Source of the DNA: Paramoeba atlantica
Taxonomy: Eukaryota; Protista; Discosea
NCBI GenBank assembly: GCA_977017575.1
Contig: CDRNVI010000038.1
Coordinates: 1-64,000, forward strand
Reading direction: 5' to 3'
Length of the DNA stretch: 64,000 bases
Under the pieces are notes generated by a model, which was not told where the DNA came from, made no database searches, and saw nothing but the letters and a program-made list of their open reading frames with translations. The position numbers and the translations under genes were made by a program. This document shows, in pieces, positions 1-64,000 of the stretch. The stretch's first letter is position 1. Each line of letters starts with the position of its first letter.

Positions 1-396
1 CCTTTAGTTGAGCATAGAGTTTTGTTTACATAAGAATTTACGCACTGTCCCTCCCCCTACTTAATTGTCACCGCTTTTGGGGAAAAGGACAATTAAATAG
101 GGGGGTGCAAATTTTGAAGAAAACATACCCCCCACCCCCCCGCATTATACCCCCCACCCGGTATAACGGTGAGCCAATATACCCCCCCTTAATATACAGG
201 GTACACTTTACTATACCCCCCCTGTACATTAAGTCGTTCGTAGTAATTAAACTTTATACACAATTCTGTTTACTAATGCAAAGCTTACATTGCTTTAACG
301 TAGTTTTTATCTTTGTGGCGGAACGAGAATATTCCTAACTTAGCGTTACACTTCAGTTTTGGACTTTCTTAACTTTTGTTGCGCTTCTGACGGTGT

Positions 397-987
397 TCAT
401 ATGCGATATAATGGTTCATCGTCCACTGTAATATGTGTATCTCGAACATCATAACATAGATGCTCCTGCAATCCTTTGACATCCAGAGTGCCTTCCAGAT
501 AAATATTTCCTCGCAAATCTAAGCGGCGCAAAGAAGATGGAAGAGAAAAAAACGCTACAAGGCCCTTAAACCTATTGTACCGAATGTTTAGTGCTTTGAG
601 TGGAGGGGGCAAGTGCAGAAAATTGGGGTTGCCGTTAAATTCGTTGTCATGGAGTACTAGGCTTTCCAAAGTGGGGGGTAAACTATCAAATGGCACCTCG
701 CCCGTAAGTTGGTTCCTCCATAACTCTAACGATTGCAATAGAAGAGGCATATAGATCCAATTCAGTTGTCCTTCTAAGTCACGGCCACCCCACTTCAAGT
801 GGATAATTTGACTTTGTTCATCGCATTTAACCCCATCCCACTTACAAGCAGGTGTTGACTCCTTCCAAGACGGAAAATTATGTTCAATGTCATCAATCAA
901 TCGAGCCAATTTTGTATTCCTGTGGTATCGAAACACCACGGACTTTAGAAGGGCCACGATCGTAGGAAGGAGTTGTGTCCGACGCAC
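397..987 (-). CDS. Small leucine-rich-repeat protein (plant-RLK-like N-cap, LRRs); start codon uncertain
   Basis: SWKESTPACKWDGVKCD N-cap followed by LxxLxLxxNxLxG repeats. The ORF-track start is GTG with an in-frame TAG directly upstream, so the true start or intactness is unclear. Confidence 0.75.
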   Translation of the reverse strand: MRRTQLLPTIVALLKSVVFRYHRNTKLARLIDDIEHNFPSWKESTPACKWDGVKCDEQSQIIHLKWGGRDLEGQLNWIYMPLLLQSLELWRNQLTGEVPFDSLPPTLESLVLHDNEFNGNPNFLHLPPPLKALNIRYNRFKGLVAFFSLPSSLRRLDLRGNIYLEGTLDVKGLQEHLCYDVRDTHITVDDEPLYRI

Positions 988-1289
988 CTACAGCGTGTAT
1001 AACGAAAAGATGCGTGCATTTTTGCGAGTTCGAAGGCATGAAAAAATAAGCTGAAATCAAGAGAGTGCAATTGTAAAAAAATTGACATATCACGTAAACC
1101 GGGGGTCACCGTAGTCTCTTTAGTGGAACAAAAAAATGTTATTCTTCCTCCTTAAACCTCCTTCTTCCATACAGTATGGTCATCTTTTGTAACCCCCCCT
1201 CGCTTATAAACGCTTAAACCCCTAGACATGAAAAAGGCACCCCCCCTTATTTTTTGTAACCCGGGGAACGGTATATTATTCAAATCGGA

Positions 1290-1370
1290 ATTTGAATAAT
1301 ATAGTGTTATTTGAATAATATAGTGTTAGGTGGCTCTATTTGAATAATATAGCGTTATTTGAATAATATA
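1290..1370 (+). repeat. Tandem 19-bp repeat ATTTGAATAATATAG(T/C)GTT, ~4 copies
   Basis: Visible directly. Follows a TIR-like start TAACCCGGGGAACGG at ~1257, so probably subterminal repeats of another TA-targeting element. Confidence 0.75.
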
Positions 1371-1513
1371 AACCGGGGGACGGAATAATATTAAGATGCG
1401 GTTTATTATTAAGTTGCGGTTTATTATTAAGTTAGACAAGTTATTATTAAGCTAGACAGGTTATTATTAAGCTGGACAAGTCATTATTAAGTTGTCAAGT
1501 TATTATTAAGTTT

Positions 1514-1882
1514 GTGTTTTTCGATGGGAGAAGGAGATTTTTTGCCGAAAGTTTGACCCTTCATAGATTGGCTCAGGCAGAGTGTGACCCAACCTACGTT
1601 CAGGAAAACGATGAGATTATTTCCTTTGAGGATGATGAAGGGGTAGAAATGCTTGATGACTCGTCGGACGTAATTGGTAGCGGAAGCGATGGAGAAATTG
1701 AAAGTGCTAGCGAGAGCGAAAGTGAAAGCAATTGTGAAAGCGAATGTGAAAGTGTGAATTCAGACGAAGAAGAAATAGGATATAATGTTGAAAGTGCGAG
1801 CGAAAGTAAAATTAAGGGTAATTCAACTTCGGATGATAAAGATAACGGAGCGGAGCTGACTGTTGGAGGGAAAGACAAGTGA
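1514..1882 (+). pseudogene. Acidic N-terminal part of the pogo-like transposase
   Basis: Glu/Ser/Asp-rich like the N-terminus of the intact 19123 transposase; separated from the 3471 ORF by stops and the nested insertion. Confidence 0.55.
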
Positions 1883-1913
1883 ACGAGCGCAAAAAACAAC
1901 ATTGCGTAGTATA

Positions 1914-3473
1914 CAGGGGGGGTCACGAAAAAGGTGGGGGGTCTAAAATTTGTACCGTGCGAGCTTTTGACCTAATTCCTTCGGCATTCAACAGATCTCG
2001 AAATTTTAAGACTACTGGCACCATTGTTGCCGCCCCTGAAGCTGATATGACGTCATGATAAAATTTTACTGAATTTTTTACCTGAAAATTCTGCAAAAAA
2101 ATGGATTTTTATCATTTTTTATCATTTTAGCCCATTAATCTATGAATAAAATACCACTTAACTCTTTCTAACACATCTTTTATGCCGAAAACACTTCGCC
2201 GCCAGAGGCGCACCCTCTCGACGCAACAAATCACTTATGAAACACGTGTAATTTGCGTCCATGAGGTACAAAACCAGGGACATTCGATTACAGACACTGC
2301 TGCTCTTATGAAATGCAGTGAAGCAACTGTCTCTCGATGGGCTAAACGCCACCGGGAGACAGGAGGGTTAGAACGTATATAATACATACGTAAGAATGCG
2401 ATTGATAATGAAGAGTTTCGAATAATGTTAGAATCTATTGTAGATGAAGAAAATCAACGTAGTCCCATTGGCTGTCCATCTTGGAGGTGGGTTCACCGCC
2501 CGATCGATCAAACCAAGTACCCATGCTCTCTTTCGTCTGTGAAAAGATCACTGAAAAGGAGCGGGTACATAAGCAGAAAAATGAGGAAAGTTCCTCATCT
2601 CACGCCTCAGCACAAATTCGACCGCCTGGAGTTGGCAAATCGTTTGGAGAGGTTCACCCCTTTTCAATACGCCCGTATTCTGTGGACCGATGAAAAGATT
2701 TTTAAATGCGGGTACCACTCACGCAATATTTGATACATTTGCAAAAGGTCAGATGAACCCCTTGAGGTACCAAAAGATGTTGAGAAATATTTCGGGGGAA
2801 AGGGGGTTCATATTTGGATGGCGGTGAGCCTTGAATGGGGGGTTCCCAAGGTTCACTGTTTTCATGAGTTTGCGGAGAATGAGACGGTCACTAATGAAAC
2901 GTTTCTCTCTGCCATGACAAAACGAAATGGTTTCTACAACTGGTTAAAGCGTAAACCAGCGGCAACAGTGATCATGGATAACGCTCCGGGCCATAATCAC
3001 GCTCGCCGCGTCGGCAGAGACATGGGTATCAGCATTCCTGATTGGCCTGCCAAGTCGCCGGATTTAAATTTAATTGAAAATTTGTGGAGCATGATGGATC
3101 ACCACATAAAATTTACTCTCCGCCCCACAAACCGTAAGGAACTACAAGCTGCAATTCTAAAAGCGCTTGATTATCTATTATCTGATATGAAAGCATCGTA
3201 TAATAATACTTTGACGAGCTTCCCGTCCCGAATCAGACTTCTTCGAGAAAAAAACGGGGGATCAATAATGAAATAATGAGAAAATCCAAATATGCAAAAA
3301 ACAAAAAAAACTGTTTTTTGTCGACTCACCATTATCACTTAACCTTATATGCCTAAGTAGTTATAACTCACATAGTCTTAAAATTTCGAGATCTGTTGAA
3401 TGCCGAAGGAATTAGGTCAAAAGCTCGCACGGTACAAATTTTAGACCCCCCACTCTTTTCGTGACCCCCCATG
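1914..3473 (+). mobile_element. Tc1/IS630-like DNA transposon
   Basis: ~100-bp near-perfect TIRs (1914-2014 and 3373-3473) starting CAGGGGGGGTCACG, flanked by TA. Confidence 0.9.
2182..3276 (+). pseudogene. Tc1-like DDE transposase with two in-frame stops
   Basis: ORFs 2182, 2425 and 2818 share one frame, broken by TAA (2380) and TGA (2731). HTH, ILWTDEK, IMDNAPGH and WPAKSPDLNLIENLW motifs present. Confidence 0.9.
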
Positions 3474-4955
3474 TATACGGGGCGTCCTATAGACCAGGGT
3501 GTGCGCGGTCGAGTGGAACCCACGGCTAGACAAAAGCGTGTAATATATGAGAAGTGGATTTCCTGGTCGCAACAAGATCGAGATGCTTATGGATCACACC
3601 GCAAGTTAAACTCTTGGATCGACGAGCGATTCCCTAAGAAACGTGTCCACATTTTTAACAAAAAGCAAGTTATGGCATACTCTAATATCCCTAGGCATAG
3701 TCAAAAGCGTAAAAGGCATGTAAAGGGGCATAAACTGAAATGGTTAAAACAACAATTGCATTATTTTATTCTTGGAGCTCGAGAGAACGATGCTTTGGTA
3801 ACAACCGAGATGGTGCGCCAAGAGGCATTTCGCATGCTGAAAAAGGAAAACCGCAAATCACTAGAGCAGAACAAAACACGGGGGATTACAAGAGTAAGCG
3901 AACGTTGGATAGGGAGATTCTTCCACTCTTACAAATGGTCTATAAGATTAGTAAAGAGATCAACTCAGCTATCAAGTGAAGAGATAGAGAAAAGAATTCA
4001 TTCCTTTCATACGTTTGCCTATCGTTGTCTTAAAACAAAAAAGTTTCGTTCCGTTCTGAATTTTGATGAAATTCCCATATCATTTCGCGGGTCCATGAAA
4101 TCTTTAAAAACAATTGCACAGCGAGGAGAAGAAGATGTACGAGGGCGTTGCAATCCGAATGATATGAAGCGATGCGCAACGCTTATCTGCGGTGCTGGCG
4201 TGAAACTGGATAAAAATGGAAGTCCAACGAATCATTTCTTTCTAAAACCTTTTATCGTGTGGAAAGGAGCTGGAGAAGGATTTAGTCACGAGATATTTGA
4301 TGCAAGGACGGCTCGAGCTTTTACTCCGAAAGGTGTCGTGAACAAAGATTTTTTTCTCCAAGACTTTATTCCCTTTCTCAAACGTGAACTGGATATAAAT
4401 GAAGCAGGCCACACTTTAATTTATCTAGACTCCTTCCGATCTCACATAACAAGTGACGTTCTCGATGCGTTTGCCACTGTGGCTAACTGCTATTGTGCCA
4501 TATTACCCCCTGCAACAACATCCTGGATCCAATGGATTGATGTATTTTATGCTTCTTCGTACAAACGCGAGCAAGTAAACATTTGGCACAGAGAACAACA
4601 TATCCGTCGGACCGCCCGCCAAAAAAGACAATGGATGCATAATGCCGTTGCCCGAGCGCACGAACAAGTTATAAACCTCGACAACGACTCTCTTGATGAA
4701 TCAGGGACCCTTTCCTCTTCTATGAACGTTGTTCAACAATTCAAAAGCTTGGGGTATATCGACCCTTGTGATGCATCGTGGTCGCATGTGAAATGTTTAG
4801 AAGGATATGTCTTTGTTCCACCAAGCGATGACGATGAGAGAGACGAAGCTAAGAGAATCGAAGATGCCTTTAAGCGTGGGAAAAGCGTCCAGGCACGAAA
4901 ATCATTCCAAGGACGGCTCGATAAATGGTGTAACCCACGACGCTCCACCGAATAA
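3471..4955 (+). CDS. pogo-like transposase, CENP-B HTH plus DDE_1 core (N-terminus detached)
   Basis: VSERWIGRF, LNFDEIP, YLDSFRSH and WIQWIDV motifs; clearly homologous to the 19123 ORF. Confidence 0.85.
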   Translation: MYTGRPIDQGVRGRVEPTARQKRVIYEKWISWSQQDRDAYGSHRKLNSWIDERFPKKRVHIFNKKQVMAYSNIPRHSQKRKRHVKGHKLKWLKQQLHYFILGARENDALVTTEMVRQEAFRMLKKENRKSLEQNKTRGITRVSERWIGRFFHSYKWSIRLVKRSTQLSSEEIEKRIHSFHTFAYRCLKTKKFRSVLNFDEIPISFRGSMKSLKTIAQRGEEDVRGRCNPNDMKRCATLICGAGVKLDKNGSPTNHFFLKPFIVWKGAGEGFSHEIFDARTARAFTPKGVVNKDFFLQDFIPFLKRELDINEAGHTLIYLDSFRSHITSDVLDAFATVANCYCAILPPATTSWIQWIDVFYASSYKREQVNIWHREQHIRRTARQKRQWMHNAVARAHEQVINLDNDSLDESGTLSSSMNVVQQFKSLGYIDPCDASWSHVKCLEGYVFVPPSDDDERDEAKRIEDAFKRGKSVQARKSFQGRLDKWCNPRRSTE

Positions 4956-5279
4956 AGGTAAAGAAAAGAAAGATTTATGAAGTTTATGAAGACGGGTAAA
5001 GATTCAGATAAAAAAAATATTGTTAAAGATTGCATACATAAAAAAACAATTTGTTAATTTTATTACAAACTTAATAATAACCCGCCGACAAGTTAATATT
5101 AAGTTTCAAAACGTTGACAGGATATTATTAAGTTTGACAGGTTATTATTAAGTTGTCAAGTTATTATTAAGTTTCAGCAACTTAATATTATTCCGTCCCC
5201 CGGTTTACTATTTTGTCGATCACTTTTTGAGTTAAAGAAGTTTAATGTTTCTATGTACGTCTCACTTGTAATAGATGTG

Positions 5280-5942
5280 TCATTTCGTAGAATAACCAAA
5301 TACCTCCACCCCTACAGCACCCCAAACTTGGCATCTTGGTGCCCAACGTACTTTTTGACGCGGGGCTGCTTTTTGACCGCGCTTTACCCACATGTGTCTT
5401 CTGCTATCGTTGGTATCAAATATCTTTTCGCCCGTAAAAATAACACGGGCAGTATCCAATTTGTAAATTACATTTGAATTACAGTAATTCAAAGCAAATT
5501 GAACTCTTTTTTGCTTTTGTCGCTCGGCAAGCCCTTGGCATACTGGCCGAGCGGCATAATTGTAATCCAGCGATGCTAGACCTCGCTTTACAGTGCTTTG
5601 CGAAACTTGTATACCTTACTTGTAGAAACTTGTATACCTACACAGTTGGCCTTTTATACGCCTTGAAGAATTGAATTTTGGTACCCCAGCGGGGTCGAGA
5701 GGAGCCAATATCTTTTCAATTTTCTTTTTGCGAGATTCGATTTTTTTAATGGTCACAGGACTCAGAGTGTATTCTCCGCTACATTTTTTTTCGTTCAGAT
5801 ATTTTTTGATTATTCTTCTAGAGACGTTAAAATCACGGGATAATTGTTTTATCGGAACACCTTCTCCCTGTCTCATCTTCAAAAGAACCTTGCCACTATC
5901 CGTAAGCTCCCCTTTTGGGAGCCGATATGGTGATTTGGTCAT
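5280..5942 (-). pseudogene. Truncated, frameshifted Tc1-like transposase
   Basis: HTH-like IKQLSRDFNVSRRII (5616 ORF); VIFTGEKIF and VWGAVG (5280 ORF; first catalytic D changed to G); C-terminal half missing. Confidence 0.7.
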
Positions 5943-6197
5943 GTTTGGGAAACAAAATGTTGAAAAAGCAATTATTATTTTTGACTAAATTTTAAAATGA
6001 GCTAAAAACAGCGGGAACGTACAGATCTCGAAATTTTGAACGAAAAAGTGGTATGATAACCCACCCACGCCCCCCTGTGCTAAAAATAAGGGGGGGGGTC
6101 ACTTATTCGTGAGCGGGGGTTTATTATATATAATGATGTATAGATAGATACAGATTATATAGATTAAATTATAGTAAAGAACTACTGTTATAATACT

Positions 6198-7141
6198 AAA
6201 TTTTCTTTTTTAGGCTCTTCGTTAAACGCGGTGGTTGCTTTCAACTTAGAAGTCACTGATGCTGCGCGCTTCGCGTTGAAAACTACCGCCGCGTTTAACG
6301 AAGAGCCTAAAACAGAAAATTTAGCCTGGAAAACGGAAAGATTATAGCCAAAAATAGCCGAATTTCGGGTACAAATGGGGTCATTTTCGCATATTTTTGC
6401 TCTCAGAGCACTAAATCCGACATTTGCGCGTGGGAAATCACTCGCAAGCATGAATGAAAGCCTACCGAACGTATTGGGTAGAGAATACGACTCCAACCAT
6501 ACCATTCTTTCGACACAAAAATGCCCCTTTAGGTCCGAAAAATACTTTTTCACCTTTTTTAGTCAAAATTGGGTCATTTTGGGGGGCGCACCACAGTTCG
6601 AAGAAGTGATACCTTGCGAAAACAACTGCGGAGAAAGCTAGTGTAGGTCCCAAACTATCAAAATACAATAGGGGAAGCGATTTTGGAAAAATATTTTTTT
6701 TGTCATTTTTTTCGCCAAGTTGAATTTTTTTTCAAAAAATTTTTTCCGAAAAAATCCGAACTTGGCGGACCCGTCCTGCGGATACGCGGGGGGGTCACCC
6801 CCGGGTAGGGGGGTGGAAAATGCGCGCCAAGACCCCGGCTACCCTTTCTGCGGTTTTTTTTCGAAAACTAATTTTTTCGAAAAAATTTGCTCGACCATGC
6901 CCCCCCCCTGGACCCCCCCCCTGGACCCCCCCCCTGGACCCCCCCCCTGGACCCGCCCTGGACCCCCCCCATGGACCTCCCATTTTTGTTAAAAAAGAAT
7001 TTCAGTTTTGGACCACCGGAGCCCCCTTTTATATTTTTTTCTTCTATTATATTACTGTGTTCCTCTTTATATTTTCACTGTTTTTGTTCACTTTTTTTTC
7101 ATTAATCGAGTGTAGAGCGGTAGTTTTACAACCACCGCAAC
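6198..7141 (+). repeat. Non-coding repeat X, copy 1 (long hairpin, ~600-bp core, (C7-8)TGGA array, small terminal hairpin)
   Basis: Inverted arms at 6198-6322; array at 6900-6980; near-identical to 40457-41416 on the opposite strand. Confidence 0.85.
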
Positions 7142-8424
7142 TTACTGTAATACTTACTGTACCTTGTTATAATAGCCTCGCTTTTGCCTAAATGAACCTA
7201 TAAAGGGGGAGGGCGATTGAAAGTTGGCACAGAAAGTGTTACAGAAAGACAAATCTTCCTCAGTTTGCTAAAAAAAAGAACCTATAAAGGGGGGAGGGGT
7301 CGAGGCTATATAAACGGAGTGTACAGTAATTTTTCTTTGATTCATATACTGTCTTTGTCCTTTAACCTAATGAATCCCGTGGAATCAAAGTAACGCCCCC
7401 TAAGATGAATCCTCGATGGCTGTCTAGGATTCGTAGACATTCTACAAGGGTGACCCATTAGAGACTCATGCTCAGATGTGAGGCAAAATGTTCGCGTTTC
7501 GTCGAAGTTAAAAGTTCAGTTTTTGACAAATATAATTGTGGACTTAAGTCAGAGCTCAAAGTTGACAGAATCGCATCTCAATTCTCTGAAAGATATAAAG
7601 ATAGAAAAGGATCACGACGGAGAGAAAGAAGGGGTCAACGAACGGAATAGGTGGGGACCGAAAATCGGCCTTATTTTCAAGGAAAGTGCTGGGACGCGCT
7701 GGAAGACGGCTGGAAGTCAGCCGAAGAAAGTGGGTCCGATCCTCTCTGTGGGGGACGAGAGCACAGATGAACTCTAACTCATACTGATATTGTCCGGATT
7801 TTTAAGTTTACTGTGATGTGTTTAACAGTGAACAGGGCAAAATATTCTTCCTTTGATTAAATTTTTTCTTCTTGGCATCCAACGAGCGCTATCTTTTTAT
7901 TGTCCTATTTATTCTTTGTACGCAACACAAAGATTTAGTCTTCGTGCTCAAAAGAAATTCCTTTTACTCTTTTACATCCCTTCAATGAACACGCCCGTAA
8001 CTCTTCTGATATTGCCTGTTTTTAGTCATTATTTTTCAAGAATGTCCGGACTTTTCGTCGAGAATGTCAGGGGGTATACATCAGCATGCGTCTAAGCGCA
8101 AGTATAAATTTATACGCCACGTATGCAGTATATACGCAAGTTAAACGTCAAACGAACAAGATTGTTTTTCAAAAAACGCGCTCCTCTTCGTGGCGTGAGT
8201 TTGCTACAACATTAACACTACCCTGCCAAGGGACAAATCTTTTGTGATCGGCTGAATATGACAGAATACTTGCCACATTCGTGCCCCCCTCTCTTAATAA
8301 GTGAGTATCCTCTATGTGCATACTTTGCTAACACTATGTACACTTTCTAATAGATATGTTTATACCTTACTACACATTACAAAGGGGAAGATTTGTATTT
8401 TTTATACTTTCTAAGTTTCTTTTA

Positions 8425-9061
8425 CTGTGACCCCCGAACGCAGGAGCGGTGTACCCGTTCCATTGCCTCAGACTTATTGTAGCAAACTGCTTCGGGATCA
8501 TTGTAGTCGCCTCCTCGAACGTTAAAAGCACGATTCCTGTGGTTGCTCCCCATGGAACGATCAATGAGTTTTTGAAAGTAGCTCATACCGTGGCTACGGA
8601 TTTCATATACTCCGCTTCGCGAAATTCCGTATTTTTCTCGGATTCTTTTTACCGAGAGAGTCGATCGGCAGATTTCGCGCTTCTCGTATATATTAAGCTC
8701 AGTTCGTCCCCTTTTCTCCTTTACGTGGATATCTAAAGAAGCGTGGACATTGCGCTCATTTGTAATCAACATTGTTGGATTACCTACCTGTGGCTTTGGG
8801 GGTGTTGCCTTAATCCAAGAGGTTAAGGGTCCTTCCACGGAATTCATTAGGTTGAAAAATGACTGAAATATATGAACATGACGAACTATGTGAAAGCTGA
8901 TAAAATTACCTAGCTACAGATACCCTAAAAAACAGAAAAAAAGAGACAAAAAAAAGGGTACGTCAAAAAAAAAATTGGCGCCGCTGCGCGGCGCCCGGTC
9001 GGATTTGTCCATAATAAAGGGGGGGGATACCCCCTGTCCATATTAAAGGGGGGGGTCACAG
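8425..9061 (-). mobile_element. Internally deleted pogo-like element with CENP-B/psq-type HTH remnant
   Basis: ORF 8422-8847 contains KRGRTELNIYEKREIC...KYGISRSGVYEI. TA|CTGTGACCCCC at 8423 matches GGGGGTCACAG|TA ending 9063. GC hairpin at 8977-8995. Confidence 0.55.
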
Positions 9062-9109
9062 TATATTAAATTTTATTAAAGGGAATAAAAAATATCCAGT
9101 CCAGCACAT

Positions 9110-9799
9110 CTACCGGAGTGTGAGCCTTGTGCCGGTGACGTCAACACTTGTCAGGATCGCAGGAAAAGTAGACTTTTCAAGAACACCTTTCAACTCAGGA
9201 TTATTTTGAAGATGGAGATACTTTAATTCCGAGGGAAGATTTTGAACCGGAACTAGAGTATCAAAGTTATTGTCGTAGCAGAATAACGCTCTCAGTGTTA
9301 CTGGTAGGTGACGAAAATCAAGACACCCGGTCAGCTGATTATGTCCGATGTTGATATGTGCCAAGGTCTGTGGTAAGCAATCAAGGACTACGTTGCCCGA
9401 AAAAAAGTTCTTACACAAAGAAAGAAATGTTAAGCCCTGAGGAAGTCGAGTTAAGTCCATGATTCCATTTAGTCGATTTCCTGCAACATAAAGCTTTTCC
9501 AAGGATTGCGGTAAATGTTGCAAATGAAGCCTACCGGAAAAAACGTTTCCTGAAGGAGACTTCAATCTTAGGTGCGGTGGCAATGATTTGGTCGCGCTCC
9601 AATATATTTCGCTGATATGTGTACCATCGGCACACACAATGCCTTTCCATTTGCATGCAGAGGTAGATGTATTCCAGGAGAGAAACGGATTCTCAATATC
9701 CTTGACAAGTTGCGCTAGCTTGAATTCCTGTGGCAAGTTCCCTCTAACTTTGGCTGCGCGTGGATATGATAAATTCGGAGCTGTGTCGTCCATATACAA
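9110..9799 (-). CDS. Small leucine-rich-repeat protein, paralog of 397-987
   Basis: SWNTSTSACKWKGIVC N-cap and repeated LPxxLxxLxLxxNxxxG units; first ATG at MDDTAP. Confidence 0.85.
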   Translation of the reverse strand: MYMDDTAPNLSYPRAAKVRGNLPQEFKLAQLVKDIENPFLSWNTSTSACKWKGIVCADGTHISEIYWSATKSLPPHLRLKSPSGNVFSGRLHLQHLPQSLEKLYVAGNRLNGIMDLTRLPQGLTFLSLCKNFFSGNVVLDCLPQTLAHINIGHNQLTGCLDFRHLPVTLRALFCYDNNFDTLVPVQNLPSELKYLHLQNNPELKGVLEKSTFPAILTSVDVTGTRLTLR

Positions 9800-10289
9800 A
9801 ACGTATGCAAAAAGTAAAACTTTAAGCCTTTCAAATCAATCGCTGTTTGTTGTTATGTATGTTATGGCATGTAGAATACATTCAACACATGGATTTGTGC
9901 AAAATCAATACCTTTCCTTTCAATACTCCTTCATAGGAGTTTTCAAGAAAGCGTTTGATGTCTGCGCTTTGACAGGAATAAACGGGAAAAACTCGTTTCC
10001 AAAATGTGCGCTTAAACGGGGGGCTGTCCCGGTGCGCTTAAACGGGGCGGGTCAGTCTATAAATGGCAGTATAAATACCACTCACTTTCTCAGGGAGCCG
10101 TATTTCCCAGAATCCGGAGAGGAGAAGTCGTTTTAGATGAACCCATCTTCGGCAGGCGGAAGAGCATAATTGAGCATTGTACTGAGGATAAAGGTGAAAT
10201 CCAAAAAGATACATTATATGTTACATTGTATTGTGAGAAAAAAAAAATTGTATGCTGTGCTTTAAGAAGATGAGTAGTCCAATGCAATA

Positions 10290-11250
10290 TTGAAAAAACG
10301 CAAACTTGGGCAAACCCCGGAGAGCCCAACTAAACTCAGGTGGATTCAGCCCTTTAAAGCAGTAACAATGGAAGGTAAAGAATTTCTAGAACAGTATTTT
10401 CAAAGAAAACCTCGAGATACCAGCTCTCTACCAGTCCTTGTCCACTCTGGAATTTTCCTGTCAAGGTTTCTATCGGAGAGGAGCAGGATGATAACAGTTC
10501 CATTATTAAATGGGAACATTACGACGCGGCTACTGATCGTTTGCCGTAAGCGATTTTTATGTAGGGCTCGTATCGTACGATTACAGATATTCCATGTGCG
10601 TACGTGAAGCTCACAAGCTTCAAGATCATCCCTTCTCGCAATAGGTACGCCAATTTTTATCGCACCATAAGTAGCAATATGGACCCAAAGTTAGTACTCT
10701 TTATCTGAGTGTATCGAAGATGGAAGCCAGGGTTCGCTTTGCACAAGCAATGCTACAAGAACAGGACAATCGAGGCCAAAAAAAAAATTTACGCCTACTA
10801 TTTTCTGGCTAAGTTATGATAAAGGTTGGGGACTCATCCAAAAAGGCCTGGCAACACTCGGATTCCCTAGTATCGAAAGTCCCCACGGACCACCCACCTC
10901 AAATAATGTTATGGGGCGCTATTGATGTCGATGGCAATTTCCTTCATCACTGGTGTGAATTCAAAAAAATGCAACGAACACACTCCTCCAAACATTCCTC
11001 CAAACAAAGGGCTCGAAAAATTATATTATCGCAGTTGCACATTTGCAGAAGACGTATCTTCCATGGGAAAAGATCGGAGACAAAATCTCTATGGATGATA
11101 ACGCGCCTGGGCACAAGGCCATAACAATCACCTGGTGGAAATTTCATCCTCAGTTTGAGGCTCTGCGGCTTTGCATAGCTGTGAAGAGTGCTCATACTCT
11201 CCCAAGATGACCAGCAGACTCCCCGGATCTAAACCCGATCGAGGATCTCT
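10290..11250 (+). pseudogene. Degraded Tc1/IS630-like transposase
   Basis: Fragments in several frames: IMLWGAID, MDDNAPGHK and (W>stop)PADSPDLNPIEDLWS. Confidence 0.75.
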
Positions 11251-11529
11251 GGAGTATTATTAAGCTCTGCAAGAAACACAGGCCAAATACCGTGAGCCAA
11301 ATAAAGGAAGTCTGCGATCTATACTTGAAGTCTACTGCTTGCATCTCTGTAAAAACCGCACTCTGCCTTTGACAAAAAAAATTAAAAAAAACTAGGTTGA
11401 TTTTTCTTTTACTAACTAGTAGATTTTTCTTTTTCTTTTCGATGTTCTTCTTTCAGGGGTGACACGTCTTTAGACAAGACGCGAGTATTGATGATGAAAC
11501 CACCACCACTTAAACCAAAATGGAGTTCT

Positions 11530-11989
11530 CGCACTCTTACAAGATGGTCGGCAGACTCCACGGATCCTCCTCCCCTGTCAAACCAAGCTATTTTACTTGA
11601 AGATGGGAATTTTTGAACAGTTGTTTTCGCAAGGTATCACTTCTTCGAACTGTGGTGCGCCCCTCAAAATGACCCACTTTTGACTAAAAAAGGTGAAAAA
11701 GTATTTTTCGGACCTAAAGGGGCATTTTTGTGTCGAAAGAATGGTATGGTTGGAGTCGTATTCTCTACCCAATACGTTCGGTAGGCTTTCATTCATGCCT
11801 GCGAGTGATTTCCCACGCGCAAATGTCGGATTTAGTGCTCTGAGAGCAAAAATATGCGAAAATGACCCCATTTGTCGAAAGGGGCCTTTCCGTGGCTCGC
11901 ACTCTTACAAGATGGTCGGCAGACTCACGGATCCTCCTCCCCTGTCAAACCAAGCTATTTTACTTGAAGATGGGAATTTTTGAACAGTT
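11530..11989 (+). repeat. ~92-bp direct repeat (11530-11621, 11897-11989) enclosing an internal fragment of repeat X
   Basis: GCACTCTTACAAGATGGTCGG...GAACAGTT occurs twice; 11622-11875 matches the X core. Confidence 0.75.
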
Positions 11990-12084
11990 TCGCAGGATGC
12001 TTTTCACCACATGCTTTTCACATGCTGTTGGTTCAACAGCATTGTAGTCCAACTTGGAAGCTTAGTATGCATTATCAATCTGCG

Positions 12085-13850
12085 GTCGCCGGGGGGTCCA
12101 TGGGGGGGGTCCAGGGGGGGGTCCAGGGGGGGGGGGTCATGGTCGAGCAAATTTTTTCGAAAAAATTAGTTTTCGAAAAAAAACCGCAGAAAGGGTAGCC
12201 GGGGTCTTGGCGCGCATTTTCCACCCCCCTACCCGGGGGTGACCCCCCCGCGTATCCGCAGGACGGGTCCGCCAAGTTCGGATTTTTTCGGAAAATTTTT
12301 TTTGAAAAAAAATTCAACTTGGCGAAAAAAATGACAAAAAAAATATTTTTCCAAAATCGTTTCCCCTATTGTATTTTGATAGTTTGGGACCTATACTAGG
12401 TTTCTCGGCCGTTGTTTTCACAAGGTATCCCTTCTTCGAACCGTGGTGCGCCCCTCAAAATGACCCAATTTTGACTAAAAAAGGTGAAAAAGTATTTTTC
12501 GGACCTAAAGGGGCATTTTTGTGTCGAAAGAATGGTATGGTTGGAGTCGCATTCTCTACCCAATACGTTCGGTAGGCTTTCATTCATGCTTGCGAGTGAT
12601 TTCCCACGCGCAAATGTCGGATTTAGTGCTCTGAGAGCAAAAATATGCGAAAATGACCCCATTTGTACCCGAAATTCGGCTATTTTTGGCTATAATCTTT
12701 CCGTTTTCCAGGCTAAATTTTCTTTTTTAGGCTCTTCGTTAAACGCGGCGGTAGTTTTCAACGCGAAGCGCGCAGCATCAGTGACTTCTAAGTTGAAAGC
12801 AACCACCGCGTTTAACGAAGAGCCTAAAAAAGAAAATATACGATAATAACAAAAATTTACATTTATCAGCGCCACTTTAATTCTAGGCTCTTCGTTAAAC
12901 GCGGTGGTTGTTTTCAACTTAGAAGTCACTCATGCTGCGCGATTCGCGTTGAAAACTACCTCCGCGTTTAACGAAGAGCCTAGAAAAGAAAATTTAAAAA
13001 AGCGCTAAATAGTGAAAAAAATGTATGAACAAAAAAATTCGAAGCACAAAAATAAGAACATGCGATTTTTATTCATCTCATTTTAGAGGATCATTTTTTA
13101 GAGGATCTTAGAAGTCACTCATGCTGCGCGCTTCGCGTTCAAAACTACCACCGCGTTTAACGAAGAGCCTAAAAAAGAAAATTCGGCCTGGACAGCTAAA
13201 GTAAAACAAAGATTATAGCCAAAAATAGCCGATTTTAGGGTAAAAATGGGGTGATTTTTGGGTATTTTTGCTCTCAGAGCGCTAAATCTGATGTTTGCGC
13301 ATGAGGAATCACTCGGAGGCGTGAATGAAAGCCTACTGAACGTATTGGGTATAGAATGCGACTCCAACCACACCATTCTTTTGACATAAAACGTCCCTTT
13401 TGGGTCCGAAAATCACTTTTCCGCACTTTTTGGGTAAAAATGGACCATTTTGGGAGGCGTGCCACGGCTAGAAGAAGGGGTGTCTGGCGAAAACAACGGT
13501 GTAGGGGGCTAGTATAGGTCCCAAACTCTCAAAATACATTAGCGAAAAAAATGTTGATAAAATATTTTTTTTACCATTTTTTACCAAGTAAAAAATTCCG
13601 TTTTCCTATTTTTTTTACCAAGTTGAATTTTTTTTCAAAAAACAAATTTCCGAAAAAATCTGAACTTGGCGGACCCGTCCTGCGGATACGCGGGGGAGTC
13701 ACCCCCGGGTAGGGGGGTGGAAAATGCGCGCCAAGACCCCGGCTACCCCTTCTGCAGTTTTTTTTCGAAAAATAGTTTTTTCGAAAAAATTTGCTCGACC
13801 ATGAGCAACTCCCCTGGACCGCCCCCTGAACCCCCCCATGGACCCCCCGG
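12085..13850. repeat. Head-to-head cluster of repeat X: minus copy 12085-12839, solo hairpin ~12881-12995, diverged plus copy 13108-13850
   Basis: Sequence identity to 6198-6980; hairpin ends face each other. Confidence 0.8.
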
Positions 13851-13880
13851 CGCCTGCAGATTGATAATGCATACTAAGCG

Positions 13881-13970
13881 GCACATTGATAATGCATATA
13901 GCACATTGATAATGCATATAGCACATTGATATTGCATATAGCACATTGATAATGCATATAGCACATTGAC
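13881..13970 (+). repeat. Tandem 20-bp repeat GCACATTGATAATGCATATA, ~4.5 copies
   Basis: Visible directly; lies between repeat X and the IS30-like ORF. Confidence 0.9.
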
Positions 13971-13996
13971 CTTCAGAATTTTATTTGACCTTCAGA

Positions 13997-15013
13997 ATGT
14001 CAGTTTCCCAACGTAAAACCAAACGCCTAGACACCGAGGCCCGGGAAACTATCGCAGTGCTCTATAGTCAACAAGGCTTCTCGCAAGAAGAAATAGCAGA
14101 AAAACTGGGAGAAAGCCAGGCTACTGTGAGCCGGGAGCTCAAGCGAGGCGCACGTCTCGGCGAGTACAGTGCAAAGCGTGCGCAAGGGACGAGTGAAAAA
14201 GCCATGACAAAACGCAAGGGGAAGAAGCTTAAGATTTCCGGTTCAATGCGACATAAAGTTCTCTCCCTTCTGGAAAAAAGATTTAGCCCTCAACAAATTG
14301 CGCCTGGAACATATAAGGAAGATGGCGTAAAACTGTCACGTGTAGCAATTTACGGATTTATCCAACGCGAAGACAGAGCGGGGCACTTGGTCAAGTTTCT
14401 TCGGCGGGGGGGAGGTCGTGGCAGACGACGTCGTGGCACGAATCGTCTGAAAATACCAAACCGGACGGATATTAGCGAACGCCCCGATTCAGTCAACAGT
14501 CGGTCCCGGTATGGAGACTGGAAATGCGACCTAATTGAAGGGAGTAAACACAGCGGCTTTTTTCTCAGTCTTGTAGAACGGAAAAGCCGGTTTGGCATCC
14601 TTCGCAAGCTGTCTTGCAAAAGGTCGGATCTCGTTGTGCAGGAAATTATCCAAGCACTGCGATGTTATCAGGTTCGTACTTTGACCTATGACAACGGCTC
14701 CGAGTTTGCGATGCACGAGGCAGTGAATTAAGCATTAGGCTGTTTATCTTTCTTTTGCAAGCCCTACGCAAGTTGGGAAAAGCGCGGGGTAGAACATTTC
14801 AGTGGTCTAGTGCGCGATTTCTACCCGAAGCGCGTTGTTTTCACTGACATTTCTCAAGCCATTCTGGACTCAGCGTGTGATTCAATTAACCAACGACCTA
14901 TGGAAATTCTCCAGAACAGCAGCCCAAAGGAGCTTGCCGAAAACATTCGAGGTAACATTGCTCCGAAGGTACGTAGCGGGTTCTTAGTAGACACGTCGGA
15001 AGAATCAGAATGA
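13997..15013 (+). pseudogene. IS30-family transposase with one internal stop
   Basis: HTH (SQEEIAEKLGESQATVSRELKR), RSRYGDWKCDLI, LVERKSRF, LTYDNGSEFA, CKPYASWEK and INQRP match IS30 motifs. ORFs 13985 and 14810 are in one frame, split by TAA at 14729. Confidence 0.85.
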
Positions 15014-15472
15014 CGGACTTTATAGGCAGCATCATATCACCAAAATTGCTATTTTTGGGCTAATTCGTTATTTCCGGCAACACGATCATCGTAATAATCG
15101 TCCAAGATATTATACCTCTGAACAATAACCTTCTGCAATAACCGCGTCCACAGCTCCGCTTCGTTTCTTTTCTCTCTTCGTATCTGAGATTTGTGGTTTG
15201 TCTCAGTGACAAAGACATCCGATTCTTATCCATAAATGTGCGTCCTTTATATACACGGGCATGTACTTATGCGCGTTACCCTAATATCACACAGACTTTC
15301 GACTTCGCAAATTGCTTCCCACTAACGACACACATTCTTGTCTTGCAAACGGGTAAACAATGTCTAGGCTTTGCTAGGGGTTGGGTATGGTGTCTGGGTT
15401 CATTGGCCCGGCCGGCCCCTCCGTGCGTTCGGCCTCTCATATTCCCCAAAACAACTACCACCTTCCCCCCAT

Positions 15473-16429
15473 TTATCGGGGGTCGCTCGCGCGACTTACA
15501 CCAGTTTTCTCGACAATTTCGCATCCCTCACTGCACCAACATTTATTCAAATGGTCAATCTTTCGGAGAGACGCATTCACCCCAGTATCAAAGTCGTACT
15601 GCGGCTCTCCAGCCAACAGTCCGTACGCCAACACAGATACTATCTGAACAGCATCTTTGATCCAGGAAAGATCATGATCTGTTGCCCAGAAAAAACGAAA
15701 CTTGTCCACATGGGCAAAGAAACGCTCTACACGAGAGCGCACTAATGCGAGCCTCTCGTTGACGCGTAATTGATCGTCCTCAAGCATTCCCTTGTTTGGA
15801 GTTTTGTATGGGACCAAACAATGATAACAACCAACATACCCCAGGTCGGCCAGAAAGATTTCATCTTTGTGATGCTCAAAGAGGTATGTTCCATGAGTCA
15901 TCGTGTCTTGATAAATCCTTGCATCGTGCACACTTCCAACTACGGGCCCACGAAAAAAGATAGGAACTCCGGCCAGTGTGAGCCATAATTCAATTTTAAA
16001 ACAGTGTTCCCCGTTCTTCCCAGAGTAAGTCGAATTCTTCCGTTTAACAGTCTGACTACGGGGATCAAATTTCATATGAGGTTTTTTTGCTCGACAAGGG
16101 ATGGTGGTAACGTCTAGCATACACGTCACGTCGCTAAGCCACGGGACACCATGACGAAATCTCAGCGAAGGATTCATCAACGAGGGTGAACGATACAGGT
16201 CCGCGATGCGATGAAAATCCTCGCGCAGGGTTCGCACGGAAACTGGGGGATCCTCTGGCCCCGTCCATATGACTTGCAAATCACTCAATTGTTCCCAAGA
16301 ACAATTCAGTGCACATAAGCAAAGGGAAGACTTCAACCTCCTTAGATCAGTGCTTGTTACGTTAGTTCCATGCACCGCTTGCTGTTCCGCGTAAAATTGC
16401 GCAAGCTGTTCTCGGGTCACGCCATACAT
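15473..16429 (-). CDS. DDE_Tnp_4 transposase (IS5/ISL2EU/Harbinger-like); C-terminus may be frameshifted
   Basis: MLDVTTIP, YSGKNGEHCFK, GSVHDARI, LADLGYVG and NERLALVRSRVERFF motifs. Confidence 0.85.
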   Translation of the reverse strand: MYGVTREQLAQFYAEQQAVHGTNVTSTDLRRLKSSLCLCALNCSWEQLSDLQVIWTGPEDPPVSVRTLREDFHRIADLYRSPSLMNPSLRFRHGVPWLSDVTCMLDVTTIPCRAKKPHMKFDPRSQTVKRKNSTYSGKNGEHCFKIELWLTLAGVPIFFRGPVVGSVHDARIYQDTMTHGTYLFEHHKDEIFLADLGYVGCYHCLVPYKTPNKGMLEDDQLRVNERLALVRSRVERFFAHVDKFRFFWATDHDLSWIKDAVQIVSVLAYGLLAGEPQYDFDTGVNASLRKIDHLNKCWCSEGCEIVEKTGVSRASDPR

Positions 16430-16660
16430 GAATGCCTCTATGACAGTACTAGCTATGAAATTGAACTATGTTATGCTAAATATGTTATGTTATGTTACGG
16501 GCTAGAGGGTAAAAACACGACTTGTAGATTAGGTAAAATGGTATTTGAGGTGAACAATAAACATCCGCTTTGACACACTTAAAACTATCACGAATAATAA
16601 GCAGAACTTAAAATATTATCTTCTCTCTTTCTCCTTCAACTTTTCCTCAACGCGTCCTTT

Positions 16661-17497
16661 TTAGTTCAGCCGCGGGAACGAGACTACACGGTCTGATGTT
16701 CTTATTTCTTTCGCCGTATAATAGGACGGCATGGGGACATTCTTCCCCTGATCTGCAGCCGTGGGACAAGCTTCTGGGGTCTGAGATGCTGGCTTCTGAG
16801 ATGCTTCATCCGCCCCTCGTTTGAGCCAGGCACGAGAACGCCTCCCGGATACAGAGCGCCACAAACTATCCACGAAGTCTCCTACTTCGTTGTCCCGTCG
16901 AGGTGCATACATCGGGCTGAGTTCCAGGAAGCTTTGGAGATCCTGGGCAGCTTCTCCAACAAAGTAAACGGCGGAACATCCATAAGCAGATGCCCGCGGC
17001 GATCTACGATGTGAAGAATGGCGCGCTCCAGCATCTGTGGCGTAATGTCTATGCCACAAACGGAACGGCCCCCGTGAAGGAAACTATCCATGGTGCGATG
17101 AATGTGTTCCAGGATCGCGTTATATAATCGCGTTATATAATTCACTGGGCCCACGGCTGTACATGGGGACGCCGTCGAGTATACTCAACACCATGCAAAA
17201 TGCTTTTTCTCGGATAGAAAATCTTCTCTCTGTGTCGGCCAGATTGCCAGCCTCATCAGAAAGCTTCAAGGCCAGCTGAATAAATTTTTTCCATATATGG
17301 GGTGCTGAATAATGGCCCCCCACATAAGGTATGAGAACAGCCGCTGCTTGTTCATGGGTCAGATTCAAATGAAGCATTGACAGAGCGCAGAACACGTCAA
17401 GCGTGGGGCTTTTTAAAGATATGCTCAGCTCTACAACCACATCAGAACAATACCCGGTAAAAGCGTGTGAAACGTCTTTCCAGGGAAGAAGTATCAT
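16661..17497 (-). pseudogene. Frameshifted ORF with DDE_Tnp_4-like N-terminal half
   Basis: LHLNLTHEQAA and ILDGVPMYSRGP resemble the HTH and first-Asp region. A 13-bp tandem duplication (17114-17139) shifts the frame. Later catalytic motifs not seen. Confidence 0.45.
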
Positions 17498-17699
17498 ATC
17501 GAGAAGTTGAAAATGAGAAAAGTAACTCTGTTGTCATTCAAAAGTTTAGTGATTTTTGCTCAATATTTTCTGCTTTACTGACAGTAACTAGCGTTTCATA
17601 TTCTGTACTTTGGCTTCAATATTCTTACTACTTCAGACTTCCAAATCCAAACTTACTACTTCATCCAAATTTTCTTTATTTAATAAAGAAACAATCGGG

Positions 17700-18665
17700 T
17701 TATCGTAAACCCGACTGATCATACAACTTACTCTTTCCTGTCGTCTTGGTTTTAGACTCTTCGCTTTCTGCGATCCGGGATTTCGCAATTACTGCTTGTT
17801 TCAGTAATGCGATCTGGGCTCTCATGTCGTCTGTCTCGCGACGATGAGAAAGTTGAGCCTCAGTTAATCTTTCAACCTTGGCTTCAAGACGGCTAGTCAC
17901 CGCTTGCAACTTTTCTACTTCAGCGAGCGCCTTTGCTGCCTCGGTCTGACTTACAGAAACCGCGCCGCGTAGAAGTCGATTTTGTTCTCGATATCTTTTC
18001 GACGCCGCAACGGTCTCTCCACGAAACCCTCGCCAAAGAGTTCGAAACCATTCTGCAATGGTCTCTTGGCCTTTGCGGGATGGCTCATACAACCCTGGGT
18101 AGGCTTTCGCCAGGAAGGCACCTAGGTTTTGCGAGAGTACATCTGTGGGGAGCTCGATGGAGGGGAGTGACCATTGATCCCCGTGTTTCCACGGCCAATA
18201 ACTTGGCATCTCTTCCTCTCGAACACCATTTAGCACGTTGCATTTGGCGTCGGAAAAGAACAAGCCTACCTGGCGATGTTTTGCAATGAGGATGATACCC
18301 TCGAGAAGGATTTCTTCGTCCAGTGTAACACCACACAAAGTGTTGTGAATACTGGGAACTGAAGAAGCGGTGAGCTGATGATGACGGTTGTTTAACCATG
18401 TCACGGCCCTCGAAATAATATCGTCCTCGAGACGATCCATGATTTCTTGAGGGGGAAGTCTGTCAGGGGCAAATTGGGCACTGTTTCGTTCCTCCTGAGT
18501 CATCTTGAGATACTCCAAACCTCTCTCCGCTCTTTTCAAAGGAATGTGGAGTACCTTCTTTAAGGTGTGTTGCACCCAATTTCTTAATCGATCAAAGTTT
18601 TCCGAGTCTGCATGTCCGTAGGAACACGCCTCTACCTCACTATCCTTTGGGGGCAAATCGTCCAT
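17700..18665 (-). CDS. Hypothetical 321-aa protein with C-terminal coiled coil
   Basis: ATG start, natural composition, AT-rich flanks, heptad-like LAEVEKLQAVTSRLEAKVERL; no family recognised. Confidence 0.7.
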   Translation of the reverse strand: MDDLPPKDSEVEACSYGHADSENFDRLRNWVQHTLKKVLHIPLKRAERGLEYLKMTQEERNSAQFAPDRLPPQEIMDRLEDDIISRAVTWLNNRHHQLTASSVPSIHNTLCGVTLDEEILLEGIILIAKHRQVGLFFSDAKCNVLNGVREEEMPSYWPWKHGDQWSLPSIELPTDVLSQNLGAFLAKAYPGLYEPSRKGQETIAEWFRTLWRGFRGETVAASKRYREQNRLLRGAVSVSQTEAAKALAEVEKLQAVTSRLEAKVERLTEAQLSHRRETDDMRAQIALLKQAVIAKSRIAESEESKTKTTGKSKLYDQSGLR

Positions 18666-19051
18666 ACGGAATATGTTTGAAAAAAGTATCGTTATAAAAC
18701 GGGATTCTAAAAAAGATAAAAGAGATGATAAAATATGAAATGTACCAATATAAATTATGTACGTCGCTATAAAAAATATATGAGAAATTATGAGTTTGCC
18801 AATAGCTAGGTATTGAGAAAAAATAAGAGGAAAAATACATAAAAAAATTCACCCCTCCCCTAACTCAGCCGCACCCGGACGCACCCGGACGCACCCAGAC
18901 GCACCCACCTGTTTCAACCCTCTAATTAAGGGAAAATTAATTAAGGTTTTCAAAAACAATTATTCCCTTAATTAGTGTTCCCTTATTTTATGTTTCCTTA
19001 ATTGTTTTGCGGGAATCAAGTTGAAAATAGCCCAAGATCACGAGATAGGTA

Positions 19052-21336
19052 ACCCGGGGTGCGGATTAATATCCAAATGCGCTTTAATATCCAAATAGGT
19101 TTTTTCACTTCAAAATCACATTATGGAAGCTGTTGCATCCGAATGCTTGAAGCGCCATTCGGAAGAGCTGAAATGTCAAGAAACAACTTGGGAAATTATT
19201 TCTGAATGTAGTTCCTTAGGTGATTTTGAGGCATCGCCGTCCGAAGAAGCGCCAAATGGAACGGAAGACGCTCATCAAGTTTATAGGGTGGCAGAAAGTT
19301 CTGACCCAGAAGAAAGTGGAGGATCAGAAAGCAGCGAAGAAGGCAACAGTGAAGAAGATGATACTGACAGTGTGGAAGAAAGCCCAAGCACCGAACAAGT
19401 GAAATTAGGTGGAATCCGCGCACGGGAAAAGCGGCCTGTTTCCTCGAATGGCCGTCGACGCAACGAACTCGTCGATCACAAGGTGAAAAGACGCGTTTTC
19501 GCATATTACGAATCCCTTCCTGCATCTACGAAAGATAGAAAGAAAGGCTTAATGCCTATTTTAAATGCGTTCATAAGCAAGGCATGGCCAACAATGAATT
19601 TTAGGATCACGCGAAAGCGTCAACTTATGAATTGGGGCTGTGCTCCAAGAAAAGGTGGAGGCAAGCGACGTAAGCACAACAGAAGGCATCCACTTTGTCA
19701 TGTAAAGCAGCTTCTTTCATCTTTAATACGAGGTCGTAGAAGCACAAATGCCATAGTTACCTTGCAAATGGTAAAATCTGAAGCACTGCATATTATACGC
19801 GACGGTGTAGATCCAGACGTGCAATCTATTAATTCTGTAAGCGACTCGTGGGTATCTCGGTTTCTGCGACGCTCTGGCTTCTCCCTTCGCAGTGTTCAAC
19901 GCCAAACTACCTTAACCAATGCTGAGCTTCATCAAAAAATTCATTCCCTGCATACTTTTGTTCATCGCACTTTATCCACTAAATTGTTTCGCTGTGTTTT
20001 CAATTTTGATGAAATTCCCTTGTCCCTGCGAGGTTCCATGCGATCACTTAAGACTGTGGCAGATATTGCGGAACAAGATATTCGAGCTTCCATCAACCCT
20101 AACGACCGCAAACGTTGCGCGACTCTTATTTGTGGTGTCGGCGTAGTCATTGACAAAAATTTGAACCCCGTGAAGCACTTTTTTACTAAACCAATGATTC
20201 TCTTCAAGGCTAAAAGCTACATCTTAATCAATGAGACGTTTGATGCTCGAACCACGCGCGGCATAACTGCGAAGGCCGTTGTCAATTCACCATTTTTCAT
20301 CAAGTGCTTCATACCGTTTCTTCAAGCAGAATTTCGCGCACATCGTGTTGAAGGCCCAACTCTTATGATTATGGATTCTGCGCGCCCGCATATTACCACA
20401 GATGTTCTCCAGACGTTTGCAGAAAAGTTACAATCACATGCGGCTGTTCTCCCTGGTGGATGCACATGTTGGCTCCAATGGGTTGACGTTTACTATGCTT
20501 CCCACTACAAGGCAGCTCACACATCCCTATGGGAGGCAGAGCACAGTATCACACGTACTGCAAAGGAAAAGCGTACGTGGTTACACTCCATGGTCGCACG
20601 AGCCCACGACAAAATTACTGCTAACATGAATGTAAAGGATCAATTCGTCAAGTTGGGTTACTTAAACCGTTCACTTGCCCAGTTCCACTCCCCCAAGCTA
20701 GAAAACTATAAATACGATCCGCCGATAATTCCTGCAGACCGCGTGCATCAGCACAAGATAAAAATTTCCCAACAGTTTCAACGCGGCGCACAGTCGGGCA
20801 TTAGAACCGGGCCTCTAGATTCCTTTTTGACGATGCAGTCGACATCAACGCGCCAAGCAAGCAACACGCAAGCCATTGAAGAACTGTAATGTGATCAAGT
20901 CGAAAGATGAAATTGAAGCCTAAGATCCAAGATGCAAGTTGAAAGGAGTTGAAACATAAAATTAAAAGACATCGTGAACGTTATATCTTTCGTATTTCTC
21001 TTATAACATTTATAATGTCATAATGCTTTTTAAAAACGTCCTGCACTGATTAATTAATATTCTAGAAACGTGATTTTCCACGTGTATTTTTTAAAAACAT
21101 CCTGCACTGATTAATTAATATTCTAGAAACGTGATTTTCCACGTGTGTTCTAACACTATGTCTCCCTCGCAGCCCCACCAATCAGCACCTTTCCCACCAA
21201 TCACAGCCCCGCCACACTTCATTTGGATATTAAAGTGCAAGCATTTTAATATTCAAATAGAAATTTTTGCACTTTAATATCCAAATAGCACTTTAATATC
21301 CAAATCCGTATTTGGATATTAATCCGCACCCCGGGT
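19052..21336 (+). mobile_element. Apparently intact pogo-like DNA transposon
   Basis: TIR ACCCGGGGTGCGGATTAATATCCAAAT at both ends with TA duplication; TAATATCCAAAT subterminal repeats; ~58-bp tandem duplication at 21028-21147. Confidence 0.92.
19123..20889 (+). CDS. pogo-like transposase (acidic N-terminus, CENP-B HTH, DDE_1, DD36D)
   Basis: VSDSWVSRFLRR, FNFDEIP, IMDSARPH and WLQWVDV motifs; uninterrupted 588 aa. Confidence 0.92.
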   Translation: MEAVASECLKRHSEELKCQETTWEIISECSSLGDFEASPSEEAPNGTEDAHQVYRVAESSDPEESGGSESSEEGNSEEDDTDSVEESPSTEQVKLGGIRAREKRPVSSNGRRRNELVDHKVKRRVFAYYESLPASTKDRKKGLMPILNAFISKAWPTMNFRITRKRQLMNWGCAPRKGGGKRRKHNRRHPLCHVKQLLSSLIRGRRSTNAIVTLQMVKSEALHIIRDGVDPDVQSINSVSDSWVSRFLRRSGFSLRSVQRQTTLTNAELHQKIHSLHTFVHRTLSTKLFRCVFNFDEIPLSLRGSMRSLKTVADIAEQDIRASINPNDRKRCATLICGVGVVIDKNLNPVKHFFTKPMILFKAKSYILINETFDARTTRGITAKAVVNSPFFIKCFIPFLQAEFRAHRVEGPTLMIMDSARPHITTDVLQTFAEKLQSHAAVLPGGCTCWLQWVDVYYASHYKAAHTSLWEAEHSITRTAKEKRTWLHSMVARAHDKITANMNVKDQFVKLGYLNRSLAQFHSPKLENYKYDPPIIPADRVHQHKIKISQQFQRGAQSGIRTGPLDSFLTMQSTSTRQASNTQAIEEL

Positions 21337-22145
21337 TAGAGGGGGGACCACCCATTATCACACTTTTTTCGGTGCGATAATAAGCGAATTGTGTGATAAC
21401 AAGTGAAATTTCGAGAAAGTTTGTTAATAAGTGGATACTTCACGTATTACAACATTTTGGTTGCATACTGCGATTTTTTGACCTAAACTCTGAAATATTG
21501 GTATGTGGGCTCAGCGGGGGTTGGGGGCGCCTGGGCCATGGGCGGAAAAAATAATTATTAATTGCCTGAAAATGCCAAAAATAGACGAAACATAATTATT
21601 CCCTTAATTAGCGTTCCCTTATTTAATGTGTCTCTTAATTAACGTTTCCACCGTAAGATTACTTTTAGCCTAAAATAGTCATAAAAACGTAAACCCCCCC
21701 CGCGCACATTAGTTACATCACTTTTTAGTTACGTATCACTTATTAGTTACATAAAACGTTAAAAATCATTTATTAGTTACGAATTACTTATTAGTTACGT
21801 GGGGTAATTAATTCGAAAATTCTCTCATTTTTCTTGGAATTTCTGGGCATCCCACCTTGTCAAAAAAACTCCGCGAGCAATAGAAGAAGAAGAGAGAAGA
21901 AGAGCGGTGCGTCACTGAAAGGCCTGCGAATGCAGCTTCTGTGGGTAAAACCGCCTCGAGATTCAGAACAACGTCTTTTATGCGGAGCGTGAGTTCCCAC
22001 GACGGGTGCCGCGCCGCTGGGCATCCCACCTTTTCAAAAAGGTCCGTGCGGAGTAGAAGAAGAAGAGTAAGAGAGAACAAAAGCGGTGCGGGCGTAGTTG
22101 GTATCCCGCGCTGAATATGATTTGACAACGCCTGTGGAAGGAAAA

Positions 22146-22226
22146 CGCGCCCAGCAGGGTTTGAACCTGCGCGTGAGAACACACCTGATTTCAAGTCAGG
22201 CCCCTTAATCACTTGGGTATAGACGC
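22146..22226 (-). tRNA. trnS: tRNA-Ser(TGA), copy 1; D-loop GG reads GA
   Basis: Acceptor GCGTCTA/TGGGCGC, anticodon arm CCTGA-CTTGAAA-TCAGG, long variable arm, T arm GCAGG-TTCAAAC-CCTGC, followed by TTTT. Confidence 0.85.
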
Positions 22227-22623
22227 CTTCCGAGGCTCTACCACAACGAACTGATCAAGATCGAGTGAACAGTTTTCCACCATTCTCTCCAGCTAAGAAT
22301 TCGTCCGTATGAATCTAATCGTGCTTGATTTATTTTCATCTCTCCGATGCCCTTCTGCACCTCCCAGCGGGACAAGATTCGAGAAGCCGCCGTTCGGATA
22401 GCCGACAGCCTCGCACGACTACCTGGCTCCAAAGCGCAATCCACACCACCCCAAATCGAACGTCACTTTTAGAACAAAAAACTGAAAAACGTGGCAAATG
22501 CCAAACGAAAAAGGAGATGAGTGCATGTGTGTTTCTCGAGCGTTGTGGCTTTGATGCTCACAAGCTGATTCAAACAGCGCAGCACATGTGTCACTGTCTG
22601 TGAACATTCATCTCAGGGCAAGT
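22227..22623 (+). repeat. tRNA-upstream repeat R; other copies at 27556-27728 plus 31436-31667, 33658-33950, 36052-36380
   Basis: Near-identical ~400-bp block; belongs to a larger unit with the tRNA, a tRNA-downstream block (21860-22140, 27245-27470) and block S (22624-22805, 32823-33002). Confidence 0.85.
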
Positions 22624-22985
22624 ATCGTACAAAACCCCATAATGAAACAGTCACCACCCCCTACAACGTAGACACATCTACTCTTCAAACGCCACAACAA
22701 GCACACCCGACGCGCCACGCAGCGCACCATTGTATTCCCCCCCCACCGTATGCTTACTCCGGAAAATATGATTTTCACAGAAACATCCAATGCGATAACA
22801 AATTCTATAAGTTTACGATTTGAAATTCAGGAGGGCAAACATTATGCTCCATACTGTTGTAGTTTTGGGCTTAGGAATATTATTCGAATTATATCACCGT
22901 TTTTTCTAATCATGAACAATTTGACATATACACAATTATTTGACTATTTTAGAGACTATTTTCATCCGAACGTTACCACTAGTTT

Positions 22986-23978
22986 TTGTTTTTCATGTCG
23001 CACCAGTTGTTTGGCACTCCTGGTGCCCCTGAAGGGATTGAGTCACGTATCGAACAAGTTCTAAGTACGGACCAAGTTGCGAATTTGTTGCGAGACGGAA
23101 ATGGAGTTGATCCCATGACTGAGAATGAAAAACAACAGTTCTCCAAGAAAGTTATGACTTTGCTGGAGAAGGGATTTAAGGTGCAAATACAGGCAACATG
23201 GGCCGAGCGCGGTGAAGATGTGAATCAAACTGTTGTGGGTAAAGTATACCGTAAGAAGGCGAAAAACAGTGATGAGTTTGATATTTGGGCCCTGTGGGAG
23301 GATGATCCTGACAATGAGTATGAGTTCCCCCATCCGCTGATTGACTATTTCGCACTTTCTATCGTTAAAGTTTACAAGGCGATGCCAGGTGGACAGCCGC
23401 GTGATGAGCAGCTAGCTGCGCTGGAAGGAATGCAAGTTCGTGACCCATCTAAGTTTTCTTCATTTGTTCCTTTGACGTGGGCGGCTTGGATCGACTCTCT
23501 GGATGAATTTAAGCCGCGAGAGCTTGTTCGTGAGCTGCGTGAAACTCCGGAGCTGGGAGTTCGCTTCAATCCTCCGGCACATCGTGAGCGCTTGTTTGCC
23601 ATATTGGTAAAGTGGATTTATACAGCTAGAGTGATGGAAGGATGGAAAGATGAGCAATTCATTTGTATCGCGGAAATGCTCATCGAAGAGCTTCGAAATC
23701 ATTATTGGGCAGCAGCGGGAGCTCCTGTAGAACGTGTTCAGCAGCGCCTTCACAAGGATGATGATCCTCAGGATCGTTACGGACAAATCATGACAGAGGA
23801 ACAGCTGCGTGTGAATCTCCTACCACGGGTTGTGAAAGGAGCGCATGTATGCTACAATTGTCGCCAAACTGGTCACGTTCGCGCTCAATGTCCTCGTTTG
23901 CAAAGCGGGGCACCACAACCGGTTTTTCGTGGGGGGGTGGCGAGCGGCGCCCAGACGGGCGTAAGACGCACACAATAG
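22986..23978 (+). CDS. Gag-like protein with CCHC zinc knuckle
   Basis: CYNCRQTGHVRAQC; homologous to 45327-46631. Confidence 0.85.
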   Translation: MFFMSHQLFGTPGAPEGIESRIEQVLSTDQVANLLRDGNGVDPMTENEKQQFSKKVMTLLEKGFKVQIQATWAERGEDVNQTVVGKVYRKKAKNSDEFDIWALWEDDPDNEYEFPHPLIDYFALSIVKVYKAMPGGQPRDEQLAALEGMQVRDPSKFSSFVPLTWAAWIDSLDEFKPRELVRELRETPELGVRFNPPAHRERLFAILVKWIYTARVMEGWKDEQFICIAEMLIEELRNHYWAAAGAPVERVQQRLHKDDDPQDRYGQIMTEEQLRVNLLPRVVKGAHVCYNCRQTGHVRAQCPRLQSGAPQPVFRGGVASGAQTGVRRTQ

Positions 23979-26845
23979 GATTTGTGCCCCACCCCGACAA
24001 ATGCTCGTGCCCGACCGTTGAGGATACGGCGGGTGAACTTACCAGGCTCTTCTCCGAATTCATCTTTATTCTTGCGAATGGAAAGTGCAAGTGCAGTGGA
24101 AAGAACGGATTTACCGAGACTTCAAATTCGGAGGGGAAAACACGTGTTCGGAACGGCAGCGCCTTTGGCAAGGGAACAAACGAGATCAAACCTTTTATGC
24201 GATATACTCGGACTCAACCCAAAGGATCCGCACGGTCAGATCGTTCGGAAAGCAATCGAGCCCATGTGGGCAACAAGTACGTGGGGAACGAGGGAGAGGC
24301 TGTGGCTCCGGATGCAAGACTTTTGTGCACAACGTCACCTATCTCAAAACGCGCTCAGTGCGGTCAGGTTCGTAGACTCATTGAAACTGGCGACGTCGAC
24401 ACGACTGGCCTACGCAAGGAATCTGCAGACTCTTATTACGCTCATGGGAGCCGAAGCAACCCCATTGAAGATGTACGGAAAGGCGTTGCAAGCGCAAGGC
24501 GGACTAGAACCACAGAGACAAATGCTTGCAATTACTCCCGTCCTTCTAAGACAGTTGAGAAGAAGTCTAACAACATCCGAGAGCATGACGGCTCTTTTGT
24601 GCTGGAAAACGGCAGCTCGTTGGACGGAAACGGCGGAACTCTCGACAGAACAGATATTAAAGGTTACTCCCGAAGAGGTGGTGATTTACTGGGGAAGAGC
24701 AACGAAGTCAACGAGAATGAACCCCTTTCGACCGTATATGTACGCGATTGTGACGGGCCCCGGAACTGCCGAGTTAGCGGACTACATGAGACGAATACCC
24801 CAAGGGTGCAGAATGTGCTACACGGAGGTATCTCGAATGGACAGCAAAATACGCGAAATCTTGGGAAATGGCTATGGGACGCATTCAATAAAAAGGGGCG
24901 CAATCACGTGGCTGTTCCAGGAAGTGGCTCAAGGGAATCTAACGATATCAGAAGTTCAGAACATGACCAAGCATTTAAATGTCGAAAGTCTGTTAAGATA
25001 CAATGCAAACCAAGTAACGACGGCCAGAGCGCTCGGAACGCATCGTGTATCGGCGAGACTCCCGGCATGACAGCTGAACTGTTGGAGCAAGTTTACTCTG
25101 AGGTACCGTACTTGAAACGGCACTCGATTACTTGCGCGCGGCGCTCGTCTAAGCTGGCCACGGCAAAAGATTTTGAGATACCATTACACGTGAAAATGAA
25201 TACACCTCTAATGGATCTAAAGGTAGTGAAAGGATGGATGGACTTGCCAACCAAGATGCGCTTTCAAAATGTTATGGACGAACTTCTACACGTTCCTGAA
25301 ATAGCTGAAAAAGAGCCGAAAGGACTCAATTCTCTACCTGTGTCCGATATTGCGCTTCTTTTGAAGGCCGGTATCATTTCTCAAGTTTCTTCTGATGAAT
25401 TAGAGCGTCGTCCTACAGCTCAATTTATCATCCCGTTTACTGTAGTGGAACAAGACGAATTTGGTCACGATCGGAGGAGATTTATATCTTGGTCGCGCGG
25501 GGATAATGACCGGTTGAAAGATTATGTCCCTGATGTTCCCCTGCTTCATCCTAGTAAATATTTGCATCGAGTTGACGACGCTATAGGAGTGAAAAGAGAT
25601 TTAAGCTGTGGATTCTATCAAGTACCACTTCCTCTAGCTGCGCGTTGTAAATTTCGCTTTTCATCAAAAGGCCGTACTTATGAAATGAACGTTCTTCCGA
25701 TGGGGCATAGGTGTGCCCCAGAAATCATGCATACGATAACTTCCGCCCTTGGGGGACTTATCACAGTGTGTAGCGCTAAATCTGCTTTTACACGAGGAGC
25801 TATGGATGTGTACGTTGATGGAGTTCGGTTTTCGGGAACTGTGGAACAAGCGCAGGAGTACGCACGCTTTGTGGATAAACGGTGCGATGAGATGGGAGGA
25901 AAATTCAAGGAGAAAGGTCATGAGCCGACACAGCACTATGTATTTAATGGAGTTCATTACGATCACGTCAATCACAAGGTCAGCCTGGGACCACGTGTGG
26001 TGCGTAAGTTGCAGAATGACAGATTTTACTCGTTAAGCTTCAAAGATCTTGAGGCGGCGGTGGGGCGCCTTCTGTACGCATCTGCTGTGCTTGGTATAGT
26101 CATTCCGCGATTTCATTTCGCTGTCAAGATTGTTCAGTGACGAATTAATTTGTTGAATCGATGTCCGTGGATAGGTAATAAGTCTGTTGACCTTCCACGA
26201 AAAACACGTATTATTTCGGCACAATGGAGGGATGAGGTAGTATTAAATACTCCGATTAAAGCTCCACTTCATCCAGATTTCGTTCCTCACAAACATCGTC
26301 TTTACACAGATGCTTCTCGCAAAGGGTGGGGAGGGATTCTGTATCTGGATACAGGAGAGGTTTTGATAACAGGCAAGCCTTGGGAAGCCGGAACAACGTA
26401 TGAAGTAAACAATGCTGAAGCTACGGCTGTAAGGTTGGCTCTTGAAGAATTCGGTGAGCATTTTGAAAGCGGAACGTGCCTGGATCTTTTTGTGGACAAC
26501 ACTTCATGTAAAGAGGCACTGAATAGGAAAACTTCTAAGTTGGACAATATTGCACGTCAATTGCGCATGGTTTTAGAGGAAGCGAAAAGGAAAGGGATAT
26601 GCATTCAGGCACGTTACATGGCCTCGTCAGAGAATCCAGCAGACCCGATTAGCAGGAAATTTTGGCCTGGGCTTTGGAGAAGTTCCCCAAGGAATATCAC
26701 GAGTGCTCGGGTAGTGTTAAATGTGACTAGTGATCGGGTTGGTTGGCTGCGGGTTGCGCGGACGGGCATTCCCGTTCACAACGTTATTAGTTTATTTGGT
26801 ACTCTTTTAGCATTGATTATGATAGGTTATGACGATCTCACTTAG
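23849..26845 (+). CDS. Reverse transcriptase-RNase H (DIRS type), frame open across the whole YR gene; one TGA at 26138
   Basis: RDLSCGFYQ, LPMGHRCAP, YVDG and RNase H YTDAS...NNAEA...VDN...NPAD. The paralog has Arg at the TGA position. Confidence 0.85.
23982..25070 (+). CDS. Tyrosine recombinase (DIRS/VIPER type)
   Basis: AARWTE, HSIKRGA and KHLNVESLLRY supply the R..H-x-x-R..H..Y signature. Confidence 0.9.
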   Translation: MCPTPTNARARPLRIRRVNLPGSSPNSSLFLRMESASAVERTDLPRLQIRRGKHVFGTAAPLAREQTRSNLLCDILGLNPKDPHGQIVRKAIEPMWATSTWGTRERLWLRMQDFCAQRHLSQNALSAVRFVDSLKLATSTRLAYARNLQTLITLMGAEATPLKMYGKALQAQGGLEPQRQMLAITPVLLRQLRRSLTTSESMTALLCWKTAARWTETAELSTEQILKVTPEEVVIYWGRATKSTRMNPFRPYMYAIVTGPGTAELADYMRRIPQGCRMCYTEVSRMDSKIREILGNGYGTHSIKRGAITWLFQEVAQGNLTISEVQNMTKHLNVESLLRYNANQVTTARALGTHRVSARLPA

Positions 26846-27474
26846 TCTCTTGGGTTTATTTCCATAAATACACTACAGGAAAGATATATCTTCGTAAGAT
26901 CATTGAGAAATCAGCAGTCTTCAAATTTCTTATTATTGCTTCCATATATTTTTATATACTAGTTCTACTAGATGTTTTATGAGCAGCCCGACCTGGATTT
27001 CACACCAAACTAGACACCTCTACCCCCAACAGCGCAAACAAACACCACAACCTCGCCATGCAGCACACCATTGTATTCCACCTCATTCCGCCTGTTTCTC
27101 CATCACACCTTTCAATTTACTCGGCGACACTCGATGCTCCACGATTTTGTGGGCGGGTGATCTGTTCGCTCGTTTCGTATTCACGTTCCCAAATGCACCT
27201 CTCTCAGGTAAAGGGTGTTTTCTGTGGGCTGTCCCGGCGAAAATTGCACTGAAAGGCCTGCGAATGCAGCTTCTGTGGGTAAAACCGCCTCGAGATTCAG
27301 AACAACGTCTTTTATGCGGAGCGTGCGTTCCCACGACGGGTGCCGCGCCGCTGGGCATCCCACCTTTTCAAAAAAAATCCGCGCGGAATAGAAGAAGAAG
27401 AGAGAAGAAGAGCGGTGCGGGCGTAGTTGTTATCCCGCGCTGAATATGATTTGACAACGCTTGTGGAAGGAAAA

Positions 27475-27555
27475 CGCGCCCAGTATGGTTTGAACCTGCG
27501 CGTGAGAACACACCTGATTTCAAGTCAGGCCCCTTAACCACTTGGGTATAGACGC
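27475..27555 (-). tRNA. trnS: tRNA-Ser(TGA), copy 2; T-stem disrupted (probable pseudo-tRNA)
   Basis: Same as copy 1 with intact D-loop GG, but the T-stem 3' strand reads CATAC instead of CCTGC. Confidence 0.7.
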
Positions 27556-27855
27556 CTTCCGAGTCTCTACCACAAGGAACTGATCAAGATCGAGTGAACA
27601 GTTTTCCACCATTCTCTCCAGCTAAGAATTCGTCCGTATGAATCTAATCGTGCTTGATTTATTTTCATCTCTCCGATGCCATTCTGCACCTCCCAGCGGG
27701 ACAAGATTCGAGAAGCCGCCGTTCGGATTGATTGATTTTTTAGGCAATATATCTCCGAGGAGATGTTACCTCCCTAGGACAAGCCCCCCCTTATCGCTTG
27801 CTAGGAGCTGTGCCACGCAGCACGCAAGTCAAATCCGAAGATTTGACCAGATCGA

Positions 27856-30800
27856 CATAGCTGTCATTCGACGTCGAAAATTGCAATTCGACGTCTTCGA
27901 ATGCCTTTCGACGTCGAAAAAATGGGTCTTTCGACGTCGAACGAAGGAAAAAAAATGGGGGATTCTTGTGTTCATGTGCAGCACTTGAAAAAATGTTTCG
28001 ATCGACGGATTCTTTTCACTACAGTAATTTGCTATGGTATTCGGACGAATAGATGACTACCAGAGAATAAGAAAGTAGCAACATATGGTTGTCGTCAGGT
28101 TGTTCGTCAGACCGCTAGGAAGTTCTAACCGTGTTAAATGCGTCACCTTTTATTTGAAACATGTTCAAATACGTAATTAATGAAGTTTAATAAAAAGATA
28201 CGGAAAATTATGACTGTACTAGTCATTATCATAGTATAAGCTTATGACGTTTACTGTTGCCGTATAGCTAAGCACAAAATATCTCGCGTTGCAATAATAC
28301 AAGAAAAATTTAAGTGTGGGGAAAAAGTTTAGCCTTAATGGTCCTGAAGTATGAGACAAAACATGGAAAAAACCCCAGAAAATATCAGTTTCCGAACAAT
28401 ACATGAAACATCCATACATAAATAATTATACAGTAATACAATATAACAATATTATAATGGGTTATGAATTTATGACGTATCAGAAAAAAAGCAGACTCGC
28501 ATCAGGAGCCATTAAGTAATTCGGAAGCTTGAAAGAAGTTACACCGAATCCCCATTTCCCGCTGATCCTAACTGTTCCAAATTGTCAAGATACCCGAGTT
28601 TGTCGTAGTTCCCCCGTAACAGCATAGAGTTTTGTACTGTTTGAGTGCCCATGGATGATTGACGGGAGTTGTACTTGGTGTTCATAACCGACATCCAAGA
28701 ATCACATTTCGTCACTAAAGGGGGTACCCATAAATAATGTATCGCCGCTTGATGTATACCTGGGTATTTGTAGACTCCAACTGTTTGCCACCAATGCAAT
28801 TCGCACTTGTGCACTCGCGAATCCCATTCGTAGTCGACGCAATTCACATATTCATTCCATTCATTTTCCGTAATTTGAAAAATGGGAGAACCGCCTCGAA
28901 AAAGGTCGTTAGCACGACTGAAATGAATTGGTTCGAGACCGGCTTTCCGGGCGCGTAGTGCAATGAAATCCGGTGCAAACCACATGACGTCTTCCCAATA
29001 TTTCATATTGTGATGAACTGAAAGTCGATTTATGTGATGCTTGAGGGCACATTCAAAAGCTTCACTGCAGCTTCCCACCCGACTAGCCTTCCGTAATCTT
29101 TCTAAAGTTGGCCAAACTCCCGTTGCTAAAGGCGTACCGTCTAAATCCGAAAATTTTTGTAACGCTTTCTGGATAGGAGCTAGTTCTTCAAGAAAATATT
29201 TTGCGGAAGTCGCCAGGTTATCTACCCCTTCCCGAGCAATAAGATCCGCACACTTACGTACAGACTGACAAACTCGGGGGTTTTCCAGTTCTTGCTTCAG
29301 GAACGCGACAACAGTAGGTAACTGAGTAGAAAAGAAGGAAATGCTGCTGAACTTATCATGGCACCAGCGAGTAACTCCCCCTAACTTAGGAGCCGTAATG
29401 CCGTGTACATCCTTTGCTCTACGAACAGCTTCAATTACTTGAGGTCCATACAATGAAAGTGCGTCACGACAGCGAGGAATATTTTCATGCTGAGCGTTCA
29501 GTTCCGCCAAAATTATATCAGCTTCATCGGGCGCATATTGTTTCAAAATTTGTACGCTGCTGCGAAGCTGACACACCAGCTCTGTCTGATATTCATCGTC
29601 CAGTTTATTGCTAGACAGCCCCCCATACCATTGAGTGAAAAATTGTTCCGCTTTGTTAGTTTCTTCGTCGAAAGATCCAAGAAGAACGTCTAGGGCCACA
29701 CCACGATACCGCCCCTTCTTCGTACAGATCTTGTCATGTCCATAAAATGTTTGTCTGAAGAGCTTTTTAAGTTCAAAAAAGGGTGTTTCCTGAAAGGGTT
29801 TCATCGCATCCATCGCGAGGTTATTGAGAAAATGACCAAAGCAAGATAGTAAGGAGACGTGTGGCATCATGTCCACGGCCCGGTTTCCGAAGTTTATCCA
29901 GTCCGACTCCCCAACTCTTTGAACGCGATCATATATTCTTTTTAATTCTCCTTCTGCCTCATCACGGGCCACGTGGTTAACGGCACAGCCATCCACCATT
30001 AAAAACCTCATTTTTCGTACCAGCGTAATGCCGAGAATAGAATTCAATGTATTAACCAAACTCTCAGCTGTTTCTTTGCCGTTGAATGCCTTCCGCTTCG
30101 GATGATACATGGGTGGTAATAGATATTGCTCATCTGAAACATACACCACCCCTACTAATACGTGCTCGTTGAGCACGGAATCAACCCCAGCATCCACAGC
30201 TACCCCGAAGAAAGGATGAATATCGATTTTTGAAATCATTTTTTCCCATATTTCGTTGGCCAAGCCTTTCTCCCAATCACGCATGACCCTGTGATTGTTG
30301 CCGAGTGCATTGAGAATTTCTTCAGTATTTGCTCGCTTGGGGCGTAATTCTTCATAGTTACGAAGTAAAGCGTGTGCAGCTTTGCATGACAAGTTCGTCT
30401 TTTCCACAAGACAGGGAACGCAGCGACGAACAAAAACATTTACACTCATTGAATTGTCGTTCGGGGTCAGTGAAAAAAGTTCCGGTTCGTTTGCGATTCT
30501 CTGTCCCTCGCGCACTAAACAAGTGTGATTGATATGGTGATAGTAATGGTTGTTATGGAGCGAATGACTCCACCACGGACAGTCGCGACACTTTATGTGA
30601 GTCCGCTGGCCCATGGTATTCACGAGATGGGGCCGAGGATATTTCTCGGCGTATTCGCGACACTCTTTGTTTTTCTTCTCCAAATCTTTCGTTCTACCAG
30701 GCGGGGTATCCATTCCCAAGCAGCGTTCACGAAAGAATTTTGTCGAAATACGGGGAAACCGCATTGGGTCCTGTACAAGCTGTTTTCGAACTACTTGCCT

Positions 30801-31345
30801 TACAGAGCTTGCCTGTTGTGATGGAGAGGACGACATTTCCTCTTCAAGCCTCGCGGTACACTCTCGTCGTACTGAGACAGGAACATAACTCCCTGACGGA
30901 ACGTTATCGGAAATTTCAAATCTGCTCTGGGTAGGACCATCTGCTGCTTCCGTGGAAGCATCTCGCTGCATGGCAGTTCTATTCTTCTTCGCCGAATTGG
31001 TTCTCTTGGCACGAACCGAAGTAACTGAAGGAGTAGTAGATGAAACAGATTCGGAAGAATTTGCTTCAGCTAAAGTTGGCACGATTGCATCTGATGAAAG
31101 AGCTGGGGGAGAAGGTATGCGGATAGGAATCATGCGCCCTCTTCCTCGAACAGAGGTGTGCATTGTGAAAAAAGAAGTAAATTAACACAAAAAAGTAGAA
31201 GACTGGTTGCAAATACATTTTTTAAACATTTTATAAACATATATTCTGTTGAAAAAAATTCTTTCAGAAACCACACAAGCACTCAAAATGTTTCGACCTT
31301 TCGACCGTCGAACGACGTCGAATTCGACGTCGAATGACAGCTATG
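27856..31345 (-). mobile_element. hAT-superfamily DNA transposon
   Basis: 23-bp TIR CATAGCTGTCATTCGACGTCGAA; TCGACGTCGA subterminal palindromes; GATCGA on both flanks. Confidence 0.85.
28539..31163 (-). CDS. hAT-like transposase, 874 aa
   Basis: BED-like CRDC..HH, VDAGVD, MVDGCAVN, SCFGHFLNNL, VTRW and C-terminal WW...YP...A..YL.VP dimerisation motif. Confidence 0.82.
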   Translation of the reverse strand: MHTSVRGRGRMIPIRIPSPPALSSDAIVPTLAEANSSESVSSTTPSVTSVRAKRTNSAKKNRTAMQRDASTEAADGPTQSRFEISDNVPSGSYVPVSVRRECTARLEEEMSSSPSQQASSVRQVVRKQLVQDPMRFPRISTKFFRERCLGMDTPPGRTKDLEKKNKECREYAEKYPRPHLVNTMGQRTHIKCRDCPWWSHSLHNNHYYHHINHTCLVREGQRIANEPELFSLTPNDNSMSVNVFVRRCVPCLVEKTNLSCKAAHALLRNYEELRPKRANTEEILNALGNNHRVMRDWEKGLANEIWEKMISKIDIHPFFGVAVDAGVDSVLNEHVLVGVVYVSDEQYLLPPMYHPKRKAFNGKETAESLVNTLNSILGITLVRKMRFLMVDGCAVNHVARDEAEGELKRIYDRVQRVGESDWINFGNRAVDMMPHVSLLSCFGHFLNNLAMDAMKPFQETPFFELKKLFRQTFYGHDKICTKKGRYRGVALDVLLGSFDEETNKAEQFFTQWYGGLSSNKLDDEYQTELVCQLRSSVQILKQYAPDEADIILAELNAQHENIPRCRDALSLYGPQVIEAVRRAKDVHGITAPKLGGVTRWCHDKFSSISFFSTQLPTVVAFLKQELENPRVCQSVRKCADLIAREGVDNLATSAKYFLEELAPIQKALQKFSDLDGTPLATGVWPTLERLRKASRVGSCSEAFECALKHHINRLSVHHNMKYWEDVMWFAPDFIALRARKAGLEPIHFSRANDLFRGGSPIFQITENEWNEYVNCVDYEWDSRVHKCELHWWQTVGVYKYPGIHQAAIHYLWVPPLVTKCDSWMSVMNTKYNSRQSSMGTQTVQNSMLLRGNYDKLGYLDNLEQLGSAGNGDSV

Positions 31346-31667
31346 GATCGAGCGCGAGCAGCCAGCTTATCTTTTTTAACCCCTTTTATATGCTACAAGA
31401 AAATATTCTTTATGAAACAACACTTCTTTTGAAGTGTTCGGATAGCCGACAGCCTCGCACGACTTCCTGGCTCCAAAGCGCAATCCACAACACCCCAAAT
31501 CGAACGTCATTTTTAGAACAAAAAACTGAAAAGCGTGTCAAATGCCAAACGAAAAAGGAGATGAGTGCATGTGTGTTTCTCGAGCGTTGTGGCTTTGATG
31601 CTCACATGCTGATTCAAACAGCGCAGCACATGTGTCACTGTCTGTGAACATTCATCTCAGGGCAAGT

Positions 31668-32812
31668 TATGTTATGTTATGTATTCAGGTAAAAACCCCG
31701 TAGACGGGGTGTTGCCTCCTCGAAGAGAGCCGAAGGTAGCTCCGACCCGCACGACGCATGCGCAGACCTAAAAGGATGGCAGCACAGAGACAATGCAAGC
31801 CGATCGAGCTAACGCGCAGACTGAAAGTCTACTGCGGGAATCTGGATTAGCTAGGAGGGTGGGGTTCGCCACACCCCGACACTGCCAAAAGCAGTGCTCC
31901 TTGACCCCTTGCCTGCTTGCTGGCATAGTTTGGGAGTGTCGACTCTCAGCTTCAACGGTTTTAGCACCTCAGCTTCAACGGACCAAGTCTTCTAGGGTGG
32001 TATCCCCTCGAGCGGACTGGCTCCTCAGCTTCAACAGGCCAAACCTCAGCTTCAACAAGCTCGTATCTCTCCAAATTGTTACCCTAGCCCCGTTATCATG
32101 GGCTAGTTGCAAGCCGCAGAAAGAAAGAAAAAAGAAAAGAAAAGCGTGAATGACGCCTACCCTAGTTTTTTAGTACCTTGTTATATTCGGTACCGGGCGG
32201 CGCCATTCTTCGAGATGCAGCGTGAGGGGGTGGCAGAGGGGATGAAGGGAAAGAGTGGGAAGGGAAAGAGTGGCGCAGGTGGGAGCAGGGAGGGAGGGGG
32301 GATGGGCGGCGAAGGGGACAGCGCAGTGGGTGGGGGGCGAAAAGCGGCGCGGCAGAGCGACGCAGGGGGCAACAGAGGGCGACCAAGGGGGTGGCGAGGG
32401 GAGGGCGAAGGCAACGAAGAAAAAAAAACAGCGGCGGAGAGCGCGGGAGGAGAGCGCCAGAGGGGAAGGGCGACGGAGAGCGTGGCGTGGAGCGCGGAGG
32501 GGGGCACGGGAGGGAGCAAAAAAAAAACAGCGAGGGAGAGCGCGGCGAGGAGAGCACCGGAGCGGGAGGGCGGCCGAGATCGTGGCGCGGAGGGGGGCGA
32601 AAAAGGGCCGCGAAGGAGCGCGGGAATTGAGGCAGGGTGAGCGAAGGGAGCAGCGAAGTGGAGGGCGCAGGGTGAAGGGGGCGACGTCGGCCACAAAGGG
32701 GCGGTGATAATTTATATGATACGAGGGGGTTTTCCTCTGGGAGGGGGGTGGGTTGAAGGGGCGCATGGGGTGTATGTTTTTAGTAATTAATACAACAAGG
32801 TACAACAAGGTA
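31668..32812 (-). mobile_element. Non-autonomous retroposon with (CATAA)n tail and SL-like 5' remnant
   Basis: 10-bp TSD CAGGGCAAGT (31658-67 and 32813-22); uninterrupted site at ~22614-22623; 5' end TACCTTGTTGTACCTTGTTG. Confidence 0.8.
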
Positions 32813-33182
32813 CAGGGCAAGTATCGTACAATACTCCATAATGAAACAGACACCATCCCCTACAACGTAGACACATCTACTCTCCAAACGCCACAACAAG
32901 CACACCCGACGCACCACGCAGCGCACCATTGTATCCCCCCCACCGTATGCTTACTCCGGAAAATATGATTTTCACAGAAACATCCAATGCGATAACAAAT
33001 TCACACCAAACTTTTTTTTTACAAAATTTATTTATGTGCCACGAAGGGCCATTATGTCAATCATCCTAAATGGGAAAGGGGGTAGCAAGCCCTGGGAAGG
33101 GGGTAGCAAGACAATGAAGGTCGGTGACCTGAGACTCTACCCTAACGGTTGGCGCTGCAGAGCCCTCCGTGTCTTCTTCTTC

Positions 33183-33600
33183 GAAATCCACGGCGAGGGC
33201 TCACAGCAGCATCAAGTAAAGTTAAAATGATATAAAAATAGATATACTCATCAAGAAATAAGACTCTGAAAATAGTTCGCATTACTCAGCCCTGAAATAT
33301 GAGTTCACCTAAATATTTCCAAAATGAATGAAAAAAGGCCTTGCGCGCTATAACGTAAATATTAAATACTAGTAGTACGAAGTGAAGGGGCTCAGCCCCC
33401 CACACCCCGCAGCCGAGGCTGGGGGTTGGTGGGTGGGCCTCGAAACTCGTAGTACAGCTACAAAGGAAATAAAGTCTACTAAATATGTTGATGTTTCAAA
33501 GTCATAAACTGAAGAATATGAGAAAGAAGAAACTAATAATACATGTGCCCCGAAGGGCCATATCATAAGTTCATATATTTATGTGCCCCGAAGGGCCAGG
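33183..33600 (-). mobile_element. Isolated 3' terminus of a VIPER-like element
   Basis: Ends CCCTCGCCGTGGATTTC like 63655 and 39697; shares the GC-rich block at 33379-33445 with 63894-63960. Confidence 0.5.
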
Positions 33601-34574
33601 TTATTAAACGTAAATAGCCCTCGCCTAAATTTCATCTCGTAAACTATTATTCTTCTTCTCTACCACAAGGAACTGATCAAGATCGAGTGAACAGTTTTCC
33701 ACCATTCTCTCCAGCTAAGAATTCGTCCGTATGAATCTAATCGTGCTTGATTTATTTTCATCTCTCCGATGCCATTCTGCACCTCCCAGCGGGACAAGAT
33801 TCGAGAAGCCGCCGTTCGGATAGCCGACAGCCTCGCACGACTTCCTGGCTCCAAAGCGCGATCCACACCACCCCAAATCGAACGTCACTTTTAGAACAAA
33901 AAACTGAAAAACGTGTCAAATGCCAAACGAAAAAGGAGATGAGTGCATGTAAAAAAAACGACGTGATGAATAATATTCCGAAACGAACGCGAAGCGAAGA
34001 TCCAGAACGTCTAAAACTTCAACGAAACAACAAGAACCAAAAGGCTCAGACAAATATAGACGGGAAAAGTGAAATTAAACCAAAGCTGCGAAGCCCACAA
34101 ACAAAAAGAAAGCATTCTACAGAACGCGTTTCACGTGACTAATGGTATTTGAAATCTTGTGAAATATATTCCCCCCCCCTAATTTCAAATTTTGAGTAGC
34201 GATTTTGTAGCCCGGACAAGGCGAGCAGTTCTTATTCATGTTTTTTCTGTCAGATTGTTTTTATTCTTATTACTATATTTATTATTTATTGTAGATATAT
34301 AAGGTTATAAGTTTTATGTTCATATTTTTATGTTAGTTGTATTGTTTTATTTTAGCGCTCAAGTAGTTGATACCTTCAATTTGCGTTGAACTCTAGGGGC
34401 GTTGGTGGTTCCATTTCCTGGTTTATTGTAATGAAAAGACTCATCATTATGCGAGGACTCATTAAAACAAACATTAAATTTGAGATATGGCAAACAGTTG
34501 TGTGGTCAGTGTCTTTAATCTAAGGTGTGAAGATGCTTAAGGGAAAATATTAACCCCTTAACTGATTATATCAG

Positions 34575-36051
34575 TGTTGTTGTTGTTGTTGTTGTATTCG
34601 AATACACTTGGTGACCGTCTAGAAGCGAAGTCCACCTATCCAGTTATCCTTCGGAATGTATTCACGTAGTTGAGATACCACCGTGTACGCGGACATCTTT
34701 TCAATCTCAAGTTGAAATCCTTGTCGTACATTGTCATAGTTCATTTTTGCTCGCTGCGCTATTGCCTTCAAAAGTGCCTTGGTGTCATTGTGTAGAAGGC
34801 CACAGTCTGAGGTGGCCAGACAACGGAAGTATTCACTATCGACACCCTTTTCGGAGACATATTTCTTGATTTTTCGATCGATCGCTTGTTGTATGAGTGC
34901 TGAACTGGTCTGTTTCGCGTAACTGTTGCAACAGGTGTGCACCACCGTGAAGTCATAGAGCACTTCCCCCATGTGTGGCCACATGATGGCGAGATCAGGC
35001 CCCGAGCGGATACGGCGTGCTTTACATGGATGCTGTTCGGCTACGTCGGCGGCGATGGAGCATTTACATTTGGTGCAGTAATATGAGGAGTGAATGCGCG
35101 GTTCAGTGACGTTCGGAAGACCTGCTTTGGAACATAACTCTGATAGGTAGCGGACGATGTGGGAATGCTTGCGTGTGCAGTTCATACCAGAGCAACGAGA
35201 GCAGCCTGCAACATGTGGAATGATGCTGGATGGGGATTCTTGGGTGCAGCATCCAGGGCATGTGACTTTGGCAGGAGCTTGAGGTAAACTGATCCCTAAC
35301 CGCATCATGAGTGTGTATCGAAATAAATAAGGATTGATATAATTGCTCGTGCTTTCGAGATGCAAGTTGTTCTCCATAGTGCGTTTCATTACAAGCTCCA
35401 ATTGCGAATTCTTCCGTAGCTCGCAAGCCTTCTTTTCGTGTTCCTCTTTCATCTGCTTTTTCAGCAGCTTCTGGGCGACTTCACTACGACTTTGTCCGTT
35501 GGCGTGTACTTTATCTCCACCTTTTATACCTACTGGAGCGTTATTGGGTTTTGGGTGCTCAACAATAGATCTCCGGGCGGTTTCAAAGTAGTATTTCTGC
35601 TTCAAAGTCGAAGAGATCAATCCTAGGCCGCCTAGTTTCTGAGGAAGGACCGCTAGTTGCAAGGCTTGTGTGTCAGCTCCGCACCATTTCTTAAGAACTT
35701 GTTGAACGTGGTCTTCGAAGGTTTCGGCTAGCCGCGTGGTTGCTTCCGGACGATGAACTCGCAGATGATAATCTTGTCGCGGAACCGTGCATCGACGTAG
35801 AATTGCGAGGGAGAGATTGCTTGGACCCATGAGCAGGAGTCGACGGAAGAGGCATTTGTGTTTTTCCATCTTCCGTAGAAGAAGATCTTTTATCACCTCA
35901 TTTGCTCCTATGTACGCTCCCAATATTTTAAGCGCATCATTCCGGGAGTTAACGCCTAAGCGGTTCAGAGACAATAGTTCGTCATCAAATGTAGTATTCT
36001 TTTGGAACCATTCACATTTCTGGAACTTGACATGCAGGTTAAGATCACTGG
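34575..36051 (-). pseudogene. 5'-truncated RLE non-LTR retrotransposon (lineage B) with (CAA)n tail
   Basis: ILGAYIG, LPQKLGGLG, CPGC..HVAGC, KHS...EP...GPDL...YDFTV. The first ~100 aa of the 34619 ORF come from repeat R. Confidence 0.8.
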
Positions 36052-36380
36052 AAGAATTCGTCCGTATGAATCTAATCGTGCTTGATTTATTTTCATCTCT
36101 CCGATGCCCTTCTGCACCTCCCAGCGGGACAAGATTCGAGAAGCCGCCGTTCGGATAGCCGACAGCCTCGCACGACTTCCTGGCTCCAAAGCGCGATCCA
36201 CACCACCCCAAATCGAACGTCACTTTTAGAACAAAAAACTGAAAAACGTGGCAAATGCCAAACGAAAAAGGAGATGAGTGCATGTGTGTTTCTCGAGCGT
36301 TGTGGCTTTGATGCTCACATGCTGATTCAAACAGCGCAGCACATGTGTCACTGTCTGTGAACATTCATCTCAGGGCAAGT

Positions 36381-37420
36381 TATGTTATGTTATGTATTCA
36401 GGTAAAAACCCCGTAGACGGGGTGTTGCCTCCTCGGAGAGAGCCGAAGGTAGCTCCGACCCGCACGACCCATGCGCAGACCTAAAAGGAGCGCAGCACAG
36501 ATCCGATGCAAGCCGATCCAGCTAACGCGCAGACTGAAAGTCCGCTGCGGGAATCTGGATTAGCTACGGGGGCAAAAGCTAGGAGGGTGGGGTTCGCCAC
36601 ACCCCGACACTGCCAAAAGCAGTGCTCCTTGACCCCTTGCCTGCTTGCTGGCATGGTTTGGGAGTGTCGACTCTCAGCTTCAACGGTTTTAGCACCTCAG
36701 CTTCAACGGACCAAGTCTCCTAGGGTGGTATCCCCTCGAGCGGACTTGGCTCCTCAGCTTCAACAGGCCAAACCTCAGCTTCAACGAGCTCGTATCTCTC
36801 CAAATTGTTACCCTAGCCCCGTTATCATGGGCTAGTTGCAAGCCGCAGAAAAAAAGAAAAAAGTACGTTCAAAAGCGTGAATGACGCCTACCCTAGTTTT
36901 TTAGTACCTTGTTATGTTCGGTACCGGGGGCGCCATTCCCGAGCGGCAGCACAAGGGCCGGCGCAAGGGGTGGCACAGGAAGCGGGAGAGAGGGCGGCAC
37001 AGGGGGTGGCACAGGGAGCGGCACAGGGGGCGGCACAGGGAGCGGCACAGGGCAGTGCCGCGCAAAGGGAGAACACACAAGGAATGACAGAGGGGGCGGC
37101 GAAGAGGGCAGCGCAGTCAGTGGGGGGGGAGGCGAGGAGCACGGCAGGGAGCACGACAGGGAGCACGGGTGTGGAGTACGGCGGGGAGGGCGGCAGTGAG
37201 AACGGGGCGGCAAAGGGGCGACACACAGAGCGGCGGCATAGGGGGGGGCACAGGGGGCAGGCGCGGCGGGTGGCGGAGCGGGTCGGGAGAGCGGCGGGGA
37301 GGGCGGCGGGGAGGGCGGCGGGGAGGGCGGCGGGGAGGGCGGCGGGGAGAGTGGTGGAGGCGTGGCGGGGAGAAGGGGCACATGGGGGGGAACAAACGAA
37401 CAAAAATCAACAAGGTACAG
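36381..37420 (-). mobile_element. Second non-autonomous retroposon of the 31668 family
   Basis: Same (CATAA)n tail abutting CAGGGCAAGT; homologous ~500-bp 3' region; 5' end CTGTACCTTGTTG. Confidence 0.75.
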
Positions 37421-38924
37421 TCTGTAAATGGTATGATCGGCGTGGGAATAAATTCTGTAGAACTCTCGGTGCGTGCTTCAAACGGATGGGGTGGAGGGAT
37501 TGTATTTACCGAAATTGTTGACCCGACATTCTCAATTTGCGGTGGCGACTCACAGTCTTGGAAAATGTGGTCTGTATTGTAAGTCACGACCGGAGACTTT
37601 TCGACATCAGAGATTTCTTCCGTGTGTGTTACTCTCGAAACGGTCGTCGCAGTAATATCTTTTGACTCGTCTGATTCCGGAATGTCCCTGCATTGGTTCA
37701 TTGCACTTTTCGCTCGTTTGTCTGCCGCTTGGTTGTCTACCACTTCTGTCTGATTTTCCAGATCTGGTGGATTGGCCGTCTTTTGGACTAGATCATGCAA
37801 AACCGACTCTCGCAGATTTTGATCGTTGTTTAAAATCTTTGGACGGGTCTTTAGGTTTATCAAGTTTCTCGTAGATACCGGAATTTTAATTTTTAGACTT
37901 GAATTCGCTGATGCGTCTCCGGTGCTAATCACTGCTTGCACTGATTCTTGAGGAGTTTCGTGGCTTGCCTTCTCGTTAAGATGTATGTATGTATCGCCGA
38001 CACCACCATCGCCGCCGCCATCGCCACCGCATCCTCCGCCGCCGCCTCCATCACAGTCTCCGCCGCCGCCGCCGTCACCGCCGCCTCCATCACAGTCGCC
38101 ACCGCCGCCTACGCAACAGTCACCGCCGCCACCGCCTAACTCCACACCTTCCTCAACATGGCCGCTTGTGACTTTGACACCATCCTTGGCGCCATCTTCC
38201 CCGTCTGCGCAGCTTTCCCCGCAGCCGCTCGAGCCATCCATTGGGGCTATCACTGCGCCGCTTTCTTCACCACCCGCGCGTCCCAGCATGCACTCCTTTT
38301 CTCGAAGAGCGCGCGCAAGGGCCAACGATCTGAAAAGGGACAACAAAATACCACCGGAGATCATTGCACAGCCGTATCCATTGACATCACTATCGTCACC
38401 TCCGCCTTTACCGCCGCCACATTCGTTGTCCCCCCTTCCCATGCCGAAGTCACTATCGGAACCATCGCCATCACAAAAACAAACACTGCCAAGGGATGCC
38501 ACCAAGCAAAGCGAGCCCGCTTGCACGGTTAGAATTAAAAACGCAATTCTTTCCTCCAGCTTTTTCAACCGACTAGCGAAACATTCCAAAGCACATCAAA
38601 CAAACGTCAACAAGGAATCAAGACATGGAAGTCCAACGATTCGCCACCCAGAGGGCAGAATCAATTTGAAAACTATCTCAGCAAGGTCAACAACATTCTC
38701 GAGTTGCAGCAAGGAATCGACTTATGCGCAAACAGCCACTCCTCCTCCGAAAGATCCTGGCAATACTGACGAGCTTGCGCTCCGTCCCCTGAATCCCACT
38801 GCCCACCTAATGGGTGATTTTCGTAGAAAGCTCAAAGAGCAACAGACACCCGAAGAACAACAGAGCCGCGGTGCACCGAGTCAAACATCCATTAACGAAT
38901 CGCCAGACGTGGGAATTCTTCAAG
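37421..38924. pseudogene. Rearranged N-terminal region of a lineage-B ORF (plus strand 37985-38924, minus strand 37421-37980)
   Basis: RPSMHSFSRRARARA (plus) and FQDCESP (minus) match RPSMHTSSRRARMRA and FQDCDSP in the 49050 ORF. Confidence 0.6.
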
Positions 38925-39696
38925 TTTTTTTTTTTTTTAGTGGGAAGGGATTTGAAAAAGGGGGTATTAAACAAGAATAGTACAGCAGCTCGCGACGCAG
39001 GTTTCCAGTTTATCGATAATTGGTATTAAGACCATAATATCTACTCCATAATACATTAATAGATTATGATTACCACACTAAACACTTAATTCTTGCACCT
39101 TCCTGTCGGCCAGGTGGCTACGAAGCTGCGCATACACTTCGAGCCCATTTTGTTCTTGCAACAGTAATTTAAATTCCATCTCTGTTCTGTGGCGATCAAG
39201 GCACGCAGCGTCCGCCAAAGCATGGATGAGGAATCGGGTGTTCTGATGCAAGGATCCGCAAGAAAAAACCGGCAAGCATTGGAAAGCTACGTCAGGGATC
39301 TTTCCTGATTCTACGTATGTTTGATGCTTCCTTTTTATTGCGTCTTTTGCCAGGTTCGCGCACGTCTTACTAATGTTCGACGGCGCAAGCTCGTGAATCA
39401 CTGTAAGGTCGTAAAACAGTTCGCCTGTTGACCAATAAATCACGAGGTCAGGGCCTGACCTGAACAACTGCCGCCCTGAGCATGTCTTCTCATGAATTCC
39501 CCTGTTTTCCGGATTCACAGCCGCTTTACATGTGGCGCACTTCCAGGAACTGAAGGCCCTAGGTTCACGTTCGCAAGGTATCCCGGACTTTTGACTTAGA
39601 TCAAAGAGGTATTTGACGAGACGATTGTGCTTCACGGTAGCGTTCTGCCCCGAACACTGAGCGCACCCTGGGATGTGTACCAAAGCAGTCTTATTG
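38925..39696 (-). pseudogene. 3' part (zinc finger, RLE, UTR, polyA) of the lineage-B element that begins near 50140
   Basis: ALVHIPGC, KHN, GPDL, YDLTV; poly(A) at 38925-38938. Rejoining 46652 to 39696 gives LLNNKTALVH, matching ILNSQSALHH in the 62535 ORF. Confidence 0.82.
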
Positions 39697-40456
39697 GAAA
39701 TCCACACCGAGGGGCCGCACAGGACATAAAAGAAAATAACTATAAAGATGAAATAATAATTTATTTTCACATGAGTTCACCTATTCATATCATATACATG
39801 AAAAGCAAATTGAAACGTATGTAGCTTCTACATCATCTTGACAAAATAGGCCTTTCAAAACAAACAATATAAATTTATAATATATCACTATGTTAGCGGG
39901 TTGCACCCGCCAAACCCGGCGGCTATAGGATGGGGGTTTGGTGGGTGGGACAAAAAAACGCGTAAAGGAAAAAGATTCTACAAGTAAGTAATCAGTAAAT
40001 ATGTAAATTTTCAGAATACATATTGTAGCTTTTATACATGATTCAATTACAACCCCCTTTCGGGGAAAAGAACAATGAAAATTATAACCCCCTTCCGGGG
40101 CATTTGACCCGATATTAGCCCCTCGGTTAAATTTCCATGCGTAGACTTCTAGAAATCCACACCGAGGGGCCGCACAGGACATAAAAGAAAATAACTATAA
40201 AGATGAAATAATAATTTATTTTCACATGAGTTCACCTATTCATATCATATACATGAAAAGCAAATTGAAACGTATGTAGCTTCTACATCATCTTGACAAA
40301 ATAGGCCTTTCAAAACAAACAATATAAATTTATAATATATCACTATGTTAGCGGGTTGCACCCGCCAAACCCGGCGGCTACCTGCCCACACACAAGTCAC
40401 AATATTTTCCCGAACACACAGTAATTTTTTTTTTTTTCCGAAAATAACTAGGGAAG

Positions 40457-41416
40457 GTTGCGGTGGTTGTAAAACTACCGCTCTACACTCGATTATTGAT
40501 AAAAAAGTGAACAAAAACAGTGAAAATATAAAGAGGAACACAGTAATATAATAGAAGAAAAAAATATAAAAGGGGGCTCCGGTGGTCCAAAACTGAAAAT
40601 TTTTTTTGAAAAAAATGGGGGGTCCATGGGGGGGGTCCATGGGGGGGGTCCAGGGGGGGGGTCCAGGGGGGGGGGTCCAGGGGGGGGGGGGCATGGTCGA
40701 GCAAATTTTTTCGAAAAAATTAGTTTTCGAAAAAAAACCGCAGAAAGGGTAGCCGGGGTCTTGGCGCGCATTTTCCACCCCCCTACCCGGGGTTGACCCC
40801 CCCGCGTATCCGCAGGACGGGTCCGCCAAGTTCGGAATTTTTCGGAAAAAATTTTTTGAAAAAAATTTCAACTTGGCGAAAAAAATGACAAAAAAAATAT
40901 TTTTCCAAAATCGTTTCCCCTATTGTATTTTGATAGTTTGGGACCTACACTAGCTTTCTCCGTAGTTGTTTTCGCAAGGTATCACTTCTTCGAACTGTGG
41001 TGCGCCCCCCAAAATGACCCATTTTTGACTAAAAAAGGTGAAAAAGTATTTTTCGGACCTAAAGGGGCATTTTTGTGTCGAAAGAATGGTAATGGTTGGA
41101 GTCGCATTCTCTACCCAATACGTTCGGTAGGCTTTCATTCATGCCTGCGAGTGATTTCCCACGCGCAAATGTCGGATTTAGTGCTCTGAGAGCAAAAATA
41201 TGCGAAAATGACCCCATTTGTACCCGAAATTCGGCTATTTTTGGCTATAATCTTTCCGTTTTCCAGGTTAAATTTTCTTTTTTAGGCTCTTCGTTAAACG
41301 CGGTGGTGGTTTTCAACTCGGAGAGCGTAGCATGAGTGACTTCTAAGTTGAAAACAACCACCGCGTTTAACGAAGAGCCTAAAAAAGAAAATTTAACCTG
41401 GAAAACGGAAAGATTA
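40457..41416 (-). repeat. Repeat X, full copy with extended hairpin (41248-41416)
   Basis: Matches 6198-7141; G-run array at 40619-40692. Confidence 0.85.
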
Positions 41417-41452
41417 ACACAATAATAGATGACCGGTCTATTATCGTGCCCT

Positions 41453-42012
41453 TTACATCACACACTTTTCAATCTGTTTAATGTCAACTTCTTTACCCCG
41501 ACTTATATGATCGGCCGAATTGTTCAACGTAGACACATATCTCGCCTCGACACAAATCCCACGTTTCTCAGTGTCTCGTATTATTTCTTTCAATTCCTTT
41601 GACACTCCTTCTGACTTCGATGATCTCCTGTTCAACGCTGCCTTACAGGAGGTGTTATCCACGAAGATATCCAAGCACGTTCCTTTGGGGGAGTGCATAG
41701 CAAACTTTTTAATAGCTAAGCGGACCGCCATCGCTTCGGCCCGATTCACTTCATACTTAAAATTTTTCGGCCATGCCTCACCAGTAATTAATACCTCCCC
41801 AGAATCAAGGTAAATGATGGCCCCCCATCCCTTCGCAGAAGCATCCGTGTATAACTTGTGGTGGTGAGGAACGGTGTCAGGATGAGGAGGCGGGGGTCGG
41901 GGAAGATTGCATATCAATTCATTTCGCCATTCGGTAAGTGTAGAACGAGTAACTACCGGAAGATCAACTGGCTTGTCGATCAAATACGGACAGCGATTTA
42001 ATAAGTTGATCC
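41453..42012 (-). CDS. RNase H domain of VIPER-like copy 2 (detached by an insertion)
   Basis: YTDAS, NRAEA, VDN, NSAD; homologous to 26150-26845. Confidence 0.85.
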
Positions 42013-43116
42013 AATCCAATCCAATCCAATCCAAAATACCGACAAAGTCGGCTAAAATACTTAGCACTTTCACATCAAACACTTCCATCTCTATCACCTC
42101 CAAATTCAGAGTTTTTGTGCCTCCAATACTAGAGCACACAAACCGCATAAAGTAATGGAATATAAAAACTTCCTCAAGGCATATTCTAGCACACGTACGG
42201 AGATACACAGCAAGCACTCACACTTACTTTGGTGTCCCCCTTCCACCGCCAGTTCTCGTAACTTTCTGGCGAATAACAACTCTTTCCTCTGCCTCACGTT
42301 TAGGCGCGGATGAGGCTTTCACTGCACGCTGACTTTTCGCGTTTCGTTTTGCAAACTGCTGAGCAGTGGTTTGCGAATTTGAAGACTTTCTTCTCTTTAT
42401 TTCAGGTTCGCTTACTTTCTTTCTAGATGCAGACAATGCGAGCGAGTCTGCTGCCTCGTTCCAAGGATTTCCCGAGTGAGATTTAACTTTACACATGTAT
42501 ATTTGTACCCCTTGACCCTTCAACGCGCGTAATTTATGGTCGATTTGATCCATCAAGTCTCCATTTGCAATTCCGATGTAGCCTACAACGCGAAAACGTG
42601 ATCTTAAACTGTGAAAATATTGCCAAACGTAACAAGAATCAGTATGAAAAACGCAAGAGAGTGATCCTTCTGGAATTTTCGAAATAGCCTCACGAAATGC
42701 TAATAATTCGGCCCTCTCACTTGTTCCCACCTCCAACGGAATAGAGTAGTAATCAGGGTCACCCTTAATTTTCAAGAAAACAACACCAGCACCGCTACGC
42801 ACCGTTTGTGTTCCGCGCAAAACTCTCACTGAACCATCCGTGTAGAAATGGATAGATTTAAGTTTGGGGAATGGCACGCTAGATTCTTCAATAAATTGTA
42901 GCTCTTTATAACTCTTGTTCTTGATAGCTGTGGCTTTCAATGCTTTCCATTTTTTTGTAGTAGCACGCTCGTAGTCAACCACTGGATCAAGTGAAAGTTT
43001 TAGCTTTTCGGTGAGACGAAACCAATGTTCTCGATCTGTAGCATAAACCAAAGCCTCTTCTAAAGTTATACCCAAGTCTGAAATACATGCTTCGCTTGGA
43101 GAAGGACGTCTCCTTC
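42013..43116 (-). mobile_element. 5'-truncated LINE (RTE/ingi-like) with C-terminal RNase H and (TTGGA)n tail
   Basis: 11-bp TSD TAAGTTGATCC (42002-12 and 43117-27). ORF 42224-43075 has ATDREHW then YTDGS, RAEL, TDS, KVKSHSGNPWNEAAD. Confidence 0.88.
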
Positions 43117-45480
43117 TAAGTTGATCCTACGCTGCGCGACTTTCATCGCGAAATAAAAGCGTGGCATATTGAGCCGCAAGACTGCAGATCCATACAGAAG
43201 ACGCCCCACCGCCGCCTCAAGATCATCAAAAGACAATTTATGAAATTTGTCTTTTTGCAGTTTACTGACCACTCTCGGTCCCAGGCAGACCGTATGAGTG
43301 TCGTGGTCGAAAGCCACCCCATTGAAAACATACTTCAAAGCAGGGGGCTGTCCGGCGTCTTTAAAGAGGCCGTTTGCTTTGGAACACCGCTCGTCAATAA
43401 AGCGAGCGTATTCAACGGCATCGTTCGCTGTCCCCGAAAAACGAACTCCGTCGACGTAAACGTCAGTGGCACCTCTGTGAAACGAGAAACGCTCCTGACA
43501 CACCGACCTCTCGCCGGCAATTGCGGCGGTAACAGTGTGCATGATTTCTGGTGCGCAGCGATGACCCATGGGAAGAACGTTCATCTCGAAAACTTCGCTC
43601 AATGTCGATCGAAATCTAAACTTGGGCCGTGCCTTCAAGGGAATACTAATTTGGTAAAAACCACAAGTGAAGTCGCGCTTCACTGCCATAGCATCATGTG
43701 CTTTGTGTAGATATTTGGATGGGTGATACAGCGCAACTTCCGGTTCATAATTTAAAAGCCTGTTGTTGTCATCTCGTGTCCAGGATATAAACCTGCGGCG
43801 TTGATTACCTTCATCGTCGGTTTCAACCACTGTAAAGGGGATCATATATTGCATGGATGGTCTTTTGAGTAGGTCCTTCCCCGAAACCTTGCTTATAACG
43901 CCGGCGCCCTCAAGTAGACGTATTTCTTCCTCGGGCAAAGAACCACGTACCGAAGGCTCGGGGTACGGGCCTGTAGGAACCCATAAAAGTTCATTTAGTA
44001 CCTTGCGAAAACGTGTGGCTGCCGCAGGATTTAACCATTCCTTCACTTTGTCCAATTTAATCACCGGGATTGACTTTTTCACATGGAGGGGTAGACTCAT
44101 ATCCTTCGGTCTAGCGAGCCGCGAGCTACGGCGGGCACATATAACGGAGTGCCTACGGAGATAGGGGACTTCGTGAAAACACTTTGTAACATGAGAGGTT
44201 GTTAAAGTACCGGAAGGAGTGCAGACACTCGTTGTGTCCCGAGGGCCCGTGCCGTTGTAACGCTGTTTGCATTGTATCTGAGCAGTGATTCTATGTTCTG
44301 GTGTTTTGTTAGGTTTTGAACCTCCTGCATGCGCAAATTTCCGAGAGAGATTTCGTGAAACAGATGAGTGATTGCCCCCCTTTTGATAGAGTGCGTCCCG
44401 TACCCCTGACCGAGTATTGATCGTATTTGATGGTCCATCTCGCGGACTGTCGTGTAACAGAGTCGTTGCCCGGGGTTCATGGTTTGGATATGCTGCGCGA
44501 GTTCTGGCGTTCCTGGCCCAGTTACAATGGCGTAAAGGTGTGGTCGAAAAGGGTTTAGGCGTGTGGTCTTTGTGCCCCTCCCCCAATAAATTATCACTTC
44601 GCAGCTTGTTACACTCACGAACTGTTCTCTTCTTAAATCCGCGGTCTCGGTCCAACGCGCCGCTGCCTTCCAGCATAGGAGGCAACACATGCTCTCCTTC
44701 GGATTCAAGTGTCGGCGTAGCTTTTGTAGAAGAATGGGGTTGACGGGCTGCATTTGGCGCGTGGGCTCTAGCCCCCCCTGTGCTTGCAGGGCCTTTATAT
44801 ATAGTTTTAAGGGAGTCGACTCTTCCCCCATTAACTGAAATAAAGTTCGCAAGCCTCCTGCGTAACCCATTCTCGTCGAGCTGGCTAGAGGCAGCGAATG
44901 TAGGAAGAGAACCGCGTTTGTGGAATTTGAAGGAACACCCTTTGCCGCGCAGTACTGCTGCATACGTAGCCAAATTCGCTCCCTGTTGGCCCATGTGGTC
45001 GTGGCCCACATCGGTTCGAGAGCGTCGCTCAGTTGTAGTGTGCGTGGGTCGTTCGGAGGAAGGCGAAGGATGGCTTGGAGAATGGCGTTGCGGTCTGCGG
45101 CGGGTTTTTCTCCTGCGGACTGGTTTAGTGCGCGTATGGGAAGGGACCGACTTCGCGGAGGACGAGTGGAAACAACATGAGGAAGGGGAGGATTGGAAGA
45201 AAGAGGGGGTCGAGGACGCCTCACCGGAGAGTCTCGTCGGGGTAAGCGCGTTTGTAAGGTTGGAGCGGTAGGAGCCCTTTGCCGCCTGAGGCAAGGGGCA
45301 CGAGTAATAGGGGTGGGGGGCATTCCCTAGTGGGAACCCCGTGTTGCGCCGGCGTAACGGACGGCGCCGCCCGCCACCCCTCCGCGAAAATCCTGATTCG
45401 TCGGATGGGAGGGACGAAACTGGTGCTGGGCCTGAGCCATCTGCGGGCAGTCCGCACGAATTTGGCCCGGCTGGTGACAC
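43117..45480 (-). CDS. Reverse transcriptase, VIPER-like copy 2; frame open across YR
   Basis: RDFTCGFYQ, LPMGHRCAP, YVDG. Removing the LINE restores QRRINLLNRCP. Confidence 0.85.
44202..45323 (-). CDS. Tyrosine recombinase, VIPER-like copy 2
   Basis: AARWTE, HSIKRGA, KHQNIESLLRY. Confidence 0.9.
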   Translation of the reverse strand: MPPTPITRAPCLRRQRAPTAPTLQTRLPRRDSPVRRPRPPLSSNPPLPHVVSTRPPRSRSLPIRALNQSAGEKPAADRNAILQAILRLPPNDPRTLQLSDALEPMWATTTWANRERIWLRMQQYCAAKGVPSNSTNAVLFLHSLPLASSTRMGYAGGLRTLFQLMGEESTPLKLYIKALQAQGGLEPTRQMQPVNPILLQKLRRHLNPKESMCCLLCWKAAARWTETADLRREQFVSVTSCEVIIYWGRGTKTTRLNPFRPHLYAIVTGPGTPELAQHIQTMNPGQRLCYTTVREMDHQIRSILGQGYGTHSIKRGAITHLFHEISLGNLRMQEVQNLTKHQNIESLLRYNANSVTTARALGTQRVSALLPVL

Positions 45481-48400
45481 GAGAAGCAGAAAGGCCGACG
45501 ACGGGAGGATCGAACTTGGGGACGACCTCGGAGTCGTTCGTCGAGAACGAGTTGCCCATAACGATCCTTCGGATCATCATCACGATGCAGTCGCTGTTGC
45601 ACGCGTTCGACAGCAACACCCGCAGCGGCCCAGTAGAGATTGCGGAGTTCCTCGATTATGAGTTCTGCCACAGCAAGGTTATGTTTCTCCATCCAACCCT
45701 CCGTCAGGCGAGCAGCGTAGATCCATTCGATAAGGATGTTGAATAAACGGTCCCGCTGCGGTGGCGGGTTGAATCGAACCCCTAGCTGCGGCGCCTCCCG
45801 CAGCTCACGGATGAGGTCTCGGGGCTTGAACAAATCCTCCGTGTCGATCCACGGTTGCCACGTAACCGGGTCGTAGGGGGAGAAGCTTTTGGGGTCTGTA
45901 ATACGTACTCGTTCAAAGGACGGGATTAAAGATTCCACCGGCTGCCCTCCAGGCATCTTTGCCCGAACACGGACGACCGTCAAATCGTGATACGTAATGT
46001 CGGGATGGGGAAAGCGGTATGCCGTATTGACATCACCATCCCACTCAGCGACCAATTCTAAGGACACTGGGTCATTTTGGTGCTTCATGTAAACGTCGCC
46101 TATGACTGTCTGTCGAATGTCATCACCTGGTCGAGACCACACTGCCTCGACAGTGACCTGGTATTCTTTGCGAAGAAGATTAATTATCTTGGTTACAAAT
46201 TCTTCCTTAGCAGTCTGAGTCAATATTCCACGCGCATTTTGGTTGGATCGAATAGCACGGTCTACATGGTCGAGATTAAGGTCTTCATAACGCTGAGGGG
46301 AGCGGGAAGGCTCAACTTGGTCAGGGTTGAGCGTGCTCTGCCGCCGTGGGGGAACATCTCCCGAGTTCTGGGGGGCCGTTAGGGGGTCAGGGTAAGGGCT
46401 GGGGTAAGGAGAAGGGTGTACTGTGCGTCGGTTTCGGCCAGAATAGCGCAGCGAAGGAACCGCGAAAGAGTCTACTGGCGAAGCTGGATCAGGACGAGGT
46501 GGTCGCCCAGCTGGACAAGACAAGGAACGGCGTTTGTCGGGGTCCAAAGGGGAGAGAGGACGTGTTCGCTTAGGGCTGCGGTCTCGCTCATGTCCTGGGT
46601 TCGCCGGCACGCGAAGTCGCTGGGAACGCATAAACAAAGCTGCTGAACAAATGTTCAGCAAAGTCTTACAACCTGGACATAGGATCGTTGCTGGGATTCT
46701 TGGGTGAGGAATTCCAAGTCGTACCATAACTGGTATTTCAAAGGCATGTGAGGGAACGAAGCGGACCTCCGATTTAAGCCAATCATAATTCCCCTTTCGG
46801 GTTGTTACCCTTAAAATATTAGAATACTCCGGATCTTGTTTTAACCTCGCAACCACTTTTTCGTGAAGTACCGCTGCCGTCGTAACTTCATCCATAGGTG
46901 GCAAAGCTGAATTCTCTTCTTCTCCAGTGTAAGGGACGTTTTGGTTTGGCAACCGAGCCCGAGCAGTAGAAGAGTTTATTCGCTCAAGAGCTTGGTAGCG
47001 TGATGCTAAATATGCCGCTTCACGAACCTTTGAACAAGACGTCACACCTAGACCTCCTTTTTTCAGGGGCAGCCGGGCCATCTCCACCTGCTTTTCCGTC
47101 AGTGGACCGAGCCACTTCTTCAATACGCTCTCGACATTGTCATTGAATTTGGTGGAGGCCTCCTTTGTCACAGATGGCGGATGGACGCGCATGGCGTATT
47201 GTTGCTTAACATTGATACACTGCGAAAGAAGTATCAATGCAACATTGCTTAATCCCATTGCTTTTAATCTCTGGAAGCTTGTATCTTGTTTATCCACTGC
47301 TTCCATTAATCTTTTCTTGATCTGATTCTCTTTGCCGATGTGTGCCCCCAATACTTTGACCGCTTCTTCCTCATTGCGCACACCCTGTACCTTCAGGCTT
47401 GGTGGGATTGGCTGAGCCGACCCCTCCCCAAACCATATACACTTCTTTGTTGCTAGCGTGAGCGAGTATTGAACCATCAACTCTTGGAGTCTCTGAAACG
47501 CTTTTTCGATTTGAGCACTTTTTAGGGAGGACATGGTAACGTCATCGATGAAAGCGTGAAACTCCACTTCGGGAAATTCCATCGACAGTGTTTCCAGCAT
47601 GGGTTGAAAAAAGGCGCAATAATACATGGAAGCCAATGGTGAACCCTGCCGCAGACCTGATGTGCTTAGGACTGTTCCGACCAATTTTCCTTCTGAACCA
47701 TAATACAGCAATTCAGAGGCCCCCGAGTATTCGACCTCGAAGAATCGCTGGAAAGGGCGGAGTGCTCTGAAGGCTAAAACGTGCTTTGCTATATCCATTC
47801 TGCTCGGCGAGTTAAAGGCATTTTTAACGTCTACGGATAGAATGGAATATCCATTGCTGTGGCGATTCCGAAGTTGGTGCACTATTTTCTCACATCCCGC
47901 TTTTGAGAAAACGCCCTGTTGCATGGGTGCAAATAACGGAGCCAGCGTATGCTCATACCTTTGCATTAGGACTATGCCGGCCAATTTATTGAGCACCTCA
48001 CCCATTGCGACTGGGCGAACCCCTCCACAACTTTTGGGAATGGCAACCAGCCTAGCGCGGTTGATGCGACGAATCACGTCCTTGCCCAGGAAACCGTTGA
48101 TGAGATCACATGTCATGTGACACAAATTGATGCAGCAAAGTTCATCATCAAGCAGCAGCCGTACAATGCTATCCGTCATCCCTGTTGGACCCGGATTGGC
48201 CCCTTTCGCCAGGCGCTTTCCAGCAGCACGGAGTTCTTCCATTTCAATCCCAGACATTATTGGCGCGTCTGCTGGGATTCTGAAGTCGCATTCTTTTTGA
48301 GGATGCAATTCTGACAACTTGTCCAAGGTTTCCTCATCCGGAAGATTACTTGGCGTGAAGGCTTGATCTAATACTCTGGCTGCTTTTGACGCGCACCCTT

Positions 48401-48992
48401 CAGTAACCAACCGCGTTGCTCTTTTGATAGCTCTCCGGTCATTCAAGGCGGCCTGATCTTCCTTGTCATCGTTATTTTTAGGATATGGTCTTTGTCTCCT
48501 ACTCCTCCCACTGGCGCGGCGTACTCCTGCAAGCGACAGCTTCATCACCGACAGCAGTCGATGCCAAATAATATTCCTCTGCTGGTGATCGGCACTGATG
48601 TAATCCTTTACAATTTCACGAAAAGTTGCGATGACGCATGGAATAAGGTCAGGACTGATATTCCGAACGGTGGGTATTGGTAAGAGATCAACTCCCTCCC
48701 CCTGTACGTTGTCTGGGGTCAGTGTGATCAGATGATTCTCGATAGTACTATCACGTAACACGGTAACATCAATCGGAGGTGGCGCTTGATGCCAGATAAT
48801 GCGGAAGATTCTCACGTTTTCTTGGGGCGGCAGAGATCCTGTGTATTCCTGTTCTTCTTTGTACCCTGAGATCCCCGTGTATTGCATTGAGAGTTTCCCC
48901 ATCCCTCCACGCTTGTTATGCGTTCGCACTACCTTACCGCACGCCATATTGATCTTTTCCTGATTTGCAAAAGCCCACACTATCGAACACAA
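45327..48992 (-). CDS. Chimeric 1221-aa ORF: lineage-B non-LTR RT fused in frame to VIPER Gag
   Basis: RLVAIPK..GVRP, VDVKNAFN, GLRQGSPL, FIDD, LPLKKGGLG up to CPGCKTLLN; then Gag homologous to 22986. Confidence 0.8.
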   Translation of the reverse strand: MCSIVWAFANQEKINMACGKVVRTHNKRGGMGKLSMQYTGISGYKEEQEYTGSLPPQENVRIFRIIWHQAPPPIDVTVLRDSTIENHLITLTPDNVQGEGVDLLPIPTVRNISPDLIPCVIATFREIVKDYISADHQQRNIIWHRLLSVMKLSLAGVRRASGRSRRQRPYPKNNDDKEDQAALNDRRAIKRATRLVTEGCASKAARVLDQAFTPSNLPDEETLDKLSELHPQKECDFRIPADAPIMSGIEMEELRAAGKRLAKGANPGPTGMTDSIVRLLLDDELCCINLCHMTCDLINGFLGKDVIRRINRARLVAIPKSCGGVRPVAMGEVLNKLAGIVLMQRYEHTLAPLFAPMQQGVFSKAGCEKIVHQLRNRHSNGYSILSVDVKNAFNSPSRMDIAKHVLAFRALRPFQRFFEVEYSGASELLYYGSEGKLVGTVLSTSGLRQGSPLASMYYCAFFQPMLETLSMEFPEVEFHAFIDDVTMSSLKSAQIEKAFQRLQELMVQYSLTLATKKCIWFGEGSAQPIPPSLKVQGVRNEEEAVKVLGAHIGKENQIKKRLMEAVDKQDTSFQRLKAMGLSNVALILLSQCINVKQQYAMRVHPPSVTKEASTKFNDNVESVLKKWLGPLTEKQVEMARLPLKKGGLGVTSCSKVREAAYLASRYQALERINSSTARARLPNQNVPYTGEEENSALPPMDEVTTAAVLHEKVVARLKQDPEYSNILRVTTRKGNYDWLKSEVRFVPSHAFEIPVMVRLGIPHPRIPATILCPGCKTLLNICSAALFMRSQRLRVPANPGHERDRSPKRTRPLSPLDPDKRRSLSCPAGRPPRPDPASPVDSFAVPSLRYSGRNRRTVHPSPYPSPYPDPLTAPQNSGDVPPRRQSTLNPDQVEPSRSPQRYEDLNLDHVDRAIRSNQNARGILTQTAKEEFVTKIINLLRKEYQVTVEAVWSRPGDDIRQTVIGDVYMKHQNDPVSLELVAEWDGDVNTAYRFPHPDITYHDLTVVRVRAKMPGGQPVESLIPSFERVRITDPKSFSPYDPVTWQPWIDTEDLFKPRDLIRELREAPQLGVRFNPPPQRDRLFNILIEWIYAARLTEGWMEKHNLAVAELIIEELRNLYWAAAGVAVERVQQRLHRDDDPKDRYGQLVLDERLRGRPQVRSSRRRPFCFSCHQPGQIRADCPQMAQAQHQFRPSHPTNQDFRGGVAGGAVRYAGATRGSH

Positions 48993-50140
48993 AGTTCCTG
49001 CCTTTATTTGCTTGGATTGTCTCCAGATTTCGTCAGGTGGTATGGGGAATTATGTTTTGACGTCAATGTTCTGCATAATCTCAAAGACTTCTGAGCTTCC
49101 GTCCGGGTGTTCGTCTTTAATAAAGCTGATCGGATGGACAGCACCTTCCCGTTGTGGTTTATCTCCCTGAGGCGAGTCGCAATCCTGGAACTCACGCGCT
49201 GAGTGATCCTCCAAACCTTCAGATGCGGCTGCTATTTCCTCGTTCCTGACAGGTGGCTCAAGTGATTGACCGGATTCCTTGCTCGTGTCCGGAGGTTGTG
49301 CGTCACCTGCTGCATTGAAAACTGCATCTGACATGGCGTTTGATGCCGCTTTTAAGGCGCCAGCTGCGACGGCACAAGTTTTTTTAATACGAATGCGCCA
49401 TTTTCCCGTGTCGTTCGGTTCTCCAATCGGGGCCGCGGGAGAACATGACGCCGCTTTAGCTGGAGATGCTAGCAATTCGACTGGATACGACATCCGTAAG
49501 GGGAGTGGCGAGGGAAGCTTCAAGGGTTGAGACGCAATTGGAGGTCGCAATGTTTCAATGTTTGTTCGCTGTGAAGGGAGATGAGATGCTGGAGGCGGAG
49601 TTTTTGTTGATGCCTGCGGTGATGGTTCTGCCTTCCATGTCTCTAAGTTCAAGGCTCTCATGCGTGCTCTTCGTGATGAGGTGTGCATGCTCGGCCTTGA
49701 CAACGGCGGAGGCCCAACGAGCGACACGGAGGGAGGCGGAATCGGCGCGACGGGGGCCGTATCGGAGGTCAGAAGAGGCGGCGCCGCACACATCACGACG
49801 GGCAGCTCGGCAGAGCGCGGAGATGACAGCATATCGGGCGGCGCAGTGGTCACCACAGTGGGCGGAGAAGCGATGGGATGATCGACGATCACCGCGGGAG
49901 CGACAGGCACATCGGGCGGAAGAGGAAACGCAGCAGACGTTGCAGACGACGCGGCGGGAAGAGACGTCGCGGCGGGAGATGGCGGCGCAGCAGACGGCGC
50001 AGGGGAAAGAGATGGCGGCGCAGCAGACAGCGCAGGAGAAAGAGATGGCGGCGCAGCAGACGGCGCAGAGGGAGATGGCGGCGCAGCACACTGCGTATTC
50101 TGAGAATGCTTTTTCCGCCGGGTGGGGGGGAGGGGCAAAA
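46652..50140 (-). mobile_element. Lineage-B RLE non-LTR retrotransposon, 5' part (Pro-rich region, unknown domain, RT)
   Basis: ORFs 49050 and 48992 are in one frame, split by a single TAA where the 50147 paralog has Gln. Confidence 0.8.
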
Positions 50141-50146
50141 TAACCG

Positions 50147-51800
50147 GTGCTACACCAGCCTCTTTCGCTTTGGCGCGCGTGTCAAGGGCCAGTGGAAAAT
50201 TTGGAGTATCCCGATGACCAGCTTCTGACGCCCTTTGCGAATGCCAGTCGTCCGCCGGAACTGCACCACGAATCCAATCAAACGAATCCGAATCCAAGCG
50301 ACCGCGAAGCTCCCGAGACGCCAAGCGTTGAAGTTGTCTTTCATGAATGTGACTCAACTCCGCATGAGAATCGCGACGATCTGTTGCCTCCGAATCCAAT
50401 TGACATCAACCAAGAGCTTTTCGCAGCGAATGAACAGGAGCACCCGTTTTGTTCCATAAACCCCACCGTACAGTTCCCTATGACGCATGAAGACATATCT
50501 GCATGCATCAAACATGCGAAAGCGGGTGACAAGTGTACAGTTGCTTGGACGTTCGATTGCCAAGGAACCATTAACGTCTCGAGAGGAGCAGTCACAACGG
50601 TCAATCGCAGAGGGGGAAAAACGAAAATCTCAGTGGACTACAAGGGGGTTCGGGGCCACCAAGCGAGCCTTGATTTCAAGGGATTTCTTCCCCCTCAATC
50701 GAATGTTCGTTATTTTTTTGAGTGCAACACTCCAGCACTGCCGCATTTGCCAACGCGTGAAGTACGAACCTCGTTTTTTTTTTTGCTCCAATCGTCCAAT
50801 TAAATTGTCATGCAGTTTTTACATGAAAATAAGCATGCAGGTCACTCACCCTAGTTGTTTAGTACCTTGTTATGTTTGGTACCGGGCAGTGCCGTAGTTC
50901 GATCAAAAAATATTTTTTTTTTTTTTTTAATATCCTAAAAGAATATGACATATTTTTTTTTTTGATAACCTAATATATGATCCCATACCCCGCGCAGCAG
51001 GGAGCTGAGCGTCAAAGAAAAAAAAAACCTGTGTGGCAGTCACCCTAGTTGTGTAGTACCTTGTTATATTCGGTACCGGATGGTGCCACAATCAAATCGA
51101 AACCGGACAGCAATAAAAGAATCTACAATGTGAAATGTAGAATAAGAAAACATGAAAATAAGCATGCAGGTCACTCACCCTAGTTGTTTAGTACCTTGTT
51201 ATGTTTGGTACCAGGTGGTGATAGAATCCATTTCATAAGACAGCAGGAAAAAACAGCAGGAAAAACGAACAAGATCTGGCGTGCAATTCAAGGCGTGCAT
51301 AATATCTGGCGTGCAATATCTGGCGTGCAGTATCTGGCGTGCATAATATCAACAACAGAATGTACTATTTTTGAAGCTTTGACTTGAAGCAAAAGCTAAT
51401 CATAGTCGTAGTTGTTCGGGTCTACAGAATAAGATGGGACGCAGAACGTCCACACACTCAACAAAGCCATCCGCAGAATGAAAGCAACATTGCCACAAAA
51501 CATACAGAGGATGATCTTGATCAAATGCCCATGCCAACTCTTCGGACCATAAGCTCTGAATTTGCTCCCTGCGTAGTCGCAGTCTACAGAGACATCATGC
51601 GATCATACGCCGATTGCTCGTGCTCAAAGAGAAATGAAATTTGGAACCAGGTTCTATCCGCAATGAAATTTTCGCTTGCTTCCGTTCGTGCTGCAACAAA
51701 CCGTCGCCGACGCAAACGTCGCCCAATAAGCTACAACCGAGAGGCCGAAACAGAAAATCAGCCTTCTAAGTCGGATTTAGCGGACAAACGGGCTGCTTTT
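50147..51800 (+). pseudogene. Fragments of a diverged lineage-B ORF on the plus strand (50147-50803, ~51440-51800)
   Basis: RRGGKTKISVDYKG..LPPQSNVRY and MPTLRTISSEFAPCV..IWNQVLSAMKFSLASVR match the 48992 ORF N-terminus. Confidence 0.7.
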
Positions 51801-52318
51801 TTTTCATATGAATACGATCTCCATGCGAAGCGATCGAAACATGTTAGAACCCAATAAGTAAAACCTATAAATTTACGATTTTGTATGTTGGAGATAATAC
51901 ATCCTTACACTAAATGGTAAGATTTTCTTGATAAAGAAACTCGCGAAATGCAAAAGTTTTTGTTGAATTTTTTTTTTTTTTTTTTTTTTTAACAATTTTT
52001 TTTTTGGGTATCAACTTAACTTCCAGCCCCCCACAGATAACCAATTCGAACGTCATTTTTTTTTTTTTTTTTTTTTTTTTTATGTATGGAGTCCAACTTT
52101 TCCACAATTTCCACACTTACGGCCCTTCACTTTCCCTTACTCCCCATACTTTCCACACCTACTCCTCTTAGCCCTCTCGTACTTCCCTTCCCCCACTCCC
52201 TACCCCACTCACCGATCCGCATGCACCCAGGCCCGTATGGTCCTGCACCTCCGCTCCCACCCCGTTAGCAGTAATAAATACTTTTGGTTGCCGTACGAGG
52301 GTGGGAGACGTGGAGGCG

Positions 52319-55300
52319 TTTTTTTTTTTTTTTTTTTTTTTTTATGAATTTAAAACAAGCAATCAAATTAGCAATTCTTTTCATTTCCACAGAAGTATAT
52401 TTTCTTTTTCTTTTTTCTCAGCCCAAAACTAGCAATTCAATCTCCCCTAAGTATATACGACAAATAAGACACAGTAAAAATAAAAACAAGCAATCCAGAC
52501 CCAATCCATTCGCGCGTTCCGGACCGGATCTTTCGACCACTCCACGGCCTGACTTGTGAACCCTTCCCTTGCTATACGGGAGGGCGCAGGCGCGGGCCTG
52601 TGTCGACAGCGACACGGTCACGAAACAGGATGCTGGCCGACGGGGAGGAGATTCACTACCCGTGTACTACCTCACTTGGGGTACCTAGCCCTCGCGGGCT
52701 AGGCGTGAGTATAGACTCTGTCGACTCGACCAGCATCCCGACCAGCTCTTCATGGGCGCAAACGTGTTCCCGTGCCAAAAGGGGCGCGGTCGACGCTTAC
52801 GAACGTTTACACCTCCGTAGGAGAGAGCGGATCCTCAGGAAGTAAACGAGTAACCATCATGCGCGCCTGAAGGCGCATGAGGGTGACGTTCAGCTCCGTA
52901 AAGATTCTGCTCGTGGCTTCCCCCTCTGTCAATAACCCACACGAGGCATGTGAGAGACGTTCCCCAACTTTGCGGATCACTGCTGAAGCACTGGGGCTCC
53001 AGGCGCCATAGCTTTCGACCACCATGGCCGTAAAGTCACACCCGGCGTCAACGGCTTCCCGGCGCTGCCTACCCTTCTCCATGGAGGAATAATGCTCGGC
53101 AAACGACCCCGCGGTTACCCAGCTAGCGTTCCGGACTTTGTCCGTATATTTTAGTTGCTGAGCATGGGTGACCGCGAAGTCAAGCACGATGGGATTCCCC
53201 AAGAAAAGACTGCGCAGGTATACGTCGCCAGGTCTGGTGAGGCCCCCCCCTGGGCCTCTGTTGCCAAGACTTTTCTCCCGTTGTGGGGCCAGTTTGGCTC
53301 TGCTGCAAAGGTCCGTGAAGTGATCTGCCACGGCATTGTGCCTCGCGATAATTCCGTTGTCGTGCTTGCAAGACAATGCGTGGTCCCCTTTTGTGTCGAG
53401 TGGAAGAGGGCATTTCGGCATAGGACACTTCCCTTCTTCAGGGTAAACATCGATCCCTAACCACCAACGGGCCAAGGTTCGAAATGCTGTAGGGGTAAAG
53501 GAATACCCCATGTCCTTAGACGGGGTTACAAAAGCCCAGCTGCTTGCCCCTTTACCGCACTGAGATATCCATCGTGCTCGTGTCCGCACATCTGACATTT
53601 CGTATGATTGGGAGAAATCGTGGGCCGCGATCGCGTAGCTGATGTCTCGCTGGCGAGGGATCTTCCCTTTCAACCATTGCGGGGGGGTCGTATCAGCACA
53701 ATCCTCCGAGGCGTACAGCGGTGTAGAAAAGTGTATTTCCTCAGGTGTATGCATGGTGCGGGAAGTTATGCGCAGGGGTAGGCAGATCTCCGAGGGAGGC
53801 TGATCGATGACACCTAGGGGGCGTTTCCTCTTTCTATGGGAGAAAGGGCTGCCAACTGCTTTTTCGCAAGGGGCGTTCGGCGCTGTGAGGATACGGCCTC
53901 GCGAGTCAAGTAAAGATATTCCGGCCTTCTTGTTGATATCCCTGACAGCTTCCGCGAATCCATCTGCGTCAGTGGGGTTCCATGAGTCTCTGGCCGCACA
54001 GAAAGCGACGGAAGATACGTAGGCGGCCGTGGCGTGCAACGCTGCGGACCTTAATCCAAAACCGCCGTGCCGCTTCAAACGCTGTACCTGAGATCGCGCG
54101 TGGCGATCCAGGGGGCAAATTATTGCTTCGGTAGCAGTCATAAGAAAGCCGTCGAGTCGGGTGCATAGATGGGTTATGGCTTGGGGCGGTGTACTTCTCA
54201 GAGCGTACACCATCTTGCAAAACCCAGCACACTGTCTGATAAGGGCAAGTGCGACCTGTGGGTCCCGGATGGTGGCTATCGCGTCAAGCGTGTCCTCCGC
54301 GGGGCCTATGGCATGTGTCTCGAGGTACTCTGAGCAATGTTCTGGCGATCCCACCGGGCTCCCAAGGATGTCGAAATTGCCGTGGACATTGATCTTATTG
54401 GAGGGGATATCTGGAAATTCGGAGGCGTGGTGTGCCGATGCCGGGGGTGTAACGATCTCACATTTAGACATGTTAAGATGTAAACCCCATTGTGGACCTA
54501 CTCGGGCAATCGTGTCGAGGGCGTTCCTAACGTCTTGCGCTTGTCCAATGAGGACGCCGTCATCGAGGTACCATAACTGGGCAAAGAGGTTAGCCTGAAG
54601 AGCAATTGCTTCTGCGAGCGCTAAGGACACTAGCGAGAAGAGTAGCGGTCCTAAAGGGTCGCCCTGTTGCACTCCCTCTTCAGAAGAAAGTGATCGGAGT
54701 CCATAGGTGAGGGAGCTGGGGTTCGAGTAACACCAGCTTATCCATGGGAATAGCTCTGGGAAGTGCTCTTGGACTAGAGGAAGAAAACAAGTCCTGCTCA
54801 CGTTGTTGAAAGCGTTCCGTAGGTCAACTTTGCAGAGTACAAAGTTGGAGCAGTCCATGTTTGATGAGATGGCCAAGCGGCACATGTGGATAATGCGTTC
54901 ATTCCCAGCTGGGGTAGCCACACCAAATTGCCGTCCTGCAAAAAGAGTTCTAGCCTTGGACCTGACTGCGTTGCATGCAGCCTTGCTCACTAACCGTCGC
55001 AAAGTTTCCCCGGCGGCAATTGGGCGAACGTCGTTTTCACCTTTCTCTAGGGCACACAGTCGGGCTCCCGCAAAGTGACTCTGTACTTCCTTTGGTGCTT
55101 TTCCTGCGAGGAGATGATTAGCGAGCTTCGTAAGGGATTCGAGTGGGTCTGTGTTCTTGCCTCCGTGGGTAAGGAGCGCTGCCTGTAAATGCTCGGGGCG
55201 TAATCCCAAGGTACCCGCGGAGGAGCCTCTGTGAAAGCCCTTGATTGCCTTCGCGATTTCAGATTCATCCAACTCCAGGGGCTCTGCTGCGGGGAAAAAG

Positions 55301-55374
55301 TTGGCGGCCCCCGGAACGAGCAAACGGCAGGGGTGCTTTTCTTGTAATTTAGAGAATGTGTCGTCGTCGTCCGT
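52319..55374 (-). mobile_element. 5'-truncated CRE/SLACS-like element (lineage A); ORF 52807-55323
   Basis: RPIAAGE, VDLRNAFN, GVQQGDPLGP, YLDD, CPMPKC..HALSC, RHN, RPGD, LDFAVT; 3' UTR and poly(A). Confidence 0.88.
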
Positions 55375-56268
55375 TTTTTTTTTTTTTTTTTTTTTTTTTA
55401 TAGGGGGGGAAGAGTACGAGTTCTAATTTTATATATGTATGTACGGTATGACTTTCTCACTTACTTTCCTACTTGCTCAACTTCTTTCCCTCACTTACCC
55501 CCATTTTGAAAACCAGCAAAATATATAACTAGCAAATACATGCTTTCCCATCTTACCCACTTCCCCTTACCAATCTTACCAGCTTTCCAGGGAGGGTAAG
55601 GTCTCCCTCGGTTAGGAGGGGCAGACTTTTCCCGAACCATTCGCGCGTTCCGGACCGGGTCTTTCGACCTCTCCCAGCTTACCTTGTTAACCCTTCTCTT
55701 GTTGTACGAGAGGGCGCAAGCAATGGGCCTGTGCCGACAGCGGCACGGTCGCGGAGCATGATGCTGGCCGACGGGGAGGAACAAAGTTCCCTACCCATGT
55801 CCTACCTCACTTGGAGTACCTAGCCCTGGCGGACTAGGCGTGAGCATAGACCCTGCCGGCATCGACCAGCATCCGGACCAGCTGTTCGAGTTCCGGCTGA
55901 GCGGCCCATAAGGGCTGAGCGGCCCATTTTTTTTTTTTTTTTTTTTTTTTTCCGCACACTTTCCCCACTTCACCGTACTTACTCCCCACTTTCCACACTT
56001 TCCCTTAACCCTCTCATCCATCCCCGTCCTTACCCCCTACCCTATACCAACTCGTCCGCGCGGGCGCCCATGTGGTCCAGGACCTCCGCTCCCACCCCGT
56101 TAGCAGTATAAGATACTTTGTGTTGCTGTACGAGGGTGGGAGATATGGAGGTGACCTCCGCTCCCACCCCGTTAGCAGTATCAGATACTTTGTGTTGCTG
56201 TACGAGGGTGGGAGACGTGGAGGTGACGAAGCGCAAAGACGCCGTCGCGCCAAGGGCAAAAAGCGGGA

Positions 56269-56300
<32 letters not shown>

Positions 56301-58045
56301 GCAATTAATAAGGGGGGAGAAGTATGAATCGCGGCATTGCCTCTATATTTTGACCCAGTAGACGAACCAAGTACATAGTAGGTCCATTAGGGGGGTATAT
56401 GAATTTAAAACAAGCAATCAAATTAGCAATTCTTTTCATTTCCACAGAAGTATATTTTCTTTTTCTTTTTTCTCAGCCCAAAACTAGCAATTCAATCTCC
56501 CCTAAGTATATACGACAAATAAGACACAGTAAAAATAAAAACAAGCAATCCAGACCCAATCCATTCGCGCGTTCCGGACCGGGTCTTTCGACCACTCCAC
56601 GGCCTGACTTGTGAACCCTTCCCTTGCTATACGGGAGGGCGCAGGCGCGGGCCTGTGTCGACAGCGACACGGTCACGAAACAGGATGCTGGCCGACGGGG
56701 AGGAGATTCACTACCCGTGTACTACCTCACTTGGGGTACCTAGCCCTCGCGGGCTAGGCGTGAGTATAGACTCTGTCGACTCGACCAGCATCCCGACCAG
56801 CTCTTCATGGGCGCAAACGTAAAATTAGCAATTCTTTTTCTTTCCACAGATGTACCTTTTCTTTTTCTGAGCCCAAAACTAGCAATTTAAGCACCCCTAA
56901 GTATATACTACAAACAAGAAACAGTAAAAATTAAAACAAGCAATCTATGCCCAATCCATTCGCGCGTTCCGGACCGGGTCTTTCGACCTCACCACGGCCT
57001 GACTTGTGAACCCTTCCCTTGTTATATGGGAGGGCGCAGGTGCGGGCCTGTGTCGACAGCGACACGGTCGCGAAACAGGATGCTGGTCGACGGGGAGGAG
57101 ATTCACTACCCGTGTACTACCTCACTTGGGGTACCTAGCCCTCGCGGGCTAGGCGTGAGCATAGACTCTGTCGACCCGACCAGCATCCCGACCAGATGTT
57201 CATGGGCGCAAACGACCAGTTCGGAATGAATCCAGCCGGTCGTCATGTGTGACGAGTTGGCCAGTGGGATCTTCATCCGGGAGACGTCGGACCAACATCC
57301 GTGCCTGTGAACGCATGAGGGCTATGTTCATACCCCTTATGAGTTGTGCTGCTGCCTGTGCATGGCTCAAAGTCCCATTAGAGGTTGAAGCTCGGTGTTT
57401 CCCGACGCTTTTTATGATGGTCAGGGCACTTTTGGACCAGGATCCAAAAGATTCTACAACCATCGCTTCAAAACGGTGACCAGCAGCGACAGCTTCTGCT
57501 CTCTCCGATATTTTATGTTCCGAGGCGTAGCGCTCGGCGAATGACCCCGCCTTTACCCATGTAGCAGTTCGGACTAAGTCCGTATATTTGTTTTGCTGGA
57601 CATGTGTAACTGCGAAGTCAAGGACGAGAGCTGTGCCAAGGTCATAGTTTGGCAAGTAAACGTCACCTGGTCGTGTCAAGCCGCCTCCCGGACCATGATT
57701 TCCTAGCGTCTTTTCCCTCTGAGGAGCCAGCTGTGCCTTACTACACTCTTTTTTTTTTTTTTTACATTTTTTTTTTTTTGCGTACTCCTTGTGTCCCTGT
57801 GGTCTACGGTATCACTTTCTTACTTACTTTCCTGCTTACTTTACTTCGCCCTTATCAACTTCGCCCGCTTCTCTCCCTTATCTCCACCCCTCAAAGAAAC
57901 CATCCGCGACTTTCCGACTTCACCCGCTTCTTTCCCTCACTTCCCCCCCCCCGAGCATCCATCCGCGCCTTCCAAACTTTGCCCTCCTCTTTCCCTCACT
58001 TCCCCCCAGAAATCAATCCGCGCGTGCTCCACCCCTTCTTCCAGC
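55375..58045 (-). repeat. Head-to-tail array of poly(A)-tailed lineage-A 3' UTR and RLE fragments
   Basis: Poly(T) runs near 55375, 55926, 56273, 57749; 56395-56820 duplicates 52343-52770; RLE fragment ORF 57200-57679. Confidence 0.8.
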
Positions 58046-58649
58046 TTTTTTTTTTTTTTTTTTTTTTTTTTATACGATTTTTTACATATAAAAAATCCAT
58101 TTATGAATAAATTTTCTTTTTGCCTTTGTAATCGAGTTTTTTTTTTTTTACTATATAAGAACTAGCAAACCAACTTTCCCACTTCCCAACCTTCTCACTT
58201 CCCAACTTTCCCACTTCCCAACTTTCCCACTTCCCCTTACCGAACTTCCACCTTTCCAGGGAGGGTAAGGTCTCCCTCTGCCTCGCCTCGCACCTACGCC
58301 ACAAGAGGGTTTTTGATGATAAAGAAGGGGGGAGGCGAGGTCTTCTCCAATCCATTCGCGCTCCCATCTTCCTCATGCATGTTCCGAACCGGGTCTTTCG
58401 ACCACTCCCAGCTTGCCTTGTTAACCCTTCTCTTGTTGTACGAGAGGGCGCAAGCAATGGGCCTGTGCCGACAGCGGCACGGTCGCTGAGCATGATGCTG
58501 GCCGACGGGGAGGAACAAAGTTCCCTACCCTTGTCCTACCTCACTTGGGGTACCTAGCCCTGACGGACTAGGCGTGAGCATAGACCCTGTCGGCACCGAC
58601 CAGCATCCGGACCAGCGGTTTATGTCCCAGTGGGTATTCCCGAGATCCC

Positions 58650-61600
58650 TTAGGCCCCTTCCAGGGGAGCGTCAGGGTCACTGACGACTATCCTAGAGAC
58701 CATCATCCGGGCCTGGGAGCGCATGAGAGCCACGTTCAGCTCTTTGAGAAGGTCATTTCGGGCTTGAGTGTCTGTGAGTAGACCGTTTGACGCGTTTGCG
58801 CGTAACGCCCCCACCTTCCACAAAACAGCCATCGCGCTTTTACTCCAAGAGCCAAAGGATTCAACTACCATGGCCGTAAAAAGTAATTTCGCTTCCTCCG
58901 CTTCCTGGCGTTGTTTATCCTTCGTTGCTGAGTAGTGTTCAGCGAAAGATCCCGCAGCCACCCAGCTAGCATTCCGGACAGAGTCCAAATACTTTAGTTG
59001 CTGTGCGTGGGTGACTGCGAAGTCTAACACCATACCACTTCCCAGGGTGTAATTCGGGAGAAACACGTCAGAAGGTCTGGTGAGACCCCCTCTTGGACCA
59101 CGATTTCCCAGGCTTTTCTCCCTTTGCGGAGCTATGTCGGCTTTTCTGCAGAATGCTGTGAATTGCTCACAGACCGCGTTGTGACGGGTGATGAGGCCAT
59201 GTCCGTTCTTACATAGCAATGCATGTTCCCCATTTTTCTGCAGAGGTAATGTGCATCCCTTCGCTGGGCAAGGGCGATCTTCTTGATAGATGTCGGATCC
59301 CAGCCACCAGCGGGACAGCGTGCGGAACTCTGTTGGTGTGAAGGCGTATCCTTTGCTCCTAGAGGGCGTCACGAAAGCCCAGCTACCTGCTCCCTTACCC
59401 GACTCTGAAACCCACCGTGCGCGAGTGCGAGGGTCAGCCTGCTCGTATGCTGTGGTGAATTCCTGCTGTGAGATAGCCTGGCTGAGTTGCTGCTGTCGAG
59501 GGATGACCATCTCCGGCGCGGTTGCCCTGTCCGCTTCCATTTTGTTTTGAGTGCTCCGTGGGCGTTTCCTTTTCGGGAGGAAGTTGTGATGGTGGCCTGA
59601 GTATGGGAGTGGCTTGTCCTGCTTGGGTGTGCGCCCCGTGTTGGGATCCACTAGCGCTACTCCTGCTTTACGGTTTACGTCTTGTACCGAAATGGCGAAT
59701 CCATCAGCCTCTGTAGGATCCCAGTCGTCTATGTCGGCGGCGTGCGCGACGGAAGAAACGTAAGCGGCTGTCGCGTGGAGTGTTGCAGACCTAAGGCCGA
59801 AACCTCCGTGGCGTTTCCTTCGTTGGATTTGGTCACGTGCGTGGGGTTCCAGGGGGAAAAGTGCCCACTCGACAGCTTTAAGAACGGTTTCGTCTAGTAG
59901 GCTACAAAGTTGAAAAAGAGCCTGGGGGGGTGTGGTGCGGAGAGCGTACACCATTTGGCAGAAGCCAGTGCACTGGCGGATGAGGGCGATGGCAACTTGT
60001 GGATCGCCTATTAGCCCTATTGCTGCGAGAGTCTCGCGTGCGGGTTCGATGGCGTGAGACATTAGGAACTCCGCGCAGTGCTCCGCAGACCCAATCGGGG
60101 ATCCGAGAATATCGAAATTCCCGTCAACACGAATTTTGGCGGTAGGTATTTCCGGAAATAAAGTCGTGTGATGGGCTGAGGCAGGTGGCGTTATTATTTC
60201 ACACTTGTTCGGATTCAGAAATAGCCCGCATTGTGAACCAACCTCGGAAAAAACATCAAGCGCCTTTCGAACCTCCGCCGCCTCCCCCATGAGAACTCCG
60301 TCGTCCAAATACCATAGTTGCGAATCTAGGTTTGATCGGGATGATATTTCCTCGGTTACCCCAGAAAGGACTAGAGAGAAGAGAAGCGGACCCAATGGGT
60401 CACCTTGCTGGACGCCTTCGGCTGAGGATAGGAAGTGATTCCCGTAGGTAAGACAACTCGGGTTTGTGTAGCACCATTCCACCCAGGGTGAAAGTTCTGG
60501 AAAATTGAGACGTGTGAGCAAAGTGAAGACAGGCCTGCTGACGTTGTTGAACGCATTTCTGAGGTCTACCTTACAGAGAACAAGACTGTCGCTCCCCATG
60601 TTGTTTAGCATTGTTTTCTGGCACAGATGAATTACTCGTTCGGCCCCCGCGGATGCAGCCACACCATACTGTCTTCCCCGGAATAAAGTTTCAGCCCTCT
60701 CCTTTACGGCGACGCATGCCGCTTTGCTTACTAGACGTCTGAGGGTTTCGCCTGCTGCTATGGGTCGGACATCTTCTTCACCTTTCTCCAGAGCGCAGAG
60801 ACGGGCTCCAGCGTAGAACAGTTGTACCTCTGGCGGTGCCTTTCCTTGGAGCATGTGGTTCACGAGGCGAGTGAGGGACGAAAGAGGACCCACCTTCTTG
60901 TCGGCGTGTTCCAAAATGGCGGCCTGGATGTGTTCTGGACGTAGACCCATTGTTCCGGCAGAAGACCCTCTGCGAAAACTTTCGACCGCTTTCCTGACTT
61001 CCACTTCCTCCAGACGCAGGGGATTACCCTCAATCGGTGGAAGATCGTTCTCAAGTGGGTTTTCGTGAGGATTTGGGTGCTTTTCTAGAAGCTTCGCAAG
61101 GGTCTCCTCGTTGTCCGGCGCCATGGGTGCTGCGGTTAGAGCGGCTATTCCCCTAGAGTATTCCCCTTGACGTGAGAGTATTTCTGCCCTGATTGCCGCT
61201 CTTTCTTCTTCATTTTCGGAACTTCTAGGCTTGGAGCGTTTTTTGGCGTGATCCTTTAGGGCCTGTTCCCAGAGCAAGAGGTACTCCCCTTCTAGCCAGA
61301 GTTCCATGCTTTTTTCCACGTATGTAGAGTATGACGTGTGTCCTTTGCGACCGCCTCGGTAAGGTGCAGGTAAGACGCATTTAGGGAGCATTGCCAGTAA
61401 CGTCCATGCCTCCACTGTGTTTTCTTGCACAGCAGATGTCATGACCTGTGTCAAAATGCTCGCCCATAGAAACCTACAGGAATGGGGGACATCTTTGCAT
61501 GTGCTTATGGGCAGCGCGCAGATAGAGCTCAACGTTGGTAGCATGTTTTCTGGAGGAATTTCAGTTGCATTTTCGAGACTTGTCGTTGGCCTAGGTGGGG

Positions 61601-62228
61601 TTTGAGATCGCACGGGGTGGTTACGGCCTTTGCACTGTTTGGGGTGAGAATTCTCCTTGTTCTTATCGTAGTGCCCGCCGCAGTCCTTGCAAAGAAATCT
61701 TCCCTCCCCCTCCCACCAAGTGGTTGGTACGCTTTCTCCGTGTCGGTGGGCCACATGATTGTAAAATGCTTGCCATTGCCCACCGTGAGGAGGAGTCTTC
61801 CAAGTGCATCCTTCAGCTGGGCATACGCGCTGAGTACAGTGCTGCGGGATCGGTACCGGATTTATGTTCTTGCGCTTCGAGGCCTTGTTTGGAGAAGGTA
61901 CTTGGGCGTCAAGAACCTCCGGTGTGTTTCTCGGGCTTGCTTCCACGACGAGGGAGTGATTCGTCTCTTCATCTTCCGTCATTCTTCCCGTGTCCGGCGT
62001 GGGAGCCTCTCCGGCGATCTTGGCGGCTCTTTTTGCCCAGTGTTTGGGGATATGTTTGGGAATCGGTGTTGTGTACAAGAGTTCATCGTAGGAGCTCTGA
62101 CCGGGAATTAAATGTGCGTTTCCTGCAAATTGGTCCCAAGCACCCGTGTTGTGCGAAATTTCTTCCTGACGGAAAGAGTCGTCGTCCATGGGTACTGCAT
62201 TCGCATCGAAGAGGTCGTCGTGTGGCAT
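58650..62228 (-). CDS. 1192-aa polyprotein: LsmAD-like motif, two zinc fingers, RT, CCHC finger, RLE
   Basis: WDQFAGN..SYDELLYTT; CPAEGC..H..H; CKDC..H..C; GVQQGDPLGP; YLDD; CPAKGC..HALLC; RHN..EK..RPSD..LDFAVT. Confidence 0.92.
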   Translation of the reverse strand: MPHDDLFDANAVPMDDDSFRQEEISHNTGAWDQFAGNAHLIPGQSSYDELLYTTPIPKHIPKHWAKRAAKIAGEAPTPDTGRMTEDEETNHSLVVEASPRNTPEVLDAQVPSPNKASKRKNINPVPIPQHCTQRVCPAEGCTWKTPPHGGQWQAFYNHVAHRHGESVPTTWWEGEGRFLCKDCGGHYDKNKENSHPKQCKGRNHPVRSQTPPRPTTSLENATEIPPENMLPTLSSICALPISTCKDVPHSCRFLWASILTQVMTSAVQENTVEAWTLLAMLPKCVLPAPYRGGRKGHTSYSTYVEKSMELWLEGEYLLLWEQALKDHAKKRSKPRSSENEEERAAIRAEILSRQGEYSRGIAALTAAPMAPDNEETLAKLLEKHPNPHENPLENDLPPIEGNPLRLEEVEVRKAVESFRRGSSAGTMGLRPEHIQAAILEHADKKVGPLSSLTRLVNHMLQGKAPPEVQLFYAGARLCALEKGEEDVRPIAAGETLRRLVSKAACVAVKERAETLFRGRQYGVAASAGAERVIHLCQKTMLNNMGSDSLVLCKVDLRNAFNNVSRPVFTLLTRLNFPELSPWVEWCYTNPSCLTYGNHFLSSAEGVQQGDPLGPLLFSLVLSGVTEEISSRSNLDSQLWYLDDGVLMGEAAEVRKALDVFSEVGSQCGLFLNPNKCEIITPPASAHHTTLFPEIPTAKIRVDGNFDILGSPIGSAEHCAEFLMSHAIEPARETLAAIGLIGDPQVAIALIRQCTGFCQMVYALRTTPPQALFQLCSLLDETVLKAVEWALFPLEPHARDQIQRRKRHGGFGLRSATLHATAAYVSSVAHAADIDDWDPTEADGFAISVQDVNRKAGVALVDPNTGRTPKQDKPLPYSGHHHNFLPKRKRPRSTQNKMEADRATAPEMVIPRQQQLSQAISQQEFTTAYEQADPRTRARWVSESGKGAGSWAFVTPSRSKGYAFTPTEFRTLSRWWLGSDIYQEDRPCPAKGCTLPLQKNGEHALLCKNGHGLITRHNAVCEQFTAFCRKADIAPQREKSLGNRGPRGGLTRPSDVFLPNYTLGSGMVLDFAVTHAQQLKYLDSVRNASWVAAGSFAEHYSATKDKQRQEAEEAKLLFTAMVVESFGSWSKSAMAVLWKVGALRANASNGLLTDTQARNDLLKELNVALMRSQARMMVSRIVVSDPDAPLEGA

Positions 62229-62272
62229 GGTGAGACCCTGCTAGGGAAAATAGTGGGTTAATAAAAATAATT

Positions 62273-62304
62273 CAACAAGGTACAGAAACTGTATCTTTAT
62301 CGTT
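62273..62304 (-). other. Spliced-leader-like exon sequence (not followed by a GT intron)
   Basis: AACGATAAAGATACAGTTTCTGTACCTTGTTG shares GATACAGTTTCTGTAC and the GTAC-N4-TTG ending with trypanosomatid SL exons. Confidence 0.7.
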
Positions 62305-62313
62305 ACTTTATCG

Positions 62314-63654
62314 TTTTTTTTTTTTTTTTTTTTTTTTTTGCGTGGTCTCAGCTTTCGGTTTTCAGAAAATATCACTTTTTTTTTCAATCAATCAAAACTT
62401 TCAGCTGTGTAGGTCTACGAATTGATAGAACCTAGCCATGCGGCCTTTGGTAGGCTGTCGCGTAATTGCGTGATATAGTCTCCTAAATTTCCTCTCGTAT
62501 ATTTCTTTATAAGTATACTTATAAAGAAATCAACTTAATATGCACTTGCGTACATCCCAGTCTTGCCTTGCGAACTTCCCAGAAACTGGCGTAACTGGGC
62601 GTAGACTTCGTTTCCATTTAAGTCTTGGAGTAATAACTTGAAGTCCATCTCCACTGTCTTCCTATCCAACATGGCTGCATCCGCAAGTGCATGTATCAGA
62701 AATCTTGTGTTCTGGTGGAGAGAACCGCAAGAAAAGATCGGAAGGCATTGAAACGCGAACTCTGGAATCATACCGGTTGTAACGTAGGTATCTTTCTTCC
62801 GTTTAATTACGTCTTGCATTAGTTTCACGCAAGTTTTAGATTGGTTCGATGGCGCAAGCTCGTGTATTATAGACACGTCGTAGAAGATTTCTCCGGTGCT
62901 CCAGAAAATGGCCAGATCCGGCCCCGATCGGTATAGCTGTCGACCGGTGCAACATTTTTCATGAGTCATTTTATTCTCGGGTTCGACCTTTCGGCTACAC
63001 ACACCACACCGCCACGTACTGAAGGCTCGCGGCTCTTTTTCACACGGTATCCCCGCCTTATTGGCTAAGTCGAACAGGTATTTCACCAAGCTATTATGTT
63101 TTGTTGTGGCATTAAAACCGTAGCACTGCACGCATCCAGGTATGTGGTGTAGAGCAGATTGACTGTTCAGTATTGTTTTGCACCCGGGGCATAACAGCTT
63201 CTCAGGTAGACGAGGATGGGCTATTCCTAACCGCGTCATAATGGCCATCTCGAAGTGTCGCGATGGGACGAATCTAGCGGCAGACGTTAACCAGTCGTAA
63301 CTTCCCTTGCGAGTAGTGGCGCTCAGTATTTTGGAAATATTTGGATTCTGTCTCAGTCTCTCCAGTACTTCCTCATGCTCTAAGGCTGCGATCGTTTTGT
63401 CATCTGTCGGGGGCTTTCGGTTTTGACCTTCGTTGGCAAGCGCTATATGATTTTCCACTGATCCACTCTGAGCAGAAAAGGATTTTTGTCGCTCATATGA
63501 GGAATACAATGAAGCTTCATACGCTGCTGCGCGAATTTTACTGCAGGACGTCAAACCTAAACCTCCCTTTTTCGCTGGTAACCGAGCCATCTCGATCTGA
63601 TTCGCCGTTAGGGATCCAAGCCATGTGCTCAAAACGTCTTCAACTTTCTCATCA
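62314..63654 (-). pseudogene. 3' part of a lineage-B element (ORF 62535-63674, UTR, polyA), cut off by a VIPER-like terminus
   Basis: LPAKKGGLG, CPGC..HIPGC, KHN, GPDL, YDVS; poly(A) at 62314-62339. Confidence 0.85.
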
Positions 63655-64000
63655 GAAATCCACGGCGAGGGCATCCGGACATTAACATAATCAAATCACG
63701 AATATGATAAAGTAAAGAAGTATCTAATTGAAAACATAGCTAATGTTGAACGTCTACTTCTCGTTATGCTATGGTTCCTCTTATGATGCTAGTAGATTTC
63801 TCCTATTGCTGAATAACGCGCTGTATAAATATTCAAAAAGGGGCCCTGGTACCACACAATTAAACTCAGAATGTTGAAGAAAAGGGAATACTTTGTGAAG
63901 GGGCTTAGCCCCCCACGCTCCGCAGCCGTGGCTGGGGGTTGGTGGGTGGGCTTCGAAAACGTGTAAATAAACTTTGAAGAATAGCCTTCACACAACACAA
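63655..64000 (-). mobile_element. 3' terminus of another VIPER-like element running off the window
   Basis: Ends CCCTCGCCGTGGATTTC; shares the GC-rich block with 33379-33445. Confidence 0.5.

Follow-up and report, generated by a model that had tools for sequence, protein, structure and literature searches.

An Ataxin-2-type LsmAD domain at the N-terminus of single-ORF non-LTR retrotransposons from a Perkinsela-like kinetoplastid

CRE1, CRE2, SLACS and CZAR are non-LTR retrotransposons of the restriction-like endonuclease (RLE) type that are associated with the spliced leader (SL). How RLE-type elements with a single open reading frame (ORF) secure their own RNA is poorly understood. Formation of the L1 ribonucleoprotein depends on the poly(A)-binding protein PABPC1, and the MLLE domain of PABP is known to bind the PAM2 motifs of Ataxin-2 and other proteins. 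Ataxin-2 itself, the protein of SCA2 and of ALS risk, has the LsmAD domain as the hallmark of its family, the partners and function of this domain being not known (PMC12898128). According to the same 2026 survey, practically all LsmAD sequences are Ataxin-2 orthologues (PMC12898128).

We have analysed a stretch of DNA of 64,000 nucleotides, referred to here as the window, from an assembly deposited for Paramoeba atlantica. It contains an RLE-type element whose protein starts with an LsmAD. The parts of the element are collected in Table 1.

Table 1 Positions of the parts of the retrotransposon copy in the window (residue numbers are those of the 1192-aa ORF)
Feature	Position	Strand	Basis or remark
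Full-length retrotransposon copy	58137..62313	(-)	SL relic, 5' UTR, single ORF, 3' UTR and short poly(A); read from the sequence
Poly(A) of another element	62314-62339		Adjoins the spliced-leader relic at 62273-62313
Spliced-leader relic at the 5' end of the element	62273..62313	(-)	Terminates ...GATACAGTTTCTGTACCTTGTTG
5' UTR of the element			44 nt, between SL relic and ORF
Intact ORF, 1192 aa	58650..62228	(-)	Uninterrupted; stop codon counted in the coordinates
LsmAD domain, residues ~22-100	61929..62165	(-)	Pfam, BLASTP, hhalign and profile search; core 62007-62138
Linker, residues 94-133, disordered and fast-evolving	61830..61949	(-)	pLDDT 32-44; dN/dS 0.2-0.75
Two zinc-finger-like motifs, residues 134-196	61641..61829	(-)	C-x4-C...H-x4-H, then GRF-C-x2-C...H...C
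Reverse transcriptase (RT) core, residues 482-680	60189..60785	(-)	Pfam RVT_1; YLDDG at residue 640
Putative RLE, residues 987-1080	58989..59270	(-)	CCHC, then RHN, PSD and LDF; motif only
3' UTR of ~500 nt, then 13-A poly(A) run	58137-58149	(-)	Read from the sequence

The copy has the hallmarks of a non-LTR element, namely a poly(A) 3' end, dispersed insertions and a 5'-truncated relative, which lies in the window at 52807-55323 (-) and is 59% identical from residue 394 onwards. Its 3' boundary is seen from the contigs of other copies, which part ways at ~58150, just before the 13-A run. The Pfam match to RVT_1 (residues 482-680) has an E-value of 3.6e-17, and the closest solved relatives of the RT are the R2 retrotransposon proteins 8gh6 and 8ibw. 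The RLE is assigned by motif pattern, with CCHC at residues 987-1006, RHN at 1015, PSD at 1052 and LDF at 1068 in a pattern search, a profile or structure match to a known RLE not having been obtained; the region is 55-83% identical among families and can be aligned with the relatives from other organisms up to residue ~1185. The cysteines and histidines of the zinc fingers are invariant in 15 family members, and this region has a pLDDT of 69-83 in the AF2 model. The linker behind the LsmAD has large insertions and deletions across families, with length differences of more than 100 residues; other families have a much longer one with a K/R-rich stretch, which is nearly missing from the window copy. 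Two further features of the window may be recorded here. Directly upstream of the copy, the C-terminal portion of another element, with its endonuclease, occupies 62535-63674 (-), and the ORF at 19123-20889 (+) encodes a transposase DNA-binding domain of the Tc5 type.

The initial annotation of this DNA had described an LsmAD-like motif at 62007-62138 (-), in frame with zinc fingers, RT and RLE in one intact ORF. This interval corresponds to residues 31-74 of the 1192-aa ORF, the motif reads as it was quoted, and the layout is borne out, with the RLE recognised by motif. Pfam LsmAD (PF06741) matches residues 44-91 of the window copy with 19.8 bits in the full protein and with 25.3 bits in a scan restricted to the first 100 residues; with a gathering threshold of 25 bits the window copy taken alone is borderline. 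In the same genome, sister families reach 36.9, 32.0 and 27.4 bits with matches that cover profile positions 5-71 of 72, and about 100 six-frame matches in the genome are above the threshold. In BLASTP the first 100 residues are 53% identical over 53 aa to a Pbp1-like protein of the host (E 3e-17). An alignment of 8 element modules, compared by hhalign with one of 53 LSm+LsmAD regions of Ataxin-2, matched with a probability of 99.7% and an E-value of 2.9e-26; the 79 aligned columns cover the whole LsmAD, from its H..G.WDQF start to its EE..(H/Y)S.V end. Chance resemblance is rejected at this E-value. A profile built from the elements alone retrieves 963 proteins from 1.84 billion, and among the sampled matches outside the elements Pfam finds LsmAD in 96 of 99, SM-ATX in 45 of 99 and PAM2 in 14 of 99. 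Of the 10 positions that are invariant or nearly so in the Ataxin-2 LsmAD, 9 (W, Q, F, N, E, Y, T, T and A) show no variation among the elements and the host gene. By these sequence and profile comparisons the N-terminal residues ~22-100 are a complete LsmAD, homologous to that of Ataxin-2. The motif originally noticed is thus confirmed by Pfam in the sister families, by hhalign and by the element-only profile, within a domain wider than the interval first given.

An AF2 model of the module, which is acidic, has short helices at residues 18-24, 33-36, 49-52, 62-73 and 87-96 (pLDDT 60-82), and the model of the host LsmAD has the same helix pattern. A search of solved structures with the LsmAD profile gave matches at chance level only; no LsmAD structure exists. 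The other parts of Ataxin-2 are absent from the element, SM-ATX (PF14438) by Pfam and PAM2 by Pfam together with a search for PAM2-like patterns, and the ORF begins ~20 residues ahead of the LsmAD. Word-indexed protein searches were uninformative in their blanks: the element N-terminus found one protein only, from the same organism, and the N-terminus of the host Pbp1 found none at E up to 0.001.

In the 45.7-Mb assembly, translated in six frames, the first 100 residues match at least 150 places with identities of 47-100%, and 71 of the LsmAD matches listed lie in open frames of at least 1100 codons. Eight families were separated in the loci that were read, and further families (P0010, P0016, P0017 and P0018) come from a public assembly whose source organism is the same or nearly identical. 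There are at least ten diverged families of LsmAD-bearing elements, and all those found are from one organism. The window element has six near-identical copies with six unrelated 5' flanks; these are therefore separate insertions, and the family has recently been active. Between families the LsmAD is 40-69% identical among six full-length proteins, tracking the zinc fingers, RT and RLE, and the linker is 12-29% identical. When families are compared in pairs by the Nei-Gojobori method, the LsmAD has dN/dS values of 0.07-0.12. The zinc-finger and RT-proximal regions have values of 0.05-0.13, and two linkers have values of 0.2-0.75. Judged by these ratios, the LsmAD, as constrained as the zinc fingers and RT, has been retained by purifying selection, which is equally strong on the catalytic core. 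The initial annotation had allowed for a one-off chimera of a host mRNA with the element, which is contradicted by the at least 150 copies, the six unrelated flanks and an identity to the host gene of only 53%.

Sequences resembling the module also occur elsewhere. Tandem arrays with a period of ~2.28 kb (G000 C21:6-11630 and C22:137166-155647) have units with an open frame of 170-200 codons that is ~60% identical to residues 21-95 of the LsmAD module. The protein P0031 (2389 aa, ENA) has 22 short matches to positions 39-60 of the element LsmAD profile, spaced ~102 residues apart and lacking WDQF; this may be a repeat protein that resembles LsmAD by chance or in part.

The host Pbp1-like gene is intronless and is present in two nearly identical copies (G000 C44:330705, L031:1060-3195, and C66:48548, L032), which may be alleles or a duplication. 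It encodes SM-ATX (31.7 bits on C44) followed by a full LsmAD (49-53 bits), together with a PAM2-like LNPNARAFTP that resembles the PAM2-like motif described for Perkinsela (PMC12898128). A maximum-likelihood tree was built from 83 LsmAD segments. The 18 modules from elements all fall into a single clade in it (support 99/94), and this clade and the host C44 gene are set apart from the 64 other LsmADs (support 100/97). Shared composition or sparse sampling of close kinetoplastid Pbp1 sequences could contribute in part to the sister position of the host gene. In the tree of the zinc finger–RT–RLE region the LsmAD-bearing families are again one clade (support 100), nested among relatives without LsmAD. 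These relatives, which among the matches listed come from the sponge Ephydatia, dinoflagellates and many metagenome contigs, are 30-42% identical to the element. The nearest of those with a named source are the ones from the sponge and the dinoflagellates, and no trypanosomatid is among the source names that the 120 listed RT-RLE matches carry. Alignment of the relatives with the element starts at the zinc fingers and continues to the C-terminus, leaving the first ~110-135 residues unaligned; ahead of the fingers the relatives have extensions of another kind (Prim-Pol, ubiquitin or none recognisable). The piece that the elements share with the host corresponds to residues ~113-215 of the host protein; being internal, it did not arise by simply joining the 5' end of a host mRNA to an element. 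The simplest reading of the two trees is a single old capture of the LsmAD segment from a Pbp1 of the host lineage, on the stem of the element clade. A captured host module had been proposed in the initial annotation, and the well-supported grouping with a host gene that is 53% identical upholds this. The host of the elements is a Perkinsela-like kinetoplastid, through whose large radiation of element families the LsmAD has been inherited vertically. Bodo saltans was considered as the host on account of a 213-aa Pbp1 entry named in PMC12898128 and was rejected, the sequence of that entry being different from the host gene.

A second RT lineage, with a weakly similar RT, is represented in the window at 45327-48992 (-) by a 1221-aa ORF without LsmAD. 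One member of this lineage (L062:2197-4250, ENA ERZ24900291 ctg3359l) is headed by an LsmAD module, which nests inside the element LsmAD clade in the tree. This indicates that the module passed between elements and was not captured from the host a second time. The assembly also has, on an AT-rich contig of 37% GC, a canonical Ataxin-2 gene with two short GT-AG introns inside its LsmAD (L033, G000 C163:167722-170829, minus strand). It groups with ordinary Ataxin-2 sequences in the tree, and its source is probably a second eukaryote in the assembly.

The 5' ends of the elements record the RNA from which they were made. In all eight families inspected, the ATG is preceded at a distance of 30-60 nt by a relic of a spliced leader of kinetoplastid type, and a foreign poly(A) lies ahead of the relic in every case. 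At the 5' junctions read (14 of 14) the foreign poly(A) abuts the relic, at slightly different positions. The DNA of the host Pbp1-like gene has no SL relic. From the relic and the poly(A) it follows that the copies were made from trans-spliced, polyadenylated mRNA. The junctions are consistent with spliced-leader targeting, yet the target here is the relic on other elements; as read from these junctions, the SL relic is a landing site for further insertions, giving head-to-tail nests. The element sequence was located in DNA runs of one study, and one small run guessed to be RNA gave no match.

An observation on related elements bears on what the LsmAD might do. In the sister group, two elements from JGI metagenome contigs (P0191 and P0194), both 40% identical to the window element over RT-RLE, have a complete PABP MLLE domain C-terminal to the endonuclease (47-49 bits), at residues 1557-1620 in P0191 and 1079-1143 in P0194. 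Together with the LsmAD capture, this means that related elements have twice taken modules from the PABP/Ataxin-2 network.

In summary, a one-ORF, RLE-type non-LTR ancestor captured the LsmAD of a Pbp1/Ataxin-2 of the host lineage once, leaving behind LSm and PAM2. The domain was placed at the extreme N-terminus, joined by the disordered linker to the zinc fingers, RT and endonuclease. There, we propose, it may act as a self-contained protein-binding adaptor recognising the ligand of the Ataxin-2 LsmAD. As the LsmAD would be the first part to leave the ribosome, the nascent protein could dock onto a Pbp1/PABP-type mRNP, that on the SL-capped, polyadenylated mRNA of the element itself. Such docking would give cis-preference, or else stabilisation and translation of the RNA, as the ORF1 protein does elsewhere. 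That all families inspected were copied from trans-spliced, polyadenylated mRNA favours an adaptor, and in T. brucei an mRNA is expressed more highly when PBP1, LSM12, MKT1 or PABP is tethered to it (bioRxiv 10.1101/2020.03.02.973057). The MLLE fusions of the sister group lend independent support to an adaptor for the PABP/Pbp1 mRNP. The selection of the LsmAD by itself, with neither LSm nor PAM2, argues for a binding function independent of these.

Since no partner of LsmAD is known in any organism (PMC12898128), the adaptor step is one that we infer. The contacts that have been described involve other parts of Ataxin-2 and Pbp1: LSM12 contacts the LSm domain and PABP the PAM2 motif (PMC11166328), and yeast Mkt1 docks at residues 491-549 of Pbp1 (PMC12345631); the element has no counterpart of any of these. 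On its own, human LsmAD folds poorly and shows no RNA binding (PMC11898529). A complex prediction for residues 18-100 of the element with the LSm domain of the host Pbp1 scored 0.01, below the mark, in a run made without controls, and gives no indication on binding in either direction. An adaptor role onto the PABP/Pbp1 mRNP is what the LsmAD probably has. Taken as one explanation, the capture, vertical inheritance and selection together with the adaptor role have in our estimate a probability of roughly 0.55. A more far-reaching form can be put forward tentatively, as a possibility that we would not yet bet on: the LsmAD would dock autonomously onto some component of the PABP/Pbp1 mRNP, the RLE clade would have tapped this network at least twice, by LsmAD and by MLLE, and the nascent enzyme would grip its own poly(A) mRNA with no need of an ORF1.

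Several other accounts of the module were weighed. The element LsmAD might be a decoy or mimic that competes with the host Pbp1 for its ligand and so blunts Pbp1-dependent control, such as sequestration or repression of the element RNA, with no recruitment of the complex. A module that keeps the invariant residues of Ataxin-2, unaccompanied by LSm and PAM2, could indeed occupy the ligand and build no Pbp1 complex, and the high copy number would suit such a role. However, a decoy could do without the N-terminal fusion in cis to the RT protein that every family has, the MLLE fusions of the sister group suggest recruitment and not blockade, and we know of no Pbp1-based restriction of retroelements; we regard a decoy as unlikely. 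The reverse direction of transfer, in which the LsmAD of the host C44 and C66 genes would derive from the elements, could appeal to the position of the host gene as the closest relative of the element modules in the tree, but this gene has the universal order of SM-ATX then LsmAD, with its PAM2-like LNPNARAFTP, as found across eukaryotes. Nor could the similarity be an artefact in the form of chance, which the hhalign E of 3e-26 excludes, or of a single chimeric copy, which is excluded by the at least 150 copies and six flanks. Reversal and artefact together are in our view extremely improbable.

Two of the rivals concern the functions that the initial annotation had suggested, a chaperone in the place of ORF1 and the routing of the element into granules. 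In one, the LsmAD helices, a basic linker and the zinc fingers would bind the element RNA directly. The element is single-ORF and has no ORF1, there are K/R-rich linkers in several families, and deletion of LsmAD in Drosophila lowers the contacts of Ataxin-2 with its target RNA (PMC7946432); yet purified human LsmAD fails to bind RNA (PMC11898529), the module is acidic and the basic linker is unconserved and nearly absent from the very copy studied here, so that direct RNA binding seems to us decidedly unlikely. In the other, the LsmAD would be a targeting signal, with RNA granules or, as proposed for human ATXN2, Golgi/ER membranes as the destination. Ataxin-2 and Pbp1 are granule proteins, and a deletion within human LsmAD is said, in work cited in PMC12898128, to disperse the Golgi. 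A mini-Ataxin-2 lacking LsmAD still enters stress granules, however, for which PAM2 is necessary and sufficient (PMC11166328), and the proposed trafficking motifs are weakly conserved (PMC12898128); we give a targeting signal similarly little weight. The entry into stress granules without LsmAD (PMC11166328) and the lack of a known LsmAD partner (PMC12898128) weaken both ideas, and granule routing and an ORF1-like chaperone are thus somewhat disfavoured.

To return to the adaptor, its interest lies in the fact that a whole radiation of elements keeps a host mRNP domain under selection at the level of the RT and that its relatives carry MLLE. The kept LsmAD and the MLLE of the relatives point to the poly(A)/PABP/Ataxin-2 complex as a recurring interface with the host. 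If the docking reading is true, the element would be a natural minimal construct, and a compact bait, for finding the LsmAD ligand.

In a full-text search of the literature we found no report of an LsmAD in a retrotransposon or together with a reverse transcriptase, in line with the initial annotation, which knew of no such element, and none of an MLLE in non-LTR retrotransposons. The main text and supplements of the 2026 catalogue of Ataxin-2 chimeras, so far as these were accessible to us, do not mention reverse transcriptase. With no prior report found, the LsmAD appears to be a new accessory domain for non-LTR retrotransposons. LsmAD does occur in other proteins outside the Ataxin-2 family. 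One type combines PDZ, two or three LsmADs and RRM and includes a diplonemid protein; the proteins concerned are P0019 (Diplonema papillatum KAJ9472136.1), P0023, P0028, P0032 and P0040. The fungal protein P0030 (Tephrocybe rancida KAG6907410.1) has three LsmADs and a protein kinase. These proteins speak against the view that LsmAD is limited to Ataxin-2 orthologues.

Compared with Ataxin-2/Pbp1, including the kinetoplastid PBP1, the element shares the whole LsmAD of ~70 residues, its invariant residues and the predicted pattern of short helices, but it lacks LSm (SM-ATX), PAM2 and the long disordered tail, and its LsmAD stands alone at the N-terminus of an RT protein. With R2 and with CRE1, CRE2, SLACS and CZAR it has in common the single ORF, N-terminal zinc fingers, RT, C-terminal CCHC with putative RLE, and poly(A). 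Poly(A) tails that abut SL sequence, as expected for SL-targeting elements, may be a further likeness to the CRE1/CRE2/SLACS/CZAR group; the name CRE-like, given in the initial annotation, is a provisional one. It differs from R2 and the CRE-type elements in the LsmAD ahead of the zinc fingers and in the SL relic at its own 5' end. The capture of accessory domains by LINE-like elements (RRM in ORF1, esterase, PHD) follows the same logic, a host module of RNA metabolism being added to the machinery of retrotransposition; here, in contrast, the module is part of the RT polyprotein instead of a separate ORF1, and its source is Ataxin-2.
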